A stretch of 64,000 bases of DNA from Halioxenophilus sp. WMMB6 (GTDB taxonomy: Bacteria > Pseudomonadota > Gammaproteobacteria > Pseudomonadales > Cellvibrionaceae), in contig NZ_JAWMQR010000007.1 in assembly GCF_033283405.1 (NCBI RefSeq), positions 148,807 through 212,806 on the forward strand, in the 5' to 3' direction. This document shows, piece after piece, positions 1 through 64,000 of the stretch. Below the pieces are notes generated by a model. The model was not told where the DNA came from. It ran no database searches and worked only from the letters and a program-made list of their open reading frames with translations. The stretch's first letter is position 1. Each line of letters starts with the position of its first letter. The translations under genes were made by a program, and so were the position numbers.

Positions 1-407
1 GCTCCAGCTTCTGCGCGGCCTCCAGGTAGTGGCGCTCCAACCGGCGGGTGAGAGGGTCGCGTACCAGCGCCATGCAGACGCCGTCGAGGTCTTGAATCAT
101 CAGCCAGGGACGGCCGCTGTGGAGCCCGGTTAACAGGGTTTTGTGGTCGGTGCTGAATATCTGCTTAGCCAGAAAAACCAAAAGAGAGTGCCTTTTTGTG
201 CCGCCAAAAAGTTAGAGATAGGGGCGGTAGGGGGTGATATCAATCGGGATTGCCCGAAAACCTCTGCCGACTGGGGCAGAGATTGCGGCGAAATTGAGCG
301 GGCGCAGGGGCGCTATTGGCGGGAATGGCTTGTTTAGCCTGGCCAGTAAAGCAGGCCAGTAAAGCAGGCCGGCAAAGCCTACGGGAACACCTTGTGGGTC
401 AGTGCCT

Positions 408-698
408 TTAGCGAATGGGGCGGCCGTTGTCGTCGAATTGCAGGTGCTCAACGTCGCCATCTTCATTGGTGATTTCGGCGCACTCTAAAACACCGCTGTC
501 GCGATAGCGGTAGCGGTGGTCGAGATCGACCTCGCCGTAGACAATCCGTTGGCAGTGCACCAGGCGGTCCTGTTCGTCGTAGGTACCGACAAAGTAGGTA
601 TTGCGGTTATGCTGGGCCTCGCTGTCGATCTCGCCCACCAGTTTCAGGGGCAGGGCGACACCGGTATAGCTGGTGTACATGCGGGTGGATTGGGACAT
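408..698 (-). CDS. hypothetical protein (start uncertain: TTG at 731 or ATG at 698/680)
   Basis: ORF in the six-frame track. No recognisable motif and no clear Shine-Dalgarno sequence. Acidic Asp/Glu-rich C-terminus. Confidence 0.3.
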   Translation of the reverse strand: MSQSTRMYTSYTGVALPLKLVGEIDSEAQHNRNTYFVGTYDEQDRLVHCQRIVYGEVDLDHRYRYRDSGVLECAEITNEDGDVEHLQFDDNGRPIR

Positions 699-843
699 GG
701 CGCTAAATACCAGAGTGCTGTGTGTTACCAAATAGCAGCGTGAGCGGTGGCTGCCGCGAAAGAAAGGCCATTCTAAATGTGTGGTTTAATATGGCAAGCA
801 AAAACCCTGCGCCAGTTGGTCAAAATAAGAGTGGAGATTCACC

Positions 844-1596
844 ATGCCAACAACCCCATCGGTACTCTGTGAGCTGGACAACGGCCTCTGCCGCCTCACC
901 CTCAACCGGCCGGAGAAGTTGAACGCCCTCACTTTGGGTATGTTTCAGGAGATCAACGAGTACCTCGACGGTCTCGACTACAGCGCTGTCGGCTGCCTGC
1001 TGCTGAGTGGTGCCGGCCGCTCCTTTTGCGCCGGCCACGACCTCGACAGCCTGGCCGCGGGTGAGGAGGCGGGCCATGCCGAGCGGTTTGAGAACGGTCT
1101 GGTCGAGCGCCTGGCCAATCTGCCGTTTCCAGTGGTGGCCAGTGTCCGCGGCCACTGTTATACCGGTGGCCTGGAGTTGGTGCTGGCGGCGGACCTGATT
1201 ATCGCCGCCGACAACGCCAAGTTCGCCGATACCCACGCCAAGTTTGACCTGGTACCTATCTGGGGGCTAACCCAGCGACTGCCCCGGCGGGTGGGCATGG
1301 CCAAAGCGCGGGAGATGATGTTTGCCTCGCGCACCTACAGTGGTGCGCAGGCAGAGGCGATGGGGCTGGCCAACCAGTCAGTGCCCGAGGCTGAGCTGGA
1401 TGAGGCCGTGGTGGCTCTGTGCCGGGATATTCTGGCCAACAGCCGCCGCTCCAACCGCGCCATTAAGAAGCTGCTGCACGATACCGACGGCTTGAATCTC
1501 GCCGCCGGCAACGCCTGGGAACTGCACCACAGCGAGGGCCACGGCCCCGGCTTTGCCGAGGTGATCCGCGCCAAGCGCGCCCAGCAAAAATCGTGA
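844..1596 (+). CDS. enoyl-CoA hydratase/isomerase (crotonase) family protein
   Basis: N-terminal LNRPEKLNAL...GAGRSFCAGHDL oxyanion-hole motif typical of crotonase fold. GGAGA 6 nt upstream of ATG 844. Confidence 0.85.
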   Translation: MPTTPSVLCELDNGLCRLTLNRPEKLNALTLGMFQEINEYLDGLDYSAVGCLLLSGAGRSFCAGHDLDSLAAGEEAGHAERFENGLVERLANLPFPVVASVRGHCYTGGLELVLAADLIIAADNAKFADTHAKFDLVPIWGLTQRLPRRVGMAKAREMMFASRTYSGAQAEAMGLANQSVPEAELDEAVVALCRDILANSRRSNRAIKKLLHDTDGLNLAAGNAWELHHSEGHGPGFAEVIRAKRAQQKS

Positions 1597-1697
1597 GTGG
1601 CACAGCCGGCAGCGATTGCCGCCGGCACACTGTTTGCCTTTGTCTCTGTTTCTGCCGCTGGCAGTGATTAAACCCGCAACCCACAGAGAAGCGCTTC

Positions 1698-3104
1698 ATG
1701 GCCGCCTACCACTTTACCCTGGGCGATAAACGCTACCGCTTTCACAGCCTGGCCGAGCTGATGGCCAAGGCGACACCACTGCGCTCCGGTGATCAACTGG
1801 CCGGGGTCGCCGCCGCCACCGCCGAGGAGCGGGTGGTGGCGCAGATGGCACTGGCGGAACTGCCGCTGGCCACCTTCCTTAACGACCTGCTGATCCCCTA
1901 CGAGCAGGATGAAGTCACCCGCCTGATCATCGACGAACACAACGCCTCCGCCTTTGCCGCCATCGCCCATCTGACGGTGGGGGACTTTCGCAACTGGCTG
2001 TTGAGTGAGGCGGCCAGCAGCGAGGTGCTGGCGGCAGTGGCGCCGGGTATTACCCCCGAGATGGCGGCGGCGGTGAGCAAGCTGATGCGCAATCAGGATC
2101 TGATTCTGGTGGCGAAAAAGTGCCGGGTAGTGACCGCCTTCCGCTCCACCATCGGCCTGCCCGGGCGCTTCGCCACCCGCCTGCAACCCAATCACCCCAC
2201 CGACGACAGCACCGGCATTGCCGCCTCCATTCTGGATGGCCTGCTCTATGGCAACGGCGACGCGGTGATCGGCATCAACCCGGCCACCGACAATGTGCGC
2301 CAGTGCAAGCAGCTGCTGCAGATGCTGAACGACGTCATCGAAACCTACGCCATTCCCACTCAATCCTGTGTGCTCACGCACGTTACCAACACCCTGGAGG
2401 CGATGGCGCAGGGGGCGCCGGTGGACCTGGTGTTTCAGTCCATAGGCGGCACCGAGGCCACCAACCGCAGCTTTGGTATCGACCTGGCGCTGCTGGCCGA
2501 GGCTGAGGCTGCCGCCCTGGCGCTTAAGCGCGGGACCGTCGGGCAGAATGTGATGTATTTTGAGACTGGCCAGGGCAGTGCCCTCTCGGCCAATGGCCAC
2601 CACGGCCTCGACCAACAAACCTGCGAGGCCCGCGCCTACGCGGTGGCGCGCAAGTTCAAGCCGCTGCTGGTTAATACCGTGGTTGGTTTTATCGGGCCGG
2701 AGTACCTGTTCGATGGCAAGCAGATCACCCGCGCCGGGCTCGAGGATCACTTCTGCGGCAAGTTGCTGGGGCTGCCGATGGGGGTGGATGTCTGCTACAC
2801 CAACCACGCCCAGGCCGACCAGAACGATATGGATAACCTGCTGACGCTGCTGGCGGTGGCGGGCTGCAATTTCATTATGGGTATCCCCGGCTCCGACGAC
2901 ATTATGCTCAACTACCAGACCACCTCCTTCCACGATGCCCTCTACGTACGCGAGGTGCTGGGCCTGCAACCGGCGCCGGAATTCGCCGAATGGCTGGAGC
3001 GCCAGGGTATCTTTGCCGAGGGCGGCACCCACCTGGCCAAGGGGCTGCCCGGCGCTTTTGCCCAGGCGCTCAACCATATTCCAAAACCCGACGAGGCCCA
3101 CTAA
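1698..3104 (+). CDS. eutB: ethanolamine ammonia-lyase large (heavy) subunit
   Basis: 468 aa. Full-length similarity pattern to EutB ([15 protein letters not shown]..., conserved TIM-barrel regions), from established knowledge of EutB. Stop overlaps the eutC start (TAATG). Confidence 0.92.
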
Positions 3105-3940
3105 TGGCGGATCAGGATCAACCCCCGGTCATCAATAACCCCTGGAGCAAACTGCGCGCCTTTACCGCCGCCCGCATCGCTTTGGGGCGGGCCGGCAGCA
3201 GCCTGCCCACCGAGCCACTGTTGGCCTTTCAGCTGGCCCACGCTCAGGCGCAGGATGCGGTGCACCTGCCACTGAATGTGGCGCAACTGGCGGCCGAGCT
3301 GGCGTCGCTCGGCTGGGGTGAGGCCATCGCGCTGCACAGCCAGGCCCAGGACCGGCGCCACTATCTGCAACGGCCGGACCTCGGCCGGCGCCTGGAGCAA
3401 GCCTCTTCTGCCAGGCTGCGGGCACAGGTGGGTGTTGACCAGGATGCATCGGCCAGGCCAGAGGTCGATCTGGCCATCGCTGTGGTCGATGGTCTCTCCT
3501 CGCTGGCGGTGCAGAGCAACACCCTGCCGTTTTTACAGGCACTTAAGGGCTGCCTGGCGGCCGACGCTCAGCCCTGGTCACTGGCGCCGCTGACCATTGT
3601 CGAGCAGGGGCGGGTAGCCATAGGTGATGAGATCGGCGAACTACTCAATGCCCGGGCAGTGGTGGTGCTGGTGGGTGAACGGCCGGGGTTGAGTTCTCCC
3701 GACAGCCTGGGCCTCTACTACACCTGGCGCCCCCGGCCGGGTCGCACCGATGCCGAGCGCAACTGCATCTCCAATATTCGCCCCCAGGGGCTGAGCTACC
3801 AAGAGGCGGCCAACCGCCTGCGTTACCTGCTGAACGAGTCCTGCCGCCTGCAACTCTCCGGCGTCAACCTGAAAGACCGTAGTGATGATCAGGTTATAGA
3901 GCACCAGGGTGGAGCAAAAAACTTTCTCCTGCCTCAGTAA
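3104..3940 (+). CDS. eutC: ethanolamine ammonia-lyase small (light) subunit
   Basis: ATG at 3104 overlaps the eutB stop. [36 protein letters not shown] is the typical EutC N-terminus. The upstream in-frame extension to 2990 is rejected as a shadow of eutB. Confidence 0.88.
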
Positions 3941-4166
3941 CGGCACTTTTTTCGTCGCCAGGCCAGTCAGCATCTCCAGAAAAACCAAATTGAACCGGTT
4001 AAAAAGGCGGAAATTGCCTTTATAAGCGGCTATTTGGCTCAATTCGGCCTTTTTCTTATGAATTTTTTGTGACGGCGGGGGCTATCCGCCTTGGTGCATA
4101 AGGCTTAGCTAATTCGGGGCACAAAACTTGCTCAAGGCGTCAGGATTTGGGACTAGGGATAAGTAG

Positions 4167-4673
4167 ATGCCGCGCTTTATTGTGGGTTATGTGCGGGTGG
4201 TGGATGCCATCAACCGCCGTATAGGCCGCCTGATGATGTATGGCCTGTTTGTCATGATGGCCATTCTGCTCTGGTCTTCCATCTCCAAAACCTTCTTTAT
4301 GCCCTCCCTGTGGACGCTGGAGTCAGCCCAGTTTGCCATGGTGGCCTACTACATTTTGGGCGGCGCCTACGCCATTCAGCTGGGTGCCAATGTGCGCATG
4401 GACCTCTTTTATCACAGCTGGTCTCTGCGCCGTAAAGCCTGGTTCGATGCCTTTACCATCCTCTTTATGATCTTCTTTCTGGGGGTGCTGCTCTATGGCG
4501 GCGTGGAGAGCACCCTCTATTCGCTGGAGTACAACCAGCGCAGCCGCACCGCCTGGCGGCCCTATCTGTGGCCCATCAAAGCGGTGATGTGTATCGGCTT
4601 TGTGTTGATGCTGCTGCAGGCCTTGTCGGAGCTGTTTAAAGATGTTGCCCAACTGCGTGGGGAGGAGTGCTGA
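4167..4673 (+). CDS. dctQ: TRAP transporter small permease (DctQ family)
   Basis: 168 aa with 4 predicted TM segments. The Q-M-P gene order with M and P immediately downstream fits the TRAP architecture. Confidence 0.82.
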   Translation: MPRFIVGYVRVVDAINRRIGRLMMYGLFVMMAILLWSSISKTFFMPSLWTLESAQFAMVAYYILGGAYAIQLGANVRMDLFYHSWSLRRKAWFDAFTILFMIFFLGVLLYGGVESTLYSLEYNQRSRTAWRPYLWPIKAVMCIGFVLMLLQALSELFKDVAQLRGEEC

Positions 4674-5995
4674 TGTCCCACGAAATGATCGCGCTGATGA
4701 TGTTTTCGTTGATGATGCTGTTGATGGTCACCGGCCAGCGGGTGTTTGCCGCCATTGGCGCCGTGGCCGCCTTCTCCGCCCTGGCATTGTGGGGCACCGG
4801 CGGCTCGGATATCCCCTTCTCGGCGGCGATGAAGCTGATGAGCTGGTACCCGCTACTGACGCTGCCCATGTTTATCTTTATGGGCTATGTACTGTCGGAG
4901 TCGCGCATTGCCGATGACCTCTACCAGATGTTCCATGTCTGGATGGGGCCGGTGCCGGGCGGCCTGGCCATCGGTACTATCGCCTTGATGGTACTGGTCT
5001 CGGCCATGAATGGCCTGTCGGTGGCGGGCATGGCCATTGGCGCCACCATTGCCCTGCCGGAGCTGTTGCGCCGGGGTTACGACAAGAAAATGGTGACCGG
5101 TGTGGTGCAGGCCGGCTCCTCACTGGGAATTCTGGTACCGCCCTCGGTGGTGCTCGTGCTCTACGCCATGATTGCCCGCCAGCCGGTGGGCCAGCTGTGG
5201 CTGGCGGGGGTGATGCCCGGGCTGGTGATGGCGGCCCTGTTTATCGTCTACATCGCCATTCGCTGCCGGCTGCAGCCGAGCCTGGGGCCGGTGCTGCCCA
5301 AGGCCGAGCGCCAGGTGAGCCTGGCGGAGAAACTGCGCCTGCTGCGTGCCGGCCTGCTGCCCATCGTTATTTTTGCGGTGATGATGGTGCCTTTTGTCAA
5401 CGGCTGGACCAGCCTGGTGGAGAGCTCCGCCCTGGGTGCCATCGCCGCGCTGATTGCCGCTTTTCTTAAACGCCGCCTCACCCTGCCGGTGTTCGAAAAC
5501 TCGGTGCGCCAGACCCTGGGCATCTCCTGCATGTTTATGTGGATCATTCTGGCGGCGCTGGGTTTTGGAGCGGTGTTTGATGGCTTGGGGGCGGTGAAGG
5601 CGATCGATCACCTCTTTACCGATCAACTCGGACTCAACCCGTGGATGATCCTGATTCTGATGCAGCTCTCGTTTCTGATTATGGGCACCTTCCTGGACGA
5701 CACCGCCATGCTGGTGATCGTCGCTCCGCTCTACGTGCCGTTGGTGCAGCACCTGGGTTTCGACCTGATCTGGTATGGCGTGCTCTACACCATCACCACC
5801 CAGGTGGCCTACATGACGCCACCGTTTGGCTACAACCTGTTTTTAATGAGGGCCATGGCGCCGCCGGAGATCAGCCTGCGCGACATCTATGGCTCTATCT
5901 GGCCGTTTGTATCGGTGATGATCCTGGCTCTGGTGTTGGTGATGCTCTTCCCGCAAATGGCGCTCTGGTTACCGGAGAGTGTCTACGGCAAATAA
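4673..5995 (+). CDS. dctM: TRAP transporter large permease (DctM family)
   Basis: About 440 aa polytopic membrane protein. ATG at 4673 overlaps the dctQ stop (TGATG) with GAGGAG upstream. DctM-like sequence throughout. Confidence 0.88.
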   Translation: MSHEMIALMMFSLMMLLMVTGQRVFAAIGAVAAFSALALWGTGGSDIPFSAAMKLMSWYPLLTLPMFIFMGYVLSESRIADDLYQMFHVWMGPVPGGLAIGTIALMVLVSAMNGLSVAGMAIGATIALPELLRRGYDKKMVTGVVQAGSSLGILVPPSVVLVLYAMIARQPVGQLWLAGVMPGLVMAALFIVYIAIRCRLQPSLGPVLPKAERQVSLAEKLRLLRAGLLPIVIFAVMMVPFVNGWTSLVESSALGAIAALIAAFLKRRLTLPVFENSVRQTLGISCMFMWIILAALGFGAVFDGLGAVKAIDHLFTDQLGLNPWMILILMQLSFLIMGTFLDDTAMLVIVAPLYVPLVQHLGFDLIWYGVLYTITTQVAYMTPPFGYNLFLMRAMAPPEISLRDIYGSIWPFVSVMILALVLVMLFPQMALWLPESVYGK

Positions 5996-6077
5996 GTGTC
6001 TACGGCAAATAATCGACTGTGAGTGAAATAGATTCCGCAAGTACCGCGCAATTCATACAAACACAAGGAGAACAACC

Positions 6078-7118
6078 ATGAAGTCACGACGTAGCTTTTT
6101 AACCGGTGCCGCCGCCCTGGCCGGTACCGCCGCCCTAACACCGCCCAAACTGTTTGCCGCCAAGCCGAAGATCACCTGGCGGATGCAGACCTACGCCGGT
6201 CCGGCCCTGGCCGAGCATGTGATTAAACCGGCGATTGAGAGCTTCAATAAAATTGCCGGCGAAGAGATGCAGATCGAACTCTATTTTGCCGACCAGCTGG
6301 TCCCCACCGGTGAGCTGTTCCGCGCTCTGCAGAAGGGAACCCTGGATGCGGTGCAGTCGGACGACGACTCCATGGCCTCACCTACCGAAGTGACCGTGTT
6401 TGGTGGCTACTTCCCGTTTGCCAGCCGCTATTCGCTGGATGTGCCGGTGCTGTTCAACCAGTACGGACTGAAAGAGATCTGGGAGGAGGAGTACGCCAAG
6501 GTGGGTGTTAAACACATCTCGGCCGGCTCCTGGGATCCGTGCCACTTCGCTACCAAAAAGCCGGTCAACAGCCTCAAGGATCTGAAAGGGCTGCGCGTGT
6601 TCACCTTCCCCACCGCTGGCCGCTTTATGGCCCAGTTTGGCGTGGTGCCCGTCTCCCTGCCCTGGGAGGATGTGGAGGTGGCGGTACAGACCGGTGAGCT
6701 GGATGGCATTGCCTGGTCGGGTATTACCGAGGATTACACCGTCGGCTGGGCCAATGTCACCGACTACTTTCTTACCAACAACATCTCCGGTGCCTGGATT
6801 GGCTCCTTCTTTGCCAACATGGAGCGCTGGAACGAACTGCCCGACAAAATGAAAGAGCTGCTTAAACTCACCTTCGACAGCTCTCACTACTATCGCCAGT
6901 GGTGGTACTGGGGTGGCGAGGCCAAGCTGCGTGTCGATGGTACCAAGATGAAGTTGACCAGCATCCCCGATGCCGAGTGGGATCAGGTGGAGTCGGCGGC
7001 ACACACCTTCTGGGATGAGATTGCCAAGGAGTCGGAGATTAAGGCCAAGGTGGTGAAAATCTTCAAGCAGTACAACGAGGATATGGCCAAGGCCGGGCGG
7101 CCCTATCGCTACAGCTAA
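6078..7118 (+). CDS. dctP: TRAP transporter substrate-binding protein (DctP-type), Tat/Sec signal peptide
   Basis: AAGGAGA RBS. N-terminal MKSRRSFLTGAAALAGTAALT twin-arginine-like signal. Periplasmic binding protein-like sequence directly after dctQM. Confidence 0.82.
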   Translation: MKSRRSFLTGAAALAGTAALTPPKLFAAKPKITWRMQTYAGPALAEHVIKPAIESFNKIAGEEMQIELYFADQLVPTGELFRALQKGTLDAVQSDDDSMASPTEVTVFGGYFPFASRYSLDVPVLFNQYGLKEIWEEEYAKVGVKHISAGSWDPCHFATKKPVNSLKDLKGLRVFTFPTAGRFMAQFGVVPVSLPWEDVEVAVQTGELDGIAWSGITEDYTVGWANVTDYFLTNNISGAWIGSFFANMERWNELPDKMKELLKLTFDSSHYYRQWWYWGGEAKLRVDGTKMKLTSIPDAEWDQVESAAHTFWDEIAKESEIKAKVVKIFKQYNEDMAKAGRPYRYS

Positions 7119-7121
7119 ACC

Positions 7122-7149
7122 AAAAATGGCGCCTTAGGGCGCCATTTTT
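7122..7149. terminator. bidirectional rho-independent terminator (aaaaatggcgcc-ttag-ggcgccattttt)
   Basis: Perfect 12-bp palindrome with A-run and T-run flanks, between convergent dctP (+) and the 7171..7932 gene (-). Confidence 0.8.
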
Positions 7150-7170
7150 TATGGGGGAGTAGTTATCGGC

Positions 7171-7932
7171 TTACCAGTCGGAGCTGCCCCAGCCGGAATT
7201 GCTGTTGATCACCTTATTGATGTTGCGGCGCTGCTCCTCAATGGAGGGGGTCTCTTTCTCTTCCGGTTTCTTCTCCGGTGCGGCGGCGGGAGCGGGTTTG
7301 GACTCGGGTGCTTTTTTGGCCGGGGTTTCATTTACCGCCAGAGCCGCCTCCCGGGCGGCACGTGCTTCGGCCTCGGCACGGCGCTTGTCGGCGTCGGCTC
7401 TGGCCGCCAACGCCCTTTTAGTTGCATCCGCTTGGGCCATCTCGGCACGCATCTGAGCGATATGCCCTTTTTGGTAGGTGACGGCCTCGGCCGCTTTTGA
7501 CTCTTCCGCTCGCAGATTATCAATCTGTTGGGCAAGGTCCTGCTGGGCACGGGCGGCTCGGTCCAGTTCAAGTTGCGCCCGGCTGACGGTCAACTCAGCC
7601 AGTGTAAACTCGCGTGACAGTTTGCTCGCCTCGCGCTCGTTGTCAGGATTTGGCTTCTCATAATTGAGGGCGATGGCTGCCTGCATCTTGCTGCCGGTGG
7701 CTTCCATTTCGGTTTGCTTCTCGGCCAACAGTTGTTCGGCCTTGGTTACTTGGCCAGTGAGCTCAGGCATCTGCTGCTCCAGCTCGGCAATTTGCGGAGC
7801 TTTATTGCTCAGTTCCTGTTCCAACTGTTGAAGCTTGGCTTGAGCCTGATCCAAGGATTCCGCCACCGCGTGAGTTGCTAATGCGGAAGTGAAACTCAAG
7901 GCCAAAACCCATTTGAATACTGCTTTTGTCAT
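7171..7932 (-). CDS. secreted coiled-coil protein with Ala/Lys/Glu/Pro-rich C-terminal tail
   Basis: Start at internal ATG 7932 gives a classic signal peptide (MTKAVFKWVLALSFTSALATHAVA). Long heptad-like LxQLEQEL / AEL...L coiled coil. Low-complexity KKAPESKPAPAAAPEKKPEEK tail. Confidence 0.55.
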   Translation of the reverse strand: MTKAVFKWVLALSFTSALATHAVAESLDQAQAKLQQLEQELSNKAPQIAELEQQMPELTGQVTKAEQLLAEKQTEMEATGSKMQAAIALNYEKPNPDNEREASKLSREFTLAELTVSRAQLELDRAARAQQDLAQQIDNLRAEESKAAEAVTYQKGHIAQMRAEMAQADATKRALAARADADKRRAEAEARAAREAALAVNETPAKKAPESKPAPAAAPEKKPEEKETPSIEEQRRNINKVINSNSGWGSSDW

Positions 7933-8312
7933 AGGAACTGCACCGTCTATAACCAATATGAATGATAACCAGGGTAATAATGCGTGAAGTCGCACGTGTG
8001 GTAAAGAATATTAATTCTAGTGCCAATGGCGCGTTTTTTCTGGTTTATCGTAGACAAGATTAGAAATAAAGCGATATTCGGCGCGAAATGGCAGAGGAAT
8101 TGTTAAATTGCTATTTGTATAGAGTATTTGTGTGAAATTTTTATTCTTTTTTGTTTGCTGTATTAAAAAAAATATAACTGCCTGAAGAAAAAAATATTTT
8201 TTCTGAGCGTATTCGTACGTGATTTTAATACCGCAAAAAAAAATTAATGGGAGAAAATTATGTCGCTGGTTATATCTCTCATTGTTATTGCACAGAAGTT
8301 GTATTTCTGTTG

Positions 8313-8590
8313 AGTTTACCAGGCGTTTGGTTTAATTCAGGTTCAGCAATATTTTTTTAACGATCAAATTATTTGGCATTTCGGAATGGCTATTTCCAGA
8401 GCCAGGTAGTTGTGTGCCGCCTTCGTTGCTTTATTGCGTAATGCCAACAGGCTACGTCAGCTATTCAACAGAAAATCTATTCCTGTTGAATTTCTTGTTA
8501 CTGCGGTTTAATTCAAACGGAGAGGAATATTTTTTAACGGCTGAATTATTGGGTATGCCGGTTACCAATTTCCTGAGACGAACAGTTGCT
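8313..8590. repeat. two imperfect direct repeats (about 110 bp units, about 166 bp apart), each containing a 7-bp inverted repeat (TTGAATT...AATTCAA / TTGAGTT...AATTCAG)
   Basis: Shared blocks ctgttga(g/a)ttt, ggtttaattca, aatattttttaacg, aattatt(t)gg seen directly in sequence. AT-rich context upstream of the Kazal lipoprotein gene. Confidence 0.6.
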
Positions 8591-8704
8591 CTGCTGAGCG
8601 AGTTATCTTTTGCGGGATACTGGCTTACTGAACCTGAACATAACGGCTGGATGACCTCCGAGCCAAAATCCCTTTTACCTGTTTATAAGATTCTGGAGCA
8701 TGCC

Positions 8705-8971
8705 ATGCAGCGTTATCGTTTTATAATGATACTGGTCGGTTTTATTTTGACTTCCTGTCAAAGTAACACGCAATCTTTGGTAGTTGATGCGGAGGTCACC
8801 GTCACTCCTGACGCGACTGTCTGTAACGAGCCGCGGCCAGAAATCTGTACGCGGGAGTATCGCCCGGTTTGTGCTCATTTGGCTGATGGCAGCACGAGCC
8901 AATATCCGTCTGGCTGTACCGCCTGTGCCGACCCAATGGTCGATGCCTGGCTGCCGGGTGAGTGCCAATAA
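8705..8971 (+). CDS. Kazal-type serine protease inhibitor domain lipoprotein (88 aa)
   Basis: GGAG 7 nt upstream of ATG 8705. Signal peptide plus lipobox ILTSC. Mature part CNEPRPEICTREYRPVCAHLADGSTSQYPSGCTACAD...GEC has 6 Cys with Kazal spacing and matches the ovomucoid third domain ([33 protein letters not shown]). Predicted P1 is Arg (CTR|EY). The longer upstream ORF (8414) is rejected. Confidence 0.72.
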   Translation: MQRYRFIMILVGFILTSCQSNTQSLVVDAEVTVTPDATVCNEPRPEICTREYRPVCAHLADGSTSQYPSGCTACADPMVDAWLPGECQ

Positions 8972-9068
8972 GTTTACCCGGTGAAGTCGGTATCTGGCTG
9001 AATTACATTCGAGAAATGGCTGTATGACACGGCAGCGGATGGCTGGCTGCCGATCAACAACTATCCCG

Positions 9069-9596
9069 CTATTGTTCGCTGCTTGCCTCGCGTCGCTGCA
9101 GTATCGCTTGCCAAAGTTGACCGTAGGCCTCCTGACCCTGCAAATTATCTTTGCAGATGGTTATGGAGTTTTGCATTTTGACCACAAAGTTCTGTTCGGG
9201 ATGAGCTAAAGAGGATTGCATATCCTGTTGAATTGCGACATTGATACGTCGACGCAACTTGGCGCCGGCTTCGCGGGCCGGGGGAAATGCCAGCTTAAAA
9301 TCATCGTAAGAGAGATTAAACGGATAGTCCCGGCTGAACAGCGTCATATCCACTGCCAGGGCGGCGCCATTGCGCAGCTCTTTGGCTTTCTGTGAATTTT
9401 CAGGGTGCTGCTCCGCCAGGGTGTCGGCCATGATGTCGTACAGGACGGCACAGGTTGCCCAGGCTTCGGCCTGCTGCGCTTTGTTTTCGATTTGGGCAAT
9501 GGGCTTGTTGATCAGCAGATAACTGTCGATCTGCGCGTGACAGAGGGCGGGCAGGCAGAGTAAAAAAAACGGGATCAATAATTGTCGGGTGGTCAT
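9069..9596 (-). CDS. hypothetical periplasmic/secreted protein
   Basis: 175 aa with N-terminal signal peptide MTTRQLLIPFFLLCLPALCHAQ. No recognisable domain. Confidence 0.55.
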   Translation of the reverse strand: MTTRQLLIPFFLLCLPALCHAQIDSYLLINKPIAQIENKAQQAEAWATCAVLYDIMADTLAEQHPENSQKAKELRNGAALAVDMTLFSRDYPFNLSYDDFKLAFPPAREAGAKLRRRINVAIQQDMQSSLAHPEQNFVVKMQNSITICKDNLQGQEAYGQLWQAILQRREASSEQ

Positions 9597-9844
9597 TACG
9601 TAAAGCCTTGCAAGCAGGAGGGAGCTGGGCGGTTACTATAGCCAGAGCCTTGGCGACTGGCCAGAGAGTGTCAACATTGAGCGGCCTGCCGTGAGTTGGT
9701 TCCCTTGCCAAATCGCTCATTGGGTGATGCTAGGTGCGTAATAAACTGCCAGGGCCGAAAAAAGGGTCAACGCGGGTAGGATGGGATTTACATCGCAGTG
9801 GCCAATAACTCGTTTCCCAGCGGGGTATGCTCCGGCGCTAACCG

Positions 9845-11224
9845 CTAATCCCGTTTGGCAGTGGCTAAACGGGCTGGCAGTAGTAGCAACACCAGCGTCA
9901 AAGGCACTACAAAGAGAAAAATTCCCCACTCAAATACCTGGTTGCCGGCTTCGCTGGTGATGGTGCTGAAGCCGGCGAGCACGATGGCCGCCAGGGCGTT
10001 ACCAGAGAGCCCACCCAGGGAGCGGTAGCTGCTGAACAAGCCCATCGCCAGTGCGCGGGATTCAGCCGGTGAGGCCTGCAGGGAAGTTTTTTGGGCAATC
10101 AACTGGCTGGCGGCCATGCCGATACCAAACAGTGCCAGAGCCAAGGCCAGGGTAAAACCGTTAAGGCAAAACAGAAACAGCAACAGTGGGGTGATCACAG
10201 CAGCCAGAGCCGCCCAGCGCAGATAGCGGTCGCCGTGTTTATCGAGCAGTCGGCCCAAGGGTGGGCTGGCGAGCACCTGGGCACCGGCGACCAGGGAAAA
10301 ATAGAGCCCCATCATGCCGCTTTCAATACCGAGGGCGGCGGCACTCCAGGCGGGTAGGGTAAAGACCACTGCAAAGTGCAAAGCAATGGCGGTTAACATT
10401 AACAGGCAGCCCAGATTAAAAGGGAAGTTGGCAACGGTTCTGAATTGTTGCCGGGAGCTATGAGAGCGGCCAATGGCCAATGCCACAGCAGCGGTGGCGA
10501 TGACAAATAACATTAGATCTAGCCAATAGGGTTCGCCCTGCACAATGGCCTGTAACGCCATGGCCAGGGGTAGCACCGGCACGCCAATAAAACTGAGCGC
10601 GGTGAAGTTGGCTGGTTGTTGCTGGCCTTTAGGAATATAAAAAAATGCCAATATAAGGGCACAAATTCCCAGTGGTACATTTAATAAAAAGAGCATCGGC
10701 CAATCAAAAAACTGCAGAATCATACCACCCAGGGTAAAGCCCAGAACGGTGGTTGCGACAAGGGCGGAATTGAGTAGGGCAACGTAGCTGGTGACTTTTT
10801 CCTTGGGGGCAACCTCGGCCACCAGTGCCATGCCGTTGGCCATAATGACCCCCGAAAAAGTTGCCTGGCCCACCCGCCAAAAAAGCAGTGCCGCGTAGCT
10901 ATCAGACAGGCCGGCCAGTGCGCTGGAGAGGGTAAAACCGACCACACCCAATATAAAAACAGTCTTGCGCCCGAGGAAGTCGCCAATACCCCCGGCCAGC
11001 GGTTGGCCGACGGCGGTGGCTGCCATAAAGTACATTACCATGGCCGACAGGTGTGCGTAGGGAACGGCAAAGTGCTCCGATAAAATTGGGTAGGAGGTGA
11101 CCGCCAGCGAGCCGTTGAGCGGGTTCAACACATAGCCGATCATAATGGCCATCATTGCGAGTAGGCGAGTGGTTTTTTTATTTGTCCCGTCTGTGGCTGG
11201 TTGCCAATTATTATTTGTATTCAT
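9845..11224 (-). CDS. MFS transporter (drug:H+ antiporter-like, about 14 TM segments)
   Basis: Polytopic membrane protein with MFS signature region GxLaDrfGRK-like (GDFLGRKTVF). Start taken at MNTNNN (11224). Confidence 0.85.
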   Translation of the reverse strand: MNTNNNWQPATDGTNKKTTRLLAMMAIMIGYVLNPLNGSLAVTSYPILSEHFAVPYAHLSAMVMYFMAATAVGQPLAGGIGDFLGRKTVFILGVVGFTLSSALAGLSDSYAALLFWRVGQATFSGVIMANGMALVAEVAPKEKVTSYVALLNSALVATTVLGFTLGGMILQFFDWPMLFLLNVPLGICALILAFFYIPKGQQQPANFTALSFIGVPVLPLAMALQAIVQGEPYWLDLMLFVIATAAVALAIGRSHSSRQQFRTVANFPFNLGCLLMLTAIALHFAVVFTLPAWSAAALGIESGMMGLYFSLVAGAQVLASPPLGRLLDKHGDRYLRWAALAAVITPLLLFLFCLNGFTLALALALFGIGMAASQLIAQKTSLQASPAESRALAMGLFSSYRSLGGLSGNALAAIVLAGFSTITSEAGNQVFEWGIFLFVVPLTLVLLLLPARLATAKRD

Positions 11225-11731
11225 AGATAATGTTTCGCATACACGAATATAAAATTTTTCAAAGAGGGGCATGGTAACCTAGCTGTGGCGTTAATCAAAA
11301 GTGCTGCTGCAACCGGTGGCTGGAATTGGATGGGTGCAAGGCGCTGTGGTTAGCGCGGTGGCAATATAAGATCAGCGCGTTGTTCGGTTTGCCTATGGCT
11401 GGGTATAAGGTGAGGGGAGCCTTGCGCGGAGTAAATGGTTAATCGATATGCACAGTAAACATTGGTAAATTCGCCGGTCAGTTCTCGGCCAGACGGCAGG
11501 GAAATAAAAAGTGTGGCAGGAGAGCGTTAAAGGAGAGCATGAAAGAGAGCGCGTATAGAAGATATAAATTAAAAGTGAAGGAAAAAGCGGCAATCAATTT
11601 CTGGGGCTGAACAGTGATTGGCTGAAGGTAGTTGGGCAAATGAGGTTGGGCAAACAAGGTAGGGTAAAAGTGATGGTGGCCAGTGATGCCTGTGCGGCCG
11701 AGGCGCTGTTTGACCACAGCGCCTGGAAATT

Positions 11732-12532
11732 TTAACGCCAGAGAAAAAAGCTGGATTTTTTACCGAGAATGGTCGGGTGGAATTGTTGGTCTGCGGCGCG
11801 ACTGTTTAACCCGTAACAGACATGCAGCGGCAGCAGGTGCTCCTCGCGCGGGTGGCAGTAGCGGGCGTAGGGCGCCTTGTGCCACTCGAGCAGTCGTTGG
11901 TAGCGCTGCTCCTCGCTCAGTTGTGGAGCGCTGCAGGTCTCGATTAACCAAGCTTCAAATTGCAGGTTTTTGTTGGTCGAGCTGGCATCGGCGGCGGAGA
12001 AAAAAGCCGGCAGATTATGAAATGAGAAACCAGAGCCGATCACCAGCAAGCCCTCGTGTTGCAGCGAGCGCAACGCCCGACCAATCTGCAGGTGTTGTTC
12101 GGCACTCATTGAGTTGACCAACGACAGCTGCACGCAGGGGATATCGGCTTGTGGGTAGAGTATTGTCAGGGGCACAAACATACCGTGATCAAAGCCGCGC
12201 TGGTCATCCATCTGGGCGGCGATGCCGGACTTCCGCAGGGCCTGTAGAATCTTGCCGGCGAGCTGCGGCTCCCCGGGGCTTGGGTATTGAATATGGTAGG
12301 ACTCCTCGGGAAAACCATAGTAGTCGTAGATCAGGCCGGGCTTTGGCGAGGCGGTAATTGTCGGTAGAGTGGCCTCCCAGTGGGCGCTGATCAGCAGGAT
12401 CGCCTTGGGTTTGCTGAGCTCACCCGCGATCTGTTTGAGGGTGGTCACCATTTCGCGATGGCCGGGGTCGCCGAGCAGGGGTAATGGGCCGCCGCCGTGC
12501 GATAGGAATAGGGTTGTGGGCTGGGTAGACAT
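11732..12532 (-). CDS. class III extradiol ring-cleavage dioxygenase, 4,5-DOPA dioxygenase family (YgiD-like)
   Basis: LFLSHGGGP N-terminal motif and His ligands (ISAHWE...) characteristic of the DODA/YgiD family. Confidence 0.8.
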   Translation of the reverse strand: MSTQPTTLFLSHGGGPLPLLGDPGHREMVTTLKQIAGELSKPKAILLISAHWEATLPTITASPKPGLIYDYYGFPEESYHIQYPSPGEPQLAGKILQALRKSGIAAQMDDQRGFDHGMFVPLTILYPQADIPCVQLSLVNSMSAEQHLQIGRALRSLQHEGLLVIGSGFSFHNLPAFFSAADASSTNKNLQFEAWLIETCSAPQLSEEQRYQRLLEWHKAPYARYCHPREEHLLPLHVCYGLNSRAADQQFHPTILGKKSSFFLWR

Positions 12533-12738
12533 AGTTTAGTAACCGAGCAGAATGGAAGGTTTCCAACTTTACCTAGGGTGGGGGCGGTAAGCCATCGCAA
12601 AAATTAGAATGCGATGTTCAAACTATTTGGCGAATAGGGTTAAACACCAGAATTTTTCGCATTGCGCAATTTCGATCAGGCATAGGTTGAGCGGGGCTGG
12701 CATTCTGCCCTGGCCAGTGTGGAACGAGCGAGCAGAGT

Positions 12739-13590
12739 ATGAGTTACCAGGAGAAGATTTCTAGGGTGTGCGATTTTATTCAGCAAAACCTGGATGAGTC
12801 GTTGCCGCTCGACCGCCTGAGCCTGGTGGCCGGGTTTTCCAAGTACCATTTCGCCCGGCTGTTTGCGGCCAACACCGGCATCACAGTGAACCGCTTTATA
12901 CAATTGTGCCGACTGCGGCGGGCCTCTTTTCAACTGGCGTTTGAGCCGGAGCAGAAAATTATTGAGGTAGCGCTGGTGGCGGGGTTTGATAGTCCAGAGG
13001 CGTTTGCCCGGGCTTTTCGCCGGGTGTTTGATCAGTCGCCTTCGGAATTCCGCGCAGCGCCTAACTGGCCCCATTGGCACGCCCAATTTGAATTCTCTTT
13101 GCCGAGATCTGAAGGACAAACCATGACTGTAACCATTGTTGATTTTCCAGAAACCAAAATTGCCTATTTAACCCACCGGGGGGCGCCGGAATCTGTGCTT
13201 AACACCGTCAGCCAATTTATCGATTGGCGCAAAACCACCGGTTTATCTCCGGTCAAAACCAGTGCCACCTACGGTATTCCCAATGGCGACCCGAACACCA
13301 TGCCGGCGGAGGATTTCCGTTGGGATGTGTGCGGTACTATTGAGGCGGATGTGCCGGACAACGCGTTTGGTGTTACCACCGGTTTTATACCCGGCGGCCG
13401 CTGTGTTCGCGTACGCCATTTGGGCAGCCTGGATAATCTGGATCAGACTGTCTACCCCATCTACCGGGAGTGGCTGCCAGCTCAGGGTGAGGAGCCCGGT
13501 GATTTTCCCTGCTTTTTTCACTACCTCAATTTTGTACATGAGGTGGCAGAAGCTGAATTGATGACAGATGTCTATATTCCACTAAAGTAG
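12739..13590 (+). CDS. AraC-family transcriptional regulator with C-terminal GyrI-like effector-binding domain
   Basis: N-terminal AraC HTH (SLVAGFSKYHFARLF...VALVAGFDSPEAFARAFRRVF). C-terminal half has the GyrI-like fold signature. Confidence 0.8.
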   Translation: MSYQEKISRVCDFIQQNLDESLPLDRLSLVAGFSKYHFARLFAANTGITVNRFIQLCRLRRASFQLAFEPEQKIIEVALVAGFDSPEAFARAFRRVFDQSPSEFRAAPNWPHWHAQFEFSLPRSEGQTMTVTIVDFPETKIAYLTHRGAPESVLNTVSQFIDWRKTTGLSPVKTSATYGIPNGDPNTMPAEDFRWDVCGTIEADVPDNAFGVTTGFIPGGRCVRVRHLGSLDNLDQTVYPIYREWLPAQGEEPGDFPCFFHYLNFVHEVAEAELMTDVYIPLK

Positions 13591-13641
13591 CCAACTCACT
13601 TTTTTATTGGGTGCGAATAAATTATTTGCGCTCCCGCCAAA

Positions 13642-13674
13642 TAAAAACCGGCCGAAAATATGGCCGGTTTTTTC
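13642..13674. terminator. bidirectional rho-independent terminator (aaaaaccggcc-gaaaatat-ggccggtttttt)
   Basis: 6-bp GC stem with A-run and T-run flanks between convergent genes. Confidence 0.75.
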
Positions 13675-13694
13675 TTTCGCAAAGTGTGCCACTT

Positions 13695-14063
13695 TTAAAA
13701 AGTCAGTGTTGCCGCGCCTTGTTTAATGCGTTCAAAAATAACGCTGGCACCGTGAATTTCCACCCCTTCGATTAAACTCTCCTGATCATAACCCCGGGCG
13801 TGGGTACAGGGTGGGCAGGCCCACACCTTACCGCCGCGGGCAATAAAGCTGGTGAGTAGCTCCTGCAGTTTTTCCATGGGGTGCACGTGGGTGTGTGGAA
13901 TACCATTTTTGCGCACCAGATCAATGGCGTTGCTGGTCAGGAACAGGCCAACATTCATCTCTGCGGTTTGGGCGCCGTTGGCCAGGGTCAGGCCTACGGA
14001 AGAGACTTCGTCGTTGATGCCTTTGGTCATTACGATAATCAGATCGGTGGTTGCGTTAGTCAT
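13695..14063 (-). CDS. DsrE/DsrF-like (YchN-fold) family protein
   Basis: 122 aa. Conserved Cys in CPPC context and overall DsrE-like pattern (IIVMTKG...GGKVWACPPCTHARG). Confidence 0.7.
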   Translation of the reverse strand: MTNATTDLIIVMTKGINDEVSSVGLTLANGAQTAEMNVGLFLTSNAIDLVRKNGIPHTHVHPMEKLQELLTSFIARGGKVWACPPCTHARGYDQESLIEGVEIHGASVIFERIKQGAATLTF

Positions 14064-14213
14064 TGTCTTTCTCCTGGTAGTTATGGTTATTCAGTCTCTG
14101 TGACCGATGGGGAAAGCTTAGTGACAGCACGGTTGGCGATATAGGCCATAATCTGTACCATTCGAGTACAGATTTTGTACCTGATATTTTGTAACAGATA
14201 ACAGTGATTAATC

Positions 14214-14903
14214 ATGTTCGATTACGAAGAAGTCTGCCCGGTCTCAAAAGCGGCGAGTCTGTTGTGTGAACGCTGGACGTTGCAGGTGTTGCGCGAAATG
14301 TTTATGGGCGCAACCCGCTTCTCTGAATTTCGGCAATACCTGCCCAAGATGTCGCCCACTTTGTTGAACAGCCGTTTAAAACTGCTGGAGGAACAGGGGC
14401 TGATCATCAAAAAGCGAATACCCGAAAAGAAAAACCACGAGTATCAGCTCACCCCTATGGGTAGGGCCGTTAGACCGATTATTGCCGAGATGGGCAAGTG
14501 GGGCATACGCTACGCCTGGGAGAGTATGAACAAGCAGGCGATGAACGCCGCAGTGTTGGTGCGCGACTTTGCCGTGGCCCTACGCTTTGAGCAACTGCCC
14601 GAGGGTAACTTCTGCCTGCAATTTAATGTGCAGGAGGCGGAGGGTCTCTATCAATGCTTTGTCACCATTGCCGAGGGGCGGGCAGAGCGCTGTGAGGAAA
14701 ATATCGGCCACGATGTTGACCTCTACCTCACCGCTGATTTAGAGACCCTGGCCAGGGTCTGGTACGGCGAATTAGCACCGGCCAATGCGGTTGAGAGTGG
14801 GCTGTTAAAGGTGGTGGGCCACAGCTACCTGGCCAAAACACTCTCCCAGTGGTTGGGCGTTAGTCAGTTTGCCGACTGTAATCCTCGCCGGGCGAGTGGC
14901 TAA
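14214..14903 (+). CDS. HxlR-family winged-helix transcriptional regulator with C-terminal extension
   Basis: N-terminus CPVSKAASLLCERWTLQVLREMFMGATRFSEFRQYLPKMSPTLLNSRLKLLEEQGLI is a canonical HxlR HTH. About 120 aa extra C-terminal domain (SCP2-like?). Confidence 0.75.
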   Translation: MFDYEEVCPVSKAASLLCERWTLQVLREMFMGATRFSEFRQYLPKMSPTLLNSRLKLLEEQGLIIKKRIPEKKNHEYQLTPMGRAVRPIIAEMGKWGIRYAWESMNKQAMNAAVLVRDFAVALRFEQLPEGNFCLQFNVQEAEGLYQCFVTIAEGRAERCEENIGHDVDLYLTADLETLARVWYGELAPANAVESGLLKVVGHSYLAKTLSQWLGVSQFADCNPRRASG

Positions 14904-15053
14904 ACCGAGGCTATGCCGTTGCAGGCAAAAATGAGTGCGCTGTTGATCATTGGCAATTGCCGTAAGCGAGTTTTGAATTTAAGCTCGGTTCAGCGGAAGC
15001 AATCAGAATATTGATTCAGCCACCGACCGCTAAAAAAATAATAAGGATAAACA

Positions 15054-17150
15054 ATGCGATTACTGAAACTCCTCACCCTGGCGTTACCGGCGGCGTTGGC
15101 GGCCTGTAACCACACCAGCCCACCCCCCACCAGCGACCACGACTGGCCCAATTTTGGCGGTGATGGCCGCGAGCAGCACTACACCGATCTCGATCAGGTC
15201 ACTATGGCCACTATCGACCAGTTGAGCCTCGCCTGGTACTACGATCTGGAGCCGGGTTTCTCGGTGTCGGCGCCGGTAAAGGGTGGCGACAAACTGTTTA
15301 CCACCACCGGTCATAACCATATCCGTGCCTTCAATGCCGCCACCGGCGAACTGCTCTGGGAGTATGATCCCGGCGTGCGCGACCTGGCCCAGAGCCCACT
15401 GCACATGAGTTGGGGTAACAAGGGGATCGCCTGGTGGAACGAGCGGGTGTTTATGGCCACCACCGATGGCCGGGTAATTGCCCTGGATGACACTACCGGC
15501 GAACCTGTTTGGCAGCAGCGGCAGTTTGAGCTCACCGAGCTGCGCAACAGCAATGGCGCCCCCCGGGTTTTTGACGGCAAGGTGATTGTCGGTCACGGCG
15601 GTGCCGATATCAGCCCTATCCGCGGTTATGTCACCGCCTACGATGCTATGACTGGCGAACAGTTGTGGCGCTTCTACACCGTGCCGGGTGACCCATCACA
15701 GCCGCCGGCCAATAAAGCCGAGGCGGTAATGCAGCCCACCTGGCAGGGCGACTGGTATGGCAAGGGCGGGGGCGGCACCGCGTGGAACAGTTTCAGTTAC
15801 GATGCCGAGCTCAACCTCATCTACCTGGGGGTAGGCAACGGCTTCCCCTACAACCACCTGTTGCGCAGCCCCGGTGGTGGCGACAACCTCTTCCTGGCCT
15901 CCATTGTTGCGGTCAACGCCGATACCGGCGAGTACGTCTGGCACTACCAGGTGTGCCCGGCGGAGCAGTGGGACTGCACGGCCACCATGGACATGACCAT
16001 CGCCAATGTGGAGTTAGCGGGTAAGCCGCGTAAGGTGATTATGCAGGCCCCTAAAAACGGCTTCTTCTATGTGCTGGATGCCGCCACCGGGGAATTTATC
16101 TCGGCCGAGAAGTTTGCCAAGGTGACCTGGGCCGAGAAGATCGATCCCGCCACCGGCCGGCCGGTGGAGAACCCCGGCATCCGCTACCAAAACAGCGGGG
16201 CAATGTTTGAGCTTTGGCCCGGGGTGCAGGGGGCGCACAGTTGGCTGCCCCAGGCCTACAGCCAGGAGACCGGCCTGGTCTATCTGCCGGTGATGGAGGT
16301 GGGCACCTTAATTGGCCCACTGCCACCGGGCATGGGCGGCTTCAGTGCCAACATGGGCGCCCTGGTGCTGCCCGATGCCGATCTGCCCGGTAGCCGCAAA
16401 AGCTTTCTAAAAGCCTGGGATCCAGTTGCACAAAAGGCGGTGTGGAGCTTGGAGCTGCCCGGCGACTGGCCGGGTGGGGTTTTGGCCACCGCTGGCGGCC
16501 TGGTGTTTCAGGGGCGGATGGATGGCTACCTGAAGGCCTATAACGCCAGCACCGGTGACGAGGTGTGGTCCTACAAAACGGTGGCGCCTATCGTTGCCCC
16601 GCCCATCGCCTACAGCGTGGCCGGCCAGGAGTATATCTCGGTGTTAACCGGTAGCGGCTCCCAGGGGGGCGGCATTCTGGCCACCGGCAATGCCGCTTAC
16701 CGTACCGACTATGCCCTGCCGCGGCGGGTGCTCACCTTTGCCCTGGATGGCACTGCCCAGGTGCCAAGTTTTGCCATGCCCGAGCGGGTGGCGGCGATTG
16801 ATCCCGACTTTGTGCCCAACAAGGAGCAGGTGATGGCCGGTGCCATGGCCTTCGCCACCAACGCCTGTATCGTCTGTCACGGTATGAATGCCATCGGCGG
16901 CGGTGCCGCCCCGGACCTGCGCTTCTCGGCCATGATTCTGGATGAGAGTGCTTTTAAAGCGGTGGTGCACGATGGGGTGCTCAAGGCGCGGGGTATGCCG
17001 CCGGCGCCGCAGCTCAACGACCAGCAAGTTGAGGCAATTCGCCACTATTTGCGCATGCGGGCGCTACAGGCGCCGGCGGAATTAGAGGCGCTCAAGGCCG
17101 GTGGCGCGCTGCCGGTGAGTGATGCCCAGCCGGTTAGTACTGGAACCTAA
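15054..17150 (+). CDS. PQQ-dependent quinohemoprotein alcohol dehydrogenase (type II ADH, C-terminal cytochrome c domain), lipoprotein signal
   Basis: Eight-bladed PQQ propeller W-motifs. C-terminal CIVCHG heme-binding CxxCH. N-terminal LAAC lipobox. Confidence 0.85.
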   Translation: MRLLKLLTLALPAALAACNHTSPPPTSDHDWPNFGGDGREQHYTDLDQVTMATIDQLSLAWYYDLEPGFSVSAPVKGGDKLFTTTGHNHIRAFNAATGELLWEYDPGVRDLAQSPLHMSWGNKGIAWWNERVFMATTDGRVIALDDTTGEPVWQQRQFELTELRNSNGAPRVFDGKVIVGHGGADISPIRGYVTAYDAMTGEQLWRFYTVPGDPSQPPANKAEAVMQPTWQGDWYGKGGGGTAWNSFSYDAELNLIYLGVGNGFPYNHLLRSPGGGDNLFLASIVAVNADTGEYVWHYQVCPAEQWDCTATMDMTIANVELAGKPRKVIMQAPKNGFFYVLDAATGEFISAEKFAKVTWAEKIDPATGRPVENPGIRYQNSGAMFELWPGVQGAHSWLPQAYSQETGLVYLPVMEVGTLIGPLPPGMGGFSANMGALVLPDADLPGSRKSFLKAWDPVAQKAVWSLELPGDWPGGVLATAGGLVFQGRMDGYLKAYNASTGDEVWSYKTVAPIVAPPIAYSVAGQEYISVLTGSGSQGGGILATGNAAYRTDYALPRRVLTFALDGTAQVPSFAMPERVAAIDPDFVPNKEQVMAGAMAFATNACIVCHGMNAIGGGAAPDLRFSAMILDESAFKAVVHDGVLKARGMPPAPQLNDQQVEAIRHYLRMRALQAPAELEALKAGGALPVSDAQPVSTGT

Positions 17151-17165
17151 GCCGGCGCCGGTGGG

Positions 17166-18890
17166 CTAGTCGCTAATCACCAGGTTGCGGCCAGCGCGCT
17201 TAGCGCTGTAGAGGTTGTCGTCGGCACGGCGCATCAGAATCTCCAGGGTGCCATCGGCCGGGCTCTTCTCGGCAATGCCGACACTCACGCTGACTTGAAT
17301 CTCACGCTCATCAAGGGCGATGCGGGTGGCGTGAATGGCCTGGCGGCAGCGCTCGGCAATGGCCAGCGCCTGCTCCTTATTGGTGTTGGGCAGCAGCAGG
17401 ATAAACTCATCGCCGCCCCAGCGGACAATCACATCACTGGGTCGGCAGTGGCTTTTAATAATCTGCGATACCCGCTTGATCACCCGGTCACCCACCACGT
17501 GACCATGCTCGTCATTGATCCCCTTGAAACGGTCGATATCCAGTGCGGTGACACTCATGGGGGCGGCTTCGGCTTGCGCCCGTTGCCACAGCTGCGGGGC
17601 AATTTCATCAAAGGCGCGGCGGTTGAACAGTGAACTCAACGGGTCGATTTGCGCTTGGTACTTGGCCAGGTTGCGCTCGGTCTCTATCTGGTTGAGACGG
17701 TCGGCCAGCGCCAGGGAGAGCAACAGCGCCTCTCCCAACAGGCCCAACTCCACCGCCAGATAGGCGTAGTGGTAGAAGGGGATCAGCCCCCAGACGGTGA
17801 CGCAGGTGATGCCGGCTCCGCTGACGCCAAGCAGGGTGGCGGCAAAAAAGTAGTTGGCCGAGGGCAGCTGTTTTTTCAGGGCGTAGAGGCCGAGCAGTGC
17901 CACCGCCAGGCTGAATTGCAGCACACTGGCAAAGGCCAGGGTGATCAGCGCGGCGTGGCTGGCGGCCAGCAGTGCCACCAGGGTGGCCACTACAATCAGT
18001 GCCTGGTAACCCAGAATCAGACGCTGCAACGCTGGTGCGTTCTTCTTAAGCTCTAGGAAACTGCAAGCGAAGCATAGCCCTGACAGCGAGAAGAGAATCA
18101 TGAAGGTCGGGTTGCTCCACTGTTGCCAGATGGGGTTCTCCGGCCAGAGGCTGGCGAAGCCGTGGCCGGTGTAGGCGTAGTTCATGGCGATAAACGACGC
18201 TAGATAGAGGGCATAGATCAGCCCGGAGCGGTTGCGCAGTTTTAACCCCAGGAAGAGGTTGTAGATCAGCAGTGCCAGCACCGCGCCATAGAGCAGGCCG
18301 TAGTGGTAGCTCTCGGCTACCGCCCGGTCGGTGGCGATGGCGGGACTCTCAAAGTAGATGGGTGCCACCGCCGGGTCGAGGGAGTTGATGCGCAGCAGCA
18401 GATAGCTGCGTCCGGGGGGTAACTCCAGGTTTGCGGCAAAATAGCGGCTCTTAACCGGCCGCTTGGCAAAGGGGCGGGCGTCACCCATCGGGTAGCTGGC
18501 CAGGGTGGTGGACTGGTTGAGCAGATAGAGGTCGACCTGTTCCAGCCACGAGGACTCAACCCGTACCTGGCGGACTATGGCCTCAGTGCTGGCATTGTCG
18601 ACGCGGGTGACCAGCCAGATATCCTGCCGGTTGGAGAGACCAAAGCTGGGTACATCTGTTTGTGATACCGGTAGTTCGCCGGCCAGATAGCGATTTAATA
18701 GGGTTTGCGGGGTAAGTGATTGGTCACTCTTCAGAATGGAAAAGTGGCGCCCAACCGGGTTGGGGTAGCTTTGCTCAGCCAGCAGGCCATCGGCGAGTGG
18801 GTGTGCAGAGACCGGGCGGATAAAAATTGCGCAAAGCAGAACCGGCAGCAACCAGGCCACGGCTGGCAGCTGAAGAAAAGGACGTACCAT
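17166..18890 (-). CDS. 7TMR-DISM (extracellular plus 7TM) sensor diguanylate cyclase (GGDEF)
   Basis: N-terminal signal, periplasmic domain and 7 TM segments. C-terminal GGDEF domain with the intact RWGGDEF active-site motif. Confidence 0.8.
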   Translation of the reverse strand: MVRPFLQLPAVAWLLPVLLCAIFIRPVSAHPLADGLLAEQSYPNPVGRHFSILKSDQSLTPQTLLNRYLAGELPVSQTDVPSFGLSNRQDIWLVTRVDNASTEAIVRQVRVESSWLEQVDLYLLNQSTTLASYPMGDARPFAKRPVKSRYFAANLELPPGRSYLLLRINSLDPAVAPIYFESPAIATDRAVAESYHYGLLYGAVLALLIYNLFLGLKLRNRSGLIYALYLASFIAMNYAYTGHGFASLWPENPIWQQWSNPTFMILFSLSGLCFACSFLELKKNAPALQRLILGYQALIVVATLVALLAASHAALITLAFASVLQFSLAVALLGLYALKKQLPSANYFFAATLLGVSGAGITCVTVWGLIPFYHYAYLAVELGLLGEALLLSLALADRLNQIETERNLAKYQAQIDPLSSLFNRRAFDEIAPQLWQRAQAEAAPMSVTALDIDRFKGINDEHGHVVGDRVIKRVSQIIKSHCRPSDVIVRWGGDEFILLLPNTNKEQALAIAERCRQAIHATRIALDEREIQVSVSVGIAEKSPADGTLEILMRRADDNLYSAKRAGRNLVISD

Positions 18891-19023
18891 GAATAGAAAC
18901 AGAAGGAGAATCTGGCGTAAATTTGATCATGGCAGTATAGAGGTAATCGGCGCCAGGTGCTACCAATAATGGCGCATAATTCAACATTATTATAGTTGAG
19001 CCAGGCGCCATGCGGGCGCGAAT

Positions 19024-20208
19024 TTAGTAGGGCAGCTGCACCTCGGCAAAGCCGGTCAGAATGGTTTCGCCGGTTTGCGTGGTCATGCGCACCTCAACCT
19101 TCACCACAGGGCAACCGTAGGGAGAGCGATCGATCTTCTCCACCACCTCGCCATCCATATAGGTGATATCGCCTTCAAAGGCGGGGCTGCGGAACTGGGT
19201 TTTGGAGTGCCAGATAAATCCGTTGTGGCCGGCCCAGTAGGCGATGTAATCCACATGCCAGGCGTTCATTGAGGCGCCATAACCGTACATGCCGCCCATG
19301 CCGACCTTGGAGGCCTTCTCCAGGTTGACGTGGCCGCTGGAGGGCCCATGGTAGAGGCCATCGCCCAGGTGCGGGTCGACCTTGCGTGCCTCGTAGTCGT
19401 AGCTCATATCCTCGGCAAAGCCGGCTTTCTGAGTGGCCGGGTCGACCATCCCTTCGGGCACATTCCAGTGCCAGCTGCCCCACATGTTCTGGGTAAAGGC
19501 GCGGTACTCGGTGACGAAGGTGACCACGGTGTGCGGGCCGACCACGCGGCGTGGCAGTTTGTCGCCCACTTTCACGTCGCCGTAGGCGGGTGATTTGCCC
19601 TCGCGGTTGGAGAGTATCCAGTCGTAGCGCAGCTTGCGCACCTCGTCCAGCTCCTCTTTGCTCCACAGTTTCGGGCTTGCCTTTTCGGTACCATAGGCGC
19701 CGCGTTTGTTGGCCTCATCGCGGTTGTAGCGGATGGCGGTGGCTCGTTCACGGGCGATCAATACGCCGTCCTGGTTGCGGTGCTCGGTGTCGCCGCGGCT
19801 GAACACGGTGGGGCCGGCAAAGCCGGTCTGTTTGAGATCGTAGCCATCGAAACGGCGGCTCTGAGTCAGTTTGTCGCCGGGATAGATGTGATTGCCGTAG
19901 AACCACCACTCCTCACCGCCAAAGATCAGGTGTGAGTTCTCAATGTGGCCAACCCCCGCCGGGTGGCAGCCGTGGCCGTAATCCATCGCCACGGCAAAGG
20001 ATTGCGGGGCGACGATGCCGCCGAATTGTGACTCCTTGGCAAAATTCTGATCCCAGTGGATAGGGTTGGGATTATCCATCGCCATTGCCCAACGGCGGAT
20101 ATCGGTGGCGCTGCAGGGCTCCCACAGTTCGGCAAATACGACCGGTTTGCCAACCCACTTATCCAGGTCACTCAGGTCGAGGGTAAATTCGTTGTCGTCG
20201 GCTGCCAT
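19024..20208 (-). CDS. double hot-dog fold (FAS1-like / MaoC-like) dehydratase family protein
   Basis: GGGAGAAG RBS before ATG 20208. C-terminal MaoC-like hotdog (FRSPAFEGDITYMDGEVVE...VRMTTQTGETILTGFAEV). N-terminal second hotdog. Confidence 0.6.
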   Translation of the reverse strand: MAADDNEFTLDLSDLDKWVGKPVVFAELWEPCSATDIRRWAMAMDNPNPIHWDQNFAKESQFGGIVAPQSFAVAMDYGHGCHPAGVGHIENSHLIFGGEEWWFYGNHIYPGDKLTQSRRFDGYDLKQTGFAGPTVFSRGDTEHRNQDGVLIARERATAIRYNRDEANKRGAYGTEKASPKLWSKEELDEVRKLRYDWILSNREGKSPAYGDVKVGDKLPRRVVGPHTVVTFVTEYRAFTQNMWGSWHWNVPEGMVDPATQKAGFAEDMSYDYEARKVDPHLGDGLYHGPSSGHVNLEKASKVGMGGMYGYGASMNAWHVDYIAYWAGHNGFIWHSKTQFRSPAFEGDITYMDGEVVEKIDRSPYGCPVVKVEVRMTTQTGETILTGFAEVQLPY

Positions 20209-20341
20209 CTCTCTTCTCCCATGGTTTTTGTTGGCCGGGCAGGGCAATGCCCTGCTAGTTGTGACGTGACTGATGCCAGTGTACGCTAGCCTGGCAATAG
20301 GTACAGATTCAGTTTTGTGTAACTTAAATGGGTACAGATTG

Positions 20342-21784
20342 ATGGCAACAGCGGGTGACCGGGCAACCCTCTACGAAACCGTCGCCGAAGCGCTGGCAGA
20401 ACAGATTCATGGTGGCTGCTTCCGGCCGGGAGAGAAGATTCCCGGTACCCGGTTGTTGGCCGACACCTTCGGGGTGAGCATCAATACCATCCTGCAGGCG
20501 CAGAAACTGCTGGAGAACTGGAACCTGATTGAGGCCGTCCCCCGCTCTGGTTTCTATGTGAAAGCCTCCTCTCCGCCCGTGCTTGCCCAGGCGCTGAGCC
20601 ACTCGCAAACGCTGATGAAACCAGCTCTGGTGCGCCATCAGCGGCTGGCGTTGGAGCTGATTCAGGCCTCCGGTATGCCCGCTCTGCAGCAGCTCGGCAC
20701 GGCGCTGCCGCATGAAAGCTTTCTACCGCTGGTGGCGCTGGAGCGTATTGCCGCGCGGGTGGCACGCAGCGGCGAGCACGGTTTTGCCAGCTACGAAGTA
20801 CCCCCGGGTTTGCCCAGTCTGCGCGAGGCCCTCGCCCAGCGCATGGTGGGGCTGGGTTGCCGGGTGGCGGCGGACGATATTCTGATCACCAATGGCTGCC
20901 ACGAGGCGCTCTCCCTGGCGTTACGCTGCGTGACTGCAGCCGACGATGTGGTGTTGGTGGAGTCGCCCACCTACTACGGGCTGTTTCAGGTGTTGGATGC
21001 CTTAGGCCTGCGGGCATTGACCATCCCCTGTCATCCGCACACGGGCATCAGTCTGAAGGAGATTCGCAAGGCTTGTGAACAGTGGCCGGTGAAGGCCTGT
21101 ATTCTGCTGAGCAGCTTCGGCGCGCCGCTGGTCAGCTGCCCGCAGGATGAACACAAACAGGCGCTGTTGCAGCTGCTGGCGGAGTTTAGTGTGCCGCTGG
21201 TGGAGGACGATATCTTTGGCGATTTGAGCTTCGACGGCAAACGACCGCCGCCCTATAAAAAATTTGATGACCGGGGTGAGGTACTCTATTGCAGCTCGTT
21301 TTCCAAATCGGTGGCGCCGGGTTTGCGGGTGGGATGGCTGGCCGCTGGTCGCTATGTGGAAAAGGCTAACTACTTGAAGTTTGCTCAGAATATTGCCACG
21401 CCCAAGCTCACCCAGATGGTACTGGCCGAATACCTGCGCCACGGCAGCGTCGATAAACAGATTCGCAAGGTGCGGCGCATCTATGCGGCGAATATTGCCC
21501 AGGTGATTGAATTGATTGAGCGCCTCTTTCCAGCGGGGACGCAAACCTCGCAGCCGCAGGGCGGCTTTATACTGTGGGTAAAATTGCCGGAACACTTTGA
21601 TACCGCCCAACTGTTCCAACAGGCACTGATTAAAAATATTTTTATTGCGCCGGGAAAACTCTTTTCGAGCGATCGCCGTTTCCGAAGTTTCTTGCGCATC
21701 AACTGTGCCCAGCCTTGGGTTACCGTGTTGCAACCGGCGTTAACCACTCTGAGTCAATTTCTGGCAGGCACTAACGTTGGTTAA
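20342..21784 (+). CDS. MocR/PdxR-type GntR-family regulator fused to PLP-dependent aminotransferase domain
   Basis: N-terminal GntR HTH (LYETVAEALAEQIHGGCFRPGEKIPGTRLLADTFGVSINTILQAQKLLE). Long fold-type I aminotransferase domain with SFSKS lysine region. Confidence 0.8.
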   Translation: MATAGDRATLYETVAEALAEQIHGGCFRPGEKIPGTRLLADTFGVSINTILQAQKLLENWNLIEAVPRSGFYVKASSPPVLAQALSHSQTLMKPALVRHQRLALELIQASGMPALQQLGTALPHESFLPLVALERIAARVARSGEHGFASYEVPPGLPSLREALAQRMVGLGCRVAADDILITNGCHEALSLALRCVTAADDVVLVESPTYYGLFQVLDALGLRALTIPCHPHTGISLKEIRKACEQWPVKACILLSSFGAPLVSCPQDEHKQALLQLLAEFSVPLVEDDIFGDLSFDGKRPPPYKKFDDRGEVLYCSSFSKSVAPGLRVGWLAAGRYVEKANYLKFAQNIATPKLTQMVLAEYLRHGSVDKQIRKVRRIYAANIAQVIELIERLFPAGTQTSQPQGGFILWVKLPEHFDTAQLFQQALIKNIFIAPGKLFSSDRRFRSFLRINCAQPWVTVLQPALTTLSQFLAGTNVG

Positions 21785-21790
21785 GCGCAA

Positions 21791-22408
21791 TTACTGGTAG
21801 CTCTGCCCCTGAATTAACAGCTCCATATTGTGCTGTTCAATGGCCAGTGCCTGCTCCATATCGTTCAGCTCTATATGGAGCACGTTAATGTTGTGCTCCA
21901 GAGTGCGCATATCCCGCAGCGCCTGCTCCCGCTCTTCGGCACTGCTCTGGTCATCGGTGAGCACCGCCTCTAGATAGGCGATATCCTCTTCGTGTTGTTG
22001 GATGAGCGAGTGGTGTTGATCCATATCCGACGCTATGCGGTTGATCAGTTGATTTTGCTGGCGTCGTTCCAACCCATGCTGGTAACCCAGCTGGAACTCG
22101 GCGCGGGTGGGCGCTGGGCAAAACTGTGGCAGCACGGCGCCGTTTAAGCCAAAGCCCAGGCCATTGTTGTAGTTGCAAAAGCGCATCAACCCCTGTTCGT
22201 GGCCCTCTTCATAAGCGGCCAGGTCGGGGGTGACACCGGCCTTGGCGCAGGCCTTGCGGTGCTTGGCCAACCACTGACTGCTGCGCCCCAGGCTGCCATC
22301 TTCCAGGCCGATTTGATACCAGTCGGCCACCAGGCACTCCTCTTCAGAGAGGGTCGCACAGCCGGTTAACACCAGTAAAATTGTTGTTAGTAACGTCAGA
22401 CGAATCAT
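21791..22408 (-). CDS. lipoprotein of unknown function (DUF2799-like)
   Basis: Signal peptide plus lipobox LTGC. Cys-containing N-domain and acidic coiled-coil C-terminus. Confidence 0.55.
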   Translation of the reverse strand: MIRLTLLTTILLVLTGCATLSEEECLVADWYQIGLEDGSLGRSSQWLAKHRKACAKAGVTPDLAAYEEGHEQGLMRFCNYNNGLGFGLNGAVLPQFCPAPTRAEFQLGYQHGLERRQQNQLINRIASDMDQHHSLIQQHEEDIAYLEAVLTDDQSSAEEREQALRDMRTLEHNINVLHIELNDMEQALAIEQHNMELLIQGQSYQ

Positions 22409-22583
22409 GGGTGCTCTCTTCGTTATCGGGCAGCCGAGCGGTGGCTGGCACGATCGCTTTTTTATTAAAGTTAGCAGTTTAAAAATAGAGCGTGAACCAT
22501 GGCTGAATTTAGCGACGGACGGTTGAAGATGTGTATTTGCTAATTCAGCGGCGAAGGTGTGGCAATAAACTCTGTTCGGTGCT

Positions 22584-23180
22584 TCAACTGAGGTGGGTAA
22601 TGCGCTCGATATTATGCGACAGGATCTGCGCTACCTCTCGGGCGGGTATCGGTGTTGACTGGCGCAGCCACCAAGCCAAGGTTTCGAGCATGGTGCTCAC
22701 ACTTAAAATAACCTTGAGCTCCAAATACTCTTTATCGCTTGCCGTGTTGGAGGGGGTCAGCACGGTTGCCAGCTGCCGGGAGATATGCAGTAGCTCCGCC
22801 TTTAAAATATTGGCCGCGCCGCCGGTGAGCAGGGTGGTCCAGAGTGTGCGGTGTTGCTGCACATAGTTACACAGCTCCAGCCAGGCGGTATCGATATCCG
22901 TCCCCTCTGTTTTGGGTAGGGTGAGGTTTACGATCCAACGAATTTCGTTGGTGGCGACATCGTTCAACAACGCCTCTTTGGTGCCGTAGTGGCGATAAAA
23001 GGTGGCATGGCCAATACCCGCTGCCGCGGCAATGTCGCGCACCGAAATCTGATCCAGCTGGCGCTCCTCCAGCAGCGCTAAAAAGCCCTTCCGCAACGCT
23101 TCGCGGGTACGAATCTGGCGAGCATCCAGTGGCTGTTTGTCGTTGCTGTCGGTGAGTGGATCCATAGTCGGATTTGGCAT
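22584..23180 (-). CDS. TetR/AcrR-family transcriptional regulator
   Basis: HTH ISVRDIAAAAGIGHATFYRHYGTKEALLNDV. Divergent from the ferredoxin-P450 genes. Start chosen at ATG 23180 (alternative 23165). Confidence 0.75.
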   Translation of the reverse strand: MPNPTMDPLTDSNDKQPLDARQIRTREALRKGFLALLEERQLDQISVRDIAAAAGIGHATFYRHYGTKEALLNDVATNEIRWIVNLTLPKTEGTDIDTAWLELCNYVQQHRTLWTTLLTGGAANILKAELLHISRQLATVLTPSNTASDKEYLELKVILSVSTMLETLAWWLRQSTPIPAREVAQILSHNIERITHLS

Positions 23181-23329
23181 CGGAGTTGGGTGCTTGGTTG
23201 GGCTAACGGGTTGTGTAAATTGGCTGTGACACAGCAATAGCAACGGATTAAGCATGAAACCGCAACAGAGTGCAACCAACCCGGGTTACTGTTCTGGCAT
23301 CTGCAGAAGCCGGCAGCCATTTAATTTCT

Positions 23330-23374
23330 TTGACACGAAGTTGCGCATAAAACTATGATACACCATGTATCATA
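23330..23374 (+). promoter_or_regulatory. sigma70-like promoter (TTGACA-N18-TATGAT) overlapping a 21-bp perfect palindrome TATGATACA-cca-TGTATCATA (candidate TetR operator)
   Basis: Seen directly. The palindrome with 9-bp arms sits on the -10 element, 40 bp upstream of the ferredoxin ATG and divergent from the TetR gene. Confidence 0.45.
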
Positions 23375-23412
23375 ATAATAGAGGGGCACGGTAGCGTGCT
23401 TACTTCGCGCCA

Positions 23413-23763
23413 GTGCCTGCCAGTTATACAATCCGGACGCCGCTAATGTTTGAGATATCGATCACCGATAGGGCAGGTGCCACCAGCACCATTATTTACG
23501 AGCCGGGGATGACGCTTATGCAAGCCATCACCGAGGCGGGTGTGGATGAGCTGTTGGCCTTATGTGGTGGCGTCTGCTCCTGTGGCACCTGCCATGTCTA
23601 TATCGATAAGGAGCAACAGGGCCTCCTGCCGGCCATTTCTATCGATGAAGAGGCGCTGCTAGCGGCTAGTAGCCATCGCCGAACGGCTTCGCGTCTCTCC
23701 TGCCAGTTACCACTAACGGATAAGCATAATGGTTTAACCCTGGTTATCGCCCCGGAAGAGTAA
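23413..23763 (+). CDS. [2Fe-2S] ferredoxin, adrenodoxin/putidaredoxin type (P450 redox partner)
   Basis: CGGVCSCGTCHVYID cluster-binding motif and a 4th Cys (LSCQ) downstream. 116 aa. Confidence 0.85.
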   Translation: MPASYTIRTPLMFEISITDRAGATSTIIYEPGMTLMQAITEAGVDELLALCGGVCSCGTCHVYIDKEQQGLLPAISIDEEALLAASSHRRTASRLSCQLPLTDKHNGLTLVIAPEE

Positions 23764-23858
23764 GTTTCATTAATTTATTCAGCTCGTGCTCCGTTGCTGG
23801 GTAGCGCATTTAAACAGATTAACTCCACCAGAGCCCAATAATAAAAATGGAGGCAGCT

Positions 23859-25136
23859 ATGTCAGTAGCAGCAGTGCTTGAGAAAGACTATTTTACGGAT
23901 TATTCAATTCTCCTCGATCCCTACGAATATTTTGATGCTATGCGTGCGATTGGCCCGGTGTGTGAAATGCCAGCCACGGGTGCCTTGCTGGTTACCGGCT
24001 TTAAAGAGGCGGTGGAGGTTCTGCGCAACAATGTCGATTTCTCCTCCATTAATTCCACGGTTGGGGCCGGTGTGCCATTGCCGTTTGAGCCTAATGGCAG
24101 CGATATCAGTGAACAGCTGGAGCAGCATCGAGACTTCTATGTCGGTGGCGACCTGGTGGTTACCTTTGATGATGGCCGGCACCGGGCACTGCGCTCTATT
24201 GCCAATAAACTGTTCACCCCTTCGCGTTTAAAACAGAACCAGGAGTACATTCACCAGCTGGCCAAAACCATGGTGCAACAAGCGGTAATGCAGGGCGGGT
24301 GTGATCTGGTGAATGATATCGCCACACCGTTTGTAACCTTGGTGATCGCCGATCTATTGGGCGTGCCGGCTGAAGACCGGGAAAAATTCCGGGAGGTGAT
24401 CGACAATGCGCCACCGCCGGGAAATTTGGATCAGTCTGACGCGCCGACCGAAAACTCGCCTCTGGTGTTTATGGGGACCTATTTTTTTCAATATTTGATG
24501 GATCGTAAATCCTCGCCGAAAGCAGATGTGCTGACCGAATTGGCGCAAGCGACCTATCCCGATGGCAGCGAGGCAGATCTGTTGGATATGGTCAAGCTGG
24601 CAACCTTTATGTTTGGTGCAGGCCAGGATACCAGTGCCAAACTGCTCTCCAACGCCATGAAATATATCGTCGATATTCCGGGGCTGCAGGCGCAATTACG
24701 GGCGGATCCGAAATTGATCGGTAATTTTTTGGAAGAGGTTTTGCGGTTGGAGGGCTCGACCAAAGCGACTACCCGCGTTGCCCGCAAGGATACCCAGATT
24801 GGTGAGCGTAAGGTGTCGGCCGGTACGCGGGTGCTGGTGGCGCTGGCAGCGGCTAACCGTGATCCAATGCGTTGGCCAAAGCCCAACACCTTTATTCTTA
24901 ACCGCCCAAAAATAGCGGAGCATGTTGCCTTTGGTCGTGGTGTGCATACCTGTGTGGGCGCACCCCTGGCCAGAACAGAGGTGCGGATCATCCTGGAGCA
25001 CTTCCTGGCTGCAACCCGTGAGATCGGCTTGTGCGAAAGCAATCATGGCTCCGCCAACGCTAGAAAATTTAACTATGAAGCGAGTTTTATTATTCGCGGG
25101 TTAAGCGAATTATTTATTACGTTGGCAGCAAACTAA
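23859..25136 (+). CDS. cytochrome P450
   Basis: GGAGG 5 nt upstream of ATG 23859. Heme-thiolate loop FGRGVHTCVGAPLA, ExxR (EVLRLE) and the I-helix AGQDTS motif. Confidence 0.9.
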   Translation: MSVAAVLEKDYFTDYSILLDPYEYFDAMRAIGPVCEMPATGALLVTGFKEAVEVLRNNVDFSSINSTVGAGVPLPFEPNGSDISEQLEQHRDFYVGGDLVVTFDDGRHRALRSIANKLFTPSRLKQNQEYIHQLAKTMVQQAVMQGGCDLVNDIATPFVTLVIADLLGVPAEDREKFREVIDNAPPPGNLDQSDAPTENSPLVFMGTYFFQYLMDRKSSPKADVLTELAQATYPDGSEADLLDMVKLATFMFGAGQDTSAKLLSNAMKYIVDIPGLQAQLRADPKLIGNFLEEVLRLEGSTKATTRVARKDTQIGERKVSAGTRVLVALAAANRDPMRWPKPNTFILNRPKIAEHVAFGRGVHTCVGAPLARTEVRIILEHFLAATREIGLCESNHGSANARKFNYEASFIIRGLSELFITLAAN

Positions 25137-25175
25137 TTTATATCGCGGCTCATTATTAAATGGAAAAATTATTTG

Positions 25176-25209
25176 ACAGTGGTTTTTCAGTGAGTAGAAT
25201 GCCGCCCAA
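25176..25209 (+). promoter_or_regulatory. candidate sigma70 promoter TTGACA-N16-TAGAAT upstream of rtcB leader
   Basis: Near-consensus hexamers seen directly. Followed by a 9-codon uORF with AGGAGA RBS, a 7-bp hairpin (cttccga...tcggaag) and a T7 run before the rtcB RBS. Confidence 0.35.
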
Positions 25210-25418
25210 ATTCAATTCTTTACAGGAGAACTTTTTAATGCCAGCAGCGAGTAAAAGCAGTAGCTAGTTCTTCCGAGTGTTTCATTCGGAAGGGCCATCA
25301 TTCCTTCCGAGTCAGATCTAAAAGCCCTGACCGGATCTCCAGTTGGGGTTTTTTTATGCCCGTTTGTCGGCCAATAAGCCCCGTATTATTTATACTCATT
25401 TTTGAGTAGGGACTCTTT

Positions 25419-26627
25419 ATGCCTATTAAAATGGAATTAAACAAAAATAGCGGCAACGGTGGTAAGCCGGTAAAAATTTATACGCATGACATTGAACAGA
25501 CAGCACTTACGCAGTTAAAAAATATTGCGCAACTACCATTTATTCACTCCCATATTGCCGCTATGCCGGATGTGCATACTGGTATAGGGGCAACGGTCGG
25601 TTCAGTGATTCCCACCGTGGCTGCCATTATTCCCGCCGCCGTGGGTGTTGATATCGGCTGTGGCATGATGGCAGTACAGCTCTCATTAAACTCGGCACAA
25701 CTGCCCGATGGTTTGGCGGCTATGCGCAGTGCTATTGAGCGGGCCGTGCCGGTGGGGCTGGCAGCACACAAAACGGTTGCTGTGCGGGAGAGCGCCTGCA
25801 AGCGCTTGCAGCCGCAGGTAGAGGCGCTGTTTGAACGCCACCCGCAATTGTTAAAAATGCAGAAGCACCCCAGGCAAACCTGGGCCAAGCAGGTCGCCAC
25901 GTTGGGTTCGGGTAACCACTTTATTGAAGTGTGTATCGACGAATCGAAAAAAGTGTGGGTGATGTTGCACAGTGGTAGTCGCGGGATTGGTAACAGCATC
26001 GGCCGTTACTTTATTCAGTTGGCCAAAAAAGATATGCAAGGTCATATTCATCATCTACCCGACAGAGACCTGGCGTACTTTGCTGAAGGCAATGACCATT
26101 TTGCCGACTATGTGGCGGCGGTGGAGTTTGCCCAGGAGTACGCGCGGATCAATCGGGAAGAGATGATGAAACTGGTGTTGCGCGCTATACAGCCTTTTCT
26201 ACCGGGCTTTGTTCTGCAAAAAGAGGCGATTAATTGTCACCATAATTATGTGGCGCGTGAACACCACTTTGATGCTGACGTGTATGTTACCCGCAAGGGG
26301 GCCATCAATGCCGAGCATGGGCGCTTGGGAATTATTCCCGGCAGTATGGGGGCTAAATCCTACATTGTGCGCGGTAAGGGTGAAGCGGAATCATTTTGCT
26401 CCTGCTCGCACGGTGCCGGCCGCACCATGAGCCGTACTGCGGCGAAAATGCAGTTTCGGCGCGAGGATTTAATTGCTCAGACCCGCGGTGTTGAGTGTCG
26501 TAAGGATGCTCACGTCATTGATGAAATTCCCGCGGCCTACAAAGATATCGACGAGGTGATGACCAATCAAACTGACCTGGTTGATATCGAACACACACTT
26601 AAGCAGGTACTTTGTGTGAAGGGCTAG
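25419..26627 (+). CDS. rtcB: RNA-splicing ligase RtcB (3'-phosphate/5'-hydroxyl RNA ligase)
   Basis: 402 aa. Conserved RtcB motifs (DVHTGIG, GSGNHF, HSGSRGIG, CSHGAGR) seen directly in the translation. Confidence 0.9.
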   Translation: MPIKMELNKNSGNGGKPVKIYTHDIEQTALTQLKNIAQLPFIHSHIAAMPDVHTGIGATVGSVIPTVAAIIPAAVGVDIGCGMMAVQLSLNSAQLPDGLAAMRSAIERAVPVGLAAHKTVAVRESACKRLQPQVEALFERHPQLLKMQKHPRQTWAKQVATLGSGNHFIEVCIDESKKVWVMLHSGSRGIGNSIGRYFIQLAKKDMQGHIHHLPDRDLAYFAEGNDHFADYVAAVEFAQEYARINREEMMKLVLRAIQPFLPGFVLQKEAINCHHNYVAREHHFDADVYVTRKGAINAEHGRLGIIPGSMGAKSYIVRGKGEAESFCSCSHGAGRTMSRTAAKMQFRREDLIAQTRGVECRKDAHVIDEIPAAYKDIDEVMTNQTDLVDIEHTLKQVLCVKG

Positions 26628-26683
26628 CGAGTTAAAGACTAGTACGTAGTGGCGTAACTATTAAATCAAACAAGGAGGAACCA

Positions 26684-26917
26684 ATGGCCAAGCGGCGTAA
26701 TACCCCGCGTAATTTACATGCCTGCCACCCGATCATGGGCAAAGGCGGTGTTCATGAAAAATCCAAGGGCGCCAAGCGCCAGGCGGTCAAGCACGAAACT
26801 CGCCGGAAGTCGAGCGAGTGGCTTGGCCGCTCTCATTTCTATTGGTCAATTTATTGCCGGCAGCGGTTGCAGGCGTGCCGACATTCACTATTGGTGTGTA
26901 TCGGCCCATTGGCCTAA
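26684..26917 (+). CDS. small Lys/Arg-rich protein of unknown function (possibly shorter; 3' end overlaps convergent gene)
   Basis: Strong SD (AAGGAGG, 6 nt spacing) before ATG 26684. N-terminal 50 aa MAKRRNTPRNLHACHPIMGKGGVHEKSKGAKRQAVKHETRRKSSEW is highly basic. The C-terminal 30 aa overlap the hydrolase gene and may be spurious. Confidence 0.3.
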   Translation: MAKRRNTPRNLHACHPIMGKGGVHEKSKGAKRQAVKHETRRKSSEWLGRSHFYWSIYCRQRLQACRHSLLVCIGPLA

Positions 26918-27934
26918 CTCACCTGCTACGCTTTGCCAAACCTGGTAGCCACGGGTACCGGTGCCGAGTGATCCTTCACGGGCGACAATGCCCACATAGT
27001 GGTGTTCAAAATCGATAAACGGGTAGGCGCCGTACGCACCAGCGCTGGAGACCCGGGTGGTGGTATCGCAATTAAACGGAGTGTTGGCGCACTCTATCCA
27101 GTTGCCGAAGCCGTAGTGCCAATCCTGGTCAATATCACCCTCATCCACGGGCGAGAAAGCGATAGTGGCATCGCCAATCTGATCACTGGTCATGGCCGTG
27201 AACAGTGTTGGCGATAATATTTCACCACGGTAGAGCGCCGCGAGAAAATCGAGATATTCACTTGCCTGCCAATGCATACCACCGGCCAAGCGCGGATTGC
27301 TGGCGGATGGCAGATCGTAACTGGCGTTGGCAAACAGCCCGGTGGCGGATGTGAAATAGTCGAATACCGCCTGCCAATCGGCCAACCCCGCAGCCTGAAC
27401 GGCCATTAAGCCGGCTACCTGCAGGTGAGTGCTGGCGTAATAAAACTGACTGCCGGGTGGTGGACTGCCGCTGTTGCTGCTGGCAAGCTGGGCAACGCAG
27501 TTGGCAAAGTCTGCTAGCGGATTATTAATACACAGTGGCTCCTCCGTAAGGCCGGAGGTAAAGCTGAGCAGATCACGCAGAGTGATCTGGGAGAGGTTGC
27601 CGCTGGTGGGCCAAAAGTCGAGATAGGCCTGGGGGTGATCCGAAAGCGATAAAATACCGTCCTCAACCAGCCGCAGAATAATTGTCGCAGTGACCATTTT
27701 GGAAGTGGAGGCGGAACGGTAACTGGTTTCTGCTGTGGAGTTGCCCCGGCTGTAGCTATATTGAGTACCATCGTTGGCCTGTACCAGCAGCGTGAAATCG
27801 CTGTCGGTTGCAATGCTGGAGAGAATCTGTTCAAGCTCGGCTTCGATGGAGGCTTGGCTGCCGGAGCCGCTCGAGCCTCCACAGCTGGCCAGTAACAGAG
27901 CAGCGGCCAGACTGACCAATGACAATCGCTTCAT
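26888..27934 (-). CDS. serine hydrolase, beta-lactamase fold (class C/esterase-like), lipoprotein
   Basis: Signal plus lipobox LLASCGG. Active-site S-x-x-K (SASTSKMVTATII). Confidence 0.8.
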   Translation of the reverse strand: MKRLSLVSLAAALLLASCGGSSGSGSQASIEAELEQILSSIATDSDFTLLVQANDGTQYSYSRGNSTAETSYRSASTSKMVTATIILRLVEDGILSLSDHPQAYLDFWPTSGNLSQITLRDLLSFTSGLTEEPLCINNPLADFANCVAQLASSNSGSPPPGSQFYYASTHLQVAGLMAVQAAGLADWQAVFDYFTSATGLFANASYDLPSASNPRLAGGMHWQASEYLDFLAALYRGEILSPTLFTAMTSDQIGDATIAFSPVDEGDIDQDWHYGFGNWIECANTPFNCDTTTRVSSAGAYGAYPFIDFEHHYVGIVAREGSLGTGTRGYQVWQSVAGELGQWADTHQ

Positions 27935-28126
27935 TTTTGGATACCCGTTTATTCAGATAAGTGAATAGCGCCAAACCGAAGTGGTTGTTGGAAAGCGCCC
28001 TACGGTTGCAGCGCTTTAGAATAATACGGATGCTATCGGGTTCCAGTGGCGACACTCTGACGTGTGCTTAATGAGACTAGTGTGACAAAAAATTCGCGGT
28101 AGCCTTTTTTATTGGTGCCCGCTGGC

Positions 28127-30562
28127 CTAATTACCCGCCAGCGAATATTCCTGCTGGAGCTGGTTGTTGTGTGTCAGCAACCACTCAATAAATTCTGCGT
28201 TAGGCATGGGCTTGGCGTAAAGGTAACCCTGGCCGAGGTCGCAGTTGAGCCTTTTCAAGATTTCGGCTTCGGCCGGGTATTCAATACCCTCCGCCGCCAC
28301 CAGTTTATTGAGCTCGTGGCTCAGTTCTATAGTCGCCTTAACAATGCTGTGGTTGCGCTGATTGCTATCGATGCCACGCACAAAACTTTGATCAACCTTC
28401 AGTACATCAATGGGAAACTTGGCGAGGTAGGCCAGTGATGAGTAGCCAGTGCCAAAGTCGTCCAGGGCAATGGCAAAGCCAAAATTGACCAGCCGTTGCA
28501 GGATAGTCTGGCTGATTTCCGGGTCGGTCATCAGTGCCGATTCGGTAATTTCCAGGTGCACTCGTTCGGGGTCAACCTGGTAGTTGCGAGTGCGCTCGAT
28601 AAGGTAATCGGGTAGCTGTTGATCAAACAGATTGCGGGCAGAGAGGTTGATCGACATTTTCAGATCCAGACCCTGTTGCTGCCAGGATTGCAGATCTTTG
28701 AGCGAGAGATCGATAACCTGCCGGGTGAGCGGTTGAATGTGGTCGGTCGCCTCCAGGTAGGGCATAAAGATCGCCGCGCTTAAAAAGCCCTTGGTGGGGT
28801 GGTGCCAACGTACCAGGGATTCAGCAGCGGTACAGCGGCCACTGAGCATATCGATGAGCGGCTGGTGGTACATCTCAAACTGCCCCTGCTCCAATGCCTC
28901 TGCCATACCGGCCAGAAGCTCTACCCGGGTTCTCACTTCGTTGTCGGTATCTTTGTTGTAAACGGCGATGGTTTCGTGGCCCTTTTTCGCCTGATACATG
29001 GCGATGTCGGCACAGCGCAGCAATTCGTGGCTATCCAACTCATTGGCGGCGGCCTCAACCACGCCGATAGAGGCGGCGGCCTTCAGGCTGATATCTTTAA
29101 TAACGAAGCGCTCTTCAAACAGGCTGGCTAACAGCTTGGCAAACGTCAGGCCGCCATCGAGATGCGTCTGCTGACTAACGACCACCACAAATTCATCGCC
29201 GCTTAAGCGAAAGGCCCGGGTGTCGCTGGATGGTAGGGCTTGATAGAGGCGATTGGCCAGCTGTTTAAGCAGCTCGTCGCCGATGATGTGGCCGAAGGTA
29301 TCGTTAACCTCTTTAAAGTGGTTCATGTCCAACAGCATGACGATAACCTTGGCGGCCTTCAGGTTGGCGACATAATCATGATAGGCGCGGCGGTTACCCA
29401 GCCCGGTTAGGCCATCGTATTTGGCCAGAAAGGCGAGCTCTGCCACATGCTTGGCATTGGCCACACTTAGCCCAACCGCGTGGCTAATGGTTTCAAACAG
29501 CGCCATCTCCTGATTGCTAATGGCCCGATGTGTGGCAGAGACCAGGACAATGGCACCACTGGCTTCGCCATTGCTCACCAGCGGAATGGCAACGGCAGTC
29601 TTGGGCAGATAGTTAAAAAATTCAATCAGGTGGCTGGCATCCACTTGCGCACCGTTCAGTTCGTGCTGAATCACTATCTCCTGCCGGGTTACCGACTGCC
29701 CGGAGATACTCTTTTCCATACTCACCAGTGGTGCATTGGCCAGTTCGCTGGCGGCGGCGTTGCGGCCAAAGGCACCGACGATGGTCAGGTTTTTGCCGAC
29801 GTTGTCGAGCTGCAGCATCAAGCCGTCGTCCCAGCCGTGCTTGGCCACAAAGGGCGGTAGTATGCGCTCACCCAGGTCGCGCACACTGTTGATATCCTGC
29901 AGTTGGGTGGTGATGCCGTGGGAGAGGGAGAGGATTGCCAGGTGATCATTGAGCTCTTGCTGCGACCGCAAAAAACAGATCAGCAGCAGCAGCCCCATCG
30001 AGAGGGTGGTGGCGGTGGCGAGTGTCAGGTGGCCGTACTCGTGCATTAAAGGCTGGGTGGCCGGAACCGACAGGCCAACGATAGTCATGCCCAGCATCAT
30101 AAAGCCGCGCGCCAGGAATACGCTGGCGGTGATTCTTTGCAGCACGCTTTTGGACCATAACGACCAGGCCACATGGGTCATGGCCAAGGTGGTGACCAGA
30201 GTGACGTAGAGGTGGATGATGGCAATGGAGCCGATGGCCACCCAAAGCATAAACAGCGCCATTACTAAGATCGCAAAAAGGCGTGGCCCCTTGCTGGCAT
30301 GGCGGTTTAGCCGAAACTCAAAGGCCCCCCTGGAGAGGGTGTAGACCAACGCCGAAAAGATAACGCCAGACAGCAGGGTGATGGGAAGGGAACCGTTTAG
30401 GCGCGGCGTGGCCAGCAGCTCGTCGAGCACAATAGTGAACGGGGTCAAGGCAAAGGCGGCGCCCCACCACAGAAGGTAGCGCCGCTCACGGTCGGCCCAC
30501 CACATAATAAGCAGTACAATAGCGGAGATCAGGTGGGTGAAGGGGATAAAGAAAATATACAT
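28127..30562 (-). CDS. membrane sensor with GAF-like, GGDEF and EAL domains (c-di-GMP cyclase/phosphodiesterase)
   Basis: N-terminal about 8 TM segments. GGDEF domain (RLSGDEFVVV) and EAL domain (EAL...DDFGTGYSSL) motifs present. Confidence 0.85.
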   Translation of the reverse strand: MYIFFIPFTHLISAIVLLIMWWADRERRYLLWWGAAFALTPFTIVLDELLATPRLNGSLPITLLSGVIFSALVYTLSRGAFEFRLNRHASKGPRLFAILVMALFMLWVAIGSIAIIHLYVTLVTTLAMTHVAWSLWSKSVLQRITASVFLARGFMMLGMTIVGLSVPATQPLMHEYGHLTLATATTLSMGLLLLICFLRSQQELNDHLAILSLSHGITTQLQDINSVRDLGERILPPFVAKHGWDDGLMLQLDNVGKNLTIVGAFGRNAAASELANAPLVSMEKSISGQSVTRQEIVIQHELNGAQVDASHLIEFFNYLPKTAVAIPLVSNGEASGAIVLVSATHRAISNQEMALFETISHAVGLSVANAKHVAELAFLAKYDGLTGLGNRRAYHDYVANLKAAKVIVMLLDMNHFKEVNDTFGHIIGDELLKQLANRLYQALPSSDTRAFRLSGDEFVVVVSQQTHLDGGLTFAKLLASLFEERFVIKDISLKAAASIGVVEAAANELDSHELLRCADIAMYQAKKGHETIAVYNKDTDNEVRTRVELLAGMAEALEQGQFEMYHQPLIDMLSGRCTAAESLVRWHHPTKGFLSAAIFMPYLEATDHIQPLTRQVIDLSLKDLQSWQQQGLDLKMSINLSARNLFDQQLPDYLIERTRNYQVDPERVHLEITESALMTDPEISQTILQRLVNFGFAIALDDFGTGYSSLAYLAKFPIDVLKVDQSFVRGIDSNQRNHSIVKATIELSHELNKLVAAEGIEYPAEAEILKRLNCDLGQGYLYAKPMPNAEFIEWLLTHNNQLQQEYSLAGN

Positions 30563-30859
30563 TTTTATAATCGTTATTTTTCGAACATCACAGCATAACC
30601 AGAATAATTTAAAGCTACCACCCGAGGCAAAACAAAATATCGCTATTGTGGAAAACTATAGCAGCGAATTTGACGCCACTAATGCAATTCCTCAAGTAAA
30701 GTTGACCGGCTGGCGGAAAATTTTTGAATGCGTATTAAGTAATGAACATTCAAGGAGTGCGCACTGATGCCATTTTTATGGTGGCCTTAATCCGTTAATT
30801 GCCAGCCTGTAGTTGGATAAAAAGTGCTTAACTGTTGAATTGATTGCCGGTGGCCTGCG

Positions 30860-30901
30860 CTGATGGCTGATGGCTGATGGCTGATGGCTGATGGCTGATG
30901 G
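30860..30901. repeat. heptanucleotide microsatellite (CTGATGG)x6
   Basis: Six perfect tandem copies seen directly. Confidence 0.95.
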
Positions 30902-30989
30902 TTATTCCGAATTTTTACAAATCTTGATGCAAGCGTTGCGGGAAGAGTTCTGTGAGCTGGCAGCGGGTGCCGGTTCTACCGGTACCTAA

Positions 30990-31320
30990 TTAAAAACCTT
31001 AACCACTTCAATAAGACCGACAATGTGCCGGTTAAACTCGGCCAGCTGTTGGGCGGGAATCCAATATTCCCGATGGTCGCTGCCGCCGGCAGATTACTCG
31101 GTAAAGTTTGCGAGATAGTCGGCGTCCACCGCAAAGCGGGTTACAAAGCTGCAACCACTTTCGCGTACATTCCAGTCACGCGCGATTTTAATAGCCTAGG
31201 AAATGGTGGCAACCGGGTGGAAAAAGGGCTGTTGGGGAAGCCGCGGCGGCCAATGTCGCCAGCCACAGGCTGTTACCAGGGCGAGTTCCGGTGGGCCGAT
31301 ATGGAGTGACGGTTCGTACC
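30990..31320 (-). pseudogene. decayed gene remnant readable through two in-frame stops (TAG, TAA)
   Basis: Minus-strand frame reads ...HIGPPELALVTACGWRHWPPRLPQQPFFHPVATIS*AIKIARDWNVRESGCSFVTRFAVDADYLANFTE*SAGGSDHREYWIPAQQLAEFNRHIVGLIEVVKVFN*. Protein-like composition across the stops. No intact ORF on either strand. Confidence 0.25.
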
Positions 31321-31392
31321 ATAAGAGCGCCTGCTTGGCTTATTCTGGTTGAGTCTATTTGGGTTGTTTTAGTAAGTGGCAAAACCACCACA

Positions 31393-31421
31393 AAAAACCC
31401 GTCCACCAACGTGGACGGGAA
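31393..31421 (-). terminator. rho-independent terminator of SPFH gene (cccgtccac-gttg-gtggacggg + T6 on minus strand)
   Basis: 9-bp GC-rich stem and U-run immediately after the stop at 31424. Confidence 0.65.
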
Positions 31422-31423
31422 AG

Positions 31424-32578
31424 CTATTGCGCGCTTGTGGCTGGTGCTAGTTTCACCAGGCCGTGTAGCACACTGTCGAGGCCACCATAAACCGAAATTT
31501 TGTCGATCTTGGTGGTGATCCTTTCCAGCGCTTCCAGCTCTTTCAAACGCAGCAACACCGGGTTGTTCTCCATCACTTTGGCGGTGTTGTGCAGCGAGCG
31601 CATCGCCTGGGTCTCTTCATGGCGTTTAATCAGGTTGGCTTCAGCCTCCTTTTGCGCCTCCACTACCTGGTTTAAGATCTGCTTCATGTCGCCAGGCAAA
31701 ATAATATCTTTCACCCCAACACTTAACAGGTTGATACCGTAATCGGTCACCCGGTTGCGCACGCCCTCGGCAATCACCGCGTTTAACAGATCCTTGTCGA
31801 CTAACAGTTCATCCAGGTTTTTAGTACCTACCGCTTCCCGTAAGCGCAGTTGCAGCTCCAAGTACAAGAAGTTGAGGTAGTCCTTCAGCTGCAGTGCCAC
31901 CGATTTTGCATCGACAATTTTAAAGCTGGCGGTCAGGTTGATACGCAGGCTCACGCGATCCTTGGTGAGAATCTCCTGCCCGCTAACGTCCAGAGTTTGC
32001 AGGCGCAAATCGACCAGCTTAACGCTGATTGAGCGGTTGTATAACCAAAATCCGTAACGGCCAGTGGTCAACATCTTCTCCAGCTTGCCGTTAACAAACA
32101 GCATGCCCACCTGCTCATCGGGTACCTCGCTGTAACTGATGGCCTGTGCCAGGGTGCGGTTGTTAGCCAGGGTGGCTCCCCGGCCCAACAGGCCAATCAC
32201 GTCGTCGCCGATTTGATAATCGCTGGTGATATCCACCACACTGACGCTAACCTGCTCACCGCCGCGCCAGGTGGCCAACAGGCCCCCGGGTGGCAGAATA
32301 TCCGCCAGCTTGCCATCGCGATAGACGAGGCCGACTTCGCGGTCGGTCAGCTGCACCGCATCCACCACCCCGTCAAACAGCGGCTGGTACTGGCGCAATA
32401 AAAATTTCAGTCGCGGGTGGTTAAATTCCACGGCGGTAATATCGTAGTGCTCCACCCGCAAATCCTGCCCTAATGCCCACAGTCGTTGTCGACCGGGCAT
32501 TAAAATGGTTGCCAGGCGGTTGCGTCGGTAAACCAGGGCCCGCTCGTTATCGGCAACGTCGATCATTTTCCATAACAT
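31424..32578 (-). CDS. SPFH/band-7 (stomatin-like) domain protein with two extra N-terminal partial SPFH-like modules, no obvious TM anchor
   Basis: GGAGG RBS. C-terminal canonical SPFH region (KLVDLRLQTLDV...VIAEGVRNRVTDYGINLLSVGVKDIILP...EAQKEAEANL). Three repeats of an (E/R)xVGLVYRxGKLxxIL-like module. Confidence 0.8.
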   Translation of the reverse strand: MLWKMIDVADNERALVYRRNRLATILMPGRQRLWALGQDLRVEHYDITAVEFNHPRLKFLLRQYQPLFDGVVDAVQLTDREVGLVYRDGKLADILPPGGLLATWRGGEQVSVSVVDITSDYQIGDDVIGLLGRGATLANNRTLAQAISYSEVPDEQVGMLFVNGKLEKMLTTGRYGFWLYNRSISVKLVDLRLQTLDVSGQEILTKDRVSLRINLTASFKIVDAKSVALQLKDYLNFLYLELQLRLREAVGTKNLDELLVDKDLLNAVIAEGVRNRVTDYGINLLSVGVKDIILPGDMKQILNQVVEAQKEAEANLIKRHEETQAMRSLHNTAKVMENNPVLLRLKELEALERITTKIDKISVYGGLDSVLHGLVKLAPATSAQ

Positions 32579-32880
32579 AATCGTTCCTCCATTAATGATC
32601 GTTTCTCTATTATTAATTTAAAGCGAGGCTCACTGAGCCGGGTCGCGGCTAACGGTTTGGCTTGTTCAGGCGAAGACTCAGGTGTTTGCCGGCAGCCATA
32701 GGCGATGACAAAAGCCACCCGACGGTTGAAGACAAAACCAGAAGCCTGCGCGTGCACAAGCCACCCACCATGAGCGGTTACCCGGCTCGGGTTGGTTTGA
32801 ACCGCATTACCTGAACTGCCGGCAAAGACGGAATCTGGCCAACCGTGAACCTCTAGTTGATTTATAAACAAGCACCATAA

Positions 32881-32940
32881 GCTTGTGAGGACTCGAACCT
32901 CTGGGTCTCTCGACCTCTACCATTGAGCCGTTTACACGGC
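32881..32940 (-). other. tRNA-like remnant (D-arm-like GCTCAATGGTAGAG plus T-arm-like GAGGTTCGAGTCCTC, no anticodon arm)
   Basis: Motifs seen directly. Only about 13 nt between the D- and T-arm motifs. Followed by a CAAGC-TTATGGT-GCTTG hairpin. Confidence 0.4.
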
Positions 32941-32942
32941 GG

Positions 32943-33016
32943 AGTTTTTGGCGGGATTCGAACCCGCTACCGATAGATTATTAATCTACTGCTCTACCCG
33001 AATGAGCTACAAAAAC
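32943..33016 (-). tRNA. non-canonical tRNA-like gene: full 74-nt cloverleaf, anticodon loop TTAATAA (anticodon AAT), acceptor stem GUUUUUG/CAAAAAC, no encoded CCA
   Basis: Manual fold: 7-bp acceptor, D-arm GCTC-ATTCGGGTA-GAGC, anticodon stem GTAGA/TCTAT (part of the perfect palindrome TAGATTAATAATCTA), variable loop CGGTA, T-arm GCGGG-TTCGAAT-CCCGC. Confidence 0.45.
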
Positions 33017-33145
33017 GGTGGTTTATGTCCACCCGGCAATTGGTACACACAACGGTAGTACCGCCTGCGCCGGACTGGCCTTTGGAACCAGTGCCGCTAA
33101 TTACCGGGCGAGAGATAAACTCTGTGTGGCCAATGCCTAAAAAAA

Positions 33146-33703
33146 TTAGGCTTGAGGCCAAATCCGGTTTCCGGAAAATTGCTTCTCCAGATACTCCATT
33201 TGATCCGCCAGTACTTGGTGTTGGGCCAAAAACAGCCCTTCACTCCGGTTGGGGCAGAAAGGCACCGCCAGTAACACCATGCCCGCCTGTTCCGGTGTAC
33301 GGTCGGCTTTAAAGTGGTTGCAGCGCTTACAGGCGGCCACCACATTTTGCCAACGGTTTTGGCCGCCCTGTGCGCGCGGCACAATGTGGTCGCAGGTGAG
33401 CTCACGGGCTAAAAAGCGCTGACCACAATACATACAACGGTAGTTATCCCGGCGAAACAGCAGCCGGTTGCACAAAGGTGGCGCCGGCTGTGCTTGCTGC
33501 TCCCGGCCGCGAGTGGCGATAATGGCGCGCAGAGCAATGTGGGAGCGCTGGCCGCTTGCCCGATTTACACCGCCGGTCAGGTTGAAAATTAACTCGCCCA
33601 GCTCCCACTGCACCTGATTTTTTACATAGAGCAGCGCTGCCTCCGAGCGGGATAGCCAGGCGGTGGCGGTGCCGGTGCTATCCAGGCGCAAGATGCTAAC
33701 CAT
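33146..33703 (-). CDS. HNH endonuclease family protein
   Basis: AGGAGA RBS. HNH motif CMYCGQRF...CDHIVPRAQGGQNRWQNVVAACKRCNHFKADR seen directly. Confidence 0.8.
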   Translation of the reverse strand: MVSILRLDSTGTATAWLSRSEAALLYVKNQVQWELGELIFNLTGGVNRASGQRSHIALRAIIATRGREQQAQPAPPLCNRLLFRRDNYRCMYCGQRFLARELTCDHIVPRAQGGQNRWQNVVAACKRCNHFKADRTPEQAGMVLLAVPFCPNRSEGLFLAQHQVLADQMEYLEKQFSGNRIWPQA

Positions 33704-33721
33704 GGTCTTCTCCTGGTATGG

Positions 33722-34012
33722 TTACCGATAAAAATTTGCGCCATCGATGGATCGATAGCCGCAACTGTTTAAAAGCGTGCCGAGCTGTGCCCGCCGGCTG
33801 CGATCAGATTCGGTCAGCACCACTCTGTTCGGTAGCCGTGATCGGCTTTGCGCCCAGCGTAAAACCACACAGCTGTTGTCCCGTCCGTGTAGTGAAAAGT
33901 CGACCGCCAACACCGAGATGACCAATTCGTTCAGCGCCTTTTTAGCGCTGCGGCTGTCTCTGCAGTAGAGGTCTGCACTGAACACAGCGCGTTTACCCAA
34001 AGCGACTCGCAT
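33722..34012 (-). CDS. hypothetical protein (96 aa), co-oriented 18 nt upstream of HNH gene
   Basis: Very strong SD (AAGGAGGAG) before ATG 34012. Lies directly downstream of the tRNA-Lys gene. No recognisable domain. Confidence 0.45.
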   Translation of the reverse strand: MRVALGKRAVFSADLYCRDSRSAKKALNELVISVLAVDFSLHGRDNSCVVLRWAQSRSRLPNRVVLTESDRSRRAQLGTLLNSCGYRSIDGANFYR

Positions 34013-34051
34013 TGCTTCTCCTCCTTGATGTAAAAATTGCCAATAGTTAAT

Positions 34052-34126
34052 TGGTTGGAGGTATGGGAGTCGAACCCATCTGTGCCGGAGTAAAAGTCCG
34101 GTGCTCTGCCGCTAAGCCAACCCCCA
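34052..34126 (-). tRNA. tRNA-Lys (anticodon UUU), CCA encoded
   Basis: Manual cloverleaf: acceptor TGGGGGT/ACCTCCA, anticodon arm CCGGA-CTTTTAC-TCCGG, T-arm ATGGG-TTCGACT-CCCAT, discriminator A then CCA. Confidence 0.8.
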
Positions 34127-34168
34127 ATAAAAATCCTTGGTCAATTTGTCTGCTTTACTGCCGAATAA

Positions 34169-34243
34169 TGGCAGCAGCCTCAGGGCTCGAACCTGAAATA
34201 CGTGAGTCAAAGTCACGTGTGTTACCCATTACACCAGGCTGCT
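34169..34243 (-). tRNA. tRNA-Gln (anticodon UUG), CCA encoded
   Basis: Manual cloverleaf: acceptor AGCAGCC/GGCTGCT, D-arm GTGT-AATGGGTA-ACAC, anticodon arm CGTGA-CTTTGAC-TCACG, T-arm TCAGG-TTCGAGC-CCTGA, discriminator G then CCA. Confidence 0.8.
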
Positions 34244-34279
34244 GGAGTACTAAATTTAATGGTGATCAATATCATTGGC

Positions 34280-34366
34280 TGGCAGCGGTGAGATTCGAAC
34301 TGACACGGCGCCGCAAGTCACCGCACGGATTAGTAATCCGCTGCCGTACCGTTCAGCCATGCTGCC
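34280..34366 (-). tRNA. type II (long variable arm) tRNA-like gene with anticodon loop TTACTAA (anticodon ACT; Ser-like), mismatches in acceptor (A7:C66) and T-stem (C:C); possible pseudo-tRNA
   Basis: Manual fold: GGCAGCA-TG-GCTG-AACGGTA-CGGC-A-GCGGA-TTACTAA-TCCGT, about 20-nt variable arm, GTCAG-TTCGAAT-CTCAC, CGCTGCC-A. No CCA. Confidence 0.4.
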
Positions 34367-34410
34367 AATAATCTTCCCGTTTGAGTTTTCTGGCTCGCTT
34401 GGCCATAAAA

Positions 34411-34439
34411 AAACCCCGGGGTTGCCCACCGGGGTTTTT
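34411..34439. terminator. bidirectional terminator-like hairpin (A7-ccccgg-ggttgccca-ccgggg-T5)
   Basis: Seen directly, upstream of the minus-strand tRNA array. A second 7-bp hairpin ccggaagg...ccttccg follows. Confidence 0.5.
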
Positions 34440-34639
34440 GCGAACCGGAAGGCATCAGCCTTCCGCGGAATGCTGATATTAAAACAAAATAAGCGCCTGG
34501 CTTAGGCCGAAGCTCTGGTCGTCACACAGGTGGCCACTGGTCGCTATTAACAGTGTTTTGGCAGCGTGGACGGCAATCGCTTGCAGGTGACCTATTGGTT
34601 GTTGGTTCATCGCTATTCTTAATTGGGTAGTCATTAATT

Positions 34640-34678
34640 TGTTTTCTGTTTTCTGTTTTCTGTTTTCTGTTTTCTGTC
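34640..34678. repeat. heptanucleotide microsatellite (TGTTTTC)x5.5
   Basis: Seen directly. Followed by hairpin ctcgct-tgcgatagc-agcgag plus T5 (plus-strand terminator-like). Confidence 0.95.
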
Positions 34679-35396
34679 TGTGCTATTTCTTAGCCCTCGC
34701 TTGCGATAGCAGCGAGCTTTTTAAACGATACGGCCCCAAAAATATTTTGGCAATGCGAATTATTTTGGCGTTCTTGTTGAATTTATACTTTGGTTATAAC
34801 GCCACCAGGGCTGCCATTTTTGCTAGGGCGAGCGCTGGCCTATCGCACTGTTTGACGATATTGCAGACGAGGGTGTTGGTAGAAGATCTGGATTTATTGC
34901 AGAGCTTCCCCGCCGGTAAAAATGGTTGCTTCATATAGAAATAATTAGTCTAAGCCCTTTCTCTCTATTGCCTCGATTTACGTTTATTGATTCAACTTTC
35001 AGGTGAAAAAAAACCCGAAAAGCGTGTTGGCCTTCCGGGTTTCTCGATCTGTGAATGGTCTGTTGAGACGGCGACTGCGAGAGCTGGAAGGCGGTGCCTG
35101 CCAGAACTCAATTCCTACAGGCAAATTATGGGCGCTGGAAATCCTCCTGAGTGAGATTTAACACTCGGGCGGCCCTGGGGTAACAACTGTTATGTTTGGT
35201 GATTGAAAAAATCATTGCTGTAGCTTCTAAAAAAGTGGGCGGATTATAGGTGAGCTATTTAACCGGCACAACCAGTGCTGTGGTGGCGGTTTTGGTGGGC
35301 GAGCGGATTTACACGATAAGTGGTTGCCATTGATGATTTAACGCCGCTGGGGTCGGTTTAACCCGCAAGCAGGGCTTGCGGGTGGGTGGCGCAGGA

Positions 35397-37541
35397 TCAG
35401 AACTGCACCTGCACGGTGAAATCCAGTGAGCGGCCAATACCGGGCAGGCTGGTAAAGGGTTGATTGTGGTCTCCCCCAATCCAACCGGCCAGGTAAACAC
35501 CACCCAAGGGTTGTTCATAACGCTCATTGAACAGATTATTAACCGCGGCGCTCACCGTTAGTTGGCGCCACTGCCGTTGGCTCTGCAGGTGCACCAGGGT
35601 GTAGCTGTCGCTGGTGGGCTCCAGGCGCAACTCATCCACCCGCTGCTTGTCGTCGACCCATTCCATGGTCAGGCGGTTGCGCCAGCCGGCACTGGCGTAC
35701 TCTAATGCGACGCTGATATTGAGCGGCATGATGTGGTAGAGGTCGCTGCCATCGTCCCGGCGTTCGGCCCGGGTGTAGGCCAGGTGCGTGGCCAGGGTTA
35801 ATACCCCCTCGCCCGAACTAAACAGTTGCCTCTGACCATCAATCTCAATGCCGTAGAGGGTTGCGTCCAGGTTGGTGAATTGCAGCTCCGGGCGGGTGAC
35901 CGCCGGTGATTGGCGCGGGTGAAAGCTGCCCACCACCTCGGCATCGATAAAATCATCTACCCGGGTGTAGTAGGGGGCCAGGCTGAGCTTATTGTTGTCG
36001 TCGCTTTGCCATTGATAGGTGGCGGCCAGGCTGTGGGCCACCTCTGGGTTGAGGTCGATATCGCCAATGTAGCCGTTGCCATCGCCGTACCAGCCGATCA
36101 TGGCGCTGGCCATGGGGCTGCGCCCCCAGCTGTAACGCTCGTACAGGTTGGGTGAACGGGTTTTGCGGCCGTAACCGAGCTCCAGGCTCTGCTGGCTGTC
36201 GATGGCGTAGCCAACCAGGGCGGTGAGGTCGAAGTTGTCGTCCCGGCGGTTGCGGTGGCTGCTGTTAAAGGCCAGCGCGGCTGCGGCATCGGGGTTGCTG
36301 GGCATGATGTTGTAGGGCTGCACCGGGTCTGTGGTCATCGCCACCCGTTCGTAGCGCACTCCCAGTTGCGAGCGCCACTGTTCGCTCAGGCGGTTATCGC
36401 TCTCGGCATAGAGGGCGTAGCGGGTGCGTTCGCCGTTGTTGATGTTCACATAGGTATTGGGGCCCATCATCATGGAGCCCGGCACCGCCGGCCACCAGTC
36501 ATCGAGGGTGAATTGGTGCAGTTCGTGGCCCAGGCGCAGCTGGTTGCCCGCACCATAGGGCAGGGTGGCGGCAATGGTGTAACCCAGGTCGCGTCCCTCG
36601 GTGAACATGGGCATGGTGCCCGGCTTCTCCTCGCTGAAGAAGCCCATGGCGTGCTCCACATCTTGCCAGCTGACGCGGCTATCGAGCAGCCCCCAGTCGA
36701 ATTGACGCTGATAGTTGAGGTTGGCGCCGGTAGTGCGGTTGTCGACCATATCCATGTACTGGTTGGGGAAACCCTGGTAGGGGATCTGCTGGTGGTTGAG
36801 TTTGAGCGTCAGCGATTCCACCTCGCTTCGCCAACCCAGAGTGAGCCCGTGGTTTTCGCTTTTATAGAGGGTATCTTGCACCTTGTCGCCGCTGCTGTCG
36901 CGGTAACTGTCGGCCTCGCTGGTGCTGCCGCTGTAGGCCAGGCTAAGCCGGTCGTTGGCCACCCCGGCCCGCAGCGTCAGCCCCTGTTGGTGGCTATTGT
37001 TGCTGTAGTTGAAGGCCAGCGCCAGGTTGGTCTGCAGTGACTCGCCGGCCCGGGCGAACTGGGGTGGTTCAGAGTTGATAACAATGGTGCCGCCAATGCT
37101 ATCGCCGCCGCTGCTGACCGGGGTAATGCCGGCCATTACCTCCACGCTGTGTACCCGGCTGGCATCGACGTAGGAGAGTGGCGGGTTCATATGGTTGGCG
37201 CAGGCGGAGGTGGTCTCGGCACCATCGACCAGCAGCTTGATGCGGTCGTCGTTCAGGCCGCGCACAATTGGCAGGCTGGCCACCCCACCGCCACCGGCAA
37301 AATCGACCTTTTGTAAGCCCGGCAGGTTGGCGGCATTGCCGCTGCCCTGTAGCTGTGATTGTGCGTGGGCAGTAACCTCCACCTGTTCAAGCAGTGGCTC
37401 GGCTGTGGGGTTGGCTGTGGTTGCCGTTTGGGCGGTGGCCAGGCTGCTGGTGATTAACAGTGGCAGGGTACGCAGAGTGAAGCCGGTGGTTCTGCTCTTG
37501 GCCCCTATCGGCATTGCAAGCTGAGTCGGTTTGGCCACCAT
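35397..37541 (-). CDS. TonB-dependent outer-membrane receptor
   Basis: GGGGGA RBS before ATG 37541. Signal peptide. Plug domain and a C-terminal beta-barrel ending with terminal F (…TVQVQF). Confidence 0.85.
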   Translation of the reverse strand: MVAKPTQLAMPIGAKSRTTGFTLRTLPLLITSSLATAQTATTANPTAEPLLEQVEVTAHAQSQLQGSGNAANLPGLQKVDFAGGGGVASLPIVRGLNDDRIKLLVDGAETTSACANHMNPPLSYVDASRVHSVEVMAGITPVSSGGDSIGGTIVINSEPPQFARAGESLQTNLALAFNYSNNSHQQGLTLRAGVANDRLSLAYSGSTSEADSYRDSSGDKVQDTLYKSENHGLTLGWRSEVESLTLKLNHQQIPYQGFPNQYMDMVDNRTTGANLNYQRQFDWGLLDSRVSWQDVEHAMGFFSEEKPGTMPMFTEGRDLGYTIAATLPYGAGNQLRLGHELHQFTLDDWWPAVPGSMMMGPNTYVNINNGERTRYALYAESDNRLSEQWRSQLGVRYERVAMTTDPVQPYNIMPSNPDAAAALAFNSSHRNRRDDNFDLTALVGYAIDSQQSLELGYGRKTRSPNLYERYSWGRSPMASAMIGWYGDGNGYIGDIDLNPEVAHSLAATYQWQSDDNNKLSLAPYYTRVDDFIDAEVVGSFHPRQSPAVTRPELQFTNLDATLYGIEIDGQRQLFSSGEGVLTLATHLAYTRAERRDDGSDLYHIMPLNISVALEYASAGWRNRLTMEWVDDKQRVDELRLEPTSDSYTLVHLQSQRQWRQLTVSAAVNNLFNERYEQPLGGVYLAGWIGGDHNQPFTSLPGIGRSLDFTVQVQF

Positions 37542-38104
37542 GTTTCCCCCTTGGTAGAGCGCGATAAAAACGGAGATCGAGATTAAATCGGAGGGAGTAT
37601 AAAGGCGGGGCTGGTGCCGCCGAGCGTGACATAATGTCGCACACCCGTGGTCGACGGCCTGTGGCCTGCATCTGGGGTGGCTGAAAAGCGGTAAATTCGG
37701 CGCTGGCGAGATGATCAAGCGCGAACAGTGGCTAGCCGCGGCTATTTAGCCTTTGCCACGAAATTGTTCGTAGCAGGCCCTTGCAGGCCGGCGGCACAAT
37801 ACTAAAGTCCAATTGCCTCGCGTTGTCGTATCCAGTTCACTCGTGGCTGGCTCGCTGGGGCCTTCTACCCACCTGGCGAGTTGCTTGGCGCTACGACTTA
37901 ACTATTCAGTCAAAACCTGCCCGGTTGTTACCGCCGCCCTCCAATAAAAAAATCATAGAGCAAAACTTATTCTTCGTATCTGCAGACCTATTGCCGGGTG
38001 ATGCTGTGCTTGGAATTTATTTTTTTATGCCTGCCCTCAGGCGTATTACTTAATTATTTAAAACGGGTGTTTTACTCAAAACTAACACGGTGTTTGGAGT
38101 ACCC

Positions 38105-39646
38105 ATGACCAATAGCACAAGAATACTCTGCCCGCAGTTGCGGGCTAAATTGATGAGCGCCGATGCCGCCGCTGAGTTGATTCCCGCAGGTGCCACACTG
38201 GGAATGAGCGGCTTTACCGGTGCCGGCTACCCGAAAGCGGTGCCACAGGCACTGGCCAAGCGGATACGCAGCGCCCAGGCCAAGGGCGAGGAGTTCAAGG
38301 TGAATTTATGGACCGGCGCCTCCACCGCACCGGAGCTGGATGGCACCTTGGCCGAGGTGGGTGGCATTGGCAGCCGCCTGCCATTTCAATCCGATCCGCT
38401 CTGCCGCCAGCAAATTAACGAAGGCAAGATCGACTATCTGGATCTGCATCTGTCGGAGGTGTCGCAGTACGCCTGGTCCGGATTTTTGGGGCAATTGGAT
38501 ATCGCGGTGATTGAGGTGACCGCTATTACCGAGGATGGCCGCCTGGTGCCGTCGTCATCGGTGGGTAATAACAAAACCTGGATGGAGCAGGCGCAGCAGA
38601 TTATTTTGGAGGTCAACTCGCAGCAACCCATGCAGTTGCAGGGGATGCACGATATTTACTACGGCACGGCCCTGCCGCCCGAGCGCAAGCCGATCAATAT
38701 GACTCAGGCGGATGATCGCATTGGTGAGACACTCTACCGCTGTGATCTGGATAAGGTCATTGCCGTGGTGGAGACCTCAGCGCCGGACCGTAACAGCCGT
38801 TTTGCGCCCATCGACAGTACCTCGGAAAAAATTGCCGAACACATTCTGGAATTTTTTGCGCACGAAGTGAAACGTGGCCGTCTGCCTAAGACGCTGTTGC
38901 CCATCCAAAGTGGTGTTGGCAATATTCCCAATGCGGTGCTGGCTGGCCTGAATGCCGGCCCCTACAAAAATCTGACCGCCTTTACCGAGGTGATTCAGGA
39001 CGGCATGTTGGACATGTTGAAGTCGGGTACTCTGCGCGTTGCCTCGGCCACATCGTTCTCCTTAAGCCCTTCGGGTATTCAGGAGTTTAACGACAATATC
39101 GATTTTTATCGGGATAAAATTATTCTGCGGCAGCAGGATATCAGTAACCATCCGGAACTGGCCCGGCGCCTCGGTGTGATTGCCATGAATGGCCTGCTTG
39201 AGGCGGACATCTACGGCAATGTCAACTCCACCCATGTGATGGGTACGCGCATGATGAACGGCATTGGTGGTGCCGGCGATTTCGCCCGCAACGGTTATCT
39301 CTCCATTTTTATGACGCCATCCACCGCCAAGGGCGGCACCATCTCCGCCATTGTGCCGATGGTGTCGCATGTTGATCAAACCGAACATGACGTTAAGGTA
39401 ATTGTTACCGAACAGGGGTTGGCGGACTTGCGCGGCTTATCGCCCAAGCAGCGGGTGAAGTTGATCATTGAAAACTGTGCGCACCCCGATTACCGCGAAC
39501 AGTTGTGGGACTACTTTGATCGGGCCTGCGCCAGTGGCTCGGGCCTGCACACGCCACACATCCTCTCGGAGGCGCTCAGCTGGCATGCGCACTACGAGCA
39601 GCACGGCACTATGCATCGTCTGCGGGGTTTAAAATCCACGGCCTAA
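38105..39646 (+). CDS. acetyl-CoA hydrolase/transferase family protein (succinyl-CoA:acetate/propionate CoA-transferase-like)
   Basis: GGAG RBS before ATG 38105. Full-length similarity pattern to the Ach1/ScpC family (…GMSGFTGAGYPKAVP…, …GIGGAGDFARNGYLSIFMTPSTAKGG…). Confidence 0.85.
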   Translation: MTNSTRILCPQLRAKLMSADAAAELIPAGATLGMSGFTGAGYPKAVPQALAKRIRSAQAKGEEFKVNLWTGASTAPELDGTLAEVGGIGSRLPFQSDPLCRQQINEGKIDYLDLHLSEVSQYAWSGFLGQLDIAVIEVTAITEDGRLVPSSSVGNNKTWMEQAQQIILEVNSQQPMQLQGMHDIYYGTALPPERKPINMTQADDRIGETLYRCDLDKVIAVVETSAPDRNSRFAPIDSTSEKIAEHILEFFAHEVKRGRLPKTLLPIQSGVGNIPNAVLAGLNAGPYKNLTAFTEVIQDGMLDMLKSGTLRVASATSFSLSPSGIQEFNDNIDFYRDKIILRQQDISNHPELARRLGVIAMNGLLEADIYGNVNSTHVMGTRMMNGIGGAGDFARNGYLSIFMTPSTAKGGTISAIVPMVSHVDQTEHDVKVIVTEQGLADLRGLSPKQRVKLIIENCAHPDYREQLWDYFDRACASGSGLHTPHILSEALSWHAHYEQHGTMHRLRGLKSTA

Positions 39647-39654
39647 TGGGCGAG

Positions 39655-39681
39655 CCTGGGTGTTAACGCACCCAGTCATTT
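39655..39681 (+). terminator. rho-independent terminator (ctgggtg-ttaacg-cacccag + tcatttt)
   Basis: 7-bp stem followed by a U-rich tract, 9 nt after the CoA-transferase stop. Confidence 0.65.
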
Positions 39682-39731
39682 TGACAATCAAAAAAAGCCG
39701 CAAAGATTTGCATTGCCCAACGGCTGTTTAG

Positions 39732-40074
39732 CTAGCGGAGGTTGTGGCTAAAAATGAGAAAAACACGACGTTCGTCGCTAAAGTTGGGGTCGCTCGAGTT
39801 AAAATCGGCAAAGCGCAATAACAGCACACTTTTCCTACCCACTTTAAAACCCAAATCGATATCCAACTCTTCGCCCAGACTGGTAACTGGCGGCGTTTTC
39901 CCAGATTTGGACAAAGGCCTCTTGCAGCACATCATTACTGGCGTCGCTCGAGCCAAGAATGCGATAGGCGACTCCGTTAAGGTAGGCTGCGGTCTTTTGA
40001 TATAAGCGTTCCAACGCTTTTTGATCACGCAGGGTGCAGCGAGCCAGCAGATCCATCAGTTCATCGTTATCCAA
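39732..40074 (-). pseudogene. ECF (sigma-70 family) sigma factor, frameshifted/truncated
   Basis: The first 76 codons encode an intact region 2 (LYQKTAAYLNGVAYRILGSSDASNDVLQEAFVQIWENAASY), then stop. The remainder is in another frame with region-4-like fragments (VLLLRF, SDERRVFLI). No anti-sigma gene downstream. Confidence 0.4.
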
Positions 40075-40342
40075 GAGTGCTTCCTTATACTGCCTGTACG
40101 TTGTGCTTTAATAAAAAGTTGCAACGAAATTTGGTTGGCTATTCTACAAGCCGGTTGGATGATGCTAAAGGACTTTTGCCACCCTTATTGGTTCCCGGTT
40201 GTTATTGCTTGCTGGTTGGCTGTATCACTGGTGCAGCTGCAGAGGAGCGCGTTGATTATTTCGCAATTGCGTTTATGCTACTAAGCTTTCCAGCCTGGCG
40301 GGCAGCCGCAGGTGATGTTAAGCAAGGGATAGTCCAACAATA

Positions 40343-40981
40343 ATGAACAGTTCTCCAGCCAAGCGTTCACGGGGGCGGCCAAAACCGGAACAGACCGCCA
40401 ATATCGAGAAAGAGCTGTTGGATATCGCGCAGGCGGAATTTCTGGAATATGGTTATGGCGGGGCGTCACTGTCGCGTATGGTGCGTGTTGCCGGTATCTC
40501 CAAAACCACGCTCTATTCACGCTATGCCTCCAAAGAGGAGCTGCTCTATGCGATCATCGATCGCCAGATTGAGATGCTCTCGCCAGCCCAGTTAATCATG
40601 AATAAGTTTGGTCCTTTGGGCTTGGAGGAGGGGCTGCGCAGTTACGCCAACTATATGTTGTCGGTGAGTCTGCAGCGGGAGATGTTAGGCATCAATCGCT
40701 TAGTGTTGAGTGAATCCTATCGTTTTCCGGAACTGGGTGAGATTGCCGCAAAACGCACCCGGGCGGGCATTAAGCGAGTTGCCGATTTTATTCGCAGCTG
40801 TGCCGAGAGCGAGCAACGGTTGGTGGCCGACCCGCAGGCAATAGCACAGGTATTTATCTTCGCTCACCGTGGTTGGTACATTGATCAACTCACTTCTCAT
40901 CGCAAGGTGACCACCAGGCAACGACAAGCCTGGGTGGATAACTCAGTGCGAATCATTATGGCGGTATTGGCTTCCTCCTAA
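40343..40981 (+). CDS. TetR/AcrR-family transcriptional regulator
   Basis: N-terminal HTH RGRPKPEQTANIEKELLDIAQAEFLEYGYGGASLSRMVRVAGISKTTLYSRYASKEEL. Confidence 0.8.
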   Translation: MNSSPAKRSRGRPKPEQTANIEKELLDIAQAEFLEYGYGGASLSRMVRVAGISKTTLYSRYASKEELLYAIIDRQIEMLSPAQLIMNKFGPLGLEEGLRSYANYMLSVSLQREMLGINRLVLSESYRFPELGEIAAKRTRAGIKRVADFIRSCAESEQRLVADPQAIAQVFIFAHRGWYIDQLTSHRKVTTRQRQAWVDNSVRIIMAVLASS

Positions 40982-41139
40982 TTGCTGCGCCTCATGATGG
41001 TCGCAGCTACACCCTGCTCGAATCAGCTGTCCACTCTAGCCCTTCCTGCATATCACCGCACGGTGGCCTTAACGGCCAGCGTCTGGAGGTAGATGATTAG
41101 CAGATACTTTGCACCTCAAACTCTGAGCATGATCGCCCA

Positions 41140-42087
41140 ATGCACACCCGCTTGACACTTAAAAGTACTGGTCAGTATTATAAAGGCCATTTTTATACTC
41201 CATTAACTATATTCATAATAACGGCCGGCAAAATTAAACCAGTTTTGTCTAAGGGCCGTGTGGAGACTGCTGAAGTGTCTTTTACTGCGGTAAATCTTAA
41301 AGATCAGATCGGCGCTAAGGTGAGCGTTAGTGTTGATGACCTGCTTGCTCCTGCTACTGGACGAGAACTGCGTAATCTGTTGATTGAGCGTGGTGTTCTA
41401 TTGTTTGAACAGATCTATTTATCCGATGAACAACAGGTGCAGCTGGCGGGCAATATGGGCTCGGTGCGGGCGGAAGGCAAACAGGGTATTTATAAAATAT
41501 CGCTCGATAAAAACGTTAACGCGCGCGGTGACTACCTGAAGGGCTCCTTTCTCTGGCACATGGATGGCACCCACGACTCCACTCCGGTGTTTGCCTCACT
41601 GCTGACCGGTGTCACCTTATCGCCGGTTGGTGGCCAGACAGAATTTGCCAACTCCTATTGTGCCTACGCCAGTTTACCGGCCGAGATGCAGGCGCGTATC
41701 GCCCATTTAAAAGTGGTGCACAGCGTCGAGTGCTCCATGCGGCGGGCGGGTATTGAGCCGACACCGGAAAATTTGGCCTACTGGCGCAGTATTCCAGAGC
41801 GCAGCCACAGCCTGGTGTGGACCCACAAATCCGGGCGCAAGTCACTGGTGATCGGTTGTCATGCCTCGCACATTGAAGGCATGGATCGGGCCGAAGGCGA
41901 GGCGTTATTACAGGAGCTGTTAGCCTGGACCACCCAGCCCCAATTTGTTTACCGTCACCAGTGGCACACCGGGGATCTGCTGATTTGGGATAACACCGGT
42001 GTTCTGCATCGGGCCGAGCCCTATCCGCTCGATTGTGGGCGGGAGATGCACCGCACCACCCTGTTGGGGGAAGAGGCTTTCTCCTGA
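41140..42087 (+). CDS. TauD/TfdA-family Fe(II)/2-oxoglutarate-dependent dioxygenase (start uncertain)
   Basis: HxD...H facial triad context (WHMDGTHD...H), WDNTGVLHRAEPY C-terminal motif typical of the TauD family. Confidence 0.75.
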   Translation: MHTRLTLKSTGQYYKGHFYTPLTIFIITAGKIKPVLSKGRVETAEVSFTAVNLKDQIGAKVSVSVDDLLAPATGRELRNLLIERGVLLFEQIYLSDEQQVQLAGNMGSVRAEGKQGIYKISLDKNVNARGDYLKGSFLWHMDGTHDSTPVFASLLTGVTLSPVGGQTEFANSYCAYASLPAEMQARIAHLKVVHSVECSMRRAGIEPTPENLAYWRSIPERSHSLVWTHKSGRKSLVIGCHASHIEGMDRAEGEALLQELLAWTTQPQFVYRHQWHTGDLLIWDNTGVLHRAEPYPLDCGREMHRTTLLGEEAFS

Positions 42088-42262
42088 TAATTTCGCTGAT
42101 GTCTAACTCCTTGGACTAAACTGCGGCTAGACGAATGTCTTGTAAATTGACGCTTGACCAATAAAAAAATCGTGTCAGTATCATGTTCTCCTTGACTTGA
42201 CCGATGTCGGTTAACCAGCCAGTAGTGCAGTCCGATAACAATCATAAAAAAAGGGCGATGCT

Positions 42263-43969
42263 ATGATTCGTTCACTCCCGCAAAAATGGCACTTAGAGGC
42301 CGATGTTGTTGCCATTGGCTCCGGTGCTGGTGGTTTGTCTGCGGCTATTACCGCCCACAATCATGGTGCCACTGCTCTGGTGTTAGAGAGCTCCGAACTG
42401 GTCGGCGGTGTGACTGCGTTCTCCATGGGTGAGGTGTGGATTCCCGGCAACCATCTGGCGACAGAGCTTGGCATCGACGACTCCATCGACGCGGGCATGG
42501 AGTATATTAACAACCTTGCCATGGGTTTTAGTGAACAGCGCGCGGTGCTCAATCAGGCGCTGCACGCCCCGGTCGCCTTAAAATATTTTGAGCAGTGCAT
42601 CGATTTAAAGATGTGTGTGGTTCGCCACCTACCCGATTACTACTACCCGCACGTTAACGGCAGCACGGCCGAAGGCCGCTGTCTGGAGGCCTTGCCTTTC
42701 GCTGCTGCCAGCCTGGGTGAGTGGCAACACAAAACCCGCGTCTCTCCCCATGTGCCCTACAGCCTCACCCACGAAGATATCTTCAGCAACGGCGGTCTCG
42801 CCAACATGATGCATTGGGACTACACCGTTATGGGTGAGCGCATGGCCAACGACGAGCGTTGTGCCGGCCCGGGTCTGGCTGCTTATTTTGTTAAGGGCGC
42901 TCTGCAACGCGATATTCCTTTGCTAACCGGCACGCGCGCCGAAGAGTTGATCAGCGATGGCGAGCGCATTGTTGGCGTGCGGGCAGTGCGCGGCGATGAG
43001 GAGCTGTTTATCAAAGCCAGGCGCGGTGTGGTAATTGCGGTAAGCAGCTTTGAACGAAAGCCGACTCTTAGCCGCCGGGTAGGGTTAATGATTGAACCCA
43101 AATCCATGGTGATGGATACCGTTCAGGGTTGTCACCTGCGTATGGCCGGAGAGGCTGGAGCGCAGGTGGCGCGAGTGCCCGATGTTTCAATGCTGGGATT
43201 CCATGTTCCAGGAGAGGAACAGGAAGACGGTGTACCTTTGTGGCGCGGGGCGCTACCCTTTATGGGCCTGCCACATACCATTGTTGTTAATAAGAAAGGC
43301 GAGCGATTTTCTAACGAGGCGTTTTACCGGTCCGTCTATTTTGGTTTGGACGAAATCGACGGTATGACCCAAAGCTACAAGAATTTTCCCTGCTGGGTGA
43401 TTATCGATAGCCAATGCCGAGAGAAGTACCCGTTCGGTTCGGTTATGCCCGGTCAGGAGATGCCGGCGGAGCTGGCGGTTGCGGCCGACAGCCTGGCGGA
43501 GCTCGCGGAAAAAATCGGCATTAATAGCGAAGGCTTGCAGGCTACCGTAAACCGTTTTAATCAATTTTGTGAAACCGGTGATGACCTCGACTACCAGCGC
43601 GGTACTTATCCCTGGGGCGCGATTATGTGTGGCGACCCGAAACAGACGCCCAATCCCAATTTGGGCAGTTTGAGCAGAGGACCTTTCTACGCAATCGCAC
43701 TGCAACGCATGGCCGGTGGCGGTATCACCTCCAGTGGTATTTTAATTGATGAGCACTGCCGGGCCGTGGGCTGGAACGAACAACCGATTGATGGCCTCTA
43801 TGTGGTGGGCAACTCCGCTGCCCGCCTGGACAACGGCGCGCTGATGCAAAGTGGTATTACCAATGCCCGCGGTATCACCCACGGCTATCTGGCGGGCTGC
43901 CACATTGCCGGGAAAGGCAGTGATCTTTTGCAGAAGGCTCTGGCCGAGCGGGGAGAGCAGCAGGCATGA
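42263..43969 (+). CDS. FAD-dependent oxidoreductase (3-ketosteroid-delta1-dehydrogenase / fumarate-reductase flavoprotein-like)
   Basis: N-terminal dinucleotide fold DVVAIGSGAGGLSAAITA...E. C-terminal FAD-binding GLYVVGNSAA motif. Confidence 0.8.
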   Translation: MIRSLPQKWHLEADVVAIGSGAGGLSAAITAHNHGATALVLESSELVGGVTAFSMGEVWIPGNHLATELGIDDSIDAGMEYINNLAMGFSEQRAVLNQALHAPVALKYFEQCIDLKMCVVRHLPDYYYPHVNGSTAEGRCLEALPFAAASLGEWQHKTRVSPHVPYSLTHEDIFSNGGLANMMHWDYTVMGERMANDERCAGPGLAAYFVKGALQRDIPLLTGTRAEELISDGERIVGVRAVRGDEELFIKARRGVVIAVSSFERKPTLSRRVGLMIEPKSMVMDTVQGCHLRMAGEAGAQVARVPDVSMLGFHVPGEEQEDGVPLWRGALPFMGLPHTIVVNKKGERFSNEAFYRSVYFGLDEIDGMTQSYKNFPCWVIIDSQCREKYPFGSVMPGQEMPAELAVAADSLAELAEKIGINSEGLQATVNRFNQFCETGDDLDYQRGTYPWGAIMCGDPKQTPNPNLGSLSRGPFYAIALQRMAGGGITSSGILIDEHCRAVGWNEQPIDGLYVVGNSAARLDNGALMQSGITNARGITHGYLAGCHIAGKGSDLLQKALAERGEQQA

Positions 43970-44511
43970 TTGCAGCGGAACACAGCCTGGTTATCGATAC
44001 CGCCATCGATAATGTTTGGCACTATGTAAAAGATATTCGCCAGTGGGCCAGCCTCTTTCCGGGGTGTCGTGAGTGCGAGGTGATCGACGACAATAACTCC
44101 AAATGGATTATTAAGGTCGGTGCCGGTGGTCTGGTGAAAACCGTGAATGTACTGGTGACCGTGGAGCAGTGGCGTGGGCCGGAAGCCGTGCTCTTCTCCT
44201 ATCAGCTGGAGTCTGAGCCGGTGGTGGGAGGCGGTGTTTATCGTGCGGTTGCTATTGATAAAAATAGCACGGAGATCACACTGCAAATTAAGGTGGAAGG
44301 CAGTGGCCAGATGGCACCCATGTGGGAGGCAATGAGCAAACCGCTGTTACCACAAATGGCAAAATCTTTCGCCGGGAAACTGAAAAATAGTATTGAAGAG
44401 ATCTATGGGCAAAAAACCGCAATGTCGCCCGGCCCTGGCTGGCTGGCGGCTTTACGCCAGCGCTTAAAAAGCTTTTGGTTGCGTCTTGTTGGCCAAAAAA
44501 TAAAACAATAA
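43966..44511 (+). CDS. SRPBCC (polyketide cyclase/CoxG-like) family protein
   Basis: Start overlaps the upstream stop (ATGA). About 150-aa Bet v1-like core (VIDTAIDNVWHYVKDIRQWASLFPGC...). Confidence 0.7.
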   Translation: MIAAEHSLVIDTAIDNVWHYVKDIRQWASLFPGCRECEVIDDNNSKWIIKVGAGGLVKTVNVLVTVEQWRGPEAVLFSYQLESEPVVGGGVYRAVAIDKNSTEITLQIKVEGSGQMAPMWEAMSKPLLPQMAKSFAGKLKNSIEEIYGQKTAMSPGPGWLAALRQRLKSFWLRLVGQKIKQ

Positions 44512-44776
44512 AAATAAGGTTAGTCCGGTAGTCAAATGCCAGGAGAGGCTGCCAGCCTCTTTCTGCTCCAAGTTGTTTTCAGTGTTAAGTAACTATTGGC
44601 TATTTGCCGCCAGTTGTTGCCTACGCTGTCGGCAAAAAAGTAAAAACAATAACACCACATGGATGGGAAATTTCTTGTTGTGCTTTCATGCAAAGCTATT
44701 GTGCTGTGGTGGCTAGGTTCTGCCGCATGCGCCGCATGCTTTACTCATATAAAAAACGATAATAAAGGTGATACAC

Positions 44777-47017
44777 ATGAAACGAAATCAGCACAAACCC
44801 GCCTCTTTTGTTAAAGCCCTGCTGGCCGCGTCGATCGCTGCGGCGCCTTCGGTCTGGGCAGAAACCGAAAAATATCTGGAAGAGGTGATTGTTACTGCCG
44901 AGCACCGTGAGGTGGGGCTGCAGGAGACACAGATCTCCTTAAGTGCTTTTTCTGATGACGATATTAACCAGCTCGGTATTAGTAATGGTTTGGATATTGG
45001 TGACTATGTTGCCAACCTCAATGCCCAGCCGTATGTCGGTGGCCGTTCGGGTGTCTCTTACAATATTCGCGGGGTGGGTAATGCCGAAACGCTCATCACC
45101 TTTGACCCGGCTGTCAGTGTTTACATCGACGGGGTATTGATTGCCAAAAATACCGGCTCCCTGTTGGATGTGTTGGAACTGCAGCGCGTGGAGGTGCTGC
45201 GCGGGCCACAGGGCACGCTCTATGGCCGCAACACTATGGGTGGAGCGGTTAATTACATCACTAAAAAGCCCACCAACGAATTTGAGGCCAGTGTTAAAAC
45301 CACCATTGGCAGCTATGGTCAGGCCGATCTGCGCGGCATGATTAACGTGCCGATTGCCACTGCCGACAGTGCCATTGGTGAATTAAATATGCGTGCCTCG
45401 GCGGCGTTGATCAATCGCGACGGTATTCAGGATAACGATTTTCCAGGTGCCGCTCAGGATGAGTTGGGTACTAAAGATCGCGACGTGGCCATGGTCCAGC
45501 TGATGTGGGCACCCACCGAAGCCTTCTCTGCCAATTACAGCTATGACCGGACCCGTATCGACGAAGAGCAGGAGACCGCCTGGGTGACCGGCGTGCGCCC
45601 TGGCAGCCTGGGCGATATTTTTGGTCTAAGTGCCTATACCGCTGAAGAGAATGATCGGCCCGACTCCATTTCGGTAAACGATGCGCACGGCACCAACACC
45701 GATGTTGATGGCCACGCATTGACCCTGGCCTGGGATATCAACGAAAACTTAACCCTCGACTCAATCACTGGTTACCGCACCATGGAGAATCTGGGGATGC
45801 AGGATTCCGATGGTACTCCGGTCTCCTTATTGGCCACCCGCGATCTACAGGAGAATGAATCACTCTCCCAGGAGTTCCGACTGGTCGGTTCGGCCATGGA
45901 GCAGCAACTGCACTTCTCCACCGGCCTGTTCTATATGGATGAAGAGGGTGATGTCTATAACGAAACCACCATTTTGGGCGGCTCCAGATCCAATGTTGCC
46001 AACTACACCAACGAAGCCTGGGCCGCCTATGGCCAGTTTACCTACGACATTACCGAGGCGTTGGATATCACCGTTGGCTTGCGTTACACCGAAGAGACCC
46101 GGGACATGGAAAAGGTGGCCTTTGCCTCTTCCTCGTTTGCCAACCCGGTATTTCTCAACGAGATTCGCGCTCAGTATGGTGATCAGTTCTATCCCAAGGC
46201 GAGCCGCGATTTCGATAACCTCTCCGGATTGGTCTCCGTCAGCTACGACTGGAATGACGATATCATGAGCTACTTTAAAGTGAGCTCGGGTTATCAGTCC
46301 GGCGGCTTTAATGTGCGCGATACCACGGTTGAAGATTTCACCCGCGGTTTTGATGAGGAGACCCTGATCTCCTATGAGTTGGGTACCAAGGCGCAGTTCG
46401 CCAGCCGCTATCAGTTTAATACGGCACTCTGGTACAGCGATTACGATGATAAGCGGGTTAATAACCTCAATCCGCAGACCTTATCGCAGACGGTGCGCAA
46501 CGCCGGTGTGGTGAAAATCTGGGGTTTGGAGGCGGAGTTCCTGGCCCAGCTCACCGATACCATTCAAATTGGTATCAACTACGGTCATGTCGATCCGGAG
46601 TATAGCGAGTACGATTTTCTGGAATCCGATGGCACCATCACCGATAAATCCGATACCACCAATTTTGCCTACGCTCCGGAAAACAGTGTCAATGCCCACA
46701 TCGCCTACGAGCAGCCGCTGAATTTCGGCCTGCTGCGTGCGCGAATGGATTACAGCTATCGCGATGAGATGACCTTCCTCTCTGCCCAGCCAGAGCGTAA
46801 CTCATCGAAGGAGGCAAAAATAATGAATGCGCGAGTCTCACTGGAAGAGATTCAGCTTGCCGGTGATATGAATATGCGCGTGGGTGCCTGGGTGAAAAAC
46901 CTCACCGATGAGGGCTACTGGAATTTCGGCGTTAATATTTACGATACCTTTGGTTTCGACATCAATACCTACGGCGAACCAAGAACTTTTGGCGTGGAAG
47001 TCGAAGTTCTATTCTAG
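44777..47017 (+). CDS. TonB-dependent outer-membrane receptor
   Basis: Signal peptide MKRNQHKPASFVKALLAASIAAAPSVWA. TonB box/plug (EEVIVTAEHRE). Barrel ending ...VEVEVLF. Confidence 0.85.
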   Translation: MKRNQHKPASFVKALLAASIAAAPSVWAETEKYLEEVIVTAEHREVGLQETQISLSAFSDDDINQLGISNGLDIGDYVANLNAQPYVGGRSGVSYNIRGVGNAETLITFDPAVSVYIDGVLIAKNTGSLLDVLELQRVEVLRGPQGTLYGRNTMGGAVNYITKKPTNEFEASVKTTIGSYGQADLRGMINVPIATADSAIGELNMRASAALINRDGIQDNDFPGAAQDELGTKDRDVAMVQLMWAPTEAFSANYSYDRTRIDEEQETAWVTGVRPGSLGDIFGLSAYTAEENDRPDSISVNDAHGTNTDVDGHALTLAWDINENLTLDSITGYRTMENLGMQDSDGTPVSLLATRDLQENESLSQEFRLVGSAMEQQLHFSTGLFYMDEEGDVYNETTILGGSRSNVANYTNEAWAAYGQFTYDITEALDITVGLRYTEETRDMEKVAFASSSFANPVFLNEIRAQYGDQFYPKASRDFDNLSGLVSVSYDWNDDIMSYFKVSSGYQSGGFNVRDTTVEDFTRGFDEETLISYELGTKAQFASRYQFNTALWYSDYDDKRVNNLNPQTLSQTVRNAGVVKIWGLEAEFLAQLTDTIQIGINYGHVDPEYSEYDFLESDGTITDKSDTTNFAYAPENSVNAHIAYEQPLNFGLLRARMDYSYRDEMTFLSAQPERNSSKEAKIMNARVSLEEIQLAGDMNMRVGAWVKNLTDEGYWNFGVNIYDTFGFDINTYGEPRTFGVEVEVLF

Positions 47018-47034
47018 TTTGTTTGTGCTTCTTA

Positions 47035-47060
47035 GGGCGGCTTCGGCCGCCCATTTTTTT
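47035..47060 (+). terminator. rho-independent terminator (gggcggc-ttcg-gccgccc + T7)
   Basis: Classic GC stem, tetraloop and U-run 18 nt after the TBDR stop. Confidence 0.85.
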
Positions 47061-47304
47061 GTTTAGTTTGCTCTACCCTTCGAACCGGCCGTGCTAATTT
47101 TCACCCGCGGTCGTGATTCATTTTTACTCTAATGCTCAATAATTTTATTCGTTTTATGACTGGGCGTGAACACATGCAACTGCTGTAAAATTCTCCGCTT
47201 CTAGTTTTGAATATTAATGAGTTTTTCGCTTGAAAAGCTTGGCTAACCGTTAATGTCGGCCGCCTTGTTGTTTGGCGTAACCACCCCAGATTTGCGAGTG
47301 ACCT

Positions 47305-47652
47305 ATGAAAAATTTTCCCGACCACTTTAAAGAACTCACTGAATGGATGGAGAAGCTGGGTTTGGCCATGCCGGAGGTGATGCAGGGATTTGGGATTCTG
47401 CATGAAGCCAGTATCAAACCGGGCGCGCTAACGGCGAAAACCAAAGAGCTGATCGCCTTGGGAATTGCCATTACTGTCCGCTGCGACGGATGCATCTCGT
47501 TCCATGTACACGATGCCCTGCAAGCCGGCGCCAGCAAGGAGGAAGTGGCTGAGACTGTCTCGGTAGCCATTTTAATGGGCGGTGGGCCATCGGTCGCTTA
47601 TGGTATTGAGGCGATGCAGGCGCTAATGCAATTTCAGCGGCAGGGAGTGTAA
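47305..47652 (+). CDS. carboxymuconolactone decarboxylase (CMD/AhpD-like) family protein
   Basis: 115 aa with conserved CxxC-H region (TVRCDGCISFHVHDA). Confidence 0.8.
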   Translation: MKNFPDHFKELTEWMEKLGLAMPEVMQGFGILHEASIKPGALTAKTKELIALGIAITVRCDGCISFHVHDALQAGASKEEVAETVSVAILMGGGPSVAYGIEAMQALMQFQRQGV

Positions 47653-47779
47653 GTCGAACCTGAGCAGGTCAGGCGCTTACAGCCCGGCAGAACAACTGGC
47701 TGGCGATAATCCGGTTATGGTGTGGCAGGGTTATCGCTGCCCGAGCCCTGCGTGATAATGCTCTACTTGTCGGCTGTGC

Positions 47780-48226
47780 TTATGGCAGCCGGGCCAGGGT
47801 GAAAAAGAGGTACTGTGTATCGCCTTTTTTGTCCATTACGCCCAGAACGTGGTTGTCGTCGATTTTGGCGAAGTGATCAAAGATGGGGTGTGAATCATAA
47901 ACCATGGTGGCGGTGCACTTACCGCGAAAGCAGACCTCGCGCAAAGAGGCAGTGCCCAGTATCGGGTTGGTGTAGCGTTCGCCGGCACTATTTTGGCTGA
48001 TGATTGGTTCGACATCGTTGGCGGCGTGGAAGCTTTTGCCAACCCACTTCAGCCCCAGCAGTTGTGACTCGCCGGGGTGGCCGGTTAACAGCACCTCGCC
48101 CTGCCATTGGCCGAGCATAAAGTCGCTGGTGACAGGCTCCAGGCTGTCAAAATAGCCGAGCAGTTCGTCACTTGTGTAGGTTTTATCGGTGTTCAAGGGT
48201 GCCTTGGGGGCTAGTGTGCTGTTCAT
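47780..48226 (-). CDS. GXWXG / DUF4334 domain protein
   Basis: GQWQGEV GxWxG motif and the downstream DUF4334-like region. Confidence 0.7.
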   Translation of the reverse strand: MNSTLAPKAPLNTDKTYTSDELLGYFDSLEPVTSDFMLGQWQGEVLLTGHPGESQLLGLKWVGKSFHAANDVEPIISQNSAGERYTNPILGTASLREVCFRGKCTATMVYDSHPIFDHFAKIDDNHVLGVMDKKGDTQYLFFTLARLP

Positions 48227-48264
48227 AGGTGTTCTCTCTTAGCGAACAAAAACCGCGCTTGTTG

Positions 48265-49356
48265 TTATTTCATTAGCAGTACAGGCTTGATGGTTTTGCC
48301 AGATTTCATATCTTCCACCGCCCGTTCAATGTCGCTAAATGGGTAGGTGGTCACCAGCTTGTGCAAAGGTAACTGGCCCTGGCGATACCAGTCGATCATC
48401 TGTGGAATAAACACTTTTGGATCGGCATCGCCCTCAACTGTACCCATGATCGACAAACCCTTGAAAACCAGCGCCAAGGGGTCTATGGGCAGTGGGGCCT
48501 TACTGCTTGGCAGCCCGGCGCAGAGCAGTTTGCCACGCGCCAACAATAGGCCGACCGCCTGTTCAATAACCGCCGGATGGCTGGTGCAGTCGAATACAGC
48601 GTGCAAGCCGCCGATTGCCTTCACGGTCGCTTTCAGGTCGTCTTGCTCCGCCACTATGCCGACCGTGGCGCCGAGATCGCGGGCAAGTTGCACCCGTTGC
48701 GGATTGTGGTCGACAGCGATAATTTCGCCGCACTCCTGTAGCCGGGCGGCAATCACCGCCGCCAGTCCCACACTACCGCAGCCGAAAATGGCGATGTGCG
48801 AGCCGGGCTCAACCGCCAGTACATTCACCACTGACGACATCCCCGTCATAATACCGCAGCCGAGCGGAGCCATTAAGGCGGCCGGTAAATCCTCAGCAAT
48901 TTTTACCATGTTGGTGGTGCGGGCGACGGCGTGGGTGGCAAAGGACGATTGTGAAAAAAAGTGGCCGGCAATGGCTTGACCCTGTTGTTGTAGCGCTGAG
49001 CTGCCATCAGCCCGGCGACCGGCAAAATTCATTAGGCCGGCCTGGTTGCAATAGGAGGGGGTGTGTTGTTGGCAGGGGCTGCAGTGGCCGCAGGCACCAA
49101 AACTCATAATTACCCGGTCGCCTACTCTGAAGTCGTTTACCTCTGGCCCCACTTTAATGATAACGCCGACACCTTCGTGGCCGAGGACGATGGGTTGTGG
49201 TGTGGGCAGGGCGCCGCTGGCGGCGGTGAGATCGGTGTGGCAAATACCACAGGCCTCCAACTCCACCAGGCACTCGCCGGCAACCAGTGGGCCAATCTCA
49301 ACGGGTTCAATGGTAAACGGTGCTTGGGGACGGGTGACGGCGGCTAGAATTTCCAT
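48265..49356 (-). CDS. zinc-dependent alcohol dehydrogenase (MDR family)
   Basis: Catalytic Zn (GICHTDL, GHEGVG), structural Zn Cys cluster (CGHCSPCQQ) and Rossmann GCGSVG. Confidence 0.85.
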   Translation of the reverse strand: MEILAAVTRPQAPFTIEPVEIGPLVAGECLVELEACGICHTDLTAASGALPTPQPIVLGHEGVGVIIKVGPEVNDFRVGDRVIMSFGACGHCSPCQQHTPSYCNQAGLMNFAGRRADGSSALQQQGQAIAGHFFSQSSFATHAVARTTNMVKIAEDLPAALMAPLGCGIMTGMSSVVNVLAVEPGSHIAIFGCGSVGLAAVIAARLQECGEIIAVDHNPQRVQLARDLGATVGIVAEQDDLKATVKAIGGLHAVFDCTSHPAVIEQAVGLLLARGKLLCAGLPSSKAPLPIDPLALVFKGLSIMGTVEGDADPKVFIPQMIDWYRQGQLPLHKLVTTYPFSDIERAVEDMKSGKTIKPVLLMK

Positions 49357-49368
49357 AGTTACGTCCTA

Positions 49369-51063
49369 CTACTGCCAAATAATTTTATGGCCGCTGCTGC
49401 GCCAATGATCGGCGTTGGCCAGGTAGCGCGCCTCGATTTTATCGCGCCGTAATTTCATGGTTGGCGTTAACATGCCGCTCTCGATTGTCCATGCGTCGGG
49501 GGCAATGACCAGGTAGTCGAGCTGTTCGTGATCTTCCAGTGTGCTGTTAACTTGCGTCAGCAGTTCGCTGAATTGATGCTCCAGCTCATTTCTATTACTG
49601 ATTGCGCCAGGCGCCAACACCGCCAGGGCAAAAGGTTGCGGTTGCCCTGGCCCGGTGACACACACCACTTCCAGTGCAGGGTGTGCCAATTTGTTTTCAA
49701 TAGGAACCGGCGCCACGTATTTGCCTTTGCTGGTTTTAAACAGCTCTTTAACGCGGCCGGTTATGCGCAGATTGCCTTGTTCATCCAATTCACCGCGATC
49801 GCCGGTACGGAAATAGCCTTCAGCATCGTAGCTCTCCAGGGTGGCCTCGGCATTTTTATAGTAACCCAGCATCTGCCCCGGGCTCTTCACCAGAATCTCC
49901 CCGGTTGCGTCGATTTTGCACTCGACTCCGGGCAGGGGTACACCCACGTAACCGGGGCGCACCTGGCCTGGTTGCGTGCCGTGGGAAGTGGCGGCATTTT
50001 CGGTCATGCCAAACACCTCCAAAAATTCCAGGCCCAAACTGCGATACCAGGCCACAATATTGGCCGGCAGCGGGGCGGCACCGGTTAAACCCAGTCGTGT
50101 GCAGTCGAGCCCCAATTGCCGCAATATTTTCTGCTTCACCCGTGGGCCAATCAGCGGCAGGGTAAATAGCAGTTTCTGTTTGCGGGGCGATAGCTTGATG
50201 CTCACCGCCTGATAAAATTTGGTCCACAGGCGCGGTACACTAAAAAAGCGTGTTGGCCGGGCACGCCGCAGATCTTGGCTGAAGGTCTCCAGGGAGTCAT
50301 TAAAAAAAACCTGGAAACCAAACACCAGTGAGGGAATCTCCACCGCTACCCGCTCGGCAATATGGGCCAGCGGCAGGTAGGAGAGCATGCGATCCGCTTC
50401 GCCCGGGTGCCATAACTGCTTGGTTGACTGGCAAGGGGCAATTAACGAGCGATAGCAGTGCATCACCCCCTTGGGTTTGCCGGTGGTGCCGGAGGTATAC
50501 ACTATGGTGGCCAAGGCCTCGGCATCGCGTTTATCGACCACGGTAAGCGGCCAGAAATCACGCATAATATTTTCCCAGCTTTGGTGATAGGCAAAATCAT
50601 CGGTCGCTGGTGCCAACGGCAGGGCTACCACCGGCAGCTCGGCGGGAAACACGGTTTTTAATTGCTGCCAACTGTCATCGGCGCCACCCATCTTACCTAC
50701 AAAAATAAGTTTGGCCTGGCAGTGTTCAATTATATAACTGGCGCTGTCCGGATTGAGCGTGGCATACAAGGGTACCGACACATGGCCGGCCATCCAGATG
50801 GCCAGATCGGCAATCAGCCAGTGGGCGCTGTTTTTACCCAATAAAATAATATTGCTCTGCGCGGGCAAGTTTAATGAGTATAAAAAGTTGGCCAGCCGCA
50901 GAGCTTGGTCGGCCACCTCCGACCAGGTGAAAGTTTGCACCTGGCCATAGGCCAGAGGCTGCGTCAAGTAGATGCTATCGCCTTTGCTGGCCGTCCAGTG
51001 CAACAGATAATCCACCGGTGACATGGCCTGTTCCAGGGCCGAGTGCCGAACTAGACTGGTCAT
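49369..51063 (-). CDS. long-chain fatty-acid--CoA ligase (AMP-binding enzyme)
   Basis: GGAGG RBS before ATG 51063. AMP-binding signature YTSGTTGKPKGVMH. The start abuts the upstream ALDH stop. Confidence 0.85.
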   Translation of the reverse strand: MTSLVRHSALEQAMSPVDYLLHWTASKGDSIYLTQPLAYGQVQTFTWSEVADQALRLANFLYSLNLPAQSNIILLGKNSAHWLIADLAIWMAGHVSVPLYATLNPDSASYIIEHCQAKLIFVGKMGGADDSWQQLKTVFPAELPVVALPLAPATDDFAYHQSWENIMRDFWPLTVVDKRDAEALATIVYTSGTTGKPKGVMHCYRSLIAPCQSTKQLWHPGEADRMLSYLPLAHIAERVAVEIPSLVFGFQVFFNDSLETFSQDLRRARPTRFFSVPRLWTKFYQAVSIKLSPRKQKLLFTLPLIGPRVKQKILRQLGLDCTRLGLTGAAPLPANIVAWYRSLGLEFLEVFGMTENAATSHGTQPGQVRPGYVGVPLPGVECKIDATGEILVKSPGQMLGYYKNAEATLESYDAEGYFRTGDRGELDEQGNLRITGRVKELFKTSKGKYVAPVPIENKLAHPALEVVCVTGPGQPQPFALAVLAPGAISNRNELEHQFSELLTQVNSTLEDHEQLDYLVIAPDAWTIESGMLTPTMKLRRDKIEARYLANADHWRSSGHKIIWQ

Positions 51064-52562
51064 GGTCGGTAGGCCTCCAGTCGCTCCCGTTGCAGTCGTC
51101 TGCCGAGCAGAGAACCCATCACCCACTCGAATGCTTTACCGTAGGGTGGCTTCAGAAGTTTGGTGTTCATAAAGCGGCTGGTAAAAAAGACTCCGCGTTT
51201 TTTGGAGAAGGTTTCAAAACTGTGGAAGCCGTGGTACTGCCCCATGCCACTGGCACCCACGCCCCCAAAGGGGAGCTCGTGTTGCGCCACGTGAAAAACA
51301 CAACCGTTGATGGTTACGCCGCCGGAGAGTGTTTGGTTAAGCATCTGCTCAACACGGCCGGCGTTGTTATCGAAGTAGTAGAGCGCCAGTGGCCGGTCGC
51401 GCTTATTAACGTAGGCGATGGCTTCATCCAGGTTACGGTAGGTGACGATGGGCAGGATCGGGCCAAAAATCTCCTCTTGCAAGAGCGCACAGGAGTCCGG
51501 GCAGTACCAGATGAGTGTTGGTGGAAAAACCTGATTATCCCGGCTGCAGGCTTCATTGCCGTTGTTTACCTGAATCATCTTGGCACCTTTGGCGGTGGCC
51601 TCGTTCAGCCAACCCTGCAAGCGATCAAAATGGTCGCCATTAATTAACCGGGTGTAATCGGGGTTGTTTACCAACCTTGGGTAGGCGCGGGCGATGTGCG
51701 CTTGGCAGAGTTCTAAAACCTCGTGCAGTTGTTTCTCGTGTACCAGCAGATAATCGGGGGCAACGCAGGTTTGTCCGGCGTTGATAAATTTGGCAAAGAC
51801 AATTTCAGCAATGGCTTTAGCGAGCGGATAATCCGGGGCAATAATGGTTGGCGACTTGCCGCCCAGCTCCAGTGTTACCGGTGTCAGGTTGGCTGCCGCC
51901 TGCGCCATAATTTTGCGCCCGACGTTGGTCGAGCCGGTAAATATCAGGTGGTCAAACGGCAGCGAGGAGAATGCCCGGGTGTCGGCGGTGCTGCCGGTAA
52001 CCACCGCGACGTAATCCTCGCTGAAAATTTCGCTCAATAACATCTGTAGCAGTTGGCTGGTAGCGGGAGTATTAGTAGAGGGTTTAATCATGGCGTGGTT
52101 GCCCGCTGCCAGCGCGCCAATTAATGGTGACAAGGTCAGCAGCAGGGGGTAGTTGTAGCTGCCGATAATGCCAATAACCCCCAGTGGCTGATAATAGAGC
52201 CGGCTGCGACTCGGTTGAAACAGTGCATTGGTGGCAATTTTTTTGGGCTTCATCCAGCGGCGCAGATGTTTTTTGGTGTAGCGAATTTCATCAATTAAAC
52301 CGAACAGTTCCAGTTGCAATGTCTCGGCGGCGGAGCGACCGTTAAAGTCGCTGTTCAGTGCGGCAATTAACTGCTGGCGATGGCCGAGCAGCGTCTGCTG
52401 TAATTGATCGAGCGCGGCGATTCGCTGGTGGTAGGGGATCGCTTCTGGCCGGGCCATAAAGGCGGTTCGACAAAGGTCAAAGCTCACCTCTAGCGCCGTG
52501 CCCTGAGGCCGAGTGGGCGCCTCCGCCTCCATTTGCACTACTTTTTGGTCGGACAGCAGCAT
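51060..52562 (-). CDS. NAD(P)-dependent aldehyde dehydrogenase (coniferyl/fatty-aldehyde dehydrogenase-like, ALDH3 type)
   Basis: ELGGKSP catalytic Glu motif, Cys region (GQTCVAPDY) and overall ALDH fold. Confidence 0.85.
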   Translation of the reverse strand: MLLSDQKVVQMEAEAPTRPQGTALEVSFDLCRTAFMARPEAIPYHQRIAALDQLQQTLLGHRQQLIAALNSDFNGRSAAETLQLELFGLIDEIRYTKKHLRRWMKPKKIATNALFQPSRSRLYYQPLGVIGIIGSYNYPLLLTLSPLIGALAAGNHAMIKPSTNTPATSQLLQMLLSEIFSEDYVAVVTGSTADTRAFSSLPFDHLIFTGSTNVGRKIMAQAAANLTPVTLELGGKSPTIIAPDYPLAKAIAEIVFAKFINAGQTCVAPDYLLVHEKQLHEVLELCQAHIARAYPRLVNNPDYTRLINGDHFDRLQGWLNEATAKGAKMIQVNNGNEACSRDNQVFPPTLIWYCPDSCALLQEEIFGPILPIVTYRNLDEAIAYVNKRDRPLALYYFDNNAGRVEQMLNQTLSGGVTINGCVFHVAQHELPFGGVGASGMGQYHGFHSFETFSKKRGVFFTSRFMNTKLLKPPYGKAFEWVMGSLLGRRLQRERLEAYRP

Positions 52563-52640
52563 AGTCCCCTCTCCGTAAGCTTCACTGTTCTTTATGTGGT
52601 TAATTAGCGTGGCTAAATTGTGATGTTACTGGTTGGCTTG

Positions 52641-53783
52641 TTATAGAGAGCGGGCAATCAGCTCTTTCATTATTTCGTTGGTGCCGCCGTAGATGCGTCC
52701 GGCACGGGAGTCGATATACGCCCGGGCGATGGGGTATTCGAGCATATAACCATAGCCGCCGTGGAGCTGCACACCTTCATCCACCACCCGGCAGGCCAGC
52801 TCTGAAGTCCACAGCTTGGCGGCGGCGGCCGCTTCCTGAGTCAGTTCACCTTTGAGCACCAGCTCCAGGCAGCGATCGACAAATTGTTGGCCAACCGCGA
52901 TTTCCGTTTTCATCTCCGCCAATTTAAAGCGGGTATTTTGATAAGCAACCACGGGCTGACCAAATACGCGCCGATCCTGGGTGTAGGCGAGGGTGGCGTC
53001 ATAGGCGCCTTGAGCGGTAGCGACGGAAAGAATGGCAATAATCAAACGCTCCCAGGCCAGCTCCTGCATCAATTGGCTGAAGCCCCGGCCCTCTTCGCTG
53101 CCGAGCAGATTGCTTTGCGGCACCCGTACATTGTCAAAAAATAGCTCGCAGGTATCCTGTGCTTTCATGCCGACCTTGTGCAGGGGTTTGGCCTTGCTAA
53201 AACCTTCCCGGCCCGCCTCCACCAGCACCAGCGACAGATCTTTTGAACCGCTGCCGCTGTTGCCGGTTTTAACGACCACCACAATGATGTCGGCCAGGTA
53301 ACCGTTGGTGATAAATATTTTGGAGCCGCTAATAATATAGTCATCTCCCTCTTTTACCGCCTTGGCTTTGATGGATTGCAGATCGGAACCGGTACCCGGT
53401 TCGGTCATGGCCACCGCCCCCACAGCTTCGCCACTGGCCATTTTCGGAAGCCAGTGGTGCTTCTGCTCTTGCGTACCAAAATTGTAAATATAGTTGGCAA
53501 CGATATCGGAGTGCACGGCAAAGCCGGGGCCAGTAGCGCCCACGTAACTCTGTTCTTCCATCAGTACGGTGCTGTAGAGGCGATCGCCGCCCATACCACC
53601 GTACTCTTCGGGAATAGTCATACAGAGCAGACCCAGTTCACCGGCACGATTCCAAACCTGACGATCAATATGCTGCTGCTCTTCCCAGCGGGCGTGATGC
53701 GGCATAATTTCCTGATCAATAAAGCGGCGTACCATGCGACGAAATTCGTCGTGGCCGGAGTTAAATAGCGTACGCGGCAACAT
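52641..53783 (-). CDS. acyl-CoA dehydrogenase
   Basis: AGGAG RBS before ATG 53783. ACAD N/M/C domain pattern and catalytic region (YGGYGYMLEYPIARAYIDSR). Confidence 0.85.
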   Translation of the reverse strand: MLPRTLFNSGHDEFRRMVRRFIDQEIMPHHARWEEQQHIDRQVWNRAGELGLLCMTIPEEYGGMGGDRLYSTVLMEEQSYVGATGPGFAVHSDIVANYIYNFGTQEQKHHWLPKMASGEAVGAVAMTEPGTGSDLQSIKAKAVKEGDDYIISGSKIFITNGYLADIIVVVVKTGNSGSGSKDLSLVLVEAGREGFSKAKPLHKVGMKAQDTCELFFDNVRVPQSNLLGSEEGRGFSQLMQELAWERLIIAILSVATAQGAYDATLAYTQDRRVFGQPVVAYQNTRFKLAEMKTEIAVGQQFVDRCLELVLKGELTQEAAAAAKLWTSELACRVVDEGVQLHGGYGYMLEYPIARAYIDSRAGRIYGGTNEIMKELIARSL

Positions 53784-53808
53784 GGTTATCTCCTGCAAAC
53801 TTTTTTAT

Positions 53809-54954
53809 TTAATAATCTTTGGGTGTTATCTGTTTCAATCGTTGGGACAACAGCTCCAAACTCTGCCAGTCCAATACTGCTTGCGCGCAGCGGTCAATTA
53901 ATTGCGCAGTCATCGGCTTCTGCTCTTCGGGCAACAAGCCATAGGCGCAAACCGACGCGATCAGTGGGCCGCACAGGTTGTAGCGGTAGTCGCTTACCAT
54001 TTCAGCAGCCGAGTACTGTCGGCCGCCCTGTTCAAACTGGCGGCGATACTCATCCAGCAGAATGTTTTCGTATTGTCGACGGGTGGCGACGGTTAAGCTC
54101 TTGGCCAACAGACAGGTGATATCAAACATGGGGTTGCGCAAACCGCAGAACTGCCAGTTGATCAGGCTGGCCCGCCAGTGGTTGGCTGTTGCTGCGCTAA
54201 ACAGTGCATTACTGATGCGCGCGTCACCATGGGTGATGGTGATGCCTTGGCGCTCAAAGCGGTGCCAGGGGGCAACCAGTGGTTGCAGTTGTTGCAACAG
54301 CTCAAGGAGTTCAGCACTAACGCCGGCCAAGTTTGGCGAGTGGAGTTGCGCTAAGCCGTGGCGAAAGTGGTTGGCAATTTGTTCGGCGCCGGTGCGCAGT
54401 CGTACCAGCCAGCGCGGTGCTGAGGCCGGCGACGTGCCCATAAAGCAGCCGTGCAAAACGGCCAGCTCAGCCAGTACCGCCCGCACCTGGGGGAGATAGT
54501 GCTGGTCCAATACCTGGTTGCGATCAAAGGCATCACCGTCGTCGGCCATCAACAGGTTAAATTGGTCGCCATCGTTGGCGGAAAAATAAATTTTTGGCAC
54601 ACGACAGGTGTGGTGGTAGTGCAACTCGGCGTAGGCGGCTGCCTCCCTGTTAAAAAGAGCGCTGGTCATGTGGCCGAGATTCCGGCGGAGATTAGGTCGC
54701 GAAATTTTTACCAAAAGGTGCTTCGGTAATAATTTCGCCTCCTGGAAGTGCAGGTGAATACGGGTGGTAAAATCGAAATGATTTTCCGCAACCGCTTCAC
54801 AGGCGACGGCGGCAATGGGTGGCAGACAGGTATCGTGGTAGCAGAGTGTACGGGTGAGCCAGTCGATATTGATATCACTGGCATCACGCAAGAGCCGCTG
54901 GACCCGTGCGGGCTTGCCACCAGGATGCTGCGCTGAATGCCAGGGATAATTCAT
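53809..54954 (-). CDS. phosphotransferase (APH/ChoK-like kinase fold) family protein
   Basis: HGD catalytic motif (ITITHGDARISNALF) and D-x-x-x-x-N region. Immediately upstream of, and co-oriented with, the ACAD gene. Confidence 0.7.
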   Translation of the reverse strand: MNYPWHSAQHPGGKPARVQRLLRDASDINIDWLTRTLCYHDTCLPPIAAVACEAVAENHFDFTTRIHLHFQEAKLLPKHLLVKISRPNLRRNLGHMTSALFNREAAAYAELHYHHTCRVPKIYFSANDGDQFNLLMADDGDAFDRNQVLDQHYLPQVRAVLAELAVLHGCFMGTSPASAPRWLVRLRTGAEQIANHFRHGLAQLHSPNLAGVSAELLELLQQLQPLVAPWHRFERQGITITHGDARISNALFSAATANHWRASLINWQFCGLRNPMFDITCLLAKSLTVATRRQYENILLDEYRRQFEQGGRQYSAAEMVSDYRYNLCGPLIASVCAYGLLPEEQKPMTAQLIDRCAQAVLDWQSLELLSQRLKQITPKDY

Positions 54955-55101
54955 AGTTCAATCCAGTTGCTGCTCTGGTACAGCTGGTGACGTTTGGTCA
55001 TTGAATTAAATTGCCGCGTCGGGTCTATTGGCCAGTTACTGCCGGCCAGCAGGGTTGTGCTGGCCGGCAGTGGTACTACTGTCTTGACTGGTAGCGGCGC
55101 G

Positions 55102-57432
55102 TTAGAAAGAGCCGCGCAGTGTCAAACCATAGGTGCGTGGCGCCGATACATAACCATTGGCATCCGGCCCTTGCAGCGGTGAATTAAAATGTTGTGTCAC
55201 ATAGCGTTCGTCACTGCAGTTTTGGCACCAGGCGGCAACTGACCAGAGCCCGCTTACCGCGCCCAGTGTGATACTGGCGGAGTATTCTGTCTGGGCATCC
55301 CGTGTGTAGTCGTTGGAGGTGTTGGTGTACTGGTCGCCGGAGTAGCTAAGACCGATGCGCCCGGACAACATCAATCCCGAGGCTATCTCCTGTTCGGCCG
55401 AGAGCGCCAGGTTGCCGGTTAAATCCGGTGCTTGGGCAAAATCCCGATTGGCCAGGCTGCCGAGCTCTGGCGAGTCGCCAAACGAAGCTTCTGCCAGATA
55501 GGTGATATCAAAATTGAGCGACACCGCTTGGCTCAGCAGAACCTGGTTTTCCATCTCGAGGCCGTAGACTTCGGCATCGGCGGCGTTATCGATGGTGAAC
55601 TGGGTGCCGATAAACTGGGCGATCTGTAGATCGGTGATGTCGTTGTAAAAGAGTGCGATGTTGGAACGTGCACGGCTATCCCAGTAATCGGCTTTTAATC
55701 CCAACTCGATACCGTCGATGTATTCCGATTTATAGGTCGGATCCAATGGCACAGCGCCGGGGACTTCATCCGGGTTATTAAGCACGGTGCCAGCACCGGT
55801 GTTGTCGATGTTCACCCCGCCCGATTTATATCCGCGGCTGTAGGTAAGGTAGGCCATCAGATCTTCGCTGAATTGATATTTGGCCGACAAGGTGCCGCTT
55901 ACGGCATCGTCATCAAAGCTGTCGCTGTACTCCGGTCCAGGTTGCACACCAAGCAGTCGGAACAGGGCAACCGGTGAGGGGTTGAAGTAGTTGCGGATCA
56001 TCGCCCCCTCTTTCTCGTCACGCGAGTAGCGTAAGCCAACCGTGAAACCGAGCTTGTCGGTTAAATCCAGATTCCAGTGCATAAAGGCGGCGTAGGATTT
56101 ACTGGTGGCGGGCATGAGCACATCGCTCCACAAACCTTCCGAGGCATCGGCAGTGCCCGGTGGAATGCCGGCGGCGCTCAGGTAGATGTCGAAATAGGTC
56201 TGTGCCTGGTCGCCCCACAACAGTTGGTGCGGCGCTTCGATATCTTCATCGGCGTAGTAGAGGCCGAGCACATAGTCACCGGATTGGAAGGGACCGAACT
56301 CGTTAACGACACCACTTAAGGTAAATTCCTGGGAGATGGTTTCGGTTTTCAGCCCTTCGTTGATAGTGAGAATATTGGCTCCCGAGAAGTCAGCATCCAT
56401 GCCTTGTTGATCAATCTCCCACTTGCGATAGCTGGAGACGGAATTTAGCGTCAGGTTATCGGCCAAGGCCCACTCGATCTTCAACACCGCGCCTTTGTCT
56501 TCGATGGTTTGATCAGTATCGTTACTCAAAACCTGTTCGTAATCTTCAAAATCGGAGGAGGGCGCCTGGAGGCCTCGGGCGGGAATGAGAAAGTTATCGA
56601 TCAGCGGTTGCAGTGGTCCATCGATTACATCCACCTGGCCGTAACAGCAGTTATTCTCTTCCTTGGACCAGTCGGCAATCAGGTGCAGTTTAAAACTATC
56701 ACTGCCTTCGAAAAGATACTGGGCTTTCACTGCCCGTGGGCTGCGATCGTTGTAGTCGCCGCCGTTGGGGTTTTCGATATAGCCATCCCGTTCGCCGGTT
56801 AACGCCGCCAGGCGCAGAGCCGAGTTGCCGGCGATGGGCACATTGACCATGGCGCGCATCATTTGGCTATCGTAGCTGCCAGCGCTGAGTTCATAGTTGG
56901 CGGTAAGGGCCTCGGTGTCGGGTGCTTGGCTGGTTAGAATCAGGGCTCCAGCGGAGGTGTTTTTGCCAAACAGTGTGCCCTGGGGGCCACGTAAAATCTG
57001 CAGGCTTTCGACATCCAGCCAGTTTTGCATCGCCTGGCCGGCACGGGTGCGATAGACACCATCGACAAATACACCAACCGCCCCTTCAAAGGCGCGGCTG
57101 TTGCCCACGGTGCCAATACCGCGAATCAGAATGTTGGCACTGTTGGCGGCGCTGTTGGTAACGTCGAATTTAATGCTGGGCGAGATCTGTTGGATATTGC
57201 TGATACTGTCGACATGGGCGGCGACCATGTCATCGACGCTGGCGACGGTGACCGCAACCGGAACTTCTTGTTGGCTCTCTGTGCGTCGTTGGGCAGTAAC
57301 CACTATCTCTTCCAATACCGGACGCTTCTCAGCCCCTGCCGCGAGCGCATGGCTGGCGGTGCTGGTCATGACTGCCGCTGCCAAAAGGGTCAGCGGCAAT
57401 TTGGTGTGGTGTTTGAAATCGGTTGCAGACAT
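55102..57432 (-). CDS. TonB-dependent outer-membrane receptor
   Basis: GGAGA RBS. Signal peptide. Plug (EEIVVTAQRRTE). Barrel ending ...LTLRGSF. Confidence 0.85.
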   Translation of the reverse strand: MSATDFKHHTKLPLTLLAAAVMTSTASHALAAGAEKRPVLEEIVVTAQRRTESQQEVPVAVTVASVDDMVAAHVDSISNIQQISPSIKFDVTNSAANSANILIRGIGTVGNSRAFEGAVGVFVDGVYRTRAGQAMQNWLDVESLQILRGPQGTLFGKNTSAGALILTSQAPDTEALTANYELSAGSYDSQMMRAMVNVPIAGNSALRLAALTGERDGYIENPNGGDYNDRSPRAVKAQYLFEGSDSFKLHLIADWSKEENNCCYGQVDVIDGPLQPLIDNFLIPARGLQAPSSDFEDYEQVLSNDTDQTIEDKGAVLKIEWALADNLTLNSVSSYRKWEIDQQGMDADFSGANILTINEGLKTETISQEFTLSGVVNEFGPFQSGDYVLGLYYADEDIEAPHQLLWGDQAQTYFDIYLSAAGIPPGTADASEGLWSDVLMPATSKSYAAFMHWNLDLTDKLGFTVGLRYSRDEKEGAMIRNYFNPSPVALFRLLGVQPGPEYSDSFDDDAVSGTLSAKYQFSEDLMAYLTYSRGYKSGGVNIDNTGAGTVLNNPDEVPGAVPLDPTYKSEYIDGIELGLKADYWDSRARSNIALFYNDITDLQIAQFIGTQFTIDNAADAEVYGLEMENQVLLSQAVSLNFDITYLAEASFGDSPELGSLANRDFAQAPDLTGNLALSAEQEIASGLMLSGRIGLSYSGDQYTNTSNDYTRDAQTEYSASITLGAVSGLWSVAAWCQNCSDERYVTQHFNSPLQGPDANGYVSAPRTYGLTLRGSF

Positions 57433-57609
57433 TTTATTGATCTCCTCTGCGACTTATTGTTATCGATTTACGCAGGCCATGTTGACGCAGGCCACGGGGC
57501 GCTGAAACTTACAAGTTGAACAGTGAAACAGTATTGATACTAACCAAGTCCGGTGCTGGCAGCCTCGTCCATTCTGATGAATTTTTTGCGCCACTATTGA
57601 AATTTTTTG

Positions 57610-60414
57610 TTAGTGCAGTATCCCTTTGCGTCGTGCGATGGCAACCGCTTCGGTGCGGCTTTGCGAGTGCAGCTTGCTGTTGATGTTACGCAGGTGGGTG
57701 CGCACGGTATTTTCCGAGACAAACAGCTGGCCGGCGATGGCGGCGTTGGTGAGACCTTCCGCCAATAGCTGCAATACCTGTGACTCTTTGCGCGTTAATT
57801 TTTCAGTTAACTGATCGCTACAAGCTAATGCGGAACCGTTATTAATACCGACGTTATTGTTGGCGTTGGCCAACGCGGTAATTAATTGTCTGGGTTCGGT
57901 GAATAACGCCTCTGCCAACGGCAGTCGCTGCTCTTGTGCAAAATGCACAAACAGCTGCTGCATCAATTCACCTTCGTCGATCAAACTTTGCACCGAGTTC
58001 TCGGCTGCGGCACTGGTCAGGATTTCAGCGAGCAAGGCTAGTGCTTTAGGTTTTTCTCCCTGTTTGAAAAAAGCCAACGCCAACAGGATTTTGAATTTAA
58101 GTGCCCGACGATGGCGGCCCAGCTGTTCAGCCTCGGCGATGAGTGCTGTGAGTTGGGCGGCGGCGCTGGTGGCTTCGCCAAAATGAATTTGCCAGCGCAA
58201 CTCGGCTTCGCAACAAGTGTGTTGGTCGTTGGCAAACAACCATTGCTGTTCCAGCACTGGCCAATCGCAAAGTTCGGCCGCCCGTTTGATCTCGTCTCTG
58301 GCCGCCTGACCATGGCCTTGTAATAGGAAAAATCGGGCGCGCTCCAGGTGAGCATTGGCCACCAGGCGTGGCAGCTCATTGATGTGACCGCAGTACTCGA
58401 GCTCCATCAAGGTTTGCAGGGCGCTTTCTCTCTCCCCTTGGGCAAACTGGATGCGGGCCAGATTACGGTGGCCGCTGATTAGATGTTCCGGAACGCCCTG
58501 TTCGCGCATTAAGGGTACGTAGACCTGCAGCAGTCTTTGGGCGCTGTTGAGCTCGCCGGTTTCATACAGCACTTCCACCAACAGAATGGCGGCCATGGTG
58601 TTGCCATTGGTGGAGCTGTTGATGCCGTGCACATGAATATTGGTCGCCAGCCGAAAGCGGGAGAGCGCCTGGCGCAGCCGGCCTTGCATCAACTCCATAA
58701 CCCCTTCCACGCACTGGCTGTAAATACTGGTAAAGGGGCCCGCGTCCGCTTGTGTCTGCCCCGGTTGATGGTCCAGTAACTGTTGCGCCAATGGGTAGTG
58801 GCCCATCACCAGGGCGACATAGGCATAGGAGGTATGGAAAATGGCCTGAGGGAAAACATATTTATCGGCAATGGCAGCAACGGTTTGTGATGCAACGCTG
58901 TAGGCTAGATCGTTGCGATCCAAAATGGAGAGTAGCATCGGTCGCAGGGCTACAATATGAGCCACCATACTCTCTTCGGCGTGGTCGTCGTTTTCGTATT
59001 TGGTGAGCAGCTCCATCGCCTCGGCAGCGCCGCGGGTGAAGGCGACTGCCCACATATGCACAATTTGTAATACCGGCCAGCGATGCAGTTGCTGCTCAGG
59101 AATCAATTCAAACAGTCTTACCAGCAAACGCGAGCGGCCCTGGCTTAGTAGATGCTCTGCCTGTTGGTTAAAGAGCGGCAGGGCAAACTCCCAATCTTTA
59201 GCGAGAATTGCCTGCTCAATGGCGGGAATTGGACGCTGGTTCTGCAGGTACCATTTGGCCGCGGCCAGATGTAAATGCGGAATTTTTTCCGGGTATTTTT
59301 TTTGCAATTGCGAACGCAAAAAAACGGCAAACAGTCCGTGGTAACGAAACTCCTGGCGCTGGCTGTCGAGGGTGTACAAAAAGATACTGGCCCGCTCCAG
59401 GTGTTCGAGAATTTCCTGGCTGTTGTCTATTGCGCAAATCGCATTGCAAAGTGGAGCCGAGAGTTGCGGCAACAGGCTCGTTTGTAACATAAATTCGAGC
59501 CATACTTTTGGCTGCCGGGCCAGCACCTCTTCAGCCAGGTAGTCGGCAACAAAAGAGTTGGCCCCGGAAAACTCCTCGACAAAGACACTGTTGTTTGGGC
59601 ACTCCTGCAACAGTAGCGAAGCCAAACGCAGGGCTACCGGCCAGCCCTCGGTGGTGTGGTGCAGCCGCTTGAGTTCACCGGTGGATAATGGCTGCTGGCA
59701 GGTCTGCTGTAGAAAACTTTGCGTCTCCTGTGCGGTGAAGCGCAACTTGAGCGGGTCTATCTCCAGCAGTTCGCCCCGGCCGCGCAGACGGGCAATGCCA
59801 ATATCCGGCAGTGCCCGGGAGCCTAAAATAATTCGTCCCCCCTGCGGCAGGCACTCCACCAGTTGTTGTATCAATGCCAACGCCGTACTGTTTTGCAGTA
59901 CCTCCAGATCATCGAGAAAAAGAACAAATGGAGGCTGCATCTGAGCGGCATAATCGAGAACCGCCAGGGCCAGATTGCCGACGTCGAGGGCTTGGTTATT
60001 AACTGCTTGCTGATTAAGACTGGCCAACGCCAATCGCAGGAAGTGCAACAGTCGGGCGACATCGTTATCGGCATTGTCGAGGGTTAACCAGGCTACCGGA
60101 ACCTGTTGCTGCTGCAACGCTTGGTAGGCCTGTTGCATCAGTGTTGATTTGCCAAACCCCGCCGGTGCACGGATTAAGGTCAGGCGTGGTACCTCCTCTG
60201 TGCACAGCAGGTTGCGTAATTCCAGGCGGGCGACCGCCGCCGGGGCGGAGCCGGGGGGCGTCAGTTTGGTGGGCACCACCAACCGGTTATTTGCCTGTTT
60301 GCCTTGCATCGCACGCGCTTTCGGGATGAGTGTCGGTAGAGGGTTAGTCACGTTGCGCACCGAGATCTTATAGGTATCAAAATTGCGCGCGGTAACCAAA
60401 ATTGCCAGGCTCAA
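57610..60414 (-). CDS. MalT-like large ATP-dependent LuxR-family transcriptional regulator (STAND NTPase plus TPR-like plus LuxR HTH)
   Basis: Walker A LIRAPAGFGKSTL. C-terminal LuxR HTH (LTRKESQVLQLLAEGLTNAAIAGQLFVSENTVRTHLRNINSKL). AAGGAA RBS before ATG 60414. Confidence 0.8.
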   Translation of the reverse strand: MSLAILVTARNFDTYKISVRNVTNPLPTLIPKARAMQGKQANNRLVVPTKLTPPGSAPAAVARLELRNLLCTEEVPRLTLIRAPAGFGKSTLMQQAYQALQQQQVPVAWLTLDNADNDVARLLHFLRLALASLNQQAVNNQALDVGNLALAVLDYAAQMQPPFVLFLDDLEVLQNSTALALIQQLVECLPQGGRIILGSRALPDIGIARLRGRGELLEIDPLKLRFTAQETQSFLQQTCQQPLSTGELKRLHHTTEGWPVALRLASLLLQECPNNSVFVEEFSGANSFVADYLAEEVLARQPKVWLEFMLQTSLLPQLSAPLCNAICAIDNSQEILEHLERASIFLYTLDSQRQEFRYHGLFAVFLRSQLQKKYPEKIPHLHLAAAKWYLQNQRPIPAIEQAILAKDWEFALPLFNQQAEHLLSQGRSRLLVRLFELIPEQQLHRWPVLQIVHMWAVAFTRGAAEAMELLTKYENDDHAEESMVAHIVALRPMLLSILDRNDLAYSVASQTVAAIADKYVFPQAIFHTSYAYVALVMGHYPLAQQLLDHQPGQTQADAGPFTSIYSQCVEGVMELMQGRLRQALSRFRLATNIHVHGINSSTNGNTMAAILLVEVLYETGELNSAQRLLQVYVPLMREQGVPEHLISGHRNLARIQFAQGERESALQTLMELEYCGHINELPRLVANAHLERARFFLLQGHGQAARDEIKRAAELCDWPVLEQQWLFANDQHTCCEAELRWQIHFGEATSAAAQLTALIAEAEQLGRHRRALKFKILLALAFFKQGEKPKALALLAEILTSAAAENSVQSLIDEGELMQQLFVHFAQEQRLPLAEALFTEPRQLITALANANNNVGINNGSALACSDQLTEKLTRKESQVLQLLAEGLTNAAIAGQLFVSENTVRTHLRNINSKLHSQSRTEAVAIARRKGILH

Positions 60415-60652
60415 CTCGGCGGCTGCCGAGTTCCTTTATGGGGTTGCTGCGCGGGAACAGCAGCCGGCTGGTGCGGCTGGGTTCCTCATCTGTTTTTGTT
60501 ATTGTGTTGCTACAGCTACTGCTCGGCCCTGGTGTTGCCAGGAGATGAGCTAACTCAATACTTGTTGATAGCAAGCAAGTTTATAGAGGCCAGCGTCAGA
60601 GTCAACATGATAAATCTAATTAATGGTGCAATTGGCGGCCTTATGCCATTGG

Positions 60653-62888
<2,236 letters not shown>

Positions 62889-62909
62889 ACTATTTTCCTC
62901 TGTTTATGA

Positions 62910-63450
62910 ATTTTCCGGGGCTCCTGCCCCGGAAAATTGTCGCCACGCACAAGCGGACGCAATTGTAAAAATTGCTGGTTGTGCGTGACTCGCATTGGCG
63001 CTGCCAATGGTGGTGCATCCCTGCACCACACGCACAACTAAACTCAGTGCCCAGGGCTCCTGCCCCGGAAAATTGTCGCCACGCACAAGCGGGTGCAATT
63101 GTAAAAATTGCTGGTTGTGTGTGACTCGCATTGGCGCTGCCAATGGTGGTGCATCCCTGCACCACACGCACAACTAAACTCAGTACCCAGGGCTTCTGCC
63201 CCGGAAAATTGTCGCCCCGCACAAGCGGGCGCAATTGTAAAAATTGCTGGTTGTGCGTGACTCGCATTGGCGCTGCCAATGGTGGTGCATCCCTGCACCA
63301 CACGCACAACTAAACTCAGTACGCAGGGCTCCTGTCCCGGAAAATTGTTGCCACGCACAAGCGGGCGCAATTGTAAAAATTGCTGGTTGTGCGTGACTCG
63401 CATTGGCGCTGCCAGTGGTAGTGCATCCGTGTAGCGCGCATTTAATCCGG
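62910..63450. repeat. tandem array of four about 136-bp repeat units (period 136, copies differ by a few SNPs), each with 3 or more internal stem-loops
   Basis: Unit landmarks ctcctgcccc at 62921, 63057, 63193, 63329. Internal hairpins ccgggg-ctcctg-ccccgg, gcaatt-gtaaaa-aattgc and gtgca-tccc-tgcac seen directly. Confidence 0.9.
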
Positions 63451-63501
63451 ATAGCTGATTAAAAATACCGAATAAAAATGTCGGTGATTAAATTTGATTA
63501 A

Positions 63502-64000
63502 TTACCGTCCCTGCCACACTGGCGCCCGCTTTTCGGCGAACGCCTTTGCCCCTTCCAGGGCATCGGCGGAATCAAAAATGGGCTCTGCCAAGAGCGCCTG
63601 TTTGGCGAACATCTCCTCGGTGCTCCAGTCTTGCGACTCGTTCATAATGCGCTTGCTGGTGGCGACCGCCATTGGCCCATTGGCGGCAATCACGGCGGCC
63701 AATTCAAGGGCGGCGTTTAAGGCCTCGCCGGGGGCTACCAGGCGGTTGATAAAACCGAGCTCGTAGGCGCGTTCGGCCGAGATAAGATCACCGGTGAGTG
63801 CCATCTCCATGGCGATGCGCCGTGGGATCTGGCGAGGGAAGCGCATCAGGCCACCACCGGCGGCAACCAGGCCACGTTTGGTTTCAGGAATACCAAAGCG
63901 GGCATTATTGGCCGAGACAATCAGGTCGCAGGCGGCGGCGATTTCACAGCCGCCGGCCAGGGCAAAACTTTCAATGGCCGCGATAATCGGTTTTTGGGGT
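63502..64000 (-). CDS. enoyl-CoA hydratase (crotonase) family protein, 5' end outside window
   Basis: C-terminal crotonase region (...GGGLMRFPRQIPRRIAMEMALTGDLISAERAYELGFINRLV...). Reading frame continues to the window edge. Confidence 0.75.
   Translation of the reverse strand, partial: PQKPIIAAIESFALAGGCEIAAACDLIVSANNARFGIPETKRGLVAAGGGLMRFPRQIPRRIAMEMALTGDLISAERAYELGFINRLVAPGEALNAALELAAVIAANGPMAVATSKRIMNESQDWSTEEMFAKQALLAEPIFDSADALEGAKAFAEKRAPVWQGR

What the first reader, a model, noticed from the sequence alone, without database searches (positions are those of the whole stretch)
33146..34012. HNH endonuclease plus strong-SD 96-aa ORF embedded inside the tRNA array
ORF96 (AAGGAGGAG SD) and the HNH nuclease (AGGAGA SD) are separated by 18 nt. 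They sit between tRNA-Lys and the AAT tRNA-like gene, on the same strand as all of them. The HNH protein (185 aa) has an uncharacterised roughly 90-aa N-terminal domain ahead of the CDH...N...CN core.
This resembles a two-gene nuclease module (effector plus partner/immunity) of the kind found in defence islands, or a homing nuclease at a tRNA locus.
Basis: partly seen in the sequence, partly recalled or inferred. Interest (0 to 1): 0.6.

Follow-up and report, generated by a model that had tools for sequence, protein, structure and literature searches.

The report
Nuclease gene pair inside shrunken tRNA array
The two genes are the conserved protein core of a horizontally spreading tRNA gene array that has shrunk to four tRNA genes in this marine bacterium, which makes this a variant of a known but functionally unsolved association between tRNA arrays and HNH nucleases.

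Summary
On the minus strand lie tRNA-Ser(ACT), tRNA-Gln, tRNA-Lys, ORF96, an 18-nt spacer, HNH185, tRNA(AAT) and a Band_7 gene. The genome is Halioxenophilus sp. WMMB6.

- **ORF96** is a divergent, basic member of the cREC receiver-like family (PF20274). It lacks the family's catalytic aspartates.
- **HNH185** has a Cas9/IscB-type HNH core. Its N-terminal domain is PLMP/IF3-N-like by fold only, which resembles the "IshB" architecture.
- **Family links.** HNH185 is homologous to Anabaena All8564, the published HNH gene next to cyanobacterial long tRNA arrays, and to a jumbo-phage gene inside a tRNA cluster.
- **Conserved layout.** The closest relatives (57-68% identity) mostly lie in arrays of up to 28 tRNAs, ordered array, cREC-like, tRNA-Arg, HNH, tRNA(CAT), Band_7. 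The flanking genes differ between genomes.
- **Wider family.** About 125 more distant homologs stand alone, with no tRNAs and no partner.

There is no support for a defence-island or toxin-immunity reading. My preferred mechanism is an array-resident DNA endonuclease that drives gain, loss and transfer of tRNA genes, with ORF96 as a non-catalytic partner. This is inferred, not shown. The main rival is a role in the tRNA-damage response. I class it as a new variant of a known kind, of moderate interest.

The parts
34406..34441 (-). Terminator-like GC hairpin plus T-run just upstream of the first tRNA. It marks the likely upstream limit of the array transcription unit.
   Evidence: Sequence read (CAAAAACCCCGGTGGGCAACCCCGGGGTTTTTTTAT). 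It falls within a sub-threshold Rfam hairpin match at 34405-34457.
34276..34367 (-). tRNA-Ser with the unusual anticodon ACT. It is the weakest tRNA of the set.
   Evidence: ARAGORN. Rfam tRNA, 40.4 bits. Only 68-71% identical to the array Ser(GCT) genes of L087 and L089.
34169..34243 (-). tRNA-Gln(TTG), array-type.
   Evidence: ARAGORN. Rfam 60.7 bits. 89% identical to the tRNA-Gln of the 20-tRNA array in L085.
34052..34126 (-). tRNA-Lys(TTT), array-type.
   Evidence: ARAGORN. Rfam 58.3 bits. 91% identical to the Zooshikella tRNA-Lys that precedes the same gene pair, and 80% identical to the tRNA-Lys of the Anabaena L-array.
34018..34026 (-). Shine-Dalgarno AAGGAGGAG of ORF96, 5 nt before the ATG.
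   Evidence: Read from the sequence.
33722..34012 (-). ORF96: a divergent, basic (pI 10.5) cREC-like receiver-fold protein that lacks the catalytic aspartates.
   Evidence: ORF. phmmer found 26 relatives, and 16 of the 24 aligned hit PF20274. The AF2 model has pLDDT 96. Foldseek finds a receiver fold, TMq 0.66 to PhoP REC. Active-site columns and charge were tabulated.
33709..33714 (-). Shine-Dalgarno AGGAGA of the HNH gene, 5 nt before the ATG. The spacer from the ORF96 stop codon is 18 nt.
   Evidence: Read from the sequence.
33146..33703 (-). HNH185. Residues 1-66 form a beta-beta-alpha-beta-beta domain that is PLMP/IF3-N-like by fold. Residues 80-142 form a Cas9/IscB-type HNH core. Residues 143-185 are a conserved C-terminal helical extension.
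32941..33016 (-). tRNA with anticodon AAT. It is the ortholog of the tRNA(CAT) that follows the HNH gene in related arrays, and it has no encoded CCA.
   Evidence: ARAGORN. Rfam 67.2 bits. 76-82% identical to the tRNA at the same position in L085 (CAT), L087 (CAT) and L086 (AAG), with the shared acceptor stem GTTTTTG.
32861..32937 (-). Possible decayed tRNA gene directly downstream of tRNA(AAT). Low confidence.
   Evidence: Called only by ARAGORN at the relaxed -ps70 setting. A T-arm-like GGTTCGAGTCCTC is visible. There was no Rfam match at E<=1.
31424..32578 (-). SPFH/Band_7 protein (384 aa), the conserved downstream member of the module.
   Evidence: Pfam Band_7, E=1.7e-31. Homologs 64-70% identical sit at the same position after the HNH and a tRNA in L085, L086, L087 and L169, with a fragment in L093.
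31398..31419 (-). Strong terminator-like hairpin plus T-run directly after the Band_7 stop codon. It marks the likely downstream end of the unit.
   Evidence: Terminator scan: 9-bp stem with 7 GC pairs, followed by TTTTTT.

Best explanation
**What it is (well supported).** ORF96 and HNH185 are the conserved protein-coding core of a horizontally acquired tRNA gene array, of the kind called a 'long array' or tRNA array unit. In Halioxenophilus sp. WMMB6 the array has decayed to four tRNA genes, two of which carry anticodons that bacteria do not normally use (AAT and ACT).

The ancestral layout, seen in relatives, is: up to about 28 tRNAs, tRNA-His, cREC-like gene, tRNA-Arg(TCT), HNH gene, tRNA(CAT), Band_7 gene. 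Everything is on one strand and is presumably transcribed together and cut apart by tRNA processing.

- HNH185 is an intact metal-dependent nuclease. It has a Cas9/IscB-type HNH core with a four-cysteine zinc site, behind an N-terminal domain whose fold resembles the RNA-hairpin-binding PLMP/IF3-N domain.
- ORF96 is a basic receiver-fold protein of the cREC family that has lost the catalytic aspartates. It is therefore probably a binding or regulatory partner rather than an enzyme.

**How it most likely works (inferred, not shown).** The HNH protein nicks or cuts DNA in or near tRNA genes. The resulting recombination lets the array expand, contract, exchange tRNA genes and move between genomes, while the nuclease core stays constant. 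This is analogous to the GIY-YIG enzyme SegB, which amplifies phage tRNA genes. ORF96 would restrain or target the nuclease.
For: **Identity**
- The organism and both genes are confirmed.
- ORF96 relatives hit PF20274 cREC_REC in 16 of 24 cases, and the model has a receiver fold.
- The HNH core is closest to Cas9d/IscB-type HNH domains.
- The catalytic and zinc-binding residues are invariant across the family.

**Array membership**
- L087 has 28 tRNAs, L085 has 20, L096 has 19 and L169 has 12, all with the same cREC-like/HNH(/Band_7) order.
- The window's tRNA-Gln, tRNA-Lys and tRNA(AAT) are 82-91% identical to array tRNAs at matching positions.
- The flanking genes differ in every genome, which indicates a mobile unit.
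- The array-linked HNHs form one clade in a neighbour-joining tree.
- dN/dS is 0.05-0.19 for all three proteins, though dS is near saturation.

**Known kind**
- hhalign gives 99.7% probability to Anabaena All8564, which sits directly upstream of the 24-tRNA array of pCC7120delta. That gene was published as the HNH conserved with L-arrays and co-induced with them (PMC8421152).
- HNH genes, some annotated as 'Cas9', are the commonest CDS in mycobacterial arrays (PMC5966550).
- A full-length homolog lies inside the tRNA cluster of jumbo phage SCTP-2.

**Mechanism**
- Every solved structural relative is a DNA nuclease or nickase, for example Cas9/IscB HNH domains and the Gme HNH nickase 4H9D.
- Array size varies from 2 to 28 tRNAs around a constant nuclease core.
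- SegB gives an experimental precedent for a nuclease embedded in a tRNA cluster driving amplification of tRNA genes (PMC13096335).
Against: - No cleavage site, empty site or amplification junction was identified, so the DNA target is pure inference.
- Strong conservation, purifying selection and co-diversification with the array are atypical of selfish homing endonucleases.
- About 125 family members are stand-alone chromosomal genes with no tRNAs. Some are in conserved synteny with an Xni-like exonuclease gene. The family therefore has some function that does not need an array.
- The partner belongs to a family predicted to act on RNA 2',3'-cyclic phosphate ends (PMC7824862, PMC9503650).
- Some arrays carry an RNA ligase (L002) or RlaP genes (L087).
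- In Anabaena the HNH is co-induced with the array and with rtcB under translational stress (PMC8421152).

The last three points fit an RNA-centred role at least as well as a DNA-centred one.
Confidence: 0.4

Rival explanations
1. **RNA-centred module.** The array supplies spare tRNAs against tRNA-cleaving toxins. The cREC-like/HNH pair acts on RNA, recognising damaged tRNA ends (ORF96) and trimming or clearing cleaved or defective tRNAs (HNH) so that ligases such as Rnl or RtcB, together with RlaP, can restore the pool.
For: - ORF96 belongs to the cREC family, which is predicted to process 2',3'-cyclic phosphates and is found with RNA ligases (PMC7824862, PMC9503650).
- An RNA ligase (PF09414) directly follows the HNH in Zooshikella, and two RlaP genes follow Band_7 in L087.
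- RlaP acts on cleaved tRNAs in vitro (PMC12776372).
- All8564 is co-induced with the tRNA operon and rtcB under translational stress (PMC8421152).
- The N-terminal domain is PLMP/IF3-N-like by fold, and PLMP binds RNA hairpins (PMC9581776, PMC9640706).
- An HNH nuclease (PtuB) is reported to degrade tRNA-Tyr (PMC12673091).
- A tRNA lies 19-36 nt upstream of the HNH start codon in five loci.
Against: - ORF96 and its HNH-linked relatives lack the two catalytic aspartates.
- RNA ligase and RlaP each occur in only one of about 12 array loci.
- All close structural relatives of the HNH core cut DNA.
- Most family members have no tRNA or RNA-repair neighbours.
Confidence: 0.27
2. **Toxin-immunity or anti-phage defence pair**. 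The HNH is a toxic effector held in check by ORF96.
For: - The two genes are tightly coupled, with strong ribosome-binding sites.
- The pairing is conserved within the clade.
- The HNH domain resembles PtuB of Septu at the domain level (E=9.5e-10).
- ORF96 appears to be non-catalytic.
Against: - There is no full-length match to any PADLOC model, and no hit at all for ORF96.
- No defence genes lie nearby.
- About 125 homologs, and clade members L001 and L088, lack any partner.
- In several arrays a tRNA gene separates the two ORFs.
Confidence: 0.07
3. **RNA-guided or RNA-scaffolded IshB-like nuclease.** The PLMP-like domain binds a neighbouring tRNA or tRNA-like transcript, which serves as cofactor or guide for the HNH cut. 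This would be a minimal relative of the OMEGA systems.
For: - The architecture matches the published description of IshB, about 180 aa with PLMP plus HNH (PMC10734217, PMC11610941).
- In IsrB the PLMP domain binds the RNA hairpin immediately upstream of its own ORF (PMC9581776). Here a tRNA sits 19-36 nt upstream of the ORF in five loci.
Against: - Sequence-level PLMP tests are not significant.
- No conserved upstream RNA is shared across the family.
- In the window itself no tRNA precedes the HNH ORF.
- No transposase or omega-RNA-like element is present.
Confidence: 0.06
4. **Chance adjacency.** HNH185 is an ordinary housekeeping nuclease of Gammaproteobacteria, and tRNA genes merely happen to lie next to it.
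For: Most family members are stand-alone chromosomal genes.
Against: - In this clade the tRNAs, the cREC-like gene and Band_7 travel with the HNH into different genomic flanks.
- Related HNHs sit in tRNA arrays in cyanobacterial plasmids and in a jumbo phage.
Confidence: 0.05

Closest known systems
[quoted passage not shown] Examples are the Anabaena sp. PCC 7120 trn operon with all8564 (PMC8421152), mycobacterial arrays (PMC5966550) and Acidithiobacillus arrays (PMC4758250).
   Same: - Same-strand, densely packed supernumerary tRNA genes that spread horizontally, with an HNH gene linked or embedded.
- HNH185 is homologous to All8564 over residues 2-151 (hhalign probability 99.7%).
- The window's tRNA-Lys is 80% identical to the Anabaena array tRNA-Lys.
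   Different: - Only 4 tRNAs remain here, whereas the published definition needs at least 20.
- Two of the remaining tRNAs carry A34 anticodons.
- The HNH is embedded rather than upstream of the array.
- It is paired with a cREC-like gene and followed by Band_7. I did not find either partner described for L-arrays in the papers I read.
IshB (PLMP + HNH, about 180 aa), the minimal relative of IscB and Cas9 named by Altae-Tran et al. 2021. I know it only from secondary descriptions (PMC10734217, PMC11610941, PMC13284715).
   Same: - Size of 185 aa and no RuvC domain.
- The HNH core is closest to IscB/Cas9d HNH domains.
   Different: - No significant sequence similarity to authentic PLMP domains.
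- No IS200/IS605 transposase and no omega-RNA nearby.
- No IshB reference sequence was available for direct comparison.
- This protein has an extra conserved C-terminal helical extension.
cREC (PF20274), the cyclic-phosphate-processing receiver domain of phage and bacterial RNA-repair and NAD/ADP-ribose systems (PMC7824862, PMC9503650).
   Same: - Receiver fold.
- Homology by transitivity: 16 of 24 relatives hit PF20274.
- Stand-alone size of about 100 aa.
- Occasional linkage to an RNA ligase or RlaP.
   Different: - ORF96 itself does not reach PF20274.
- The acidic pair after strand 1 and the DHD motif after strand 3 are lost in the HNH-linked subfamily.
- Its constant partner is an HNH nuclease inside tRNA arrays. 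I did not find this context described for cREC in the papers I read.
SegB, the free-standing GIY-YIG homing endonuclease of T-even phage tRNA clusters (PMC13096335).
   Same: It is a nuclease gene embedded among tRNA genes. It provides the experimentally shown model for nuclease-driven amplification and co-conversion of neighbouring tRNA genes.
   Different: - An unrelated fold (GIY-YIG rather than HNH).
- It is a phage gene rather than chromosomal.
- No activity has been shown for HNH185.
- HNH185 is much more conserved and has many stand-alone orthologs.

Membership tests
tRNA array unit / L-array | At least 20 tRNA genes at a density of at least 2 per kb (definition in PMC4758250). | tested here: not met
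   The window has 4 tRNA genes in 1.43 kb (32941-34367), so the density is met but the number is not. Homologous loci do meet it: L087 has 28 and L085 has 20. The window is a remnant, not a full array.
tRNA array unit / L-array | Genes in one orientation and close enough to be co-transcribed. | tested here: met
   All four tRNAs, ORF96, the HNH gene and Band_7 are on the minus strand. Terminator-like hairpins occur only at the two ends.
tRNA array unit / L-array | Horizontally acquired, with a patchy distribution. | tested here: met
   The same tRNA/cREC-like/HNH/Band_7 order lies between different flanking genes in the window, L002, L085, L086 and L087. The window's tRNA-Lys is 80% identical to that of a cyanobacterial plasmid array. 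No empty site was examined.
tRNA array unit / L-array | A linked HNH endonuclease gene. This is frequent rather than obligatory (PMC8421152, PMC5966550). | tested here: met
   HNH185 is homologous to All8564, which lies next to the Anabaena array.
HNH (beta-beta-alpha-metal) nucleases | Catalytic His, Asn/Asn metal ligands and a CxxC...CxxC zinc site. | tested here: met
   Pfam HNH_5 (1.6e-16) and HNH (2.6e-14). D105, H106, N120, N129, C90, C93, C125 and C128 are invariant in A1 and A4.
IshB (OMEGA-related PLMP-HNH protein) | About 180 aa with an HNH of the IscB/Cas9 type and no RuvC domain. | tested here: met
   The protein is 185 aa. The best NCBIfam hits are Cas9d and IscB, over the HNH region only. 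The best PDB sequence and fold hits are TbaIscB and Cas9d. No RuvC match was found.
IshB (OMEGA-related PLMP-HNH protein) | An N-terminal PLMP domain. | tested here: inconclusive
   **Sequence and profile tests are negative or marginal.**
- Profile A3 against PDB and Pfam: nothing.
- All8564 N-terminus against PDB: nothing.
- hhalign against the authentic OgeuIscB and DtIsrB PLMP domains: P about 0.05-0.1, although in the expected register.

**Fold evidence is supportive.**
- The predicted beta-beta-alpha-beta-beta topology fits the published PLMP description (PMC9581776).
- The tool does not show the aligned ranges, so assigning these matches to the N-terminal domain is my inference.
IshB (OMEGA-related PLMP-HNH protein) | Association with an IS200/IS605 transposon and/or an omega-RNA. 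| tested here: not met
   The neighbours are tRNAs, the cREC-like gene and Band_7. Rfam finds only tRNAs in the window. No upstream region is conserved across the family.
cREC (PF20274) | Sequence match to the family model. | tested here: inconclusive
   ORF96 itself has no Pfam hit at E<=1. Sixteen of its 24 phmmer relatives hit PF20274, with a best E-value of 7.7e-17.
cREC (PF20274) | Receiver (CheY-like) fold. | tested here: met
   The AF2 model has pLDDT 96.3. The top 50 Foldseek PDB hits are receiver domains, with TMq up to 0.68.
cREC (PF20274) | The two catalytic aspartates shared with receiver domains (PMC9503650). | tested here: not met
   Positions 6-7 are G-K in ORF96, against D-D in canonical members. 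The DHDLG motif is DFSLHG in ORF96, and the Asp at position 38 is kept in only 12 of 24 sequences.
Toxin-immunity or known anti-phage defence system | Full-length match to a known defence protein and an obligatory partner. | tested here: not met
   PADLOC gives only HNH-domain-level hits (PtuB, Cas9) and nothing for ORF96. Most homologs have no partner.
Free-standing homing endonuclease | Sporadic presence and absence among close relatives, and cleavage of the endonuclease-free allele. | not testable with these tools
   Within the array clade the HNH is a constant component and is under purifying selection, which is not typical of homing endonucleases. Cleavage specificity needs an experiment.

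The most novel reading that the evidence does not exclude
PLMP-like/HNH proteins of this family are the 'IshB' class, and tRNA arrays are a natural home for them. Under this reading the N-terminal domain binds a tRNA or tRNA-like transcript encoded right next to the gene. That RNA, with the inactivated cREC partner sensing RNA ends, directs or licenses the HNH cut. This would be a minimal RNA-dependent nuclease that predates IscB and Cas9, and a direct functional link between tRNA arrays and the origin of RNA-guided nucleases.
Probability: 0.06. Interest if true: 0.9.

Novelty: new variant of a known kind. Interest (0 to 1): 0.5.

Why it matters
tRNA arrays are widespread and horizontally mobile. 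They are increasingly seen as countermeasures to tRNA-cleaving toxins and defence systems. The HNH gene that so often travels with them has never been characterised.

This locus and its relatives add three things:
- In marine Gammaproteobacteria the nuclease comes as a fixed three-part core (inactive cREC-like protein, HNH, Band_7), around which the tRNA content expands and shrinks.
- The nuclease has the domain plan described for IshB, the smallest and least understood relative of IscB and Cas9.
- The decayed array here keeps the proteins intact while its tRNAs drift to abnormal anticodons. This suggests that the proteins are selected in their own right.

Together these make a small, tractable system (two proteins of 96 and 185 aa, plus tRNAs). 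It could be used to test what array-linked HNH nucleases do and whether IshB-like proteins use RNA.

Tried and rejected
- **Word-indexed search with ORF96** found only the protein itself. The exhaustive phmmer search was needed.
- **Sequence tests of PLMP membership** were not significant: profile A3 against PDB and Pfam, the All8564 N-terminus against PDB, and hhalign against the validated OgeuIscB and published DtIsrB PLMP sequences.
- **Pfam on All8564 and the two phage homologs** gave no N-terminal family.
- **The search for related loci with the ORF96 alignment** failed because no stretch was conserved enough.
It could not be used to find an empty site or the closest genomes.
- **A search for a conserved upstream RNA** in 145 loci found only clusters of closely related genomes.
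- **Pfam on the neighbours of the phage SCTP-2 homolog** found one further weak HNH-domain ORF (L089 7820-8509) but no cREC, RNA-ligase or RlaP neighbour.
- **The repeat search across the island** found no flanking direct repeats that would suggest an att site.
- **The promoter scan** found nothing convincing upstream of the first tRNA.
- **Altae-Tran et al. 2021** could not be read. IshB is therefore known to me only from secondary descriptions.
- **Rejected readings:** defence island, toxin-immunity pair, and chance adjacency.
Full report
**1. What is in the sequence**

The finding's coordinates match two minus-strand ORFs exactly: ORF96 (33722-34012) and a 185-aa HNH protein (33146-33703). 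Reading the sequence confirms three details:
- AAGGAGGAG lies 5 nt before the ORF96 ATG.
- AGGAGA lies 5 nt before the HNH ATG.
- The two genes are separated by an 18-nt spacer.

ARAGORN and Rfam agree on four tRNA genes on the same strand. Ser(ACT), Gln(TTG) and Lys(TTT) lie upstream of ORF96. A tRNA with anticodon AAT lies 130 nt downstream of the HNH gene, and it is the best-scoring tRNA in the window at 67 bits. A Band_7/SPFH gene (31424-32578) follows on the same strand.

Terminator-like hairpins bracket the unit at about 34406-34441 and 31398-31419. Both proteins are 100% identical to annotated proteins of Halioxenophilus sp. WMMB6.

**2. ORF96 is a degenerate cREC domain**

ORF96 has no Pfam hit of its own. 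An exhaustive phmmer search of 1.84 billion representatives found only 26 relatives, nearly all about 97 aa long. Sixteen of the 24 that I aligned hit PF20274, cREC_REC, with a best E-value of 7.7e-17.

The AlphaFold model is very confident (pLDDT 96.3). Its best PDB matches are all receiver domains, with TMq up to 0.68.

cREC was defined by the Aravind group as a receiver-like domain that keeps the two catalytic aspartates. It is predicted to open 2',3'-cyclic phosphates on RNA or ADP-ribose derivatives, and it is found next to RNA ligases (PMC7824862, PMC9503650). ORF96 and its close relatives have lost these residues:
- The D-D after strand 1 is G-K.
- DHDLG is DFSLHG.
- The NPxG motif is replaced.

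The proteins are strongly basic, with pI 9-10.5. I therefore read ORF96 as a non-catalytic partner, probably one that binds nucleic acid.

**3. The HNH protein**

The family is conserved over its whole length. That includes an N-terminal domain (residues 1-66, predicted beta-beta-alpha-beta-beta) and a C-terminal helical extension.

Published descriptions of 'IshB' (about 180 aa, PLMP plus HNH, no RuvC) fit this plan (PMC10734217, PMC11610941). I tested the PLMP assignment in two ways.
- **Sequence.** Profile and pairwise tests against authentic PLMP sequences are not significant, although hhalign chooses the expected register. The reference sequences were OgeuIscB, which I validated against 7UTN and 7XHT, and DtIsrB, taken from PMC9581776. 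The tests are.

The tool does not report aligned ranges, so attributing these hits to the N-terminal domain is my inference. PLMP membership is therefore plausible but unproven.

**4. Genomic context of relatives**

The wider family is large. There were 773 hits and more than 600 genome loci, across Gamma- and Betaproteobacteria. It is mostly stand-alone.
- Of 80 distant genome loci, only one has a tRNA within 6 kb, and none has an ORF96 homolog.
- In 14 of them the gene is followed by an Xni-like exonuclease gene.

The closest relatives tell a different story.
- In Zooshikella the order is tRNA-Leu, tRNA-Lys(TTT), ORF98 (50% identical to ORF96), HNH, RNA ligase.
- Three metagenomic or MAG loci carry 28, 20 and 2 tRNAs in the order array, cREC-like, (tRNA-Arg TCT), HNH, tRNA, Band_7. 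One of them adds two RlaP genes.

I then surveyed 172 loci that carry a family member.

| HNH identity to the window | Loci | tRNAs within 5 kb | cREC-like | Band_7 |
|---|---|---|---|---|
| 57% or more | 13 | 9 | 8 | 6 |
| 50-57% | 46 | 5 | 1 | 0 |
| 40-50% | 108 | 6 | 0 | 1 |

In that survey, every locus with the cREC-like gene also had tRNAs. Divergent cREC-like proteins (P0128, P0131) are also followed by an HNH. tRNAs were found in the P0131 loci (L175, L176) but not in L172, the 1-kb contig that carries P0128. Canonical cREC proteins (P0137, P0143) are not followed by an HNH.

In a neighbour-joining tree the array-linked HNHs form one contiguous clade, with a few members that have lost the array. 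The flanking genes differ in every genome, so the unit moves as a block. dN/dS among array loci is 0.05-0.19 for all three proteins, with dS near saturation.

**5. The tRNAs are array tRNAs, and the array here is decayed**
- The window's tRNA-Gln is 89% identical to the tRNA-Gln of the L085 array.
- Its tRNA-Lys is 91% identical to the Zooshikella copy and 80% identical to the tRNA-Lys of the Anabaena plasmid array.
- The tRNA after the HNH gene is orthologous to the tRNA at the same position in L085 and L087 (anticodon CAT) and L086 (AAG). They share the acceptor stem GTTTTTG and have no encoded CCA. Here its anticodon is AAT.

From general knowledge, A34 anticodons in bacteria are essentially confined to tRNA-Arg(ACG). 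Together with the weak tRNA-Ser(ACT) and a possible tRNA relic at 32861-32937, this looks like an array in decay whose protein genes remain intact.

**6. Relation to what is known**

Long tRNA arrays are a described class of horizontally transferred elements (PMC4758250, PMC8421152). An HNH 'homing endonuclease' gene is their most common protein-coding companion in cyanobacteria and mycobacteria, where some copies are even annotated as Cas9 (PMC5966550).
- HNH185 is homologous to the Anabaena gene all8564 (hhalign probability 99.7%). That gene lies directly upstream of the 24 tRNA genes ARAGORN finds on pCC7120delta. It is co-induced with the array and with rtcB under translational stress (PMC8421152).
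- A full-length homolog (41% identity) sits within the tRNA cluster of the jumbo phage SCTP-2.

So 'an HNH gene inside a tRNA array' is a known kind of thing whose function is still open. The apparently new points are the fixed cREC-like partner, the Band_7 companion, the IshB-like architecture and the extreme reduction of this array. I did not find these described in the papers I read.

**7. Mechanism**

Nothing here shows an activity, so I commit to a ranking.

*Preferred (0.40): a DNA endonuclease or nickase resident in the array.* Its breaks promote recombination that expands, contracts, reshuffles and transfers tRNA genes.
- All structurally close HNH domains cut DNA.
- Array size varies from 2 to 28 tRNAs around an invariant core.
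- The unrelated GIY-YIG enzyme SegB has been shown to amplify phage tRNA genes in just this way (PMC13096335).

*Main rival (0.27): an RNA-directed role in the tRNA-damage response.*
- It is supported by the cREC ancestry of the partner.
- The RNA ligase and RlaP genes in two arrays point the same way.
- So does the stress co-regulation seen in Anabaena, and the RNA-binding character of PLMP.
- There is also a precedent for an HNH nuclease that degrades tRNA: PtuB (PMC12673091).

Against the preferred model stand the strong conservation, the purifying selection and the many stand-alone orthologs, none of which is typical of homing endonucleases. Against the rival stand the loss of the cREC catalytic residues and the rarity of the ligase and RlaP genes.

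*Less likely readings.*
- The toxin-immunity or defence reading (0.07) lacks any positive evidence.
- Chance adjacency (0.05) is contradicted by the conserved order within differing flanks.
- An RNA-guided or RNA-scaffolded IshB-like mechanism (0.06) is the most novel reading not excluded.

**8. Verdict**

It is partly wrong: this is not a defence island or an immunity pair. It is a new variant of a known kind, of moderate interest, and it makes a compact system for testing what array-linked, IshB-like HNH nucleases do.

Noticed in passing
window 32941-33016 and 34276-34367; L086 5693-5766; L085 2850-2924: A34 anticodons recur in this array family: AAT and ACT in the window, AAG in L086 and ACA in L085. 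The tRNA just after the HNH gene is orthologous in four loci, yet its anticodon is CAT, CAT, AAG or AAT. It has no encoded CCA, unlike the other array tRNAs.
   Followed up: partly
window 32861-32937 (-): Possible decayed tRNA gene 3 nt downstream of tRNA(AAT). It is seen only with ARAGORN at a relaxed threshold. A T-arm-like GGTTCGAGTCCTC is present, but there is no Rfam match.
   Followed up: partly
window 30859-30901 and 34640-34677: Two perfect heptamer microsatellites lie just outside the two ends of the tRNA/HNH/Band_7 unit: (GCTGATG)x6 and (TGTTTTC)x5.4. Their significance is unknown.
   Followed up: no
window 30563-31397: About 835 nt between the Band_7 terminator and the GGDEF-EAL gene has no convincing ORF and no Rfam match. 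GC content dips to 0.37 at 30550-30850.
   Followed up: no
L022 and 13 other distant loci (for example L022 6694-7584): In stand-alone members of the HNH family (for example L022, a Woeseiaceae MAG), the gene is followed about 100 nt downstream on the same strand by an Xni-like 5'-3' exonuclease ORF. In 16-17 loci pntA/pntB-like genes lie about 1.3-1.5 kb upstream. This hints at a DNA-metabolism role for the non-array members.
   Followed up: partly
L002 5650-6696; L087 7356-9025: RNA-repair genes ride on some arrays. An RNA ligase (PF09414 with the PHA02142 OB domain) directly follows the HNH in Zooshikella, and two RlaP nucleotidyltransferase genes follow Band_7 in L087.
   Followed up: partly
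L085, L087, L092, L096, L103 (tRNA ends 19-36 nt before the HNH start codon): A tRNA gene lies immediately upstream of the HNH ORF in several arrays: tRNA-Arg(TCT) in L085, L087, L092 and L096, and tRNA-Leu(TAG) in L103. This is reminiscent of the omega-RNA terminal hairpin that abuts the IscB and IsrB ORFs. The window has lost this tRNA.
   Followed up: partly
[not shown]
   Followed up: no
L085 4603-4894: The cREC-like gene appears frameshifted in L085: a 55-aa called ORF, with the tblastn match continuing in another frame. The contig name gives a coverage of only 2.53x, so this may be an assembly error rather than a pseudogene.
   Followed up: no

Follow-up and report, generated by a model that had tools for sequence, protein, structure and literature searches.

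On the usual account, A-starting anticodons other than ACG and AAG are shunned by bacteria, which for split codon boxes such as AGN is put down to the misreading that an inosine at the first anticodon position would cause. The window (the whole 64,000-nt stretch of DNA analysed here) carries a serine-type tRNA gene whose anticodon is ACU, outside the standard bacterial serine set (UGA, CGA, GGA, GCU). Is this gene a specialised tRNA that reads AGU, an RNA with another role, or a relic? The element is a real but damaged serine tRNA gene, the first in a four-tRNA remnant of an accessory tRNA array. It is probably an array tRNA with an anticodon outside the bacterial repertoire, now decaying in this copy; the wider pattern to which it led, serine tRNAs with A34 in viral tRNA clusters, is of more interest than the copy itself.

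The initial annotation, made from the letters alone, had proposed a long-arm tRNA-like gene with A34 and stem mismatches, to be checked with tRNA-finding programs. ARAGORN calls tRNA-Ser(ACU) at this place, and the Rfam tRNA model (RF00005) matches at 34280-34366, exactly the interval first annotated, with 40.4 bits (gathering score 29; E=4.5e-05 for the whole window). The two programs confirm a class II, serine-type tRNA with a long arm, A34 and true stem mismatches, and every stem and loop named earlier was found in the sequence. In the register first used, the acceptor stem is GGCAGCA/CGCUGCC with an A7·C66 mismatch; the D arm GCUG-AACGGUA-CGGC has 4 bp and a 7-nt loop; the anticodon arm is GCGGA-UUACUAA-UCCGU. 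The variable arm (∼19-20 nt) has a 6-7 bp stem, CGGUGAC/GGCGCCG, with one A·G, and the T arm GUCAG-UUCGAAU-CUCAC has a loop fitting UUCRANY, while C51·C63 breaks its 5-bp stem. That this is not a chance resemblance follows from the 15-nt anticodon arm, which is identical in 55 viral tRNA-Ser(ACU) genes, and from the 5′ half, which is close to a viral tRNA-Ser(GCU) (locus L274, below).

The gene belongs to an islet of four minus-strand tRNAs, Ser(ACU), Gln(UUG), Lys(UUU) and Ile(AAU), called by ARAGORN and again by the Rfam model (Table 1). As had been described, tRNA-Ser heads the array and intact tRNA-Gln(UUG) and tRNA-Lys(UUU) come next; Gln, Lys and AAU tRNAs score 58-67 bits. That these three are intact counts against decay, as it speaks for continued selection on the islet or for a recent acquisition. 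Upstream of tRNA-Ser are two leader elements. The first, el1, is a terminator-like hairpin (AAACCCGGAAGGC..CGGGUUUUUUUU) that forms the upstream edge of the module ∼550 nt before el2. The second, el2, consists of a hairpin (CGGAAGGCUG..GCCUUCCGG) and then a terminator-like hairpin (AAACCCCGG..CCGGGGUUUUUU); its end is separated from the downstream tRNA-Ser by 36 nt, and it gives a weak Rfam match to an NsiR1-like terminator. A promoter scan between el2 and tRNA-Ser gave no match.

Table 1. Features of the tRNA islet and its surroundings in the window, listed in the direction of the minus strand
Feature	Coordinates	Strand	Evidence
Leader element el1	34989..35046	minus	blastn conservation in L081, L083, L084, L090, L095, L100
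Leader element el2	34403..34476	minus	blastn conservation in L082, L083, L086, L088, L094, L095, L100
tRNA-Ser gene, class II, anticodon ACU (A34)	34276..34367	minus	ARAGORN; Rfam tRNA; Ser(GCU)/Ser(ACU) alignments; mismatch statistics
tRNA-Gln(UUG), intact, CCA encoded	34169..34243	minus	85-92% identity to array orthologues
tRNA-Lys(UUU), intact, CCA encoded	34052..34126	minus	90-92% identity to L081, L088 orthologues
96-aa protein, module marker	33722..34012	minus	family of 53 proteins; without Pfam family
HNH endonuclease, 185 aa	33146..33703	minus	Pfam HNH_5/HNH
tRNA with anticodon AAU, 'Ile' by anticodon	32941..33016	minus	ARAGORN; Rfam; orthologue alignments
Structured RNA directly after AAU tRNA	32830..32940	minus	blastn 84-91% to L082, L083, L084, L088
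SPFH/Band_7 protein, 384 aa	31424..32578	minus	Pfam; follows in L082, L083, L084; blastn about 70-72%

The same order (el1, el2, tRNAs, 96/97-aa protein, HNH, tRNA, structured RNA, Band_7) is common to a set of related loci, L081-L100, and forms a chromosomal module of marine Gammaproteobacteria. Locus L082 has 28 tRNAs, a GOLLD RNA, the 97-aa gene, HNH, a CAU tRNA, Band_7 and two RlaP genes; L083 has 20 tRNAs with the same partner genes. Between 2 and 12 tRNAs are present in L081, L084, L087-L089, L094, L095 and L100, and the 97-aa gene is kept without any tRNA in L090-L093 and L099. The order Ser...Gln...Lys of the window is collinear with L082. Loci L095 and L100 occupy the same chromosomal site with different tRNA sets; together with the tRNA-less L090-L093 and L099 they show erosion in place. 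Judged by sequence, the window islet is best described as a copy of this conserved accessory array whose edges are complete and whose interior has eroded, and as such it would document what happens to an accessory tRNA cluster once it is fixed in a chromosome.

The 97-aa family comprises 53 proteins, all from marine Gammaproteobacteria or metagenomes. The 96/97-aa marker was found in none of the viral contigs, plasmids and phages searched, and a metagenome scan for the 96-aa form returned three loci only. The HNH gene sits between tRNAs in the window, as in L081-L084, L095 and L100, and its product is 100% identical to a Halioxenophilus sp. WMMB6 protein. Its closest homologues (59-64% identity) are located in tRNA arrays; at 80 genome loci with homologues of ≤58% identity no nearby tRNAs were seen, except one Leu tRNA and one tmRNA. 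We thus rejected the HNH family at large as a guide to tRNA arrays, as only the closest subfamily is linked to them.

Known tRNA array units, which occur in bacteria, plasmids and phages, are defined by at least 20 tRNA genes at a density of at least 2 per kb (PMC4758250), and an HNH endonuclease is the commonest CDS in them (PMC5966550). The window, with four tRNAs, is below the 20-gene definition; L082 (28) and L083 (20) fall within it, and they also resemble the known units in being dense, near code-covering, horizontally spread and HNH-associated (PMC4758250, PMC5966550). The module differs from known arrays in having fixed partners of its own: the leader hairpins, the 97-aa receiver-like protein, a CAU-type tRNA with a structured RNA, and SPFH. 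We met none of these partners in the papers searched, which had been looked up under terms other than the partner names.

The only array serine tRNA recovered is that of L082. Its anticodon is GCU, and its identity with the window gene is 66%, as against 85-93% for the window Gln, Lys and AAU genes and their closest array orthologues. The closest body is that of a Ser(GCU) gene in the viral tRNA array L274 (78% identity), in which the D loop AACGGUA recurs and the anticodon arm differs only by G34; in the 5′ half the two genes have three differences in 35 nt (counted by eye). Since L274 carries the same 7-nt D loop, we take the short loop to be a natural subtype and no damage. Used as a query, the window tRNA had no match in GenBank phages, plasmids or E. 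coli genomes.

The gene has much in common with canonical bacterial tRNA-Ser(GCU), namely U8, G18G19, C11-G24, the T loop UUCGAAU and U33...U36-A37-A38, and many Ser(GCU) genes have the same anticodon arm except at position 34. It differs from them in A34 for G34, in the 7-nt D loop on a 4-bp stem, in two stem mismatches and in an extra A before G73-CCA. The initial annotation had allowed that a recently pseudogenised tRNA-Ser(GCU) might account for the element. An alignment with Ser(GCU) genes is indeed obtained, but identities of 66-78% speak of an old divergence, so the event was not recent. In the alignment with L082 Ser(GCU), two stem pairs can be read as broken in the window gene (7:66 and 51:63). 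The same alignment has five stem pairs with compensatory double changes, an observation that runs against decay; these changes indicate that selection on structure acted through most of the history of the gene, whose defects may be tolerable ones.

The chromosomal gene led us to a set of natural viral serine tRNAs with A34 (ACU, also AGA). An exact scan of viral contigs (IMG/VR) with the window anticodon arm, CGGATTACTAATCCG, gave 74 loci; at 55 of them the arm belongs to a canonical tRNA-Ser(ACU) gene, with 28 different sequences among the 55 and 1-20 tRNAs per cluster (L123-L194). Sixteen viral representatives were aligned with the window gene. All 25 stem pairs are formed in the 16; over the 17 rows 98.6% of cells are paired and 15 of the 25 pairs show compensatory change. 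All six unpaired cells come from the window row, part of them due to the one-base acceptor indel. In the Rfam model the viral genes score 52.6-58.9 bits. Every member of this set has ACU because the scan selected for it, and maintenance is therefore argued from how diverse the tRNA bodies are and how well their structure is preserved. The G34 version of the arm is commoner (at least 120 viral loci). The ACU loci have a median GC content of 37.4%, versus 40.8% for the GCU loci, and AGT/(AGT+AGC) is 0.73 versus 0.59.

Thus, tRNA-Ser(ACU) is a recurrent, structurally conserved species of viral tRNA clusters, with clean cloverleaves, many compensatory changes and genomes that prefer the matching U-ending codon. 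No description of a tRNA-Ser(ACU) was found in the literature searched. With viral Ser(ACU) queries GenBank phages yielded relatives of ≤78% identity or partial matches only, and no near-identical gene; a scan of viral contigs for the D-arm pattern gave six matches, none inside a tRNA. The window gene shares with the viral ones the arm CGGA-UUACUAA-UCCG, the serine-type long arm and a place in a tRNA cluster. The viral genes show complete pairing, with G73-CCA in its normal register, and reside in AT-rich, AGU-preferring genomes, whereas the window copy is damaged and lies in a chromosome of 52-55% GC that prefers AGC. Identity between the bodies, ∼75%, is inflated because the viral genes were selected through the shared anticodon arm.

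A census of A34 in 1172 unique viral tRNAs outside those selected by the arm scan places the phenomenon in serine tRNAs. A non-standard A34 was present in 10 of 58 serine tRNAs (nine AGA, one ACU) and in 4 of 1080 others (Fisher p=5e-11), and in none of the viral Leu (0/119) or Ala (0/47) tRNAs. Bacteria and archaea are without A-starting anticodons except ACG and AAG, and cyanobacteria, hence cyanophages, are likewise without them apart from AAG and ACG (PMC3152331).

Why should serine tRNAs be the ones to tolerate A34? Seryl-tRNA synthetase reads the long variable arm and the acceptor stem and ignores the anticodon. A change at position 34 would leave charging intact; an unmodified A34 would pair with U, with serine inserted at AGU only, the correct meaning; and G34→A would be, of all single-base changes to GCU, the only one after which a serine codon is still read and no mistranslation results. 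In E. coli an ACU tRNA decodes AGU, decoding of AGC and AGA is undetectable and there is no conversion to inosine (PMC11066159). Anticodon-blind charging combined with AGU-only reading would explain both the upkeep of Ser(ACU) in AT-rich, AGU-preferring viruses and its harmlessness in the present host. The absence of A34 from viral Leu and Ala tRNAs indicates that an anticodon-blind synthetase is insufficient by itself, and we rejected it as a sufficient cause.

Reading of U-ending codons is also what is mainly seen with other natural or engineered tRNAs that have unmodified A34, such as orthogonal ANN tRNAs, of which the ACU one reads AGU (PMC11066159). The known examples are peculiarities of organelles and Mollicutes or laboratory constructs; those described here are serine-specific and belong to mobile or accessory clusters. 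Among the natural tRNAs with unmodified A34 is Mycoplasma tRNA-Thr(AGU). If the serine tRNAs work, they offer natural material for in vivo decoding by unmodified A34, a subject so far approached mostly with engineered tRNAs, and they would show mobile elements widening the anticodon set in cases where the synthetase is blind to it.

The mechanism above takes A34 as unmodified. If A34 were deaminated to inosine instead, AGU, AGC and AGA would all be read and serine would be inserted at arginine codons AGA. The substrate base is there, U33-A34-C35 agrees with a section of the tRNA-Arg(ACG) target of TadA, and AGA is rare in the host (1.5 per 1000 codons). The loop UUACUAA, however, differs from that of tRNA-Arg2 at 32 and 36 (U36 for G36); tRNA-Arg2 has C32, and the window tRNA-Ser has U32. 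Even in the Arg2 loop context the E. coli ACU tRNA carried no inosine and did not read AGC or AGA, and changes at 32, 37 or 38 blocked TadA on other substrates (PMC11066159). With a loop unlike a TadA substrate and ACU unmodified in E. coli (PMC11066159), we rejected inosine as hardly credible.

What, then, is the state of the window copy? It had been described as having no CCA. This was an effect of one base of register: the 3′ end reads ...CGCUGCC-A-GCCA, GCCA comes one base later, and the shifted register encodes CCA. In the canonical register six acceptor pairs and A7·C66 are followed by A73 and GCC. A U precedes G1, and with this U and the above 3′ end the register chosen by ARAGORN consists of a U-A pair, six more Watson-Crick pairs, an A·C, G73 and CCA. 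The shifted acceptor stem thus has eight positions, seven of them perfect pairs, with the A·C left unpaired. By homology with other serine tRNAs (alignments), the gene has one extra A before G73 and A7 opposite C66. Among 202 serine tRNAs of mobile elements, G73 is found in 172 and, in a separate tally, a CCA tail also in 172; the acceptor and T stems are mismatch-free in 184, against two mismatches in the window gene.

The damage is also reflected in the score. The 40.4 bits of the window gene compare with 60.0 for L082 Ser(GCU) and with the viral range given above, a deficit of 12-20 bits relative to intact relatives. Folding energies did not discriminate: relative to the minimum-energy fold, the cloverleaf is 4.8 kcal/mol higher in the window gene and 3.1 higher in the intact L082 Ser(GCU). 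In host codon usage AGT (117) is outnumbered 2.6 times by AGC (304), and AGU makes 28% of AGY codons. Such a low share would leave little need for the tRNA, which leads to our preferred reading: a drifting (or decaying), at best weakly active AGU-specific serine tRNA of the Ser(ACU) class, with a probability of roughly 0.55.

The shifted register allows a different view, that of a fully working specialised serine tRNA. RNase P would cut one base earlier, the U(-1) would pair with the extra A, and the mature molecule, with an 8-position stem and G73-CCA, would read AGU for the host or the module. Seven perfect pairs, G73 and CCA could indeed make a working 8-position stem, an observation in its own right against decay. 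The geometry resembles that of tRNA-Sec, both neighbouring tRNAs encode their CCA, and SerRS charges tRNAs with 8/5, 9/4 and 8/4 branches, 8/4 tRNA-Ser being present in phage tRNA clusters (PMC5389517). The maintenance of intact tRNA-Ser(ACU) in viruses and the compensatory divergence of the stems from Ser(GCU) relatives are likewise what a working tRNA would show. Against these stand C51·C63 in the middle of the T stem, a pair that is formed in 16 of 16 viral ACU tRNAs and in 200 of 202 mobile-element serine tRNAs (mismatched in two), and the eighth acceptor position, which is an A·C mismatch. A U(-1) able to pair with A is expected by chance in about one case in four, and ARAGORN picks spurious +1 registers in other viral tRNAs too. 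The preference of the host for AGC also speaks against it, as does the terminator-like hairpin located 36 nt before the gene, the interval having given no promoter match. We consider full function in the window rather unlikely. Equally tentative is its more general form, in which tRNA-Ser(ACU) is a working, apparently undescribed accessory class of viruses and chromosomal arrays that reads AGU through the anticodon-blindness of SerRS, the window gene being expressed with its acceptor stem moved along by a single pair, to 8+5 as in tRNA-Sec.

A long variable arm, G73 in the shifted register, an 8-position acceptor stem and a tRNA-cluster location also bring to mind a tRNA of selenocysteine type or an allo-tRNA that recodes a codon. 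8/4 tRNA-Ser, allo-tRNAs and bacterial tRNA-Sec (PMC5389517) represent serine-type tRNAs of phage clusters, charged by SerRS and with acceptor stems of more than 7 bp; the window gene resembles them in its serine type and, in the shifted register, in its stem. The window gene differs from them in its two mismatches and in having neither a long D stem with a tetraloop nor a 6-bp anticodon stem. Identity as tRNA-Sec, which had been raised as a comparison, does not hold, with the anticodon ACU and not UCA, a short D stem, and an 8+5 geometry reached only with two mismatches. For an allo-tRNA, the acceptor and T branch of 13 positions (8+5), in place of 8/4 or 9/3, and the D arm of 4 bp with a 7-nt loop, in place of 6 bp with a tetraloop, led us to reject it. 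The general tRNA model outscored the other models of the Rfam clan, and AGU already means serine, so nothing would be recoded. We give recoding scarcely any weight, and keep to the drifting serine tRNA as the preferred reading.

The islet contains a second tRNA with A34, at 32941-33016, as had been noticed: its loop is UUAAUAA and its anticodon AAU. It is structurally intact (67 bits) and has U73 without a full CCA. Related loci have a CAU tRNA behind the HNH gene, and by position and sequence the AAU gene is its orthologue. Identity with the L088 copy is 93%; relative to the CAU orthologues (loop CUCAUAA) the AAU gene has C34→A and also C32→U, its U32 being a further change. The acceptor GUUUUUG/CAAAAAC is common to it and to L082, L083 and L088, the L084 copy having U1, and the discriminator of the group varies between A, G and U. 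The AAU arm is rare in viral tRNAs (1 of 120 matches, versus 55 of 74 for the ACU arm).

The two genes with A34 had been thought to share an origin or function on account of their UUA(N)UAA loops. Their common origin is contradicted by the orthology with CAU tRNA and by the rarity of the AAU arm; as far as sequence can tell, the AAU tRNA arose separately, from a CAU tRNA. The common look is largely expected, as tRNAs with NNU anticodons should have U33, A37 and A38, and the loop of L082 Ser(GCU) is UUGCUAA. Two further variants were read from the alignments: the L084 orthologue of the AAU/CAU tRNA reads AAG and has a U1·C72 mismatch, and the L083 Trp(CCA) orthologue reads ACA and has lost G18 (G18→C). 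The module family has 93 tRNAs with four non-standard anticodons, and each of the four starts with A. A filter against toxic variants, considered as the sole cause of A34, was rejected: it explains GCU→ACU but not CAU→AAU or CCA→ACA, where the synthetases read the anticodon. The CAU→AAU and CCA→ACA cases look like decay. Of the earlier claim that A34 here goes beyond random decay, the part on the serine tRNA stands, given the recurrent viral class and the concentration of A34 in serine tRNAs; the part on the other cases does not, since they look like decay.

The window tRNA-Ser could alternatively be a tRNA-shaped RNA with a non-decoding role, as a processing signal in a polycistron or as a spare or decoy that occupies tRNA-cutting toxins, in a module linked with RNA damage and repair. 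The A34 in all four non-standard anticodons of the module family would fit this, and genes for RNA repair are found repeatedly next to the module: L081 has an RNA ligase, L082 two RlaP genes, and L090 Tpt1/KptA with NADAR and PARG; RtcB is encoded in the window. A putative anti-defence function has been ascribed to tRNA arrays (PMC12803027), and changes in the anticodon loop can let phage tRNAs escape tRNA-targeting nucleases (PMC10264068). However, no such nuclease or toxin came to light in the module, the A34 variants of L083 (G18→C) and L084 (U1·C72) carry other damage and look like decay, and such a role gives no reason for ACU specifically. We regard a non-decoding role as quite improbable, and the drifting AGU-specific serine tRNA remains our reading.

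Three neighbours deserve a remark. The RtcB gene lies at 25419-26627. The structured RNA (∼110 nt) forms four hairpins, including a T-arm-like GAGG-UUCGAGU-CCUC and a D-loop-like UCAAUGGUA; its consensus fold is supported by compensatory changes, it had no Rfam match at E≤1 and it belongs to no Rfam family. An AlphaFold model of the 96-aa protein (pLDDT 87) has REC domains as its best Foldseek matches (E ∼0.15, TM 0.55), and the predicted fold weakly resembles a truncated receiver (REC) domain.

Non-standard A at the first anticodon position (A34) was concentrated in serine tRNAs of the tRNA clusters on viral contigs (L201-L320 and L101-L120). The 58 viral serine tRNAs included nine with anticodon AGA and one with ACU, while among the other tRNAs a non-standard A34 was present in 4 of 1080 (p = 5e-11). 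In two of the contigs, L107 and L111, the Ser(AGA) genes occupy the place that Ser(UGA) holds in relatives. In a subset of the viral Ser(ACU) genes the variable arm is short and both the acceptor stem and the T stem are irregular (e.g. GGAAGGUUCGCAUAAUGG...); ARAGORN drew two differing registers for genes of the same type.

A34 variants also occur in the arrays of loci related to the window module. Relative to tRNA-Trp(CCA) of the 28-tRNA locus L082, the gene called as tRNA-Cys(ACA) in L083, a locus with 20 tRNAs, carries C34->A and G18->C. In L084, the gene called as tRNA-Leu(AAG) has A34, G36 and G37 along with a U1·C72 mismatch.

The array genes called as tRNA-Leu are just 77 nt long and thus do not have the long variable arm that is normal for leucine tRNAs in bacteria. 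Arrays with tRNA-Arg(GCG) carry it in place of tRNA-Arg(ACG), the usual bacterial form; the array set is therefore independent of TadA. The GOLLD RNA of L082 has a tRNA-Gln(CUG) gene (3286-3361) nested in it. L082 is a metagenome contig whose HNH protein (P0005) is 63% identical to the window HNH; the family of its 97-aa gene and HNH is otherwise seen in marine Gammaproteobacteria.

Coordinates of features in the window, in related loci (L081-L090) and in viral contigs (L136-L170)
Feature	Location	Strand	Remark
'tRNA-Cys(ACA)' by call	L083 5850-5924		orthologue of L082 tRNA-Trp(CCA)
'tRNA-Leu(AAG)' by call	L084 8693-8766		the post-HNH CAU tRNA
tRNA-Leu calls (UAA, UAG, CAA)	L081 4402-4478; L082 2264-2505; L083 6453-6529; L088 4563-4639		in arrays
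tRNA-Arg(GCG)	L082 4217-4292; L083 7217-7292; L087 330-405		in arrays
GOLLD RNA	L082 3218-3699		198 bits; within 28-tRNA array
Structured RNA, ~110 nt	window 32830-32940	-	conserved; directly 3' of post-HNH tRNA
Structured RNA counterparts	L082 5769-5880; L083 9160-9270; L084 8767-8880; L088 5995-6110		
Terminator-like hairpins el1, el2	window 34989-35046, 34403-34476	-	counterparts in L081-L100
RtcB	window 25419-26627	+	~5 kb from module
RNA ligase (PF09414)	L081 5650-6696		
Two RlaP genes	L082 7356-9025		
Tpt1/KptA with NrtR, PARG, NADAR	L090 5988-8998		
Irregular viral Ser(ACU)	L136, L165		83-84 nt
Irregular viral Ser(ACU)	L143, L161, L170		83 nt

The conserved structured RNA, which matched no Rfam family, comprises a hairpin GYCGU..ACGRC, a D-loop-like stretch UCAAUGGUA, a hairpin with covariation (GGUC-GAGA-GACC / GGCC-GAGA-GGCU), a T-arm-like GAGG-UUCGAGU-CCUC and one more hairpin. 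This RNA may be a tRNA elbow mimic.

Upstream of the tRNA array, elements el1 and el2 enclose a variable stretch of ~550 nt, and the sequence of the two elements is kept across loci whose proteins share only 50-60% identity. Candidate roles are a small RNA gene, an attenuator or a boundary. Between them the window has a tandem repeat, TTTTCTG, in ~5 copies (34640-34680).

RNA-repair genes were repeatedly found near the module, in the window and three related loci; any functional link is putative. A further tandem repeat, GCTGATG (~6 copies, window 30859-30907), lies where an AT-rich gap separates the GGDEF-EAL gene from Band_7.

Follow-up and report, generated by a model that had tools for sequence, protein, structure and literature searches.

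The window analyzed here is a 64,000-nt stretch of the genome of Halioxenophilus sp. WMMB6. Near its end, a thiolase gene (acetyl-CoA C-acetyltransferase), whose product has an exact (100%) match in a protein of that organism, lies on the minus strand downstream of a crotonase/enoyl-CoA hydratase gene (ech). Of the 613 nt between the ech stop and the thiolase start, 517 are taken up by a tandem array of 3.8 copies of a 136-nt unit, at 62915-63431 (table 1). Tandem Repeats Finder delimited it at 62918-63428 (period 136, 3.8 copies, 96% matches, no indels, score 945). A repeat search found three in-register 245-nt copies spanning 62915-63431 (family D1), and the shifted array aligned to itself by BLAST with E = 4e-177. 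Copies 1 to 3 are 96.3-97.1% identical in pairwise comparisons, and the partial fourth copy (106 nt) is 93.4-94.3% identical to the others. The 136-bp period with few SNPs per copy described in an earlier note is thus confirmed, and the gene annotation agrees with the location that it gave, from ech stop to thiolase start on the minus strand. The tandem repetition also stands, but the count of four becomes 3.8: the copy nearest ech is incomplete and degenerate. The junction on the thiolase side is sharp.

Table 1. Positions of the genes, repeat copies and hairpins at the ech-thiolase locus, and of the related elements in marine metagenome contigs
Feature	Position	Strand	Description
Thiolase CDS	61653-62888	-	acetyl-CoA C-acetyltransferase; NF004682, 728 bits
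Thiolase start codon	62888-62886	-	ATG
Thiolase Shine-Dalgarno (SD)	62900-62895	-	GAGGAA
ech, 3' part	63502-64000	-	crotonase/enoyl-CoA hydratase; TAA stop 63504-63502; gene exceeds window
Weak terminator-like hairpin	63461-63485	-	just 3' of ech; ACCGA-CAUUUUUAU-UCGGU, then AUUUUUAAU (U-run)
Copy 1	62918-63053
Copy 2	63054-63189
Copy 3	63190-63325
Partial copy 4	63326-63431
H1, perfect form	62909-62938	-	AAUUUUCCGGGGC-AGGA-GCCCCGGAAAAUU on sense RNA
H1, internal copies	63051-63068, 63187-63204		7-bp stem, one G.U pair on sense strand
H3	62959-62975	-	GCAATTG-TAA-AAATTGC (GCAATT/AATTGC stem)
H3, repeats	63095-63111, 63231-63247, 63367-63383
H5	62993-63009		CATTGGC-GCT-GCCAATG, perfect 7-3-7 palindrome
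H5, repeats	63129-63145, 63265-63281, 63401-63417		one A>G change in 63401-63417
M4	63010-63029	-	GUGGUGCA-GGGA-UGCACCAC on sense RNA, apex CAGGGAUG; stem GTGGTGCA/TGCACCAC
M4, repeats (+136 intervals)	63146-63165, 63282-63301		stem GTGGTGCA/TGCACCAC
M4, degenerate copy	63418-63435		apex CACGGAUG, stem broken
CACGCACAA motif	62944-62952, 63029-63037		repeated per unit (62944-63037)
Inverse motif TTGTGCGTG	62979-62987		repeated per unit
Five-hairpin element, L021	1681-1832
Five-hairpin element, L023	5177-5330
Five-hairpin element, L028	12330-12470

Each unit consists of four perfect palindromes in series, in sense order M4, H5, a composite helix around H3, and H1, together with the motif CACGCACAA in three places, which permits alternative pairings. 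The stem-loops named in the earlier note were all found, and two further ones are present. The CCGGGGC/GCCCCGG pairing forms a perfect 13-bp stem solely at the thiolase-proximal edge of the array (inverted repeat I14, 100% complementary), where H1 sits 8 nt 5' of the thiolase SD; in copy 3, the H1 loop is mutated to AGAA and its GGA is lost. A long-range 10-bp pair, GTTGTGCGTG/CACGCACAAC, was also found. The inverse motif can pair with either neighboring CACGCACAA, and the two resulting helices, one around H3 and the other around H5 and M4, exclude each other (sense and antisense folds; inverted repeats I17-I25). A CACGCA linker recurs in the array. Folds of the 621-nt region are much more stable than those of its shuffles (z = -7.2 sense, -9.2 antisense), and copy 1 with the leader reaches -65.9 kcal/mol on the sense strand (z = -7.1) with the SD unpaired. 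On both strands, a U-tract precedes the H1 stem and an A-tract follows it, an order that rules out H1 as a terminator. The unit begins with GGGCTCC and ends with AGTGCCCA, which are not inverted repeats of each other.

The changes between copies do not keep pairing consistently on either strand. A C>T change at unit position 67 retains a G.U pair on the antisense RNA only, and a change in copy 4 creates an A.C mismatch in H1 on the sense RNA. As these SNPs preserve pairing on no single strand and the H1 GGA is lost in copy 3, the pattern looks like neutral drift since the amplification.

The terminator scan made no call at the hairpin just 3' of ech because its loop is 9 nt long. Given this weak terminator-like hairpin, the 613-nt spacer and the 582-nt spacer at the orthologous Pseudomaricurvus locus, it is possible that ech and the thiolase gene are separate transcription units, and the placing of the array within a beta-oxidation mRNA by the earlier note is a candidate reading. 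ORFs of up to 139 aa traverse the array, the 139-aa ORF spanning three units. Its translation matched none of 5.8 billion proteins; no similar repeat is miscalled as a gene among them, and the array does not code for a protein.

Neither a second copy of the unit nor any of its hairpins was found in the remaining 63 kb of the window, where M4 had no further copy even with up to three mismatches allowed. A search of 185k species genomes (a collection without WMMB6) returned no full-length relative with a single 21-mer probe, an A+T-rich sequence from H3 that says little on divergent copies. The matches of this probe, in Pelagibacter, Rickettsiales and Dorea, are due to chance, with similarity ending at 21-34 nt. 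The JGI metagenomes, probed with one 22-mer, likewise held no full-length relative. Among IMG/VR viral contigs, a 20-mer had no match and an 18-mer one chance match in a high-GC coding region. Neither the unit nor the L021 element described below matched the plasmid collection, nor did the latter match the phage collection. Rfam gave no match to the array at the gathering score (three weak matches at E<=10 are far below threshold), only four tRNAs in the whole window, and in the metagenome loci only tRNAs and, in L023, a group II intron. The array thus matches no RNA family described in Rfam. The suggestion of a novel intergenic repeat family in the earlier note finds no support as stated, since the 63 kb and the collections held no further unit.

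The closest syntenic genome is that of Pseudomaricurvus HS19, whose thiolase is 86% identical and whose locus reads ech, 582 nt, thiolase, NMO, a MalT-like regulator and a TonB receptor; three other thiolase relatives lie in different gene contexts. The HS19 spacer lacks the 136-nt unit and carries unrelated hairpins. The succession TACAATTGC, CCGGG, AAAAT and AACAGAGGAA of the unit is collinear with the native HS19 thiolase leader, in which TACAATTGC lies 49 nt upstream of the thiolase ATG near a 7-3-7 palindrome (TTGCAAC-ACG-GTTGCAA). The alignment of the two spacers is not significant (score 29; shuffles 23 +/- 3.3). As the collections searched gave no full-length relative and the HS19 hairpins are unrelated, the array is, as far as its sequence tells, lineage-specific and recent.

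Parts of the unit occur elsewhere. The M4 22-mer has matches in three independent metagenome contexts, with identity extending over 28-29 nt; about 0.06 such matches are expected by chance, a rough estimate for a collection assumed to hold ~5e11 bases. M4 with its flanks (AATGGTGGTGCATCCCTGCACCACACGCA) forms a 29-nt module that is identical in contigs L021 and L022 and conserved at 28 of 29 positions in L023 and in L019/L020. In L021, L023 and L028, the hairpin at the M4 position belongs to a previously undescribed intergenic element of ~134-150 nt with five hairpins. These elements fold with z = -11.6, and 13 of their 57 pairs are maintained by two-sided changes among the three. The L028 locus exists in three versions, which add no covariation because only one base differs across the spacer. 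All stems of the family are perfect Watson-Crick palindromes, so that a role at the DNA level fits equally well. In WMMB6, L021 and L023, the loci whose neighboring genes inform on orientation, the strand carrying the GGA loops is the sense strand of the adjacent genes, as judged in L023 from the upstream gene.

A covariance model (R1) built from the L021, L023 and L028 elements alone, without WMMB6, matched copy 1 on the minus strand only (63053-62907; 49.9 bits, E ~3e-14). The alignment is full-length, with the five hairpin positions collinear, the first hairpin weak and H3 as an insertion. The unit also has the CA-NGGA-UG second apex, the A/U-clamped terminal hairpin with a GGA loop, the sense orientation of these elements and their UGCGUG linker before the two GGA-loop hairpins. 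The score is dominated by the identical M4 module, and even the wrong strand of a palindromic element reaches 43-61 bits; putative homology over the full length of the unit is for these reasons moderately supported. Several features set the two apart. Each five-hairpin element is a single copy whose last hairpin, with an A-tract and a U-tract, resembles a terminator, whereas the WMMB6 unit is tandem and its terminal hairpin, with the U-tract first and the A-tract last, is a terminator on neither strand. The middle hairpins of the WMMB6 unit are unrelated to theirs in sequence. In two relatives of the L028 organism, R1 had no match in the 43 kb searched, indicating a sparse family, unlike classical REPs. 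Judged by these likenesses, the unit is related, at some divergence, to a sparse five-hairpin family found beside gene ends in other marine Gammaproteobacteria. The earlier note held that a unit lacking both homologs and covariation would be only a local duplication; this applies only in part, because the unit has diverged relatives that do covary.

Several known repeat systems resemble the array. Intercistronic REP/BIME clusters affect mRNA stability and differential operon expression (PMC3184786, citing Higgins 1982 and Stern 1988). In Enterobacteria and Pseudomonas (hisJQMP, malEFG) they consist, like the array, of 17-30-nt G+C-containing palindromes clustered in a same-strand spacer and predicted to form very stable RNA hairpins. 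REPs are imperfect palindromes of 20-40 nt that number hundreds per genome. Each WMMB6 unit carries four such short extragenic palindromes of 17-30 nt with stable stem-loops (z -3 to -7). They have no GTAG head and no cognate RAYT in the window, and the 63 kb outside the array are free of the dispersed copies typical of REPs. A BIME alternates inverted copies of one REP across short conserved linkers, whereas the array repeats, directly and head to tail, a composite of four different palindromes. The remark in the earlier note that the unit is larger than typical REP/BIME units is correct for a single REP, but the unit is itself built of REP-sized palindromes. CRISPR (24-48-bp repeats with unique spacers) is ruled out, as the same note proposed, since the whole 136-bp period is repeated.

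As head-to-tail direct repeats of high identity between ech and the thiolase gene, the copies form a VNTR or minisatellite of the MIRU-like kind. MIRU-type and MLVA VNTRs are ~50-140-bp head-to-tail repeats with few SNPs per copy between genes of one operon; those intergenic ones used in MLVA typing measure 100-130 bp, and they presumably expand and contract by slippage or recombination. MIRUs occupy ~40 loci per genome and contain short ORFs coupled to the flanking genes, in contrast to the array, which was seen at one locus, has a unit length that is not a multiple of 3 and encodes an ORF without relatives. MIRU is also listed among the references of the review cited above (PMC3184786). In overall size, the unit is similar to two further kinds of element. 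Pneumococcal BOX (boxA-boxB(n)-boxC) and enterobacterial ERIC/IRU (~127 bp) elements are strongly folded, are situated in transcribed spacers and form dispersed multi-copy families of conserved sequence, and the internal module of BOX varies in tandem copy number. The array differs from both by the absence of sequence similarity and of an Rfam match, and by repetition of the whole unit instead of an internal module.

We consider it very probable that this is a real array, produced by local amplification, of a relative of the five-hairpin elements. The copies are 93-97% identical, the junction toward the thiolase gene is sharp and the copy next to ech is degenerate, which suggests that a single multi-hairpin element was first present in an already long ech-thiolase spacer of WMMB6 and that unequal recombination or replication slippage multiplied it to 3.8 copies. 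If the array acts at all, it would probably do so as RNA of the mRNA sense (minus strand), in which ~15 stable hairpins (four per full unit and three in the partial copy) would make an untranslated spacer with much structure. In the manner of REP/BIME clusters between cistrons, this spacer might block 3'->5' exonucleases and so stabilize the upstream ech message, and it might uncouple ech expression from that of thiolase-NMO. The very stable H1 with its AGGA loop, 8 nt 5' of the ribosome-binding site, may modulate translation initiation. Such a barrier or decoupling effect is plausible but rather doubtful. The complete reading, which combines VNTR-type local amplification of a REP/BIME-like multi-hairpin element with a role as structured RNA spacer, is our tentative preference and falls somewhat short of an even chance.

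A functionless duplication accounts for many of the same observations. A native hairpin-rich stretch of the spacer would have been amplified by slippage or unequal crossing-over and tolerated. The array is at a single locus in the window searched, the high identity of its copies points to a recent origin, and the SNPs disrupt pairs and loop motifs without strand consistency. The unrelated hairpins in the equally long orthologous Pseudomaricurvus spacer indicate that the site tolerates arbitrary insertions. The TACAATTGC to AACAGAGGAA part of the unit is collinear with the HS19 thiolase leader, but at a score within reach of shuffles. Neutral duplication also leaves unexplained why the 29-nt module and the five-hairpin layout recur at unrelated loci in other organisms, and 517 nt of very stable structure before a ribosome-binding site are unlikely to be neutral for expression. 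We regard this explanation as possible but unlikely.

Another reading takes the hairpin apexes of the sense RNA as putative binding sites of CsrA/RsmA, the array acting as a leader or cis-sponge that controls translation of the thiolase. A CsrA dimer would bridge the AGGA loop of the proximal H1 and the GGA of the thiolase SD, ~25 nt apart, and the upstream repeats would supply up to six extra candidate sites recruiting or titrating CsrA. The SELEX consensus of CsrA is RUACARGGAUGU, with GGA in a hairpin loop (PMC4347634). The sense strand of the array holds multiple candidate GGA motifs fitting this consensus or A(N)GGA, most of them in loops. The pattern CA(N0-2)GGA(N0-1)G has seven matches on the sense strand of the spacer (616 nt scanned) and none on the antisense strand: CAGGGAUG three times (M4), its degenerate version CACGGAUG once and CAGGAG three times (H1). 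Six of the seven lie at hairpin apexes, the exception being CACGGAUG, and CAGGGAUG agrees with the core CARGGAUG of the consensus. H1 and the M4 of the next unit are spaced by ~40 nt, a distance inside the reported range of CsrA binding to two sites. Among the related elements, most have apexes that fit CA(N)GGA(N)G on the strand bearing them, and the GGA apex is kept as the stems change, as in L028 (CCGAUACA-UGGA-UGUAUCGG), in the terminal hairpin loops (ACGGAC in L021, AAGGAU in L023, AGGAAA in L028) and in two hairpins of L019 (AAUUGUCA-GGA-UGACAAUU and AAUUGUCA-UGGGA-UGACAAUU). Among 63 perfect background hairpins (stem of 7 bp or longer) from elsewhere in the window and from unrelated loci, one has such an apex, but the GGA-apex statistics are inflated because the motif was defined after it had been seen.

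CsrA-binding RNAs (CsrB, CsrC, RsmX, RsmY, RsmZ and the glgC, cstA and pgaA leaders) likewise carry repeated hairpins with CA(N)GGA(N)G apexes on one strand, and CsrB-type RNAs also appear to be built of repeated hairpin units. With CsrA-controlled leaders, the array shares one site near an SD that itself holds GGA. Its candidate sites are read from sequence, and several points weigh against them. With two GGA per 136 nt, or one per 70-90 nt, the density falls 4-5 times below that of CsrB/RsmZ-type sponges and the total count is near chance; the units have no terminator and only a weak promoter-like site. Rfam CsrB, RsmX, RsmY and RsmZ do not match, the H1 of copy 3 has lost its GGA, no hairpin of the Pseudomaricurvus thiolase leader has GGA at its apex, and GGGA, as a GNRA tetraloop, is stable in its own right. 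A csrA gene was not found in the window and the other loci examined. CsrA control through the array is therefore, in our estimate, improbable, though worth weighing. Slightly less probable still is the wider proposal that the unit and its metagenomic relatives are an undescribed modular RNA class of marine Gammaproteobacteria, putative portable CsrA/RsmA-binding cassettes with apexes held at CA(N)GGA(N)G. If it were true, stems would drift freely while cassettes spread between 5' leaders and 3' UTRs, and in WMMB6 the cassette would have been amplified to seven GGA sites (six apical) in a lipid-catabolism transcript. The thiolase would then be under CsrA control, possibly with an mRNA-embedded CsrA sponge tying fatty-acid breakdown to the global carbon-storage circuit.

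Amplification of a thiolase promoter with putative operators for a dimeric regulator of the cluster, multiplying transcription starts or regulator binding, is very unlikely. On the sense strand, H3 holds the -10-like hexamer TACAAT, with GTCAC(G/A) 16 nt upstream in all four units, and by their sequence the two resemble a weak sigma-70 promoter. The palindromes GCAATTG-N3-AAATTGC and CATTGGC-N3-GCCAATG would be the operators, the syntenic cluster is bordered by a gene of the TetR family and by a MalT-like regulator, and HS19 has TACAATTGC and a 7-3-7 palindrome ahead of its thiolase gene. Yet the promoter scan called copy 2 only (63125-63098, 9/12 matches) and no more sites than in shuffles, the -10 hexamer lies within a hairpin, and the palindromes are not common to HS19. 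An array of sRNA genes is ruled out by these shuffle-level promoter-like sites and the lack of a terminator in any unit.

Least probable of all, by our estimate, is a mobile repeat of classical type, whether a REP/BIME family of high copy number mobilized by a RAYT or a MITE that was inserted and then duplicated. The palindromes are REP-sized and near gene ends, the L021 and L023 elements begin 0-18 nt from a stop codon, the L019/L028 organism carries two related mosaic elements 2.3 kb apart in opposite orientation, and L023 encodes a RAYT-like Y1 transposase. REPs occur about once per 4-8 kb in E. coli and Pseudomonas, which predicts ~8 or more in 63 kb that in fact contain no further copy. 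A link to a RAYT is not supported, as that of L023 is flanked by its own REPs of the GTAGGATGGGTGGAG/GTAGGATGGG type, unrelated to the hairpins of the unit, and tblastn found none in the window. Conserved loops on variable stems are the reverse of REPs, and the units are direct repeats that do not alternate in orientation. Neither terminal inverted repeats nor target duplications occur at the ends of the unit or array, dispersed copies are absent from the window, and plasmids, phages and viral contigs gave no match. The fossil of a small mobile element envisaged in the earlier note is in the MITE sense unsupported.

Local amplification of a five-hairpin relative thus remains our preferred reading, and the array as it stands is a further case of structured palindromic repeats piled into the spacers of catabolic clusters. 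It is likely to be a VNTR marker for the WMMB6 lineage, and it calls for caution in gene calling because ORFs of up to 139 aa cross it. To our knowledge, regulators of CsrA are unannotated in most marine Gammaproteobacteria and in Cellvibrionaceae; should the GGA-apex pattern be real, a modular CsrA-binding cassette open to duplication would illustrate the gain and tuning of post-transcriptional control by simple repeat expansion. The array may also serve as a natural series of zero to four copies for the effect of a structured spacer on the relative expression of the genes beside it.

Tandem Repeats Finder detected a single long-period array in the window, in the spacer between ech, a crotonase-family enoyl-CoA hydratase gene, and the thiolase gene (table). 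As the earlier note had it, the repeat is tandem with a 136-bp unit and both flanking genes lie on the minus strand. Shifted against itself, the array gave E = 4e-177 (self-BLAST). Copies 1-3, counted from the thiolase side, share 96.3-97.1% pairwise identity; copy 4, which adjoins ech and is 106 nt long, is 93.4-94.3% identical to them. The thiolase-side edge is sharp, and the final ~25 nt of copy 4 grade into unique sequence. The array occupies 517 nt of the 613-nt spacer. The remainder consists of 70 nt on the ech side, with a weak terminator-like hairpin and U-run, and 26 nt on the thiolase side, with the thiolase SD GAGGAA; this make-up, including the terminator-like hairpin and U-run after ech, renders co-transcription of ech and thiolase plausible at most. 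A protein of Halioxenophilus sp. WMMB6 matches the thiolase at 100% identity. Downstream on the same strand are an NMO/FabK-like reductase and a MalT-like LuxR regulator. Beyond these come a TonB receptor, a kinase-like protein, acyl-CoA and aldehyde dehydrogenases, an acyl-CoA ligase and an alcohol dehydrogenase.

Features of the array, its spacer and the loci compared with it
Feature	Position	Strand	Details
Tandem array (Tandem Repeats Finder)	window 62918-63428		period 136, 3.8 copies, 96% matches, no indels, score 945
In-register copies (repeat search)	window 62915-63431		
Acetyl-CoA C-acetyltransferase (thiolase)	window 61653-62888	minus	
ech, C-terminal part	window, ends 63502	minus	
Terminator-like hairpin and U-run	window 63461-63485		
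Palindrome H1			CCAGGGC-TCCT-GCCCCGG
Lengthened H1	window 62909-62938		13-bp stem
Palindrome H3			GCAATTG-TAA-AAATTGC
Palindrome H5			CATTGGC-GCT-GCCAATG
Palindrome M4			GTGGTGCA-TCCC-TGCACCAC
ORFs through array	window 62890-63403	minus	139, 119, 89 aa
Four tRNA genes	window 32941-34367	minus	Ile-AAT, Lys-TTT, Gln-TTG, Ser-ACT
HNH-motif ORF	window 33146-33703	minus	185 aa
Microsatellite GCTGATG	window 30859-30901		x6.1
Microsatellite TGTTTTC	window 34640-34677		x5.4
HS19 ech-thiolase spacer	L018 5419-6000		582 nt
Mosaic repeat, two copies	L019 2860-3000; 5225-5330	minus; plus	same as L028 9770-9880; 12100-12240
Duplicated hairpin pair	L028 2217-2348		78-bp tandem duplication
Group II intron	L023 10-1086		Rfam Intron_gpII match at 1014-1086
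RAYT-like region	L023 1700-2360		Y1 transposase at 1793-2323

The stem-loops noticed earlier in each unit are present: there are four perfect palindromes per unit, and the 621-nt region folds far better than its shuffles on both strands (z = -7.2 sense, -9.2 antisense). Only one H1 is lengthened by unique flank, to a perfect stem. Between the last, perfect H1 hairpin and the thiolase SD downstream of it are 8 nt, and the SD is unpaired in the computed fold. Each unit has motif CACGCACAA in two direct copies and one inverted copy, so that either of two long-range helices, each excluding the other, can form. ORFs cross the array because the unit's minus strand has stop triplets in one frame only; they have no relatives among 5.8 billion proteins and are a risk of gene miscalls.

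Elsewhere in the window, four clustered tRNA genes, of which two bear anticodons atypical of bacteria, are interleaved with an ORF with the HNH nuclease motif CDHIVPRAQGG...CKRCNHFK; the whole looks like a mobile or defence-related module. Two perfect 7-bp microsatellites sit either side of it.

Neither the unit nor any of its hairpins recurs elsewhere in the 64-kb window. The only syntenic relative found, Pseudomaricurvus sp. HS19, shares the gene order, and its thiolase is 86% identical; its spacer has no similarity to the unit and contains eight different hairpins, among them ATTCCCGC-GAAG-GCGGGAAT. Over the last ~80 nt before the start codons, the two spacers share a short, statistically insignificant collinear match. 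Also in the HS19 spacer are a 10-bp hairpin, GTCGGTTGGT/ACCAACCGAC, and a cattcccgcg...cgggaatccagag element, a palindrome of the ATTCCC...GGGAAT type, which occurs twice. Both spacers are rich in hairpins yet unrelated in sequence, so this site tolerates, or attracts, structured insertions; in both genera it apparently accumulates inserted palindromes. The array is local and recent; judged from sequence, it is younger than the split of the WMMB6 and HS19 lineages.

A 22-mer from M4, scanned against JGI metagenomes, was found in three independent contexts on five contigs, against ~0.06 chance matches by our own estimate, which assumes ~5e11 bases in the collection. Identity there reaches 28-29 nt (AATGG[T/C]GGTGCATCCCTGCACCACACGC[A/C]). 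In two marine loci, between ruvB and ybgC (L021) and directly after an outer-membrane protein gene (L023), five perfect hairpins abut to form a ~150-nt element (folding z = -11.6), with the M4-type hairpin in second place. Upstream of prfB, L028, from the same organism as L019, has a third and more divergent copy, in which the second hairpin is CCGAUACA-UGGA-UGUAUCGG. Changes on both sides preserve 13 of the 57 pairs across the three elements. A covariance model built from these alone, with WMMB6 left out, matched copy 1 over its full length, and only on the minus strand (49.9 bits, E ~3e-14), a score owing a large share to the identical M4 and to be set beside the 43-61 bits that palindromic elements reach on their own wrong strand. 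The alignment pairs M4 with M4, H5 with the third hairpin, the CACGCACAA helix (H3 as an insertion) with the fourth and H1 with the terminal one. The WMMB6 unit is no orphan: the M4 contexts and the covarying pairs of the related elements speak in part against a unit devoid of homologues and covariation. The family is so far undescribed and sparse: two relatives of the L028 organism (43 kb searched) gave no match, nor did plasmids, phages and viral contigs.

These loci hold further repeats. L019 and L028 share a mosaic repeat, in two copies of opposite orientation 2.3 kb apart, containing hairpin AATTGTCA-(T)GG(G)A-TGACAATT, GGTTTGCAAACC and CGGAAAATGGCG; just one of the copies has M4, which thus behaves as an exchangeable module. 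In L028, upstream of a dsbC-like gene, the pair CCACCGGA-CAAG-TCCGGTGG and CGAGAGGGGC-GGAG-GCCCCTCTCG is a second case of hairpin modules tandemly duplicated in a spacer. L023 bears a group II intron with a reverse-transcriptase ORF and, beside it, a RAYT-like transposase flanked by inverted GTAGGATGGGTGGAG-type REPs, both unrelated to the five-hairpin element.

The array fits the descriptive definition of an intergenic VNTR. Very probably, it arose by local, VNTR-type amplification of a multi-hairpin element of the broad-sense REP/BIME kind, related to the five-hairpin family. That it is a duplication devoid of function is a less likely alternative: SNPs between copies disrupt pairs or loop motifs and favour no strand, as expected from neutral drift after recent amplification.

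A CsrA-binding leader or sponge is rather improbable. CsrA/RsmA recognizes RUACARGGAUGU, with GGA within a hairpin loop (PMC4347634), and the unit's loop motif fits this consensus: the sense-strand apexes are CAGGGAUG (M4) and CAGGAG (H1), CACGGAUG persists in the degenerate fourth M4, and CA(N0-2)GGA(N0-1)G occurs seven times on the sense and never on the antisense strand of the spacer. Related elements retain the GGA apex while their stems change (loops UGGA, ACGGAC, AAGGAU and AGGAAA; GGA and UGGGA in the L019 AAUUGUCA hairpins), against 1 of 63 background hairpins. However, the motif was defined after being seen, overall GGA density is close to chance, the H1 GGA is gone from copy 3, no such hairpin occurs in the HS19 leader, GGGA is in itself a stable GNRA loop, and Rfam Csr/Rsm models gave no match. 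The loops resemble CsrA sites, but density and architecture are not those of a Csr sponge.

An amplified promoter or operator, to which the TACAAT in every unit might point, is very unlikely. A classical RAYT-REP or MITE is likewise very unlikely: the window has no RAYT gene, and the array departs from strict REP/BIMEs in copy number (within 64 kb), GTAG/RAYT association and alternating orientation, its kinship being that of a multi-hairpin intergenic element in the broad sense only. The array has neither terminal inverted repeats nor a target duplication, and no dispersed copies occur within the 64-kb window; the proposed fossil of a small mobile element, in the MITE sense, is not supported. 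The array is not a CRISPR, as already noted, and with no Rfam match it belongs to no Rfam family.

For the amplified multi-hairpin element, a barrier or uncoupling effect of its RNA is the leading, though tentative, proposal, by analogy with the intercistronic REPs of the his and mal operons, which protect messages and uncouple expression (PMC3184786). Sense RNA would form ~15 stable hairpins, and such a structured spacer may shield the message upstream of it against 3'->5' decay and let ech be expressed independently of thiolase-NMO.
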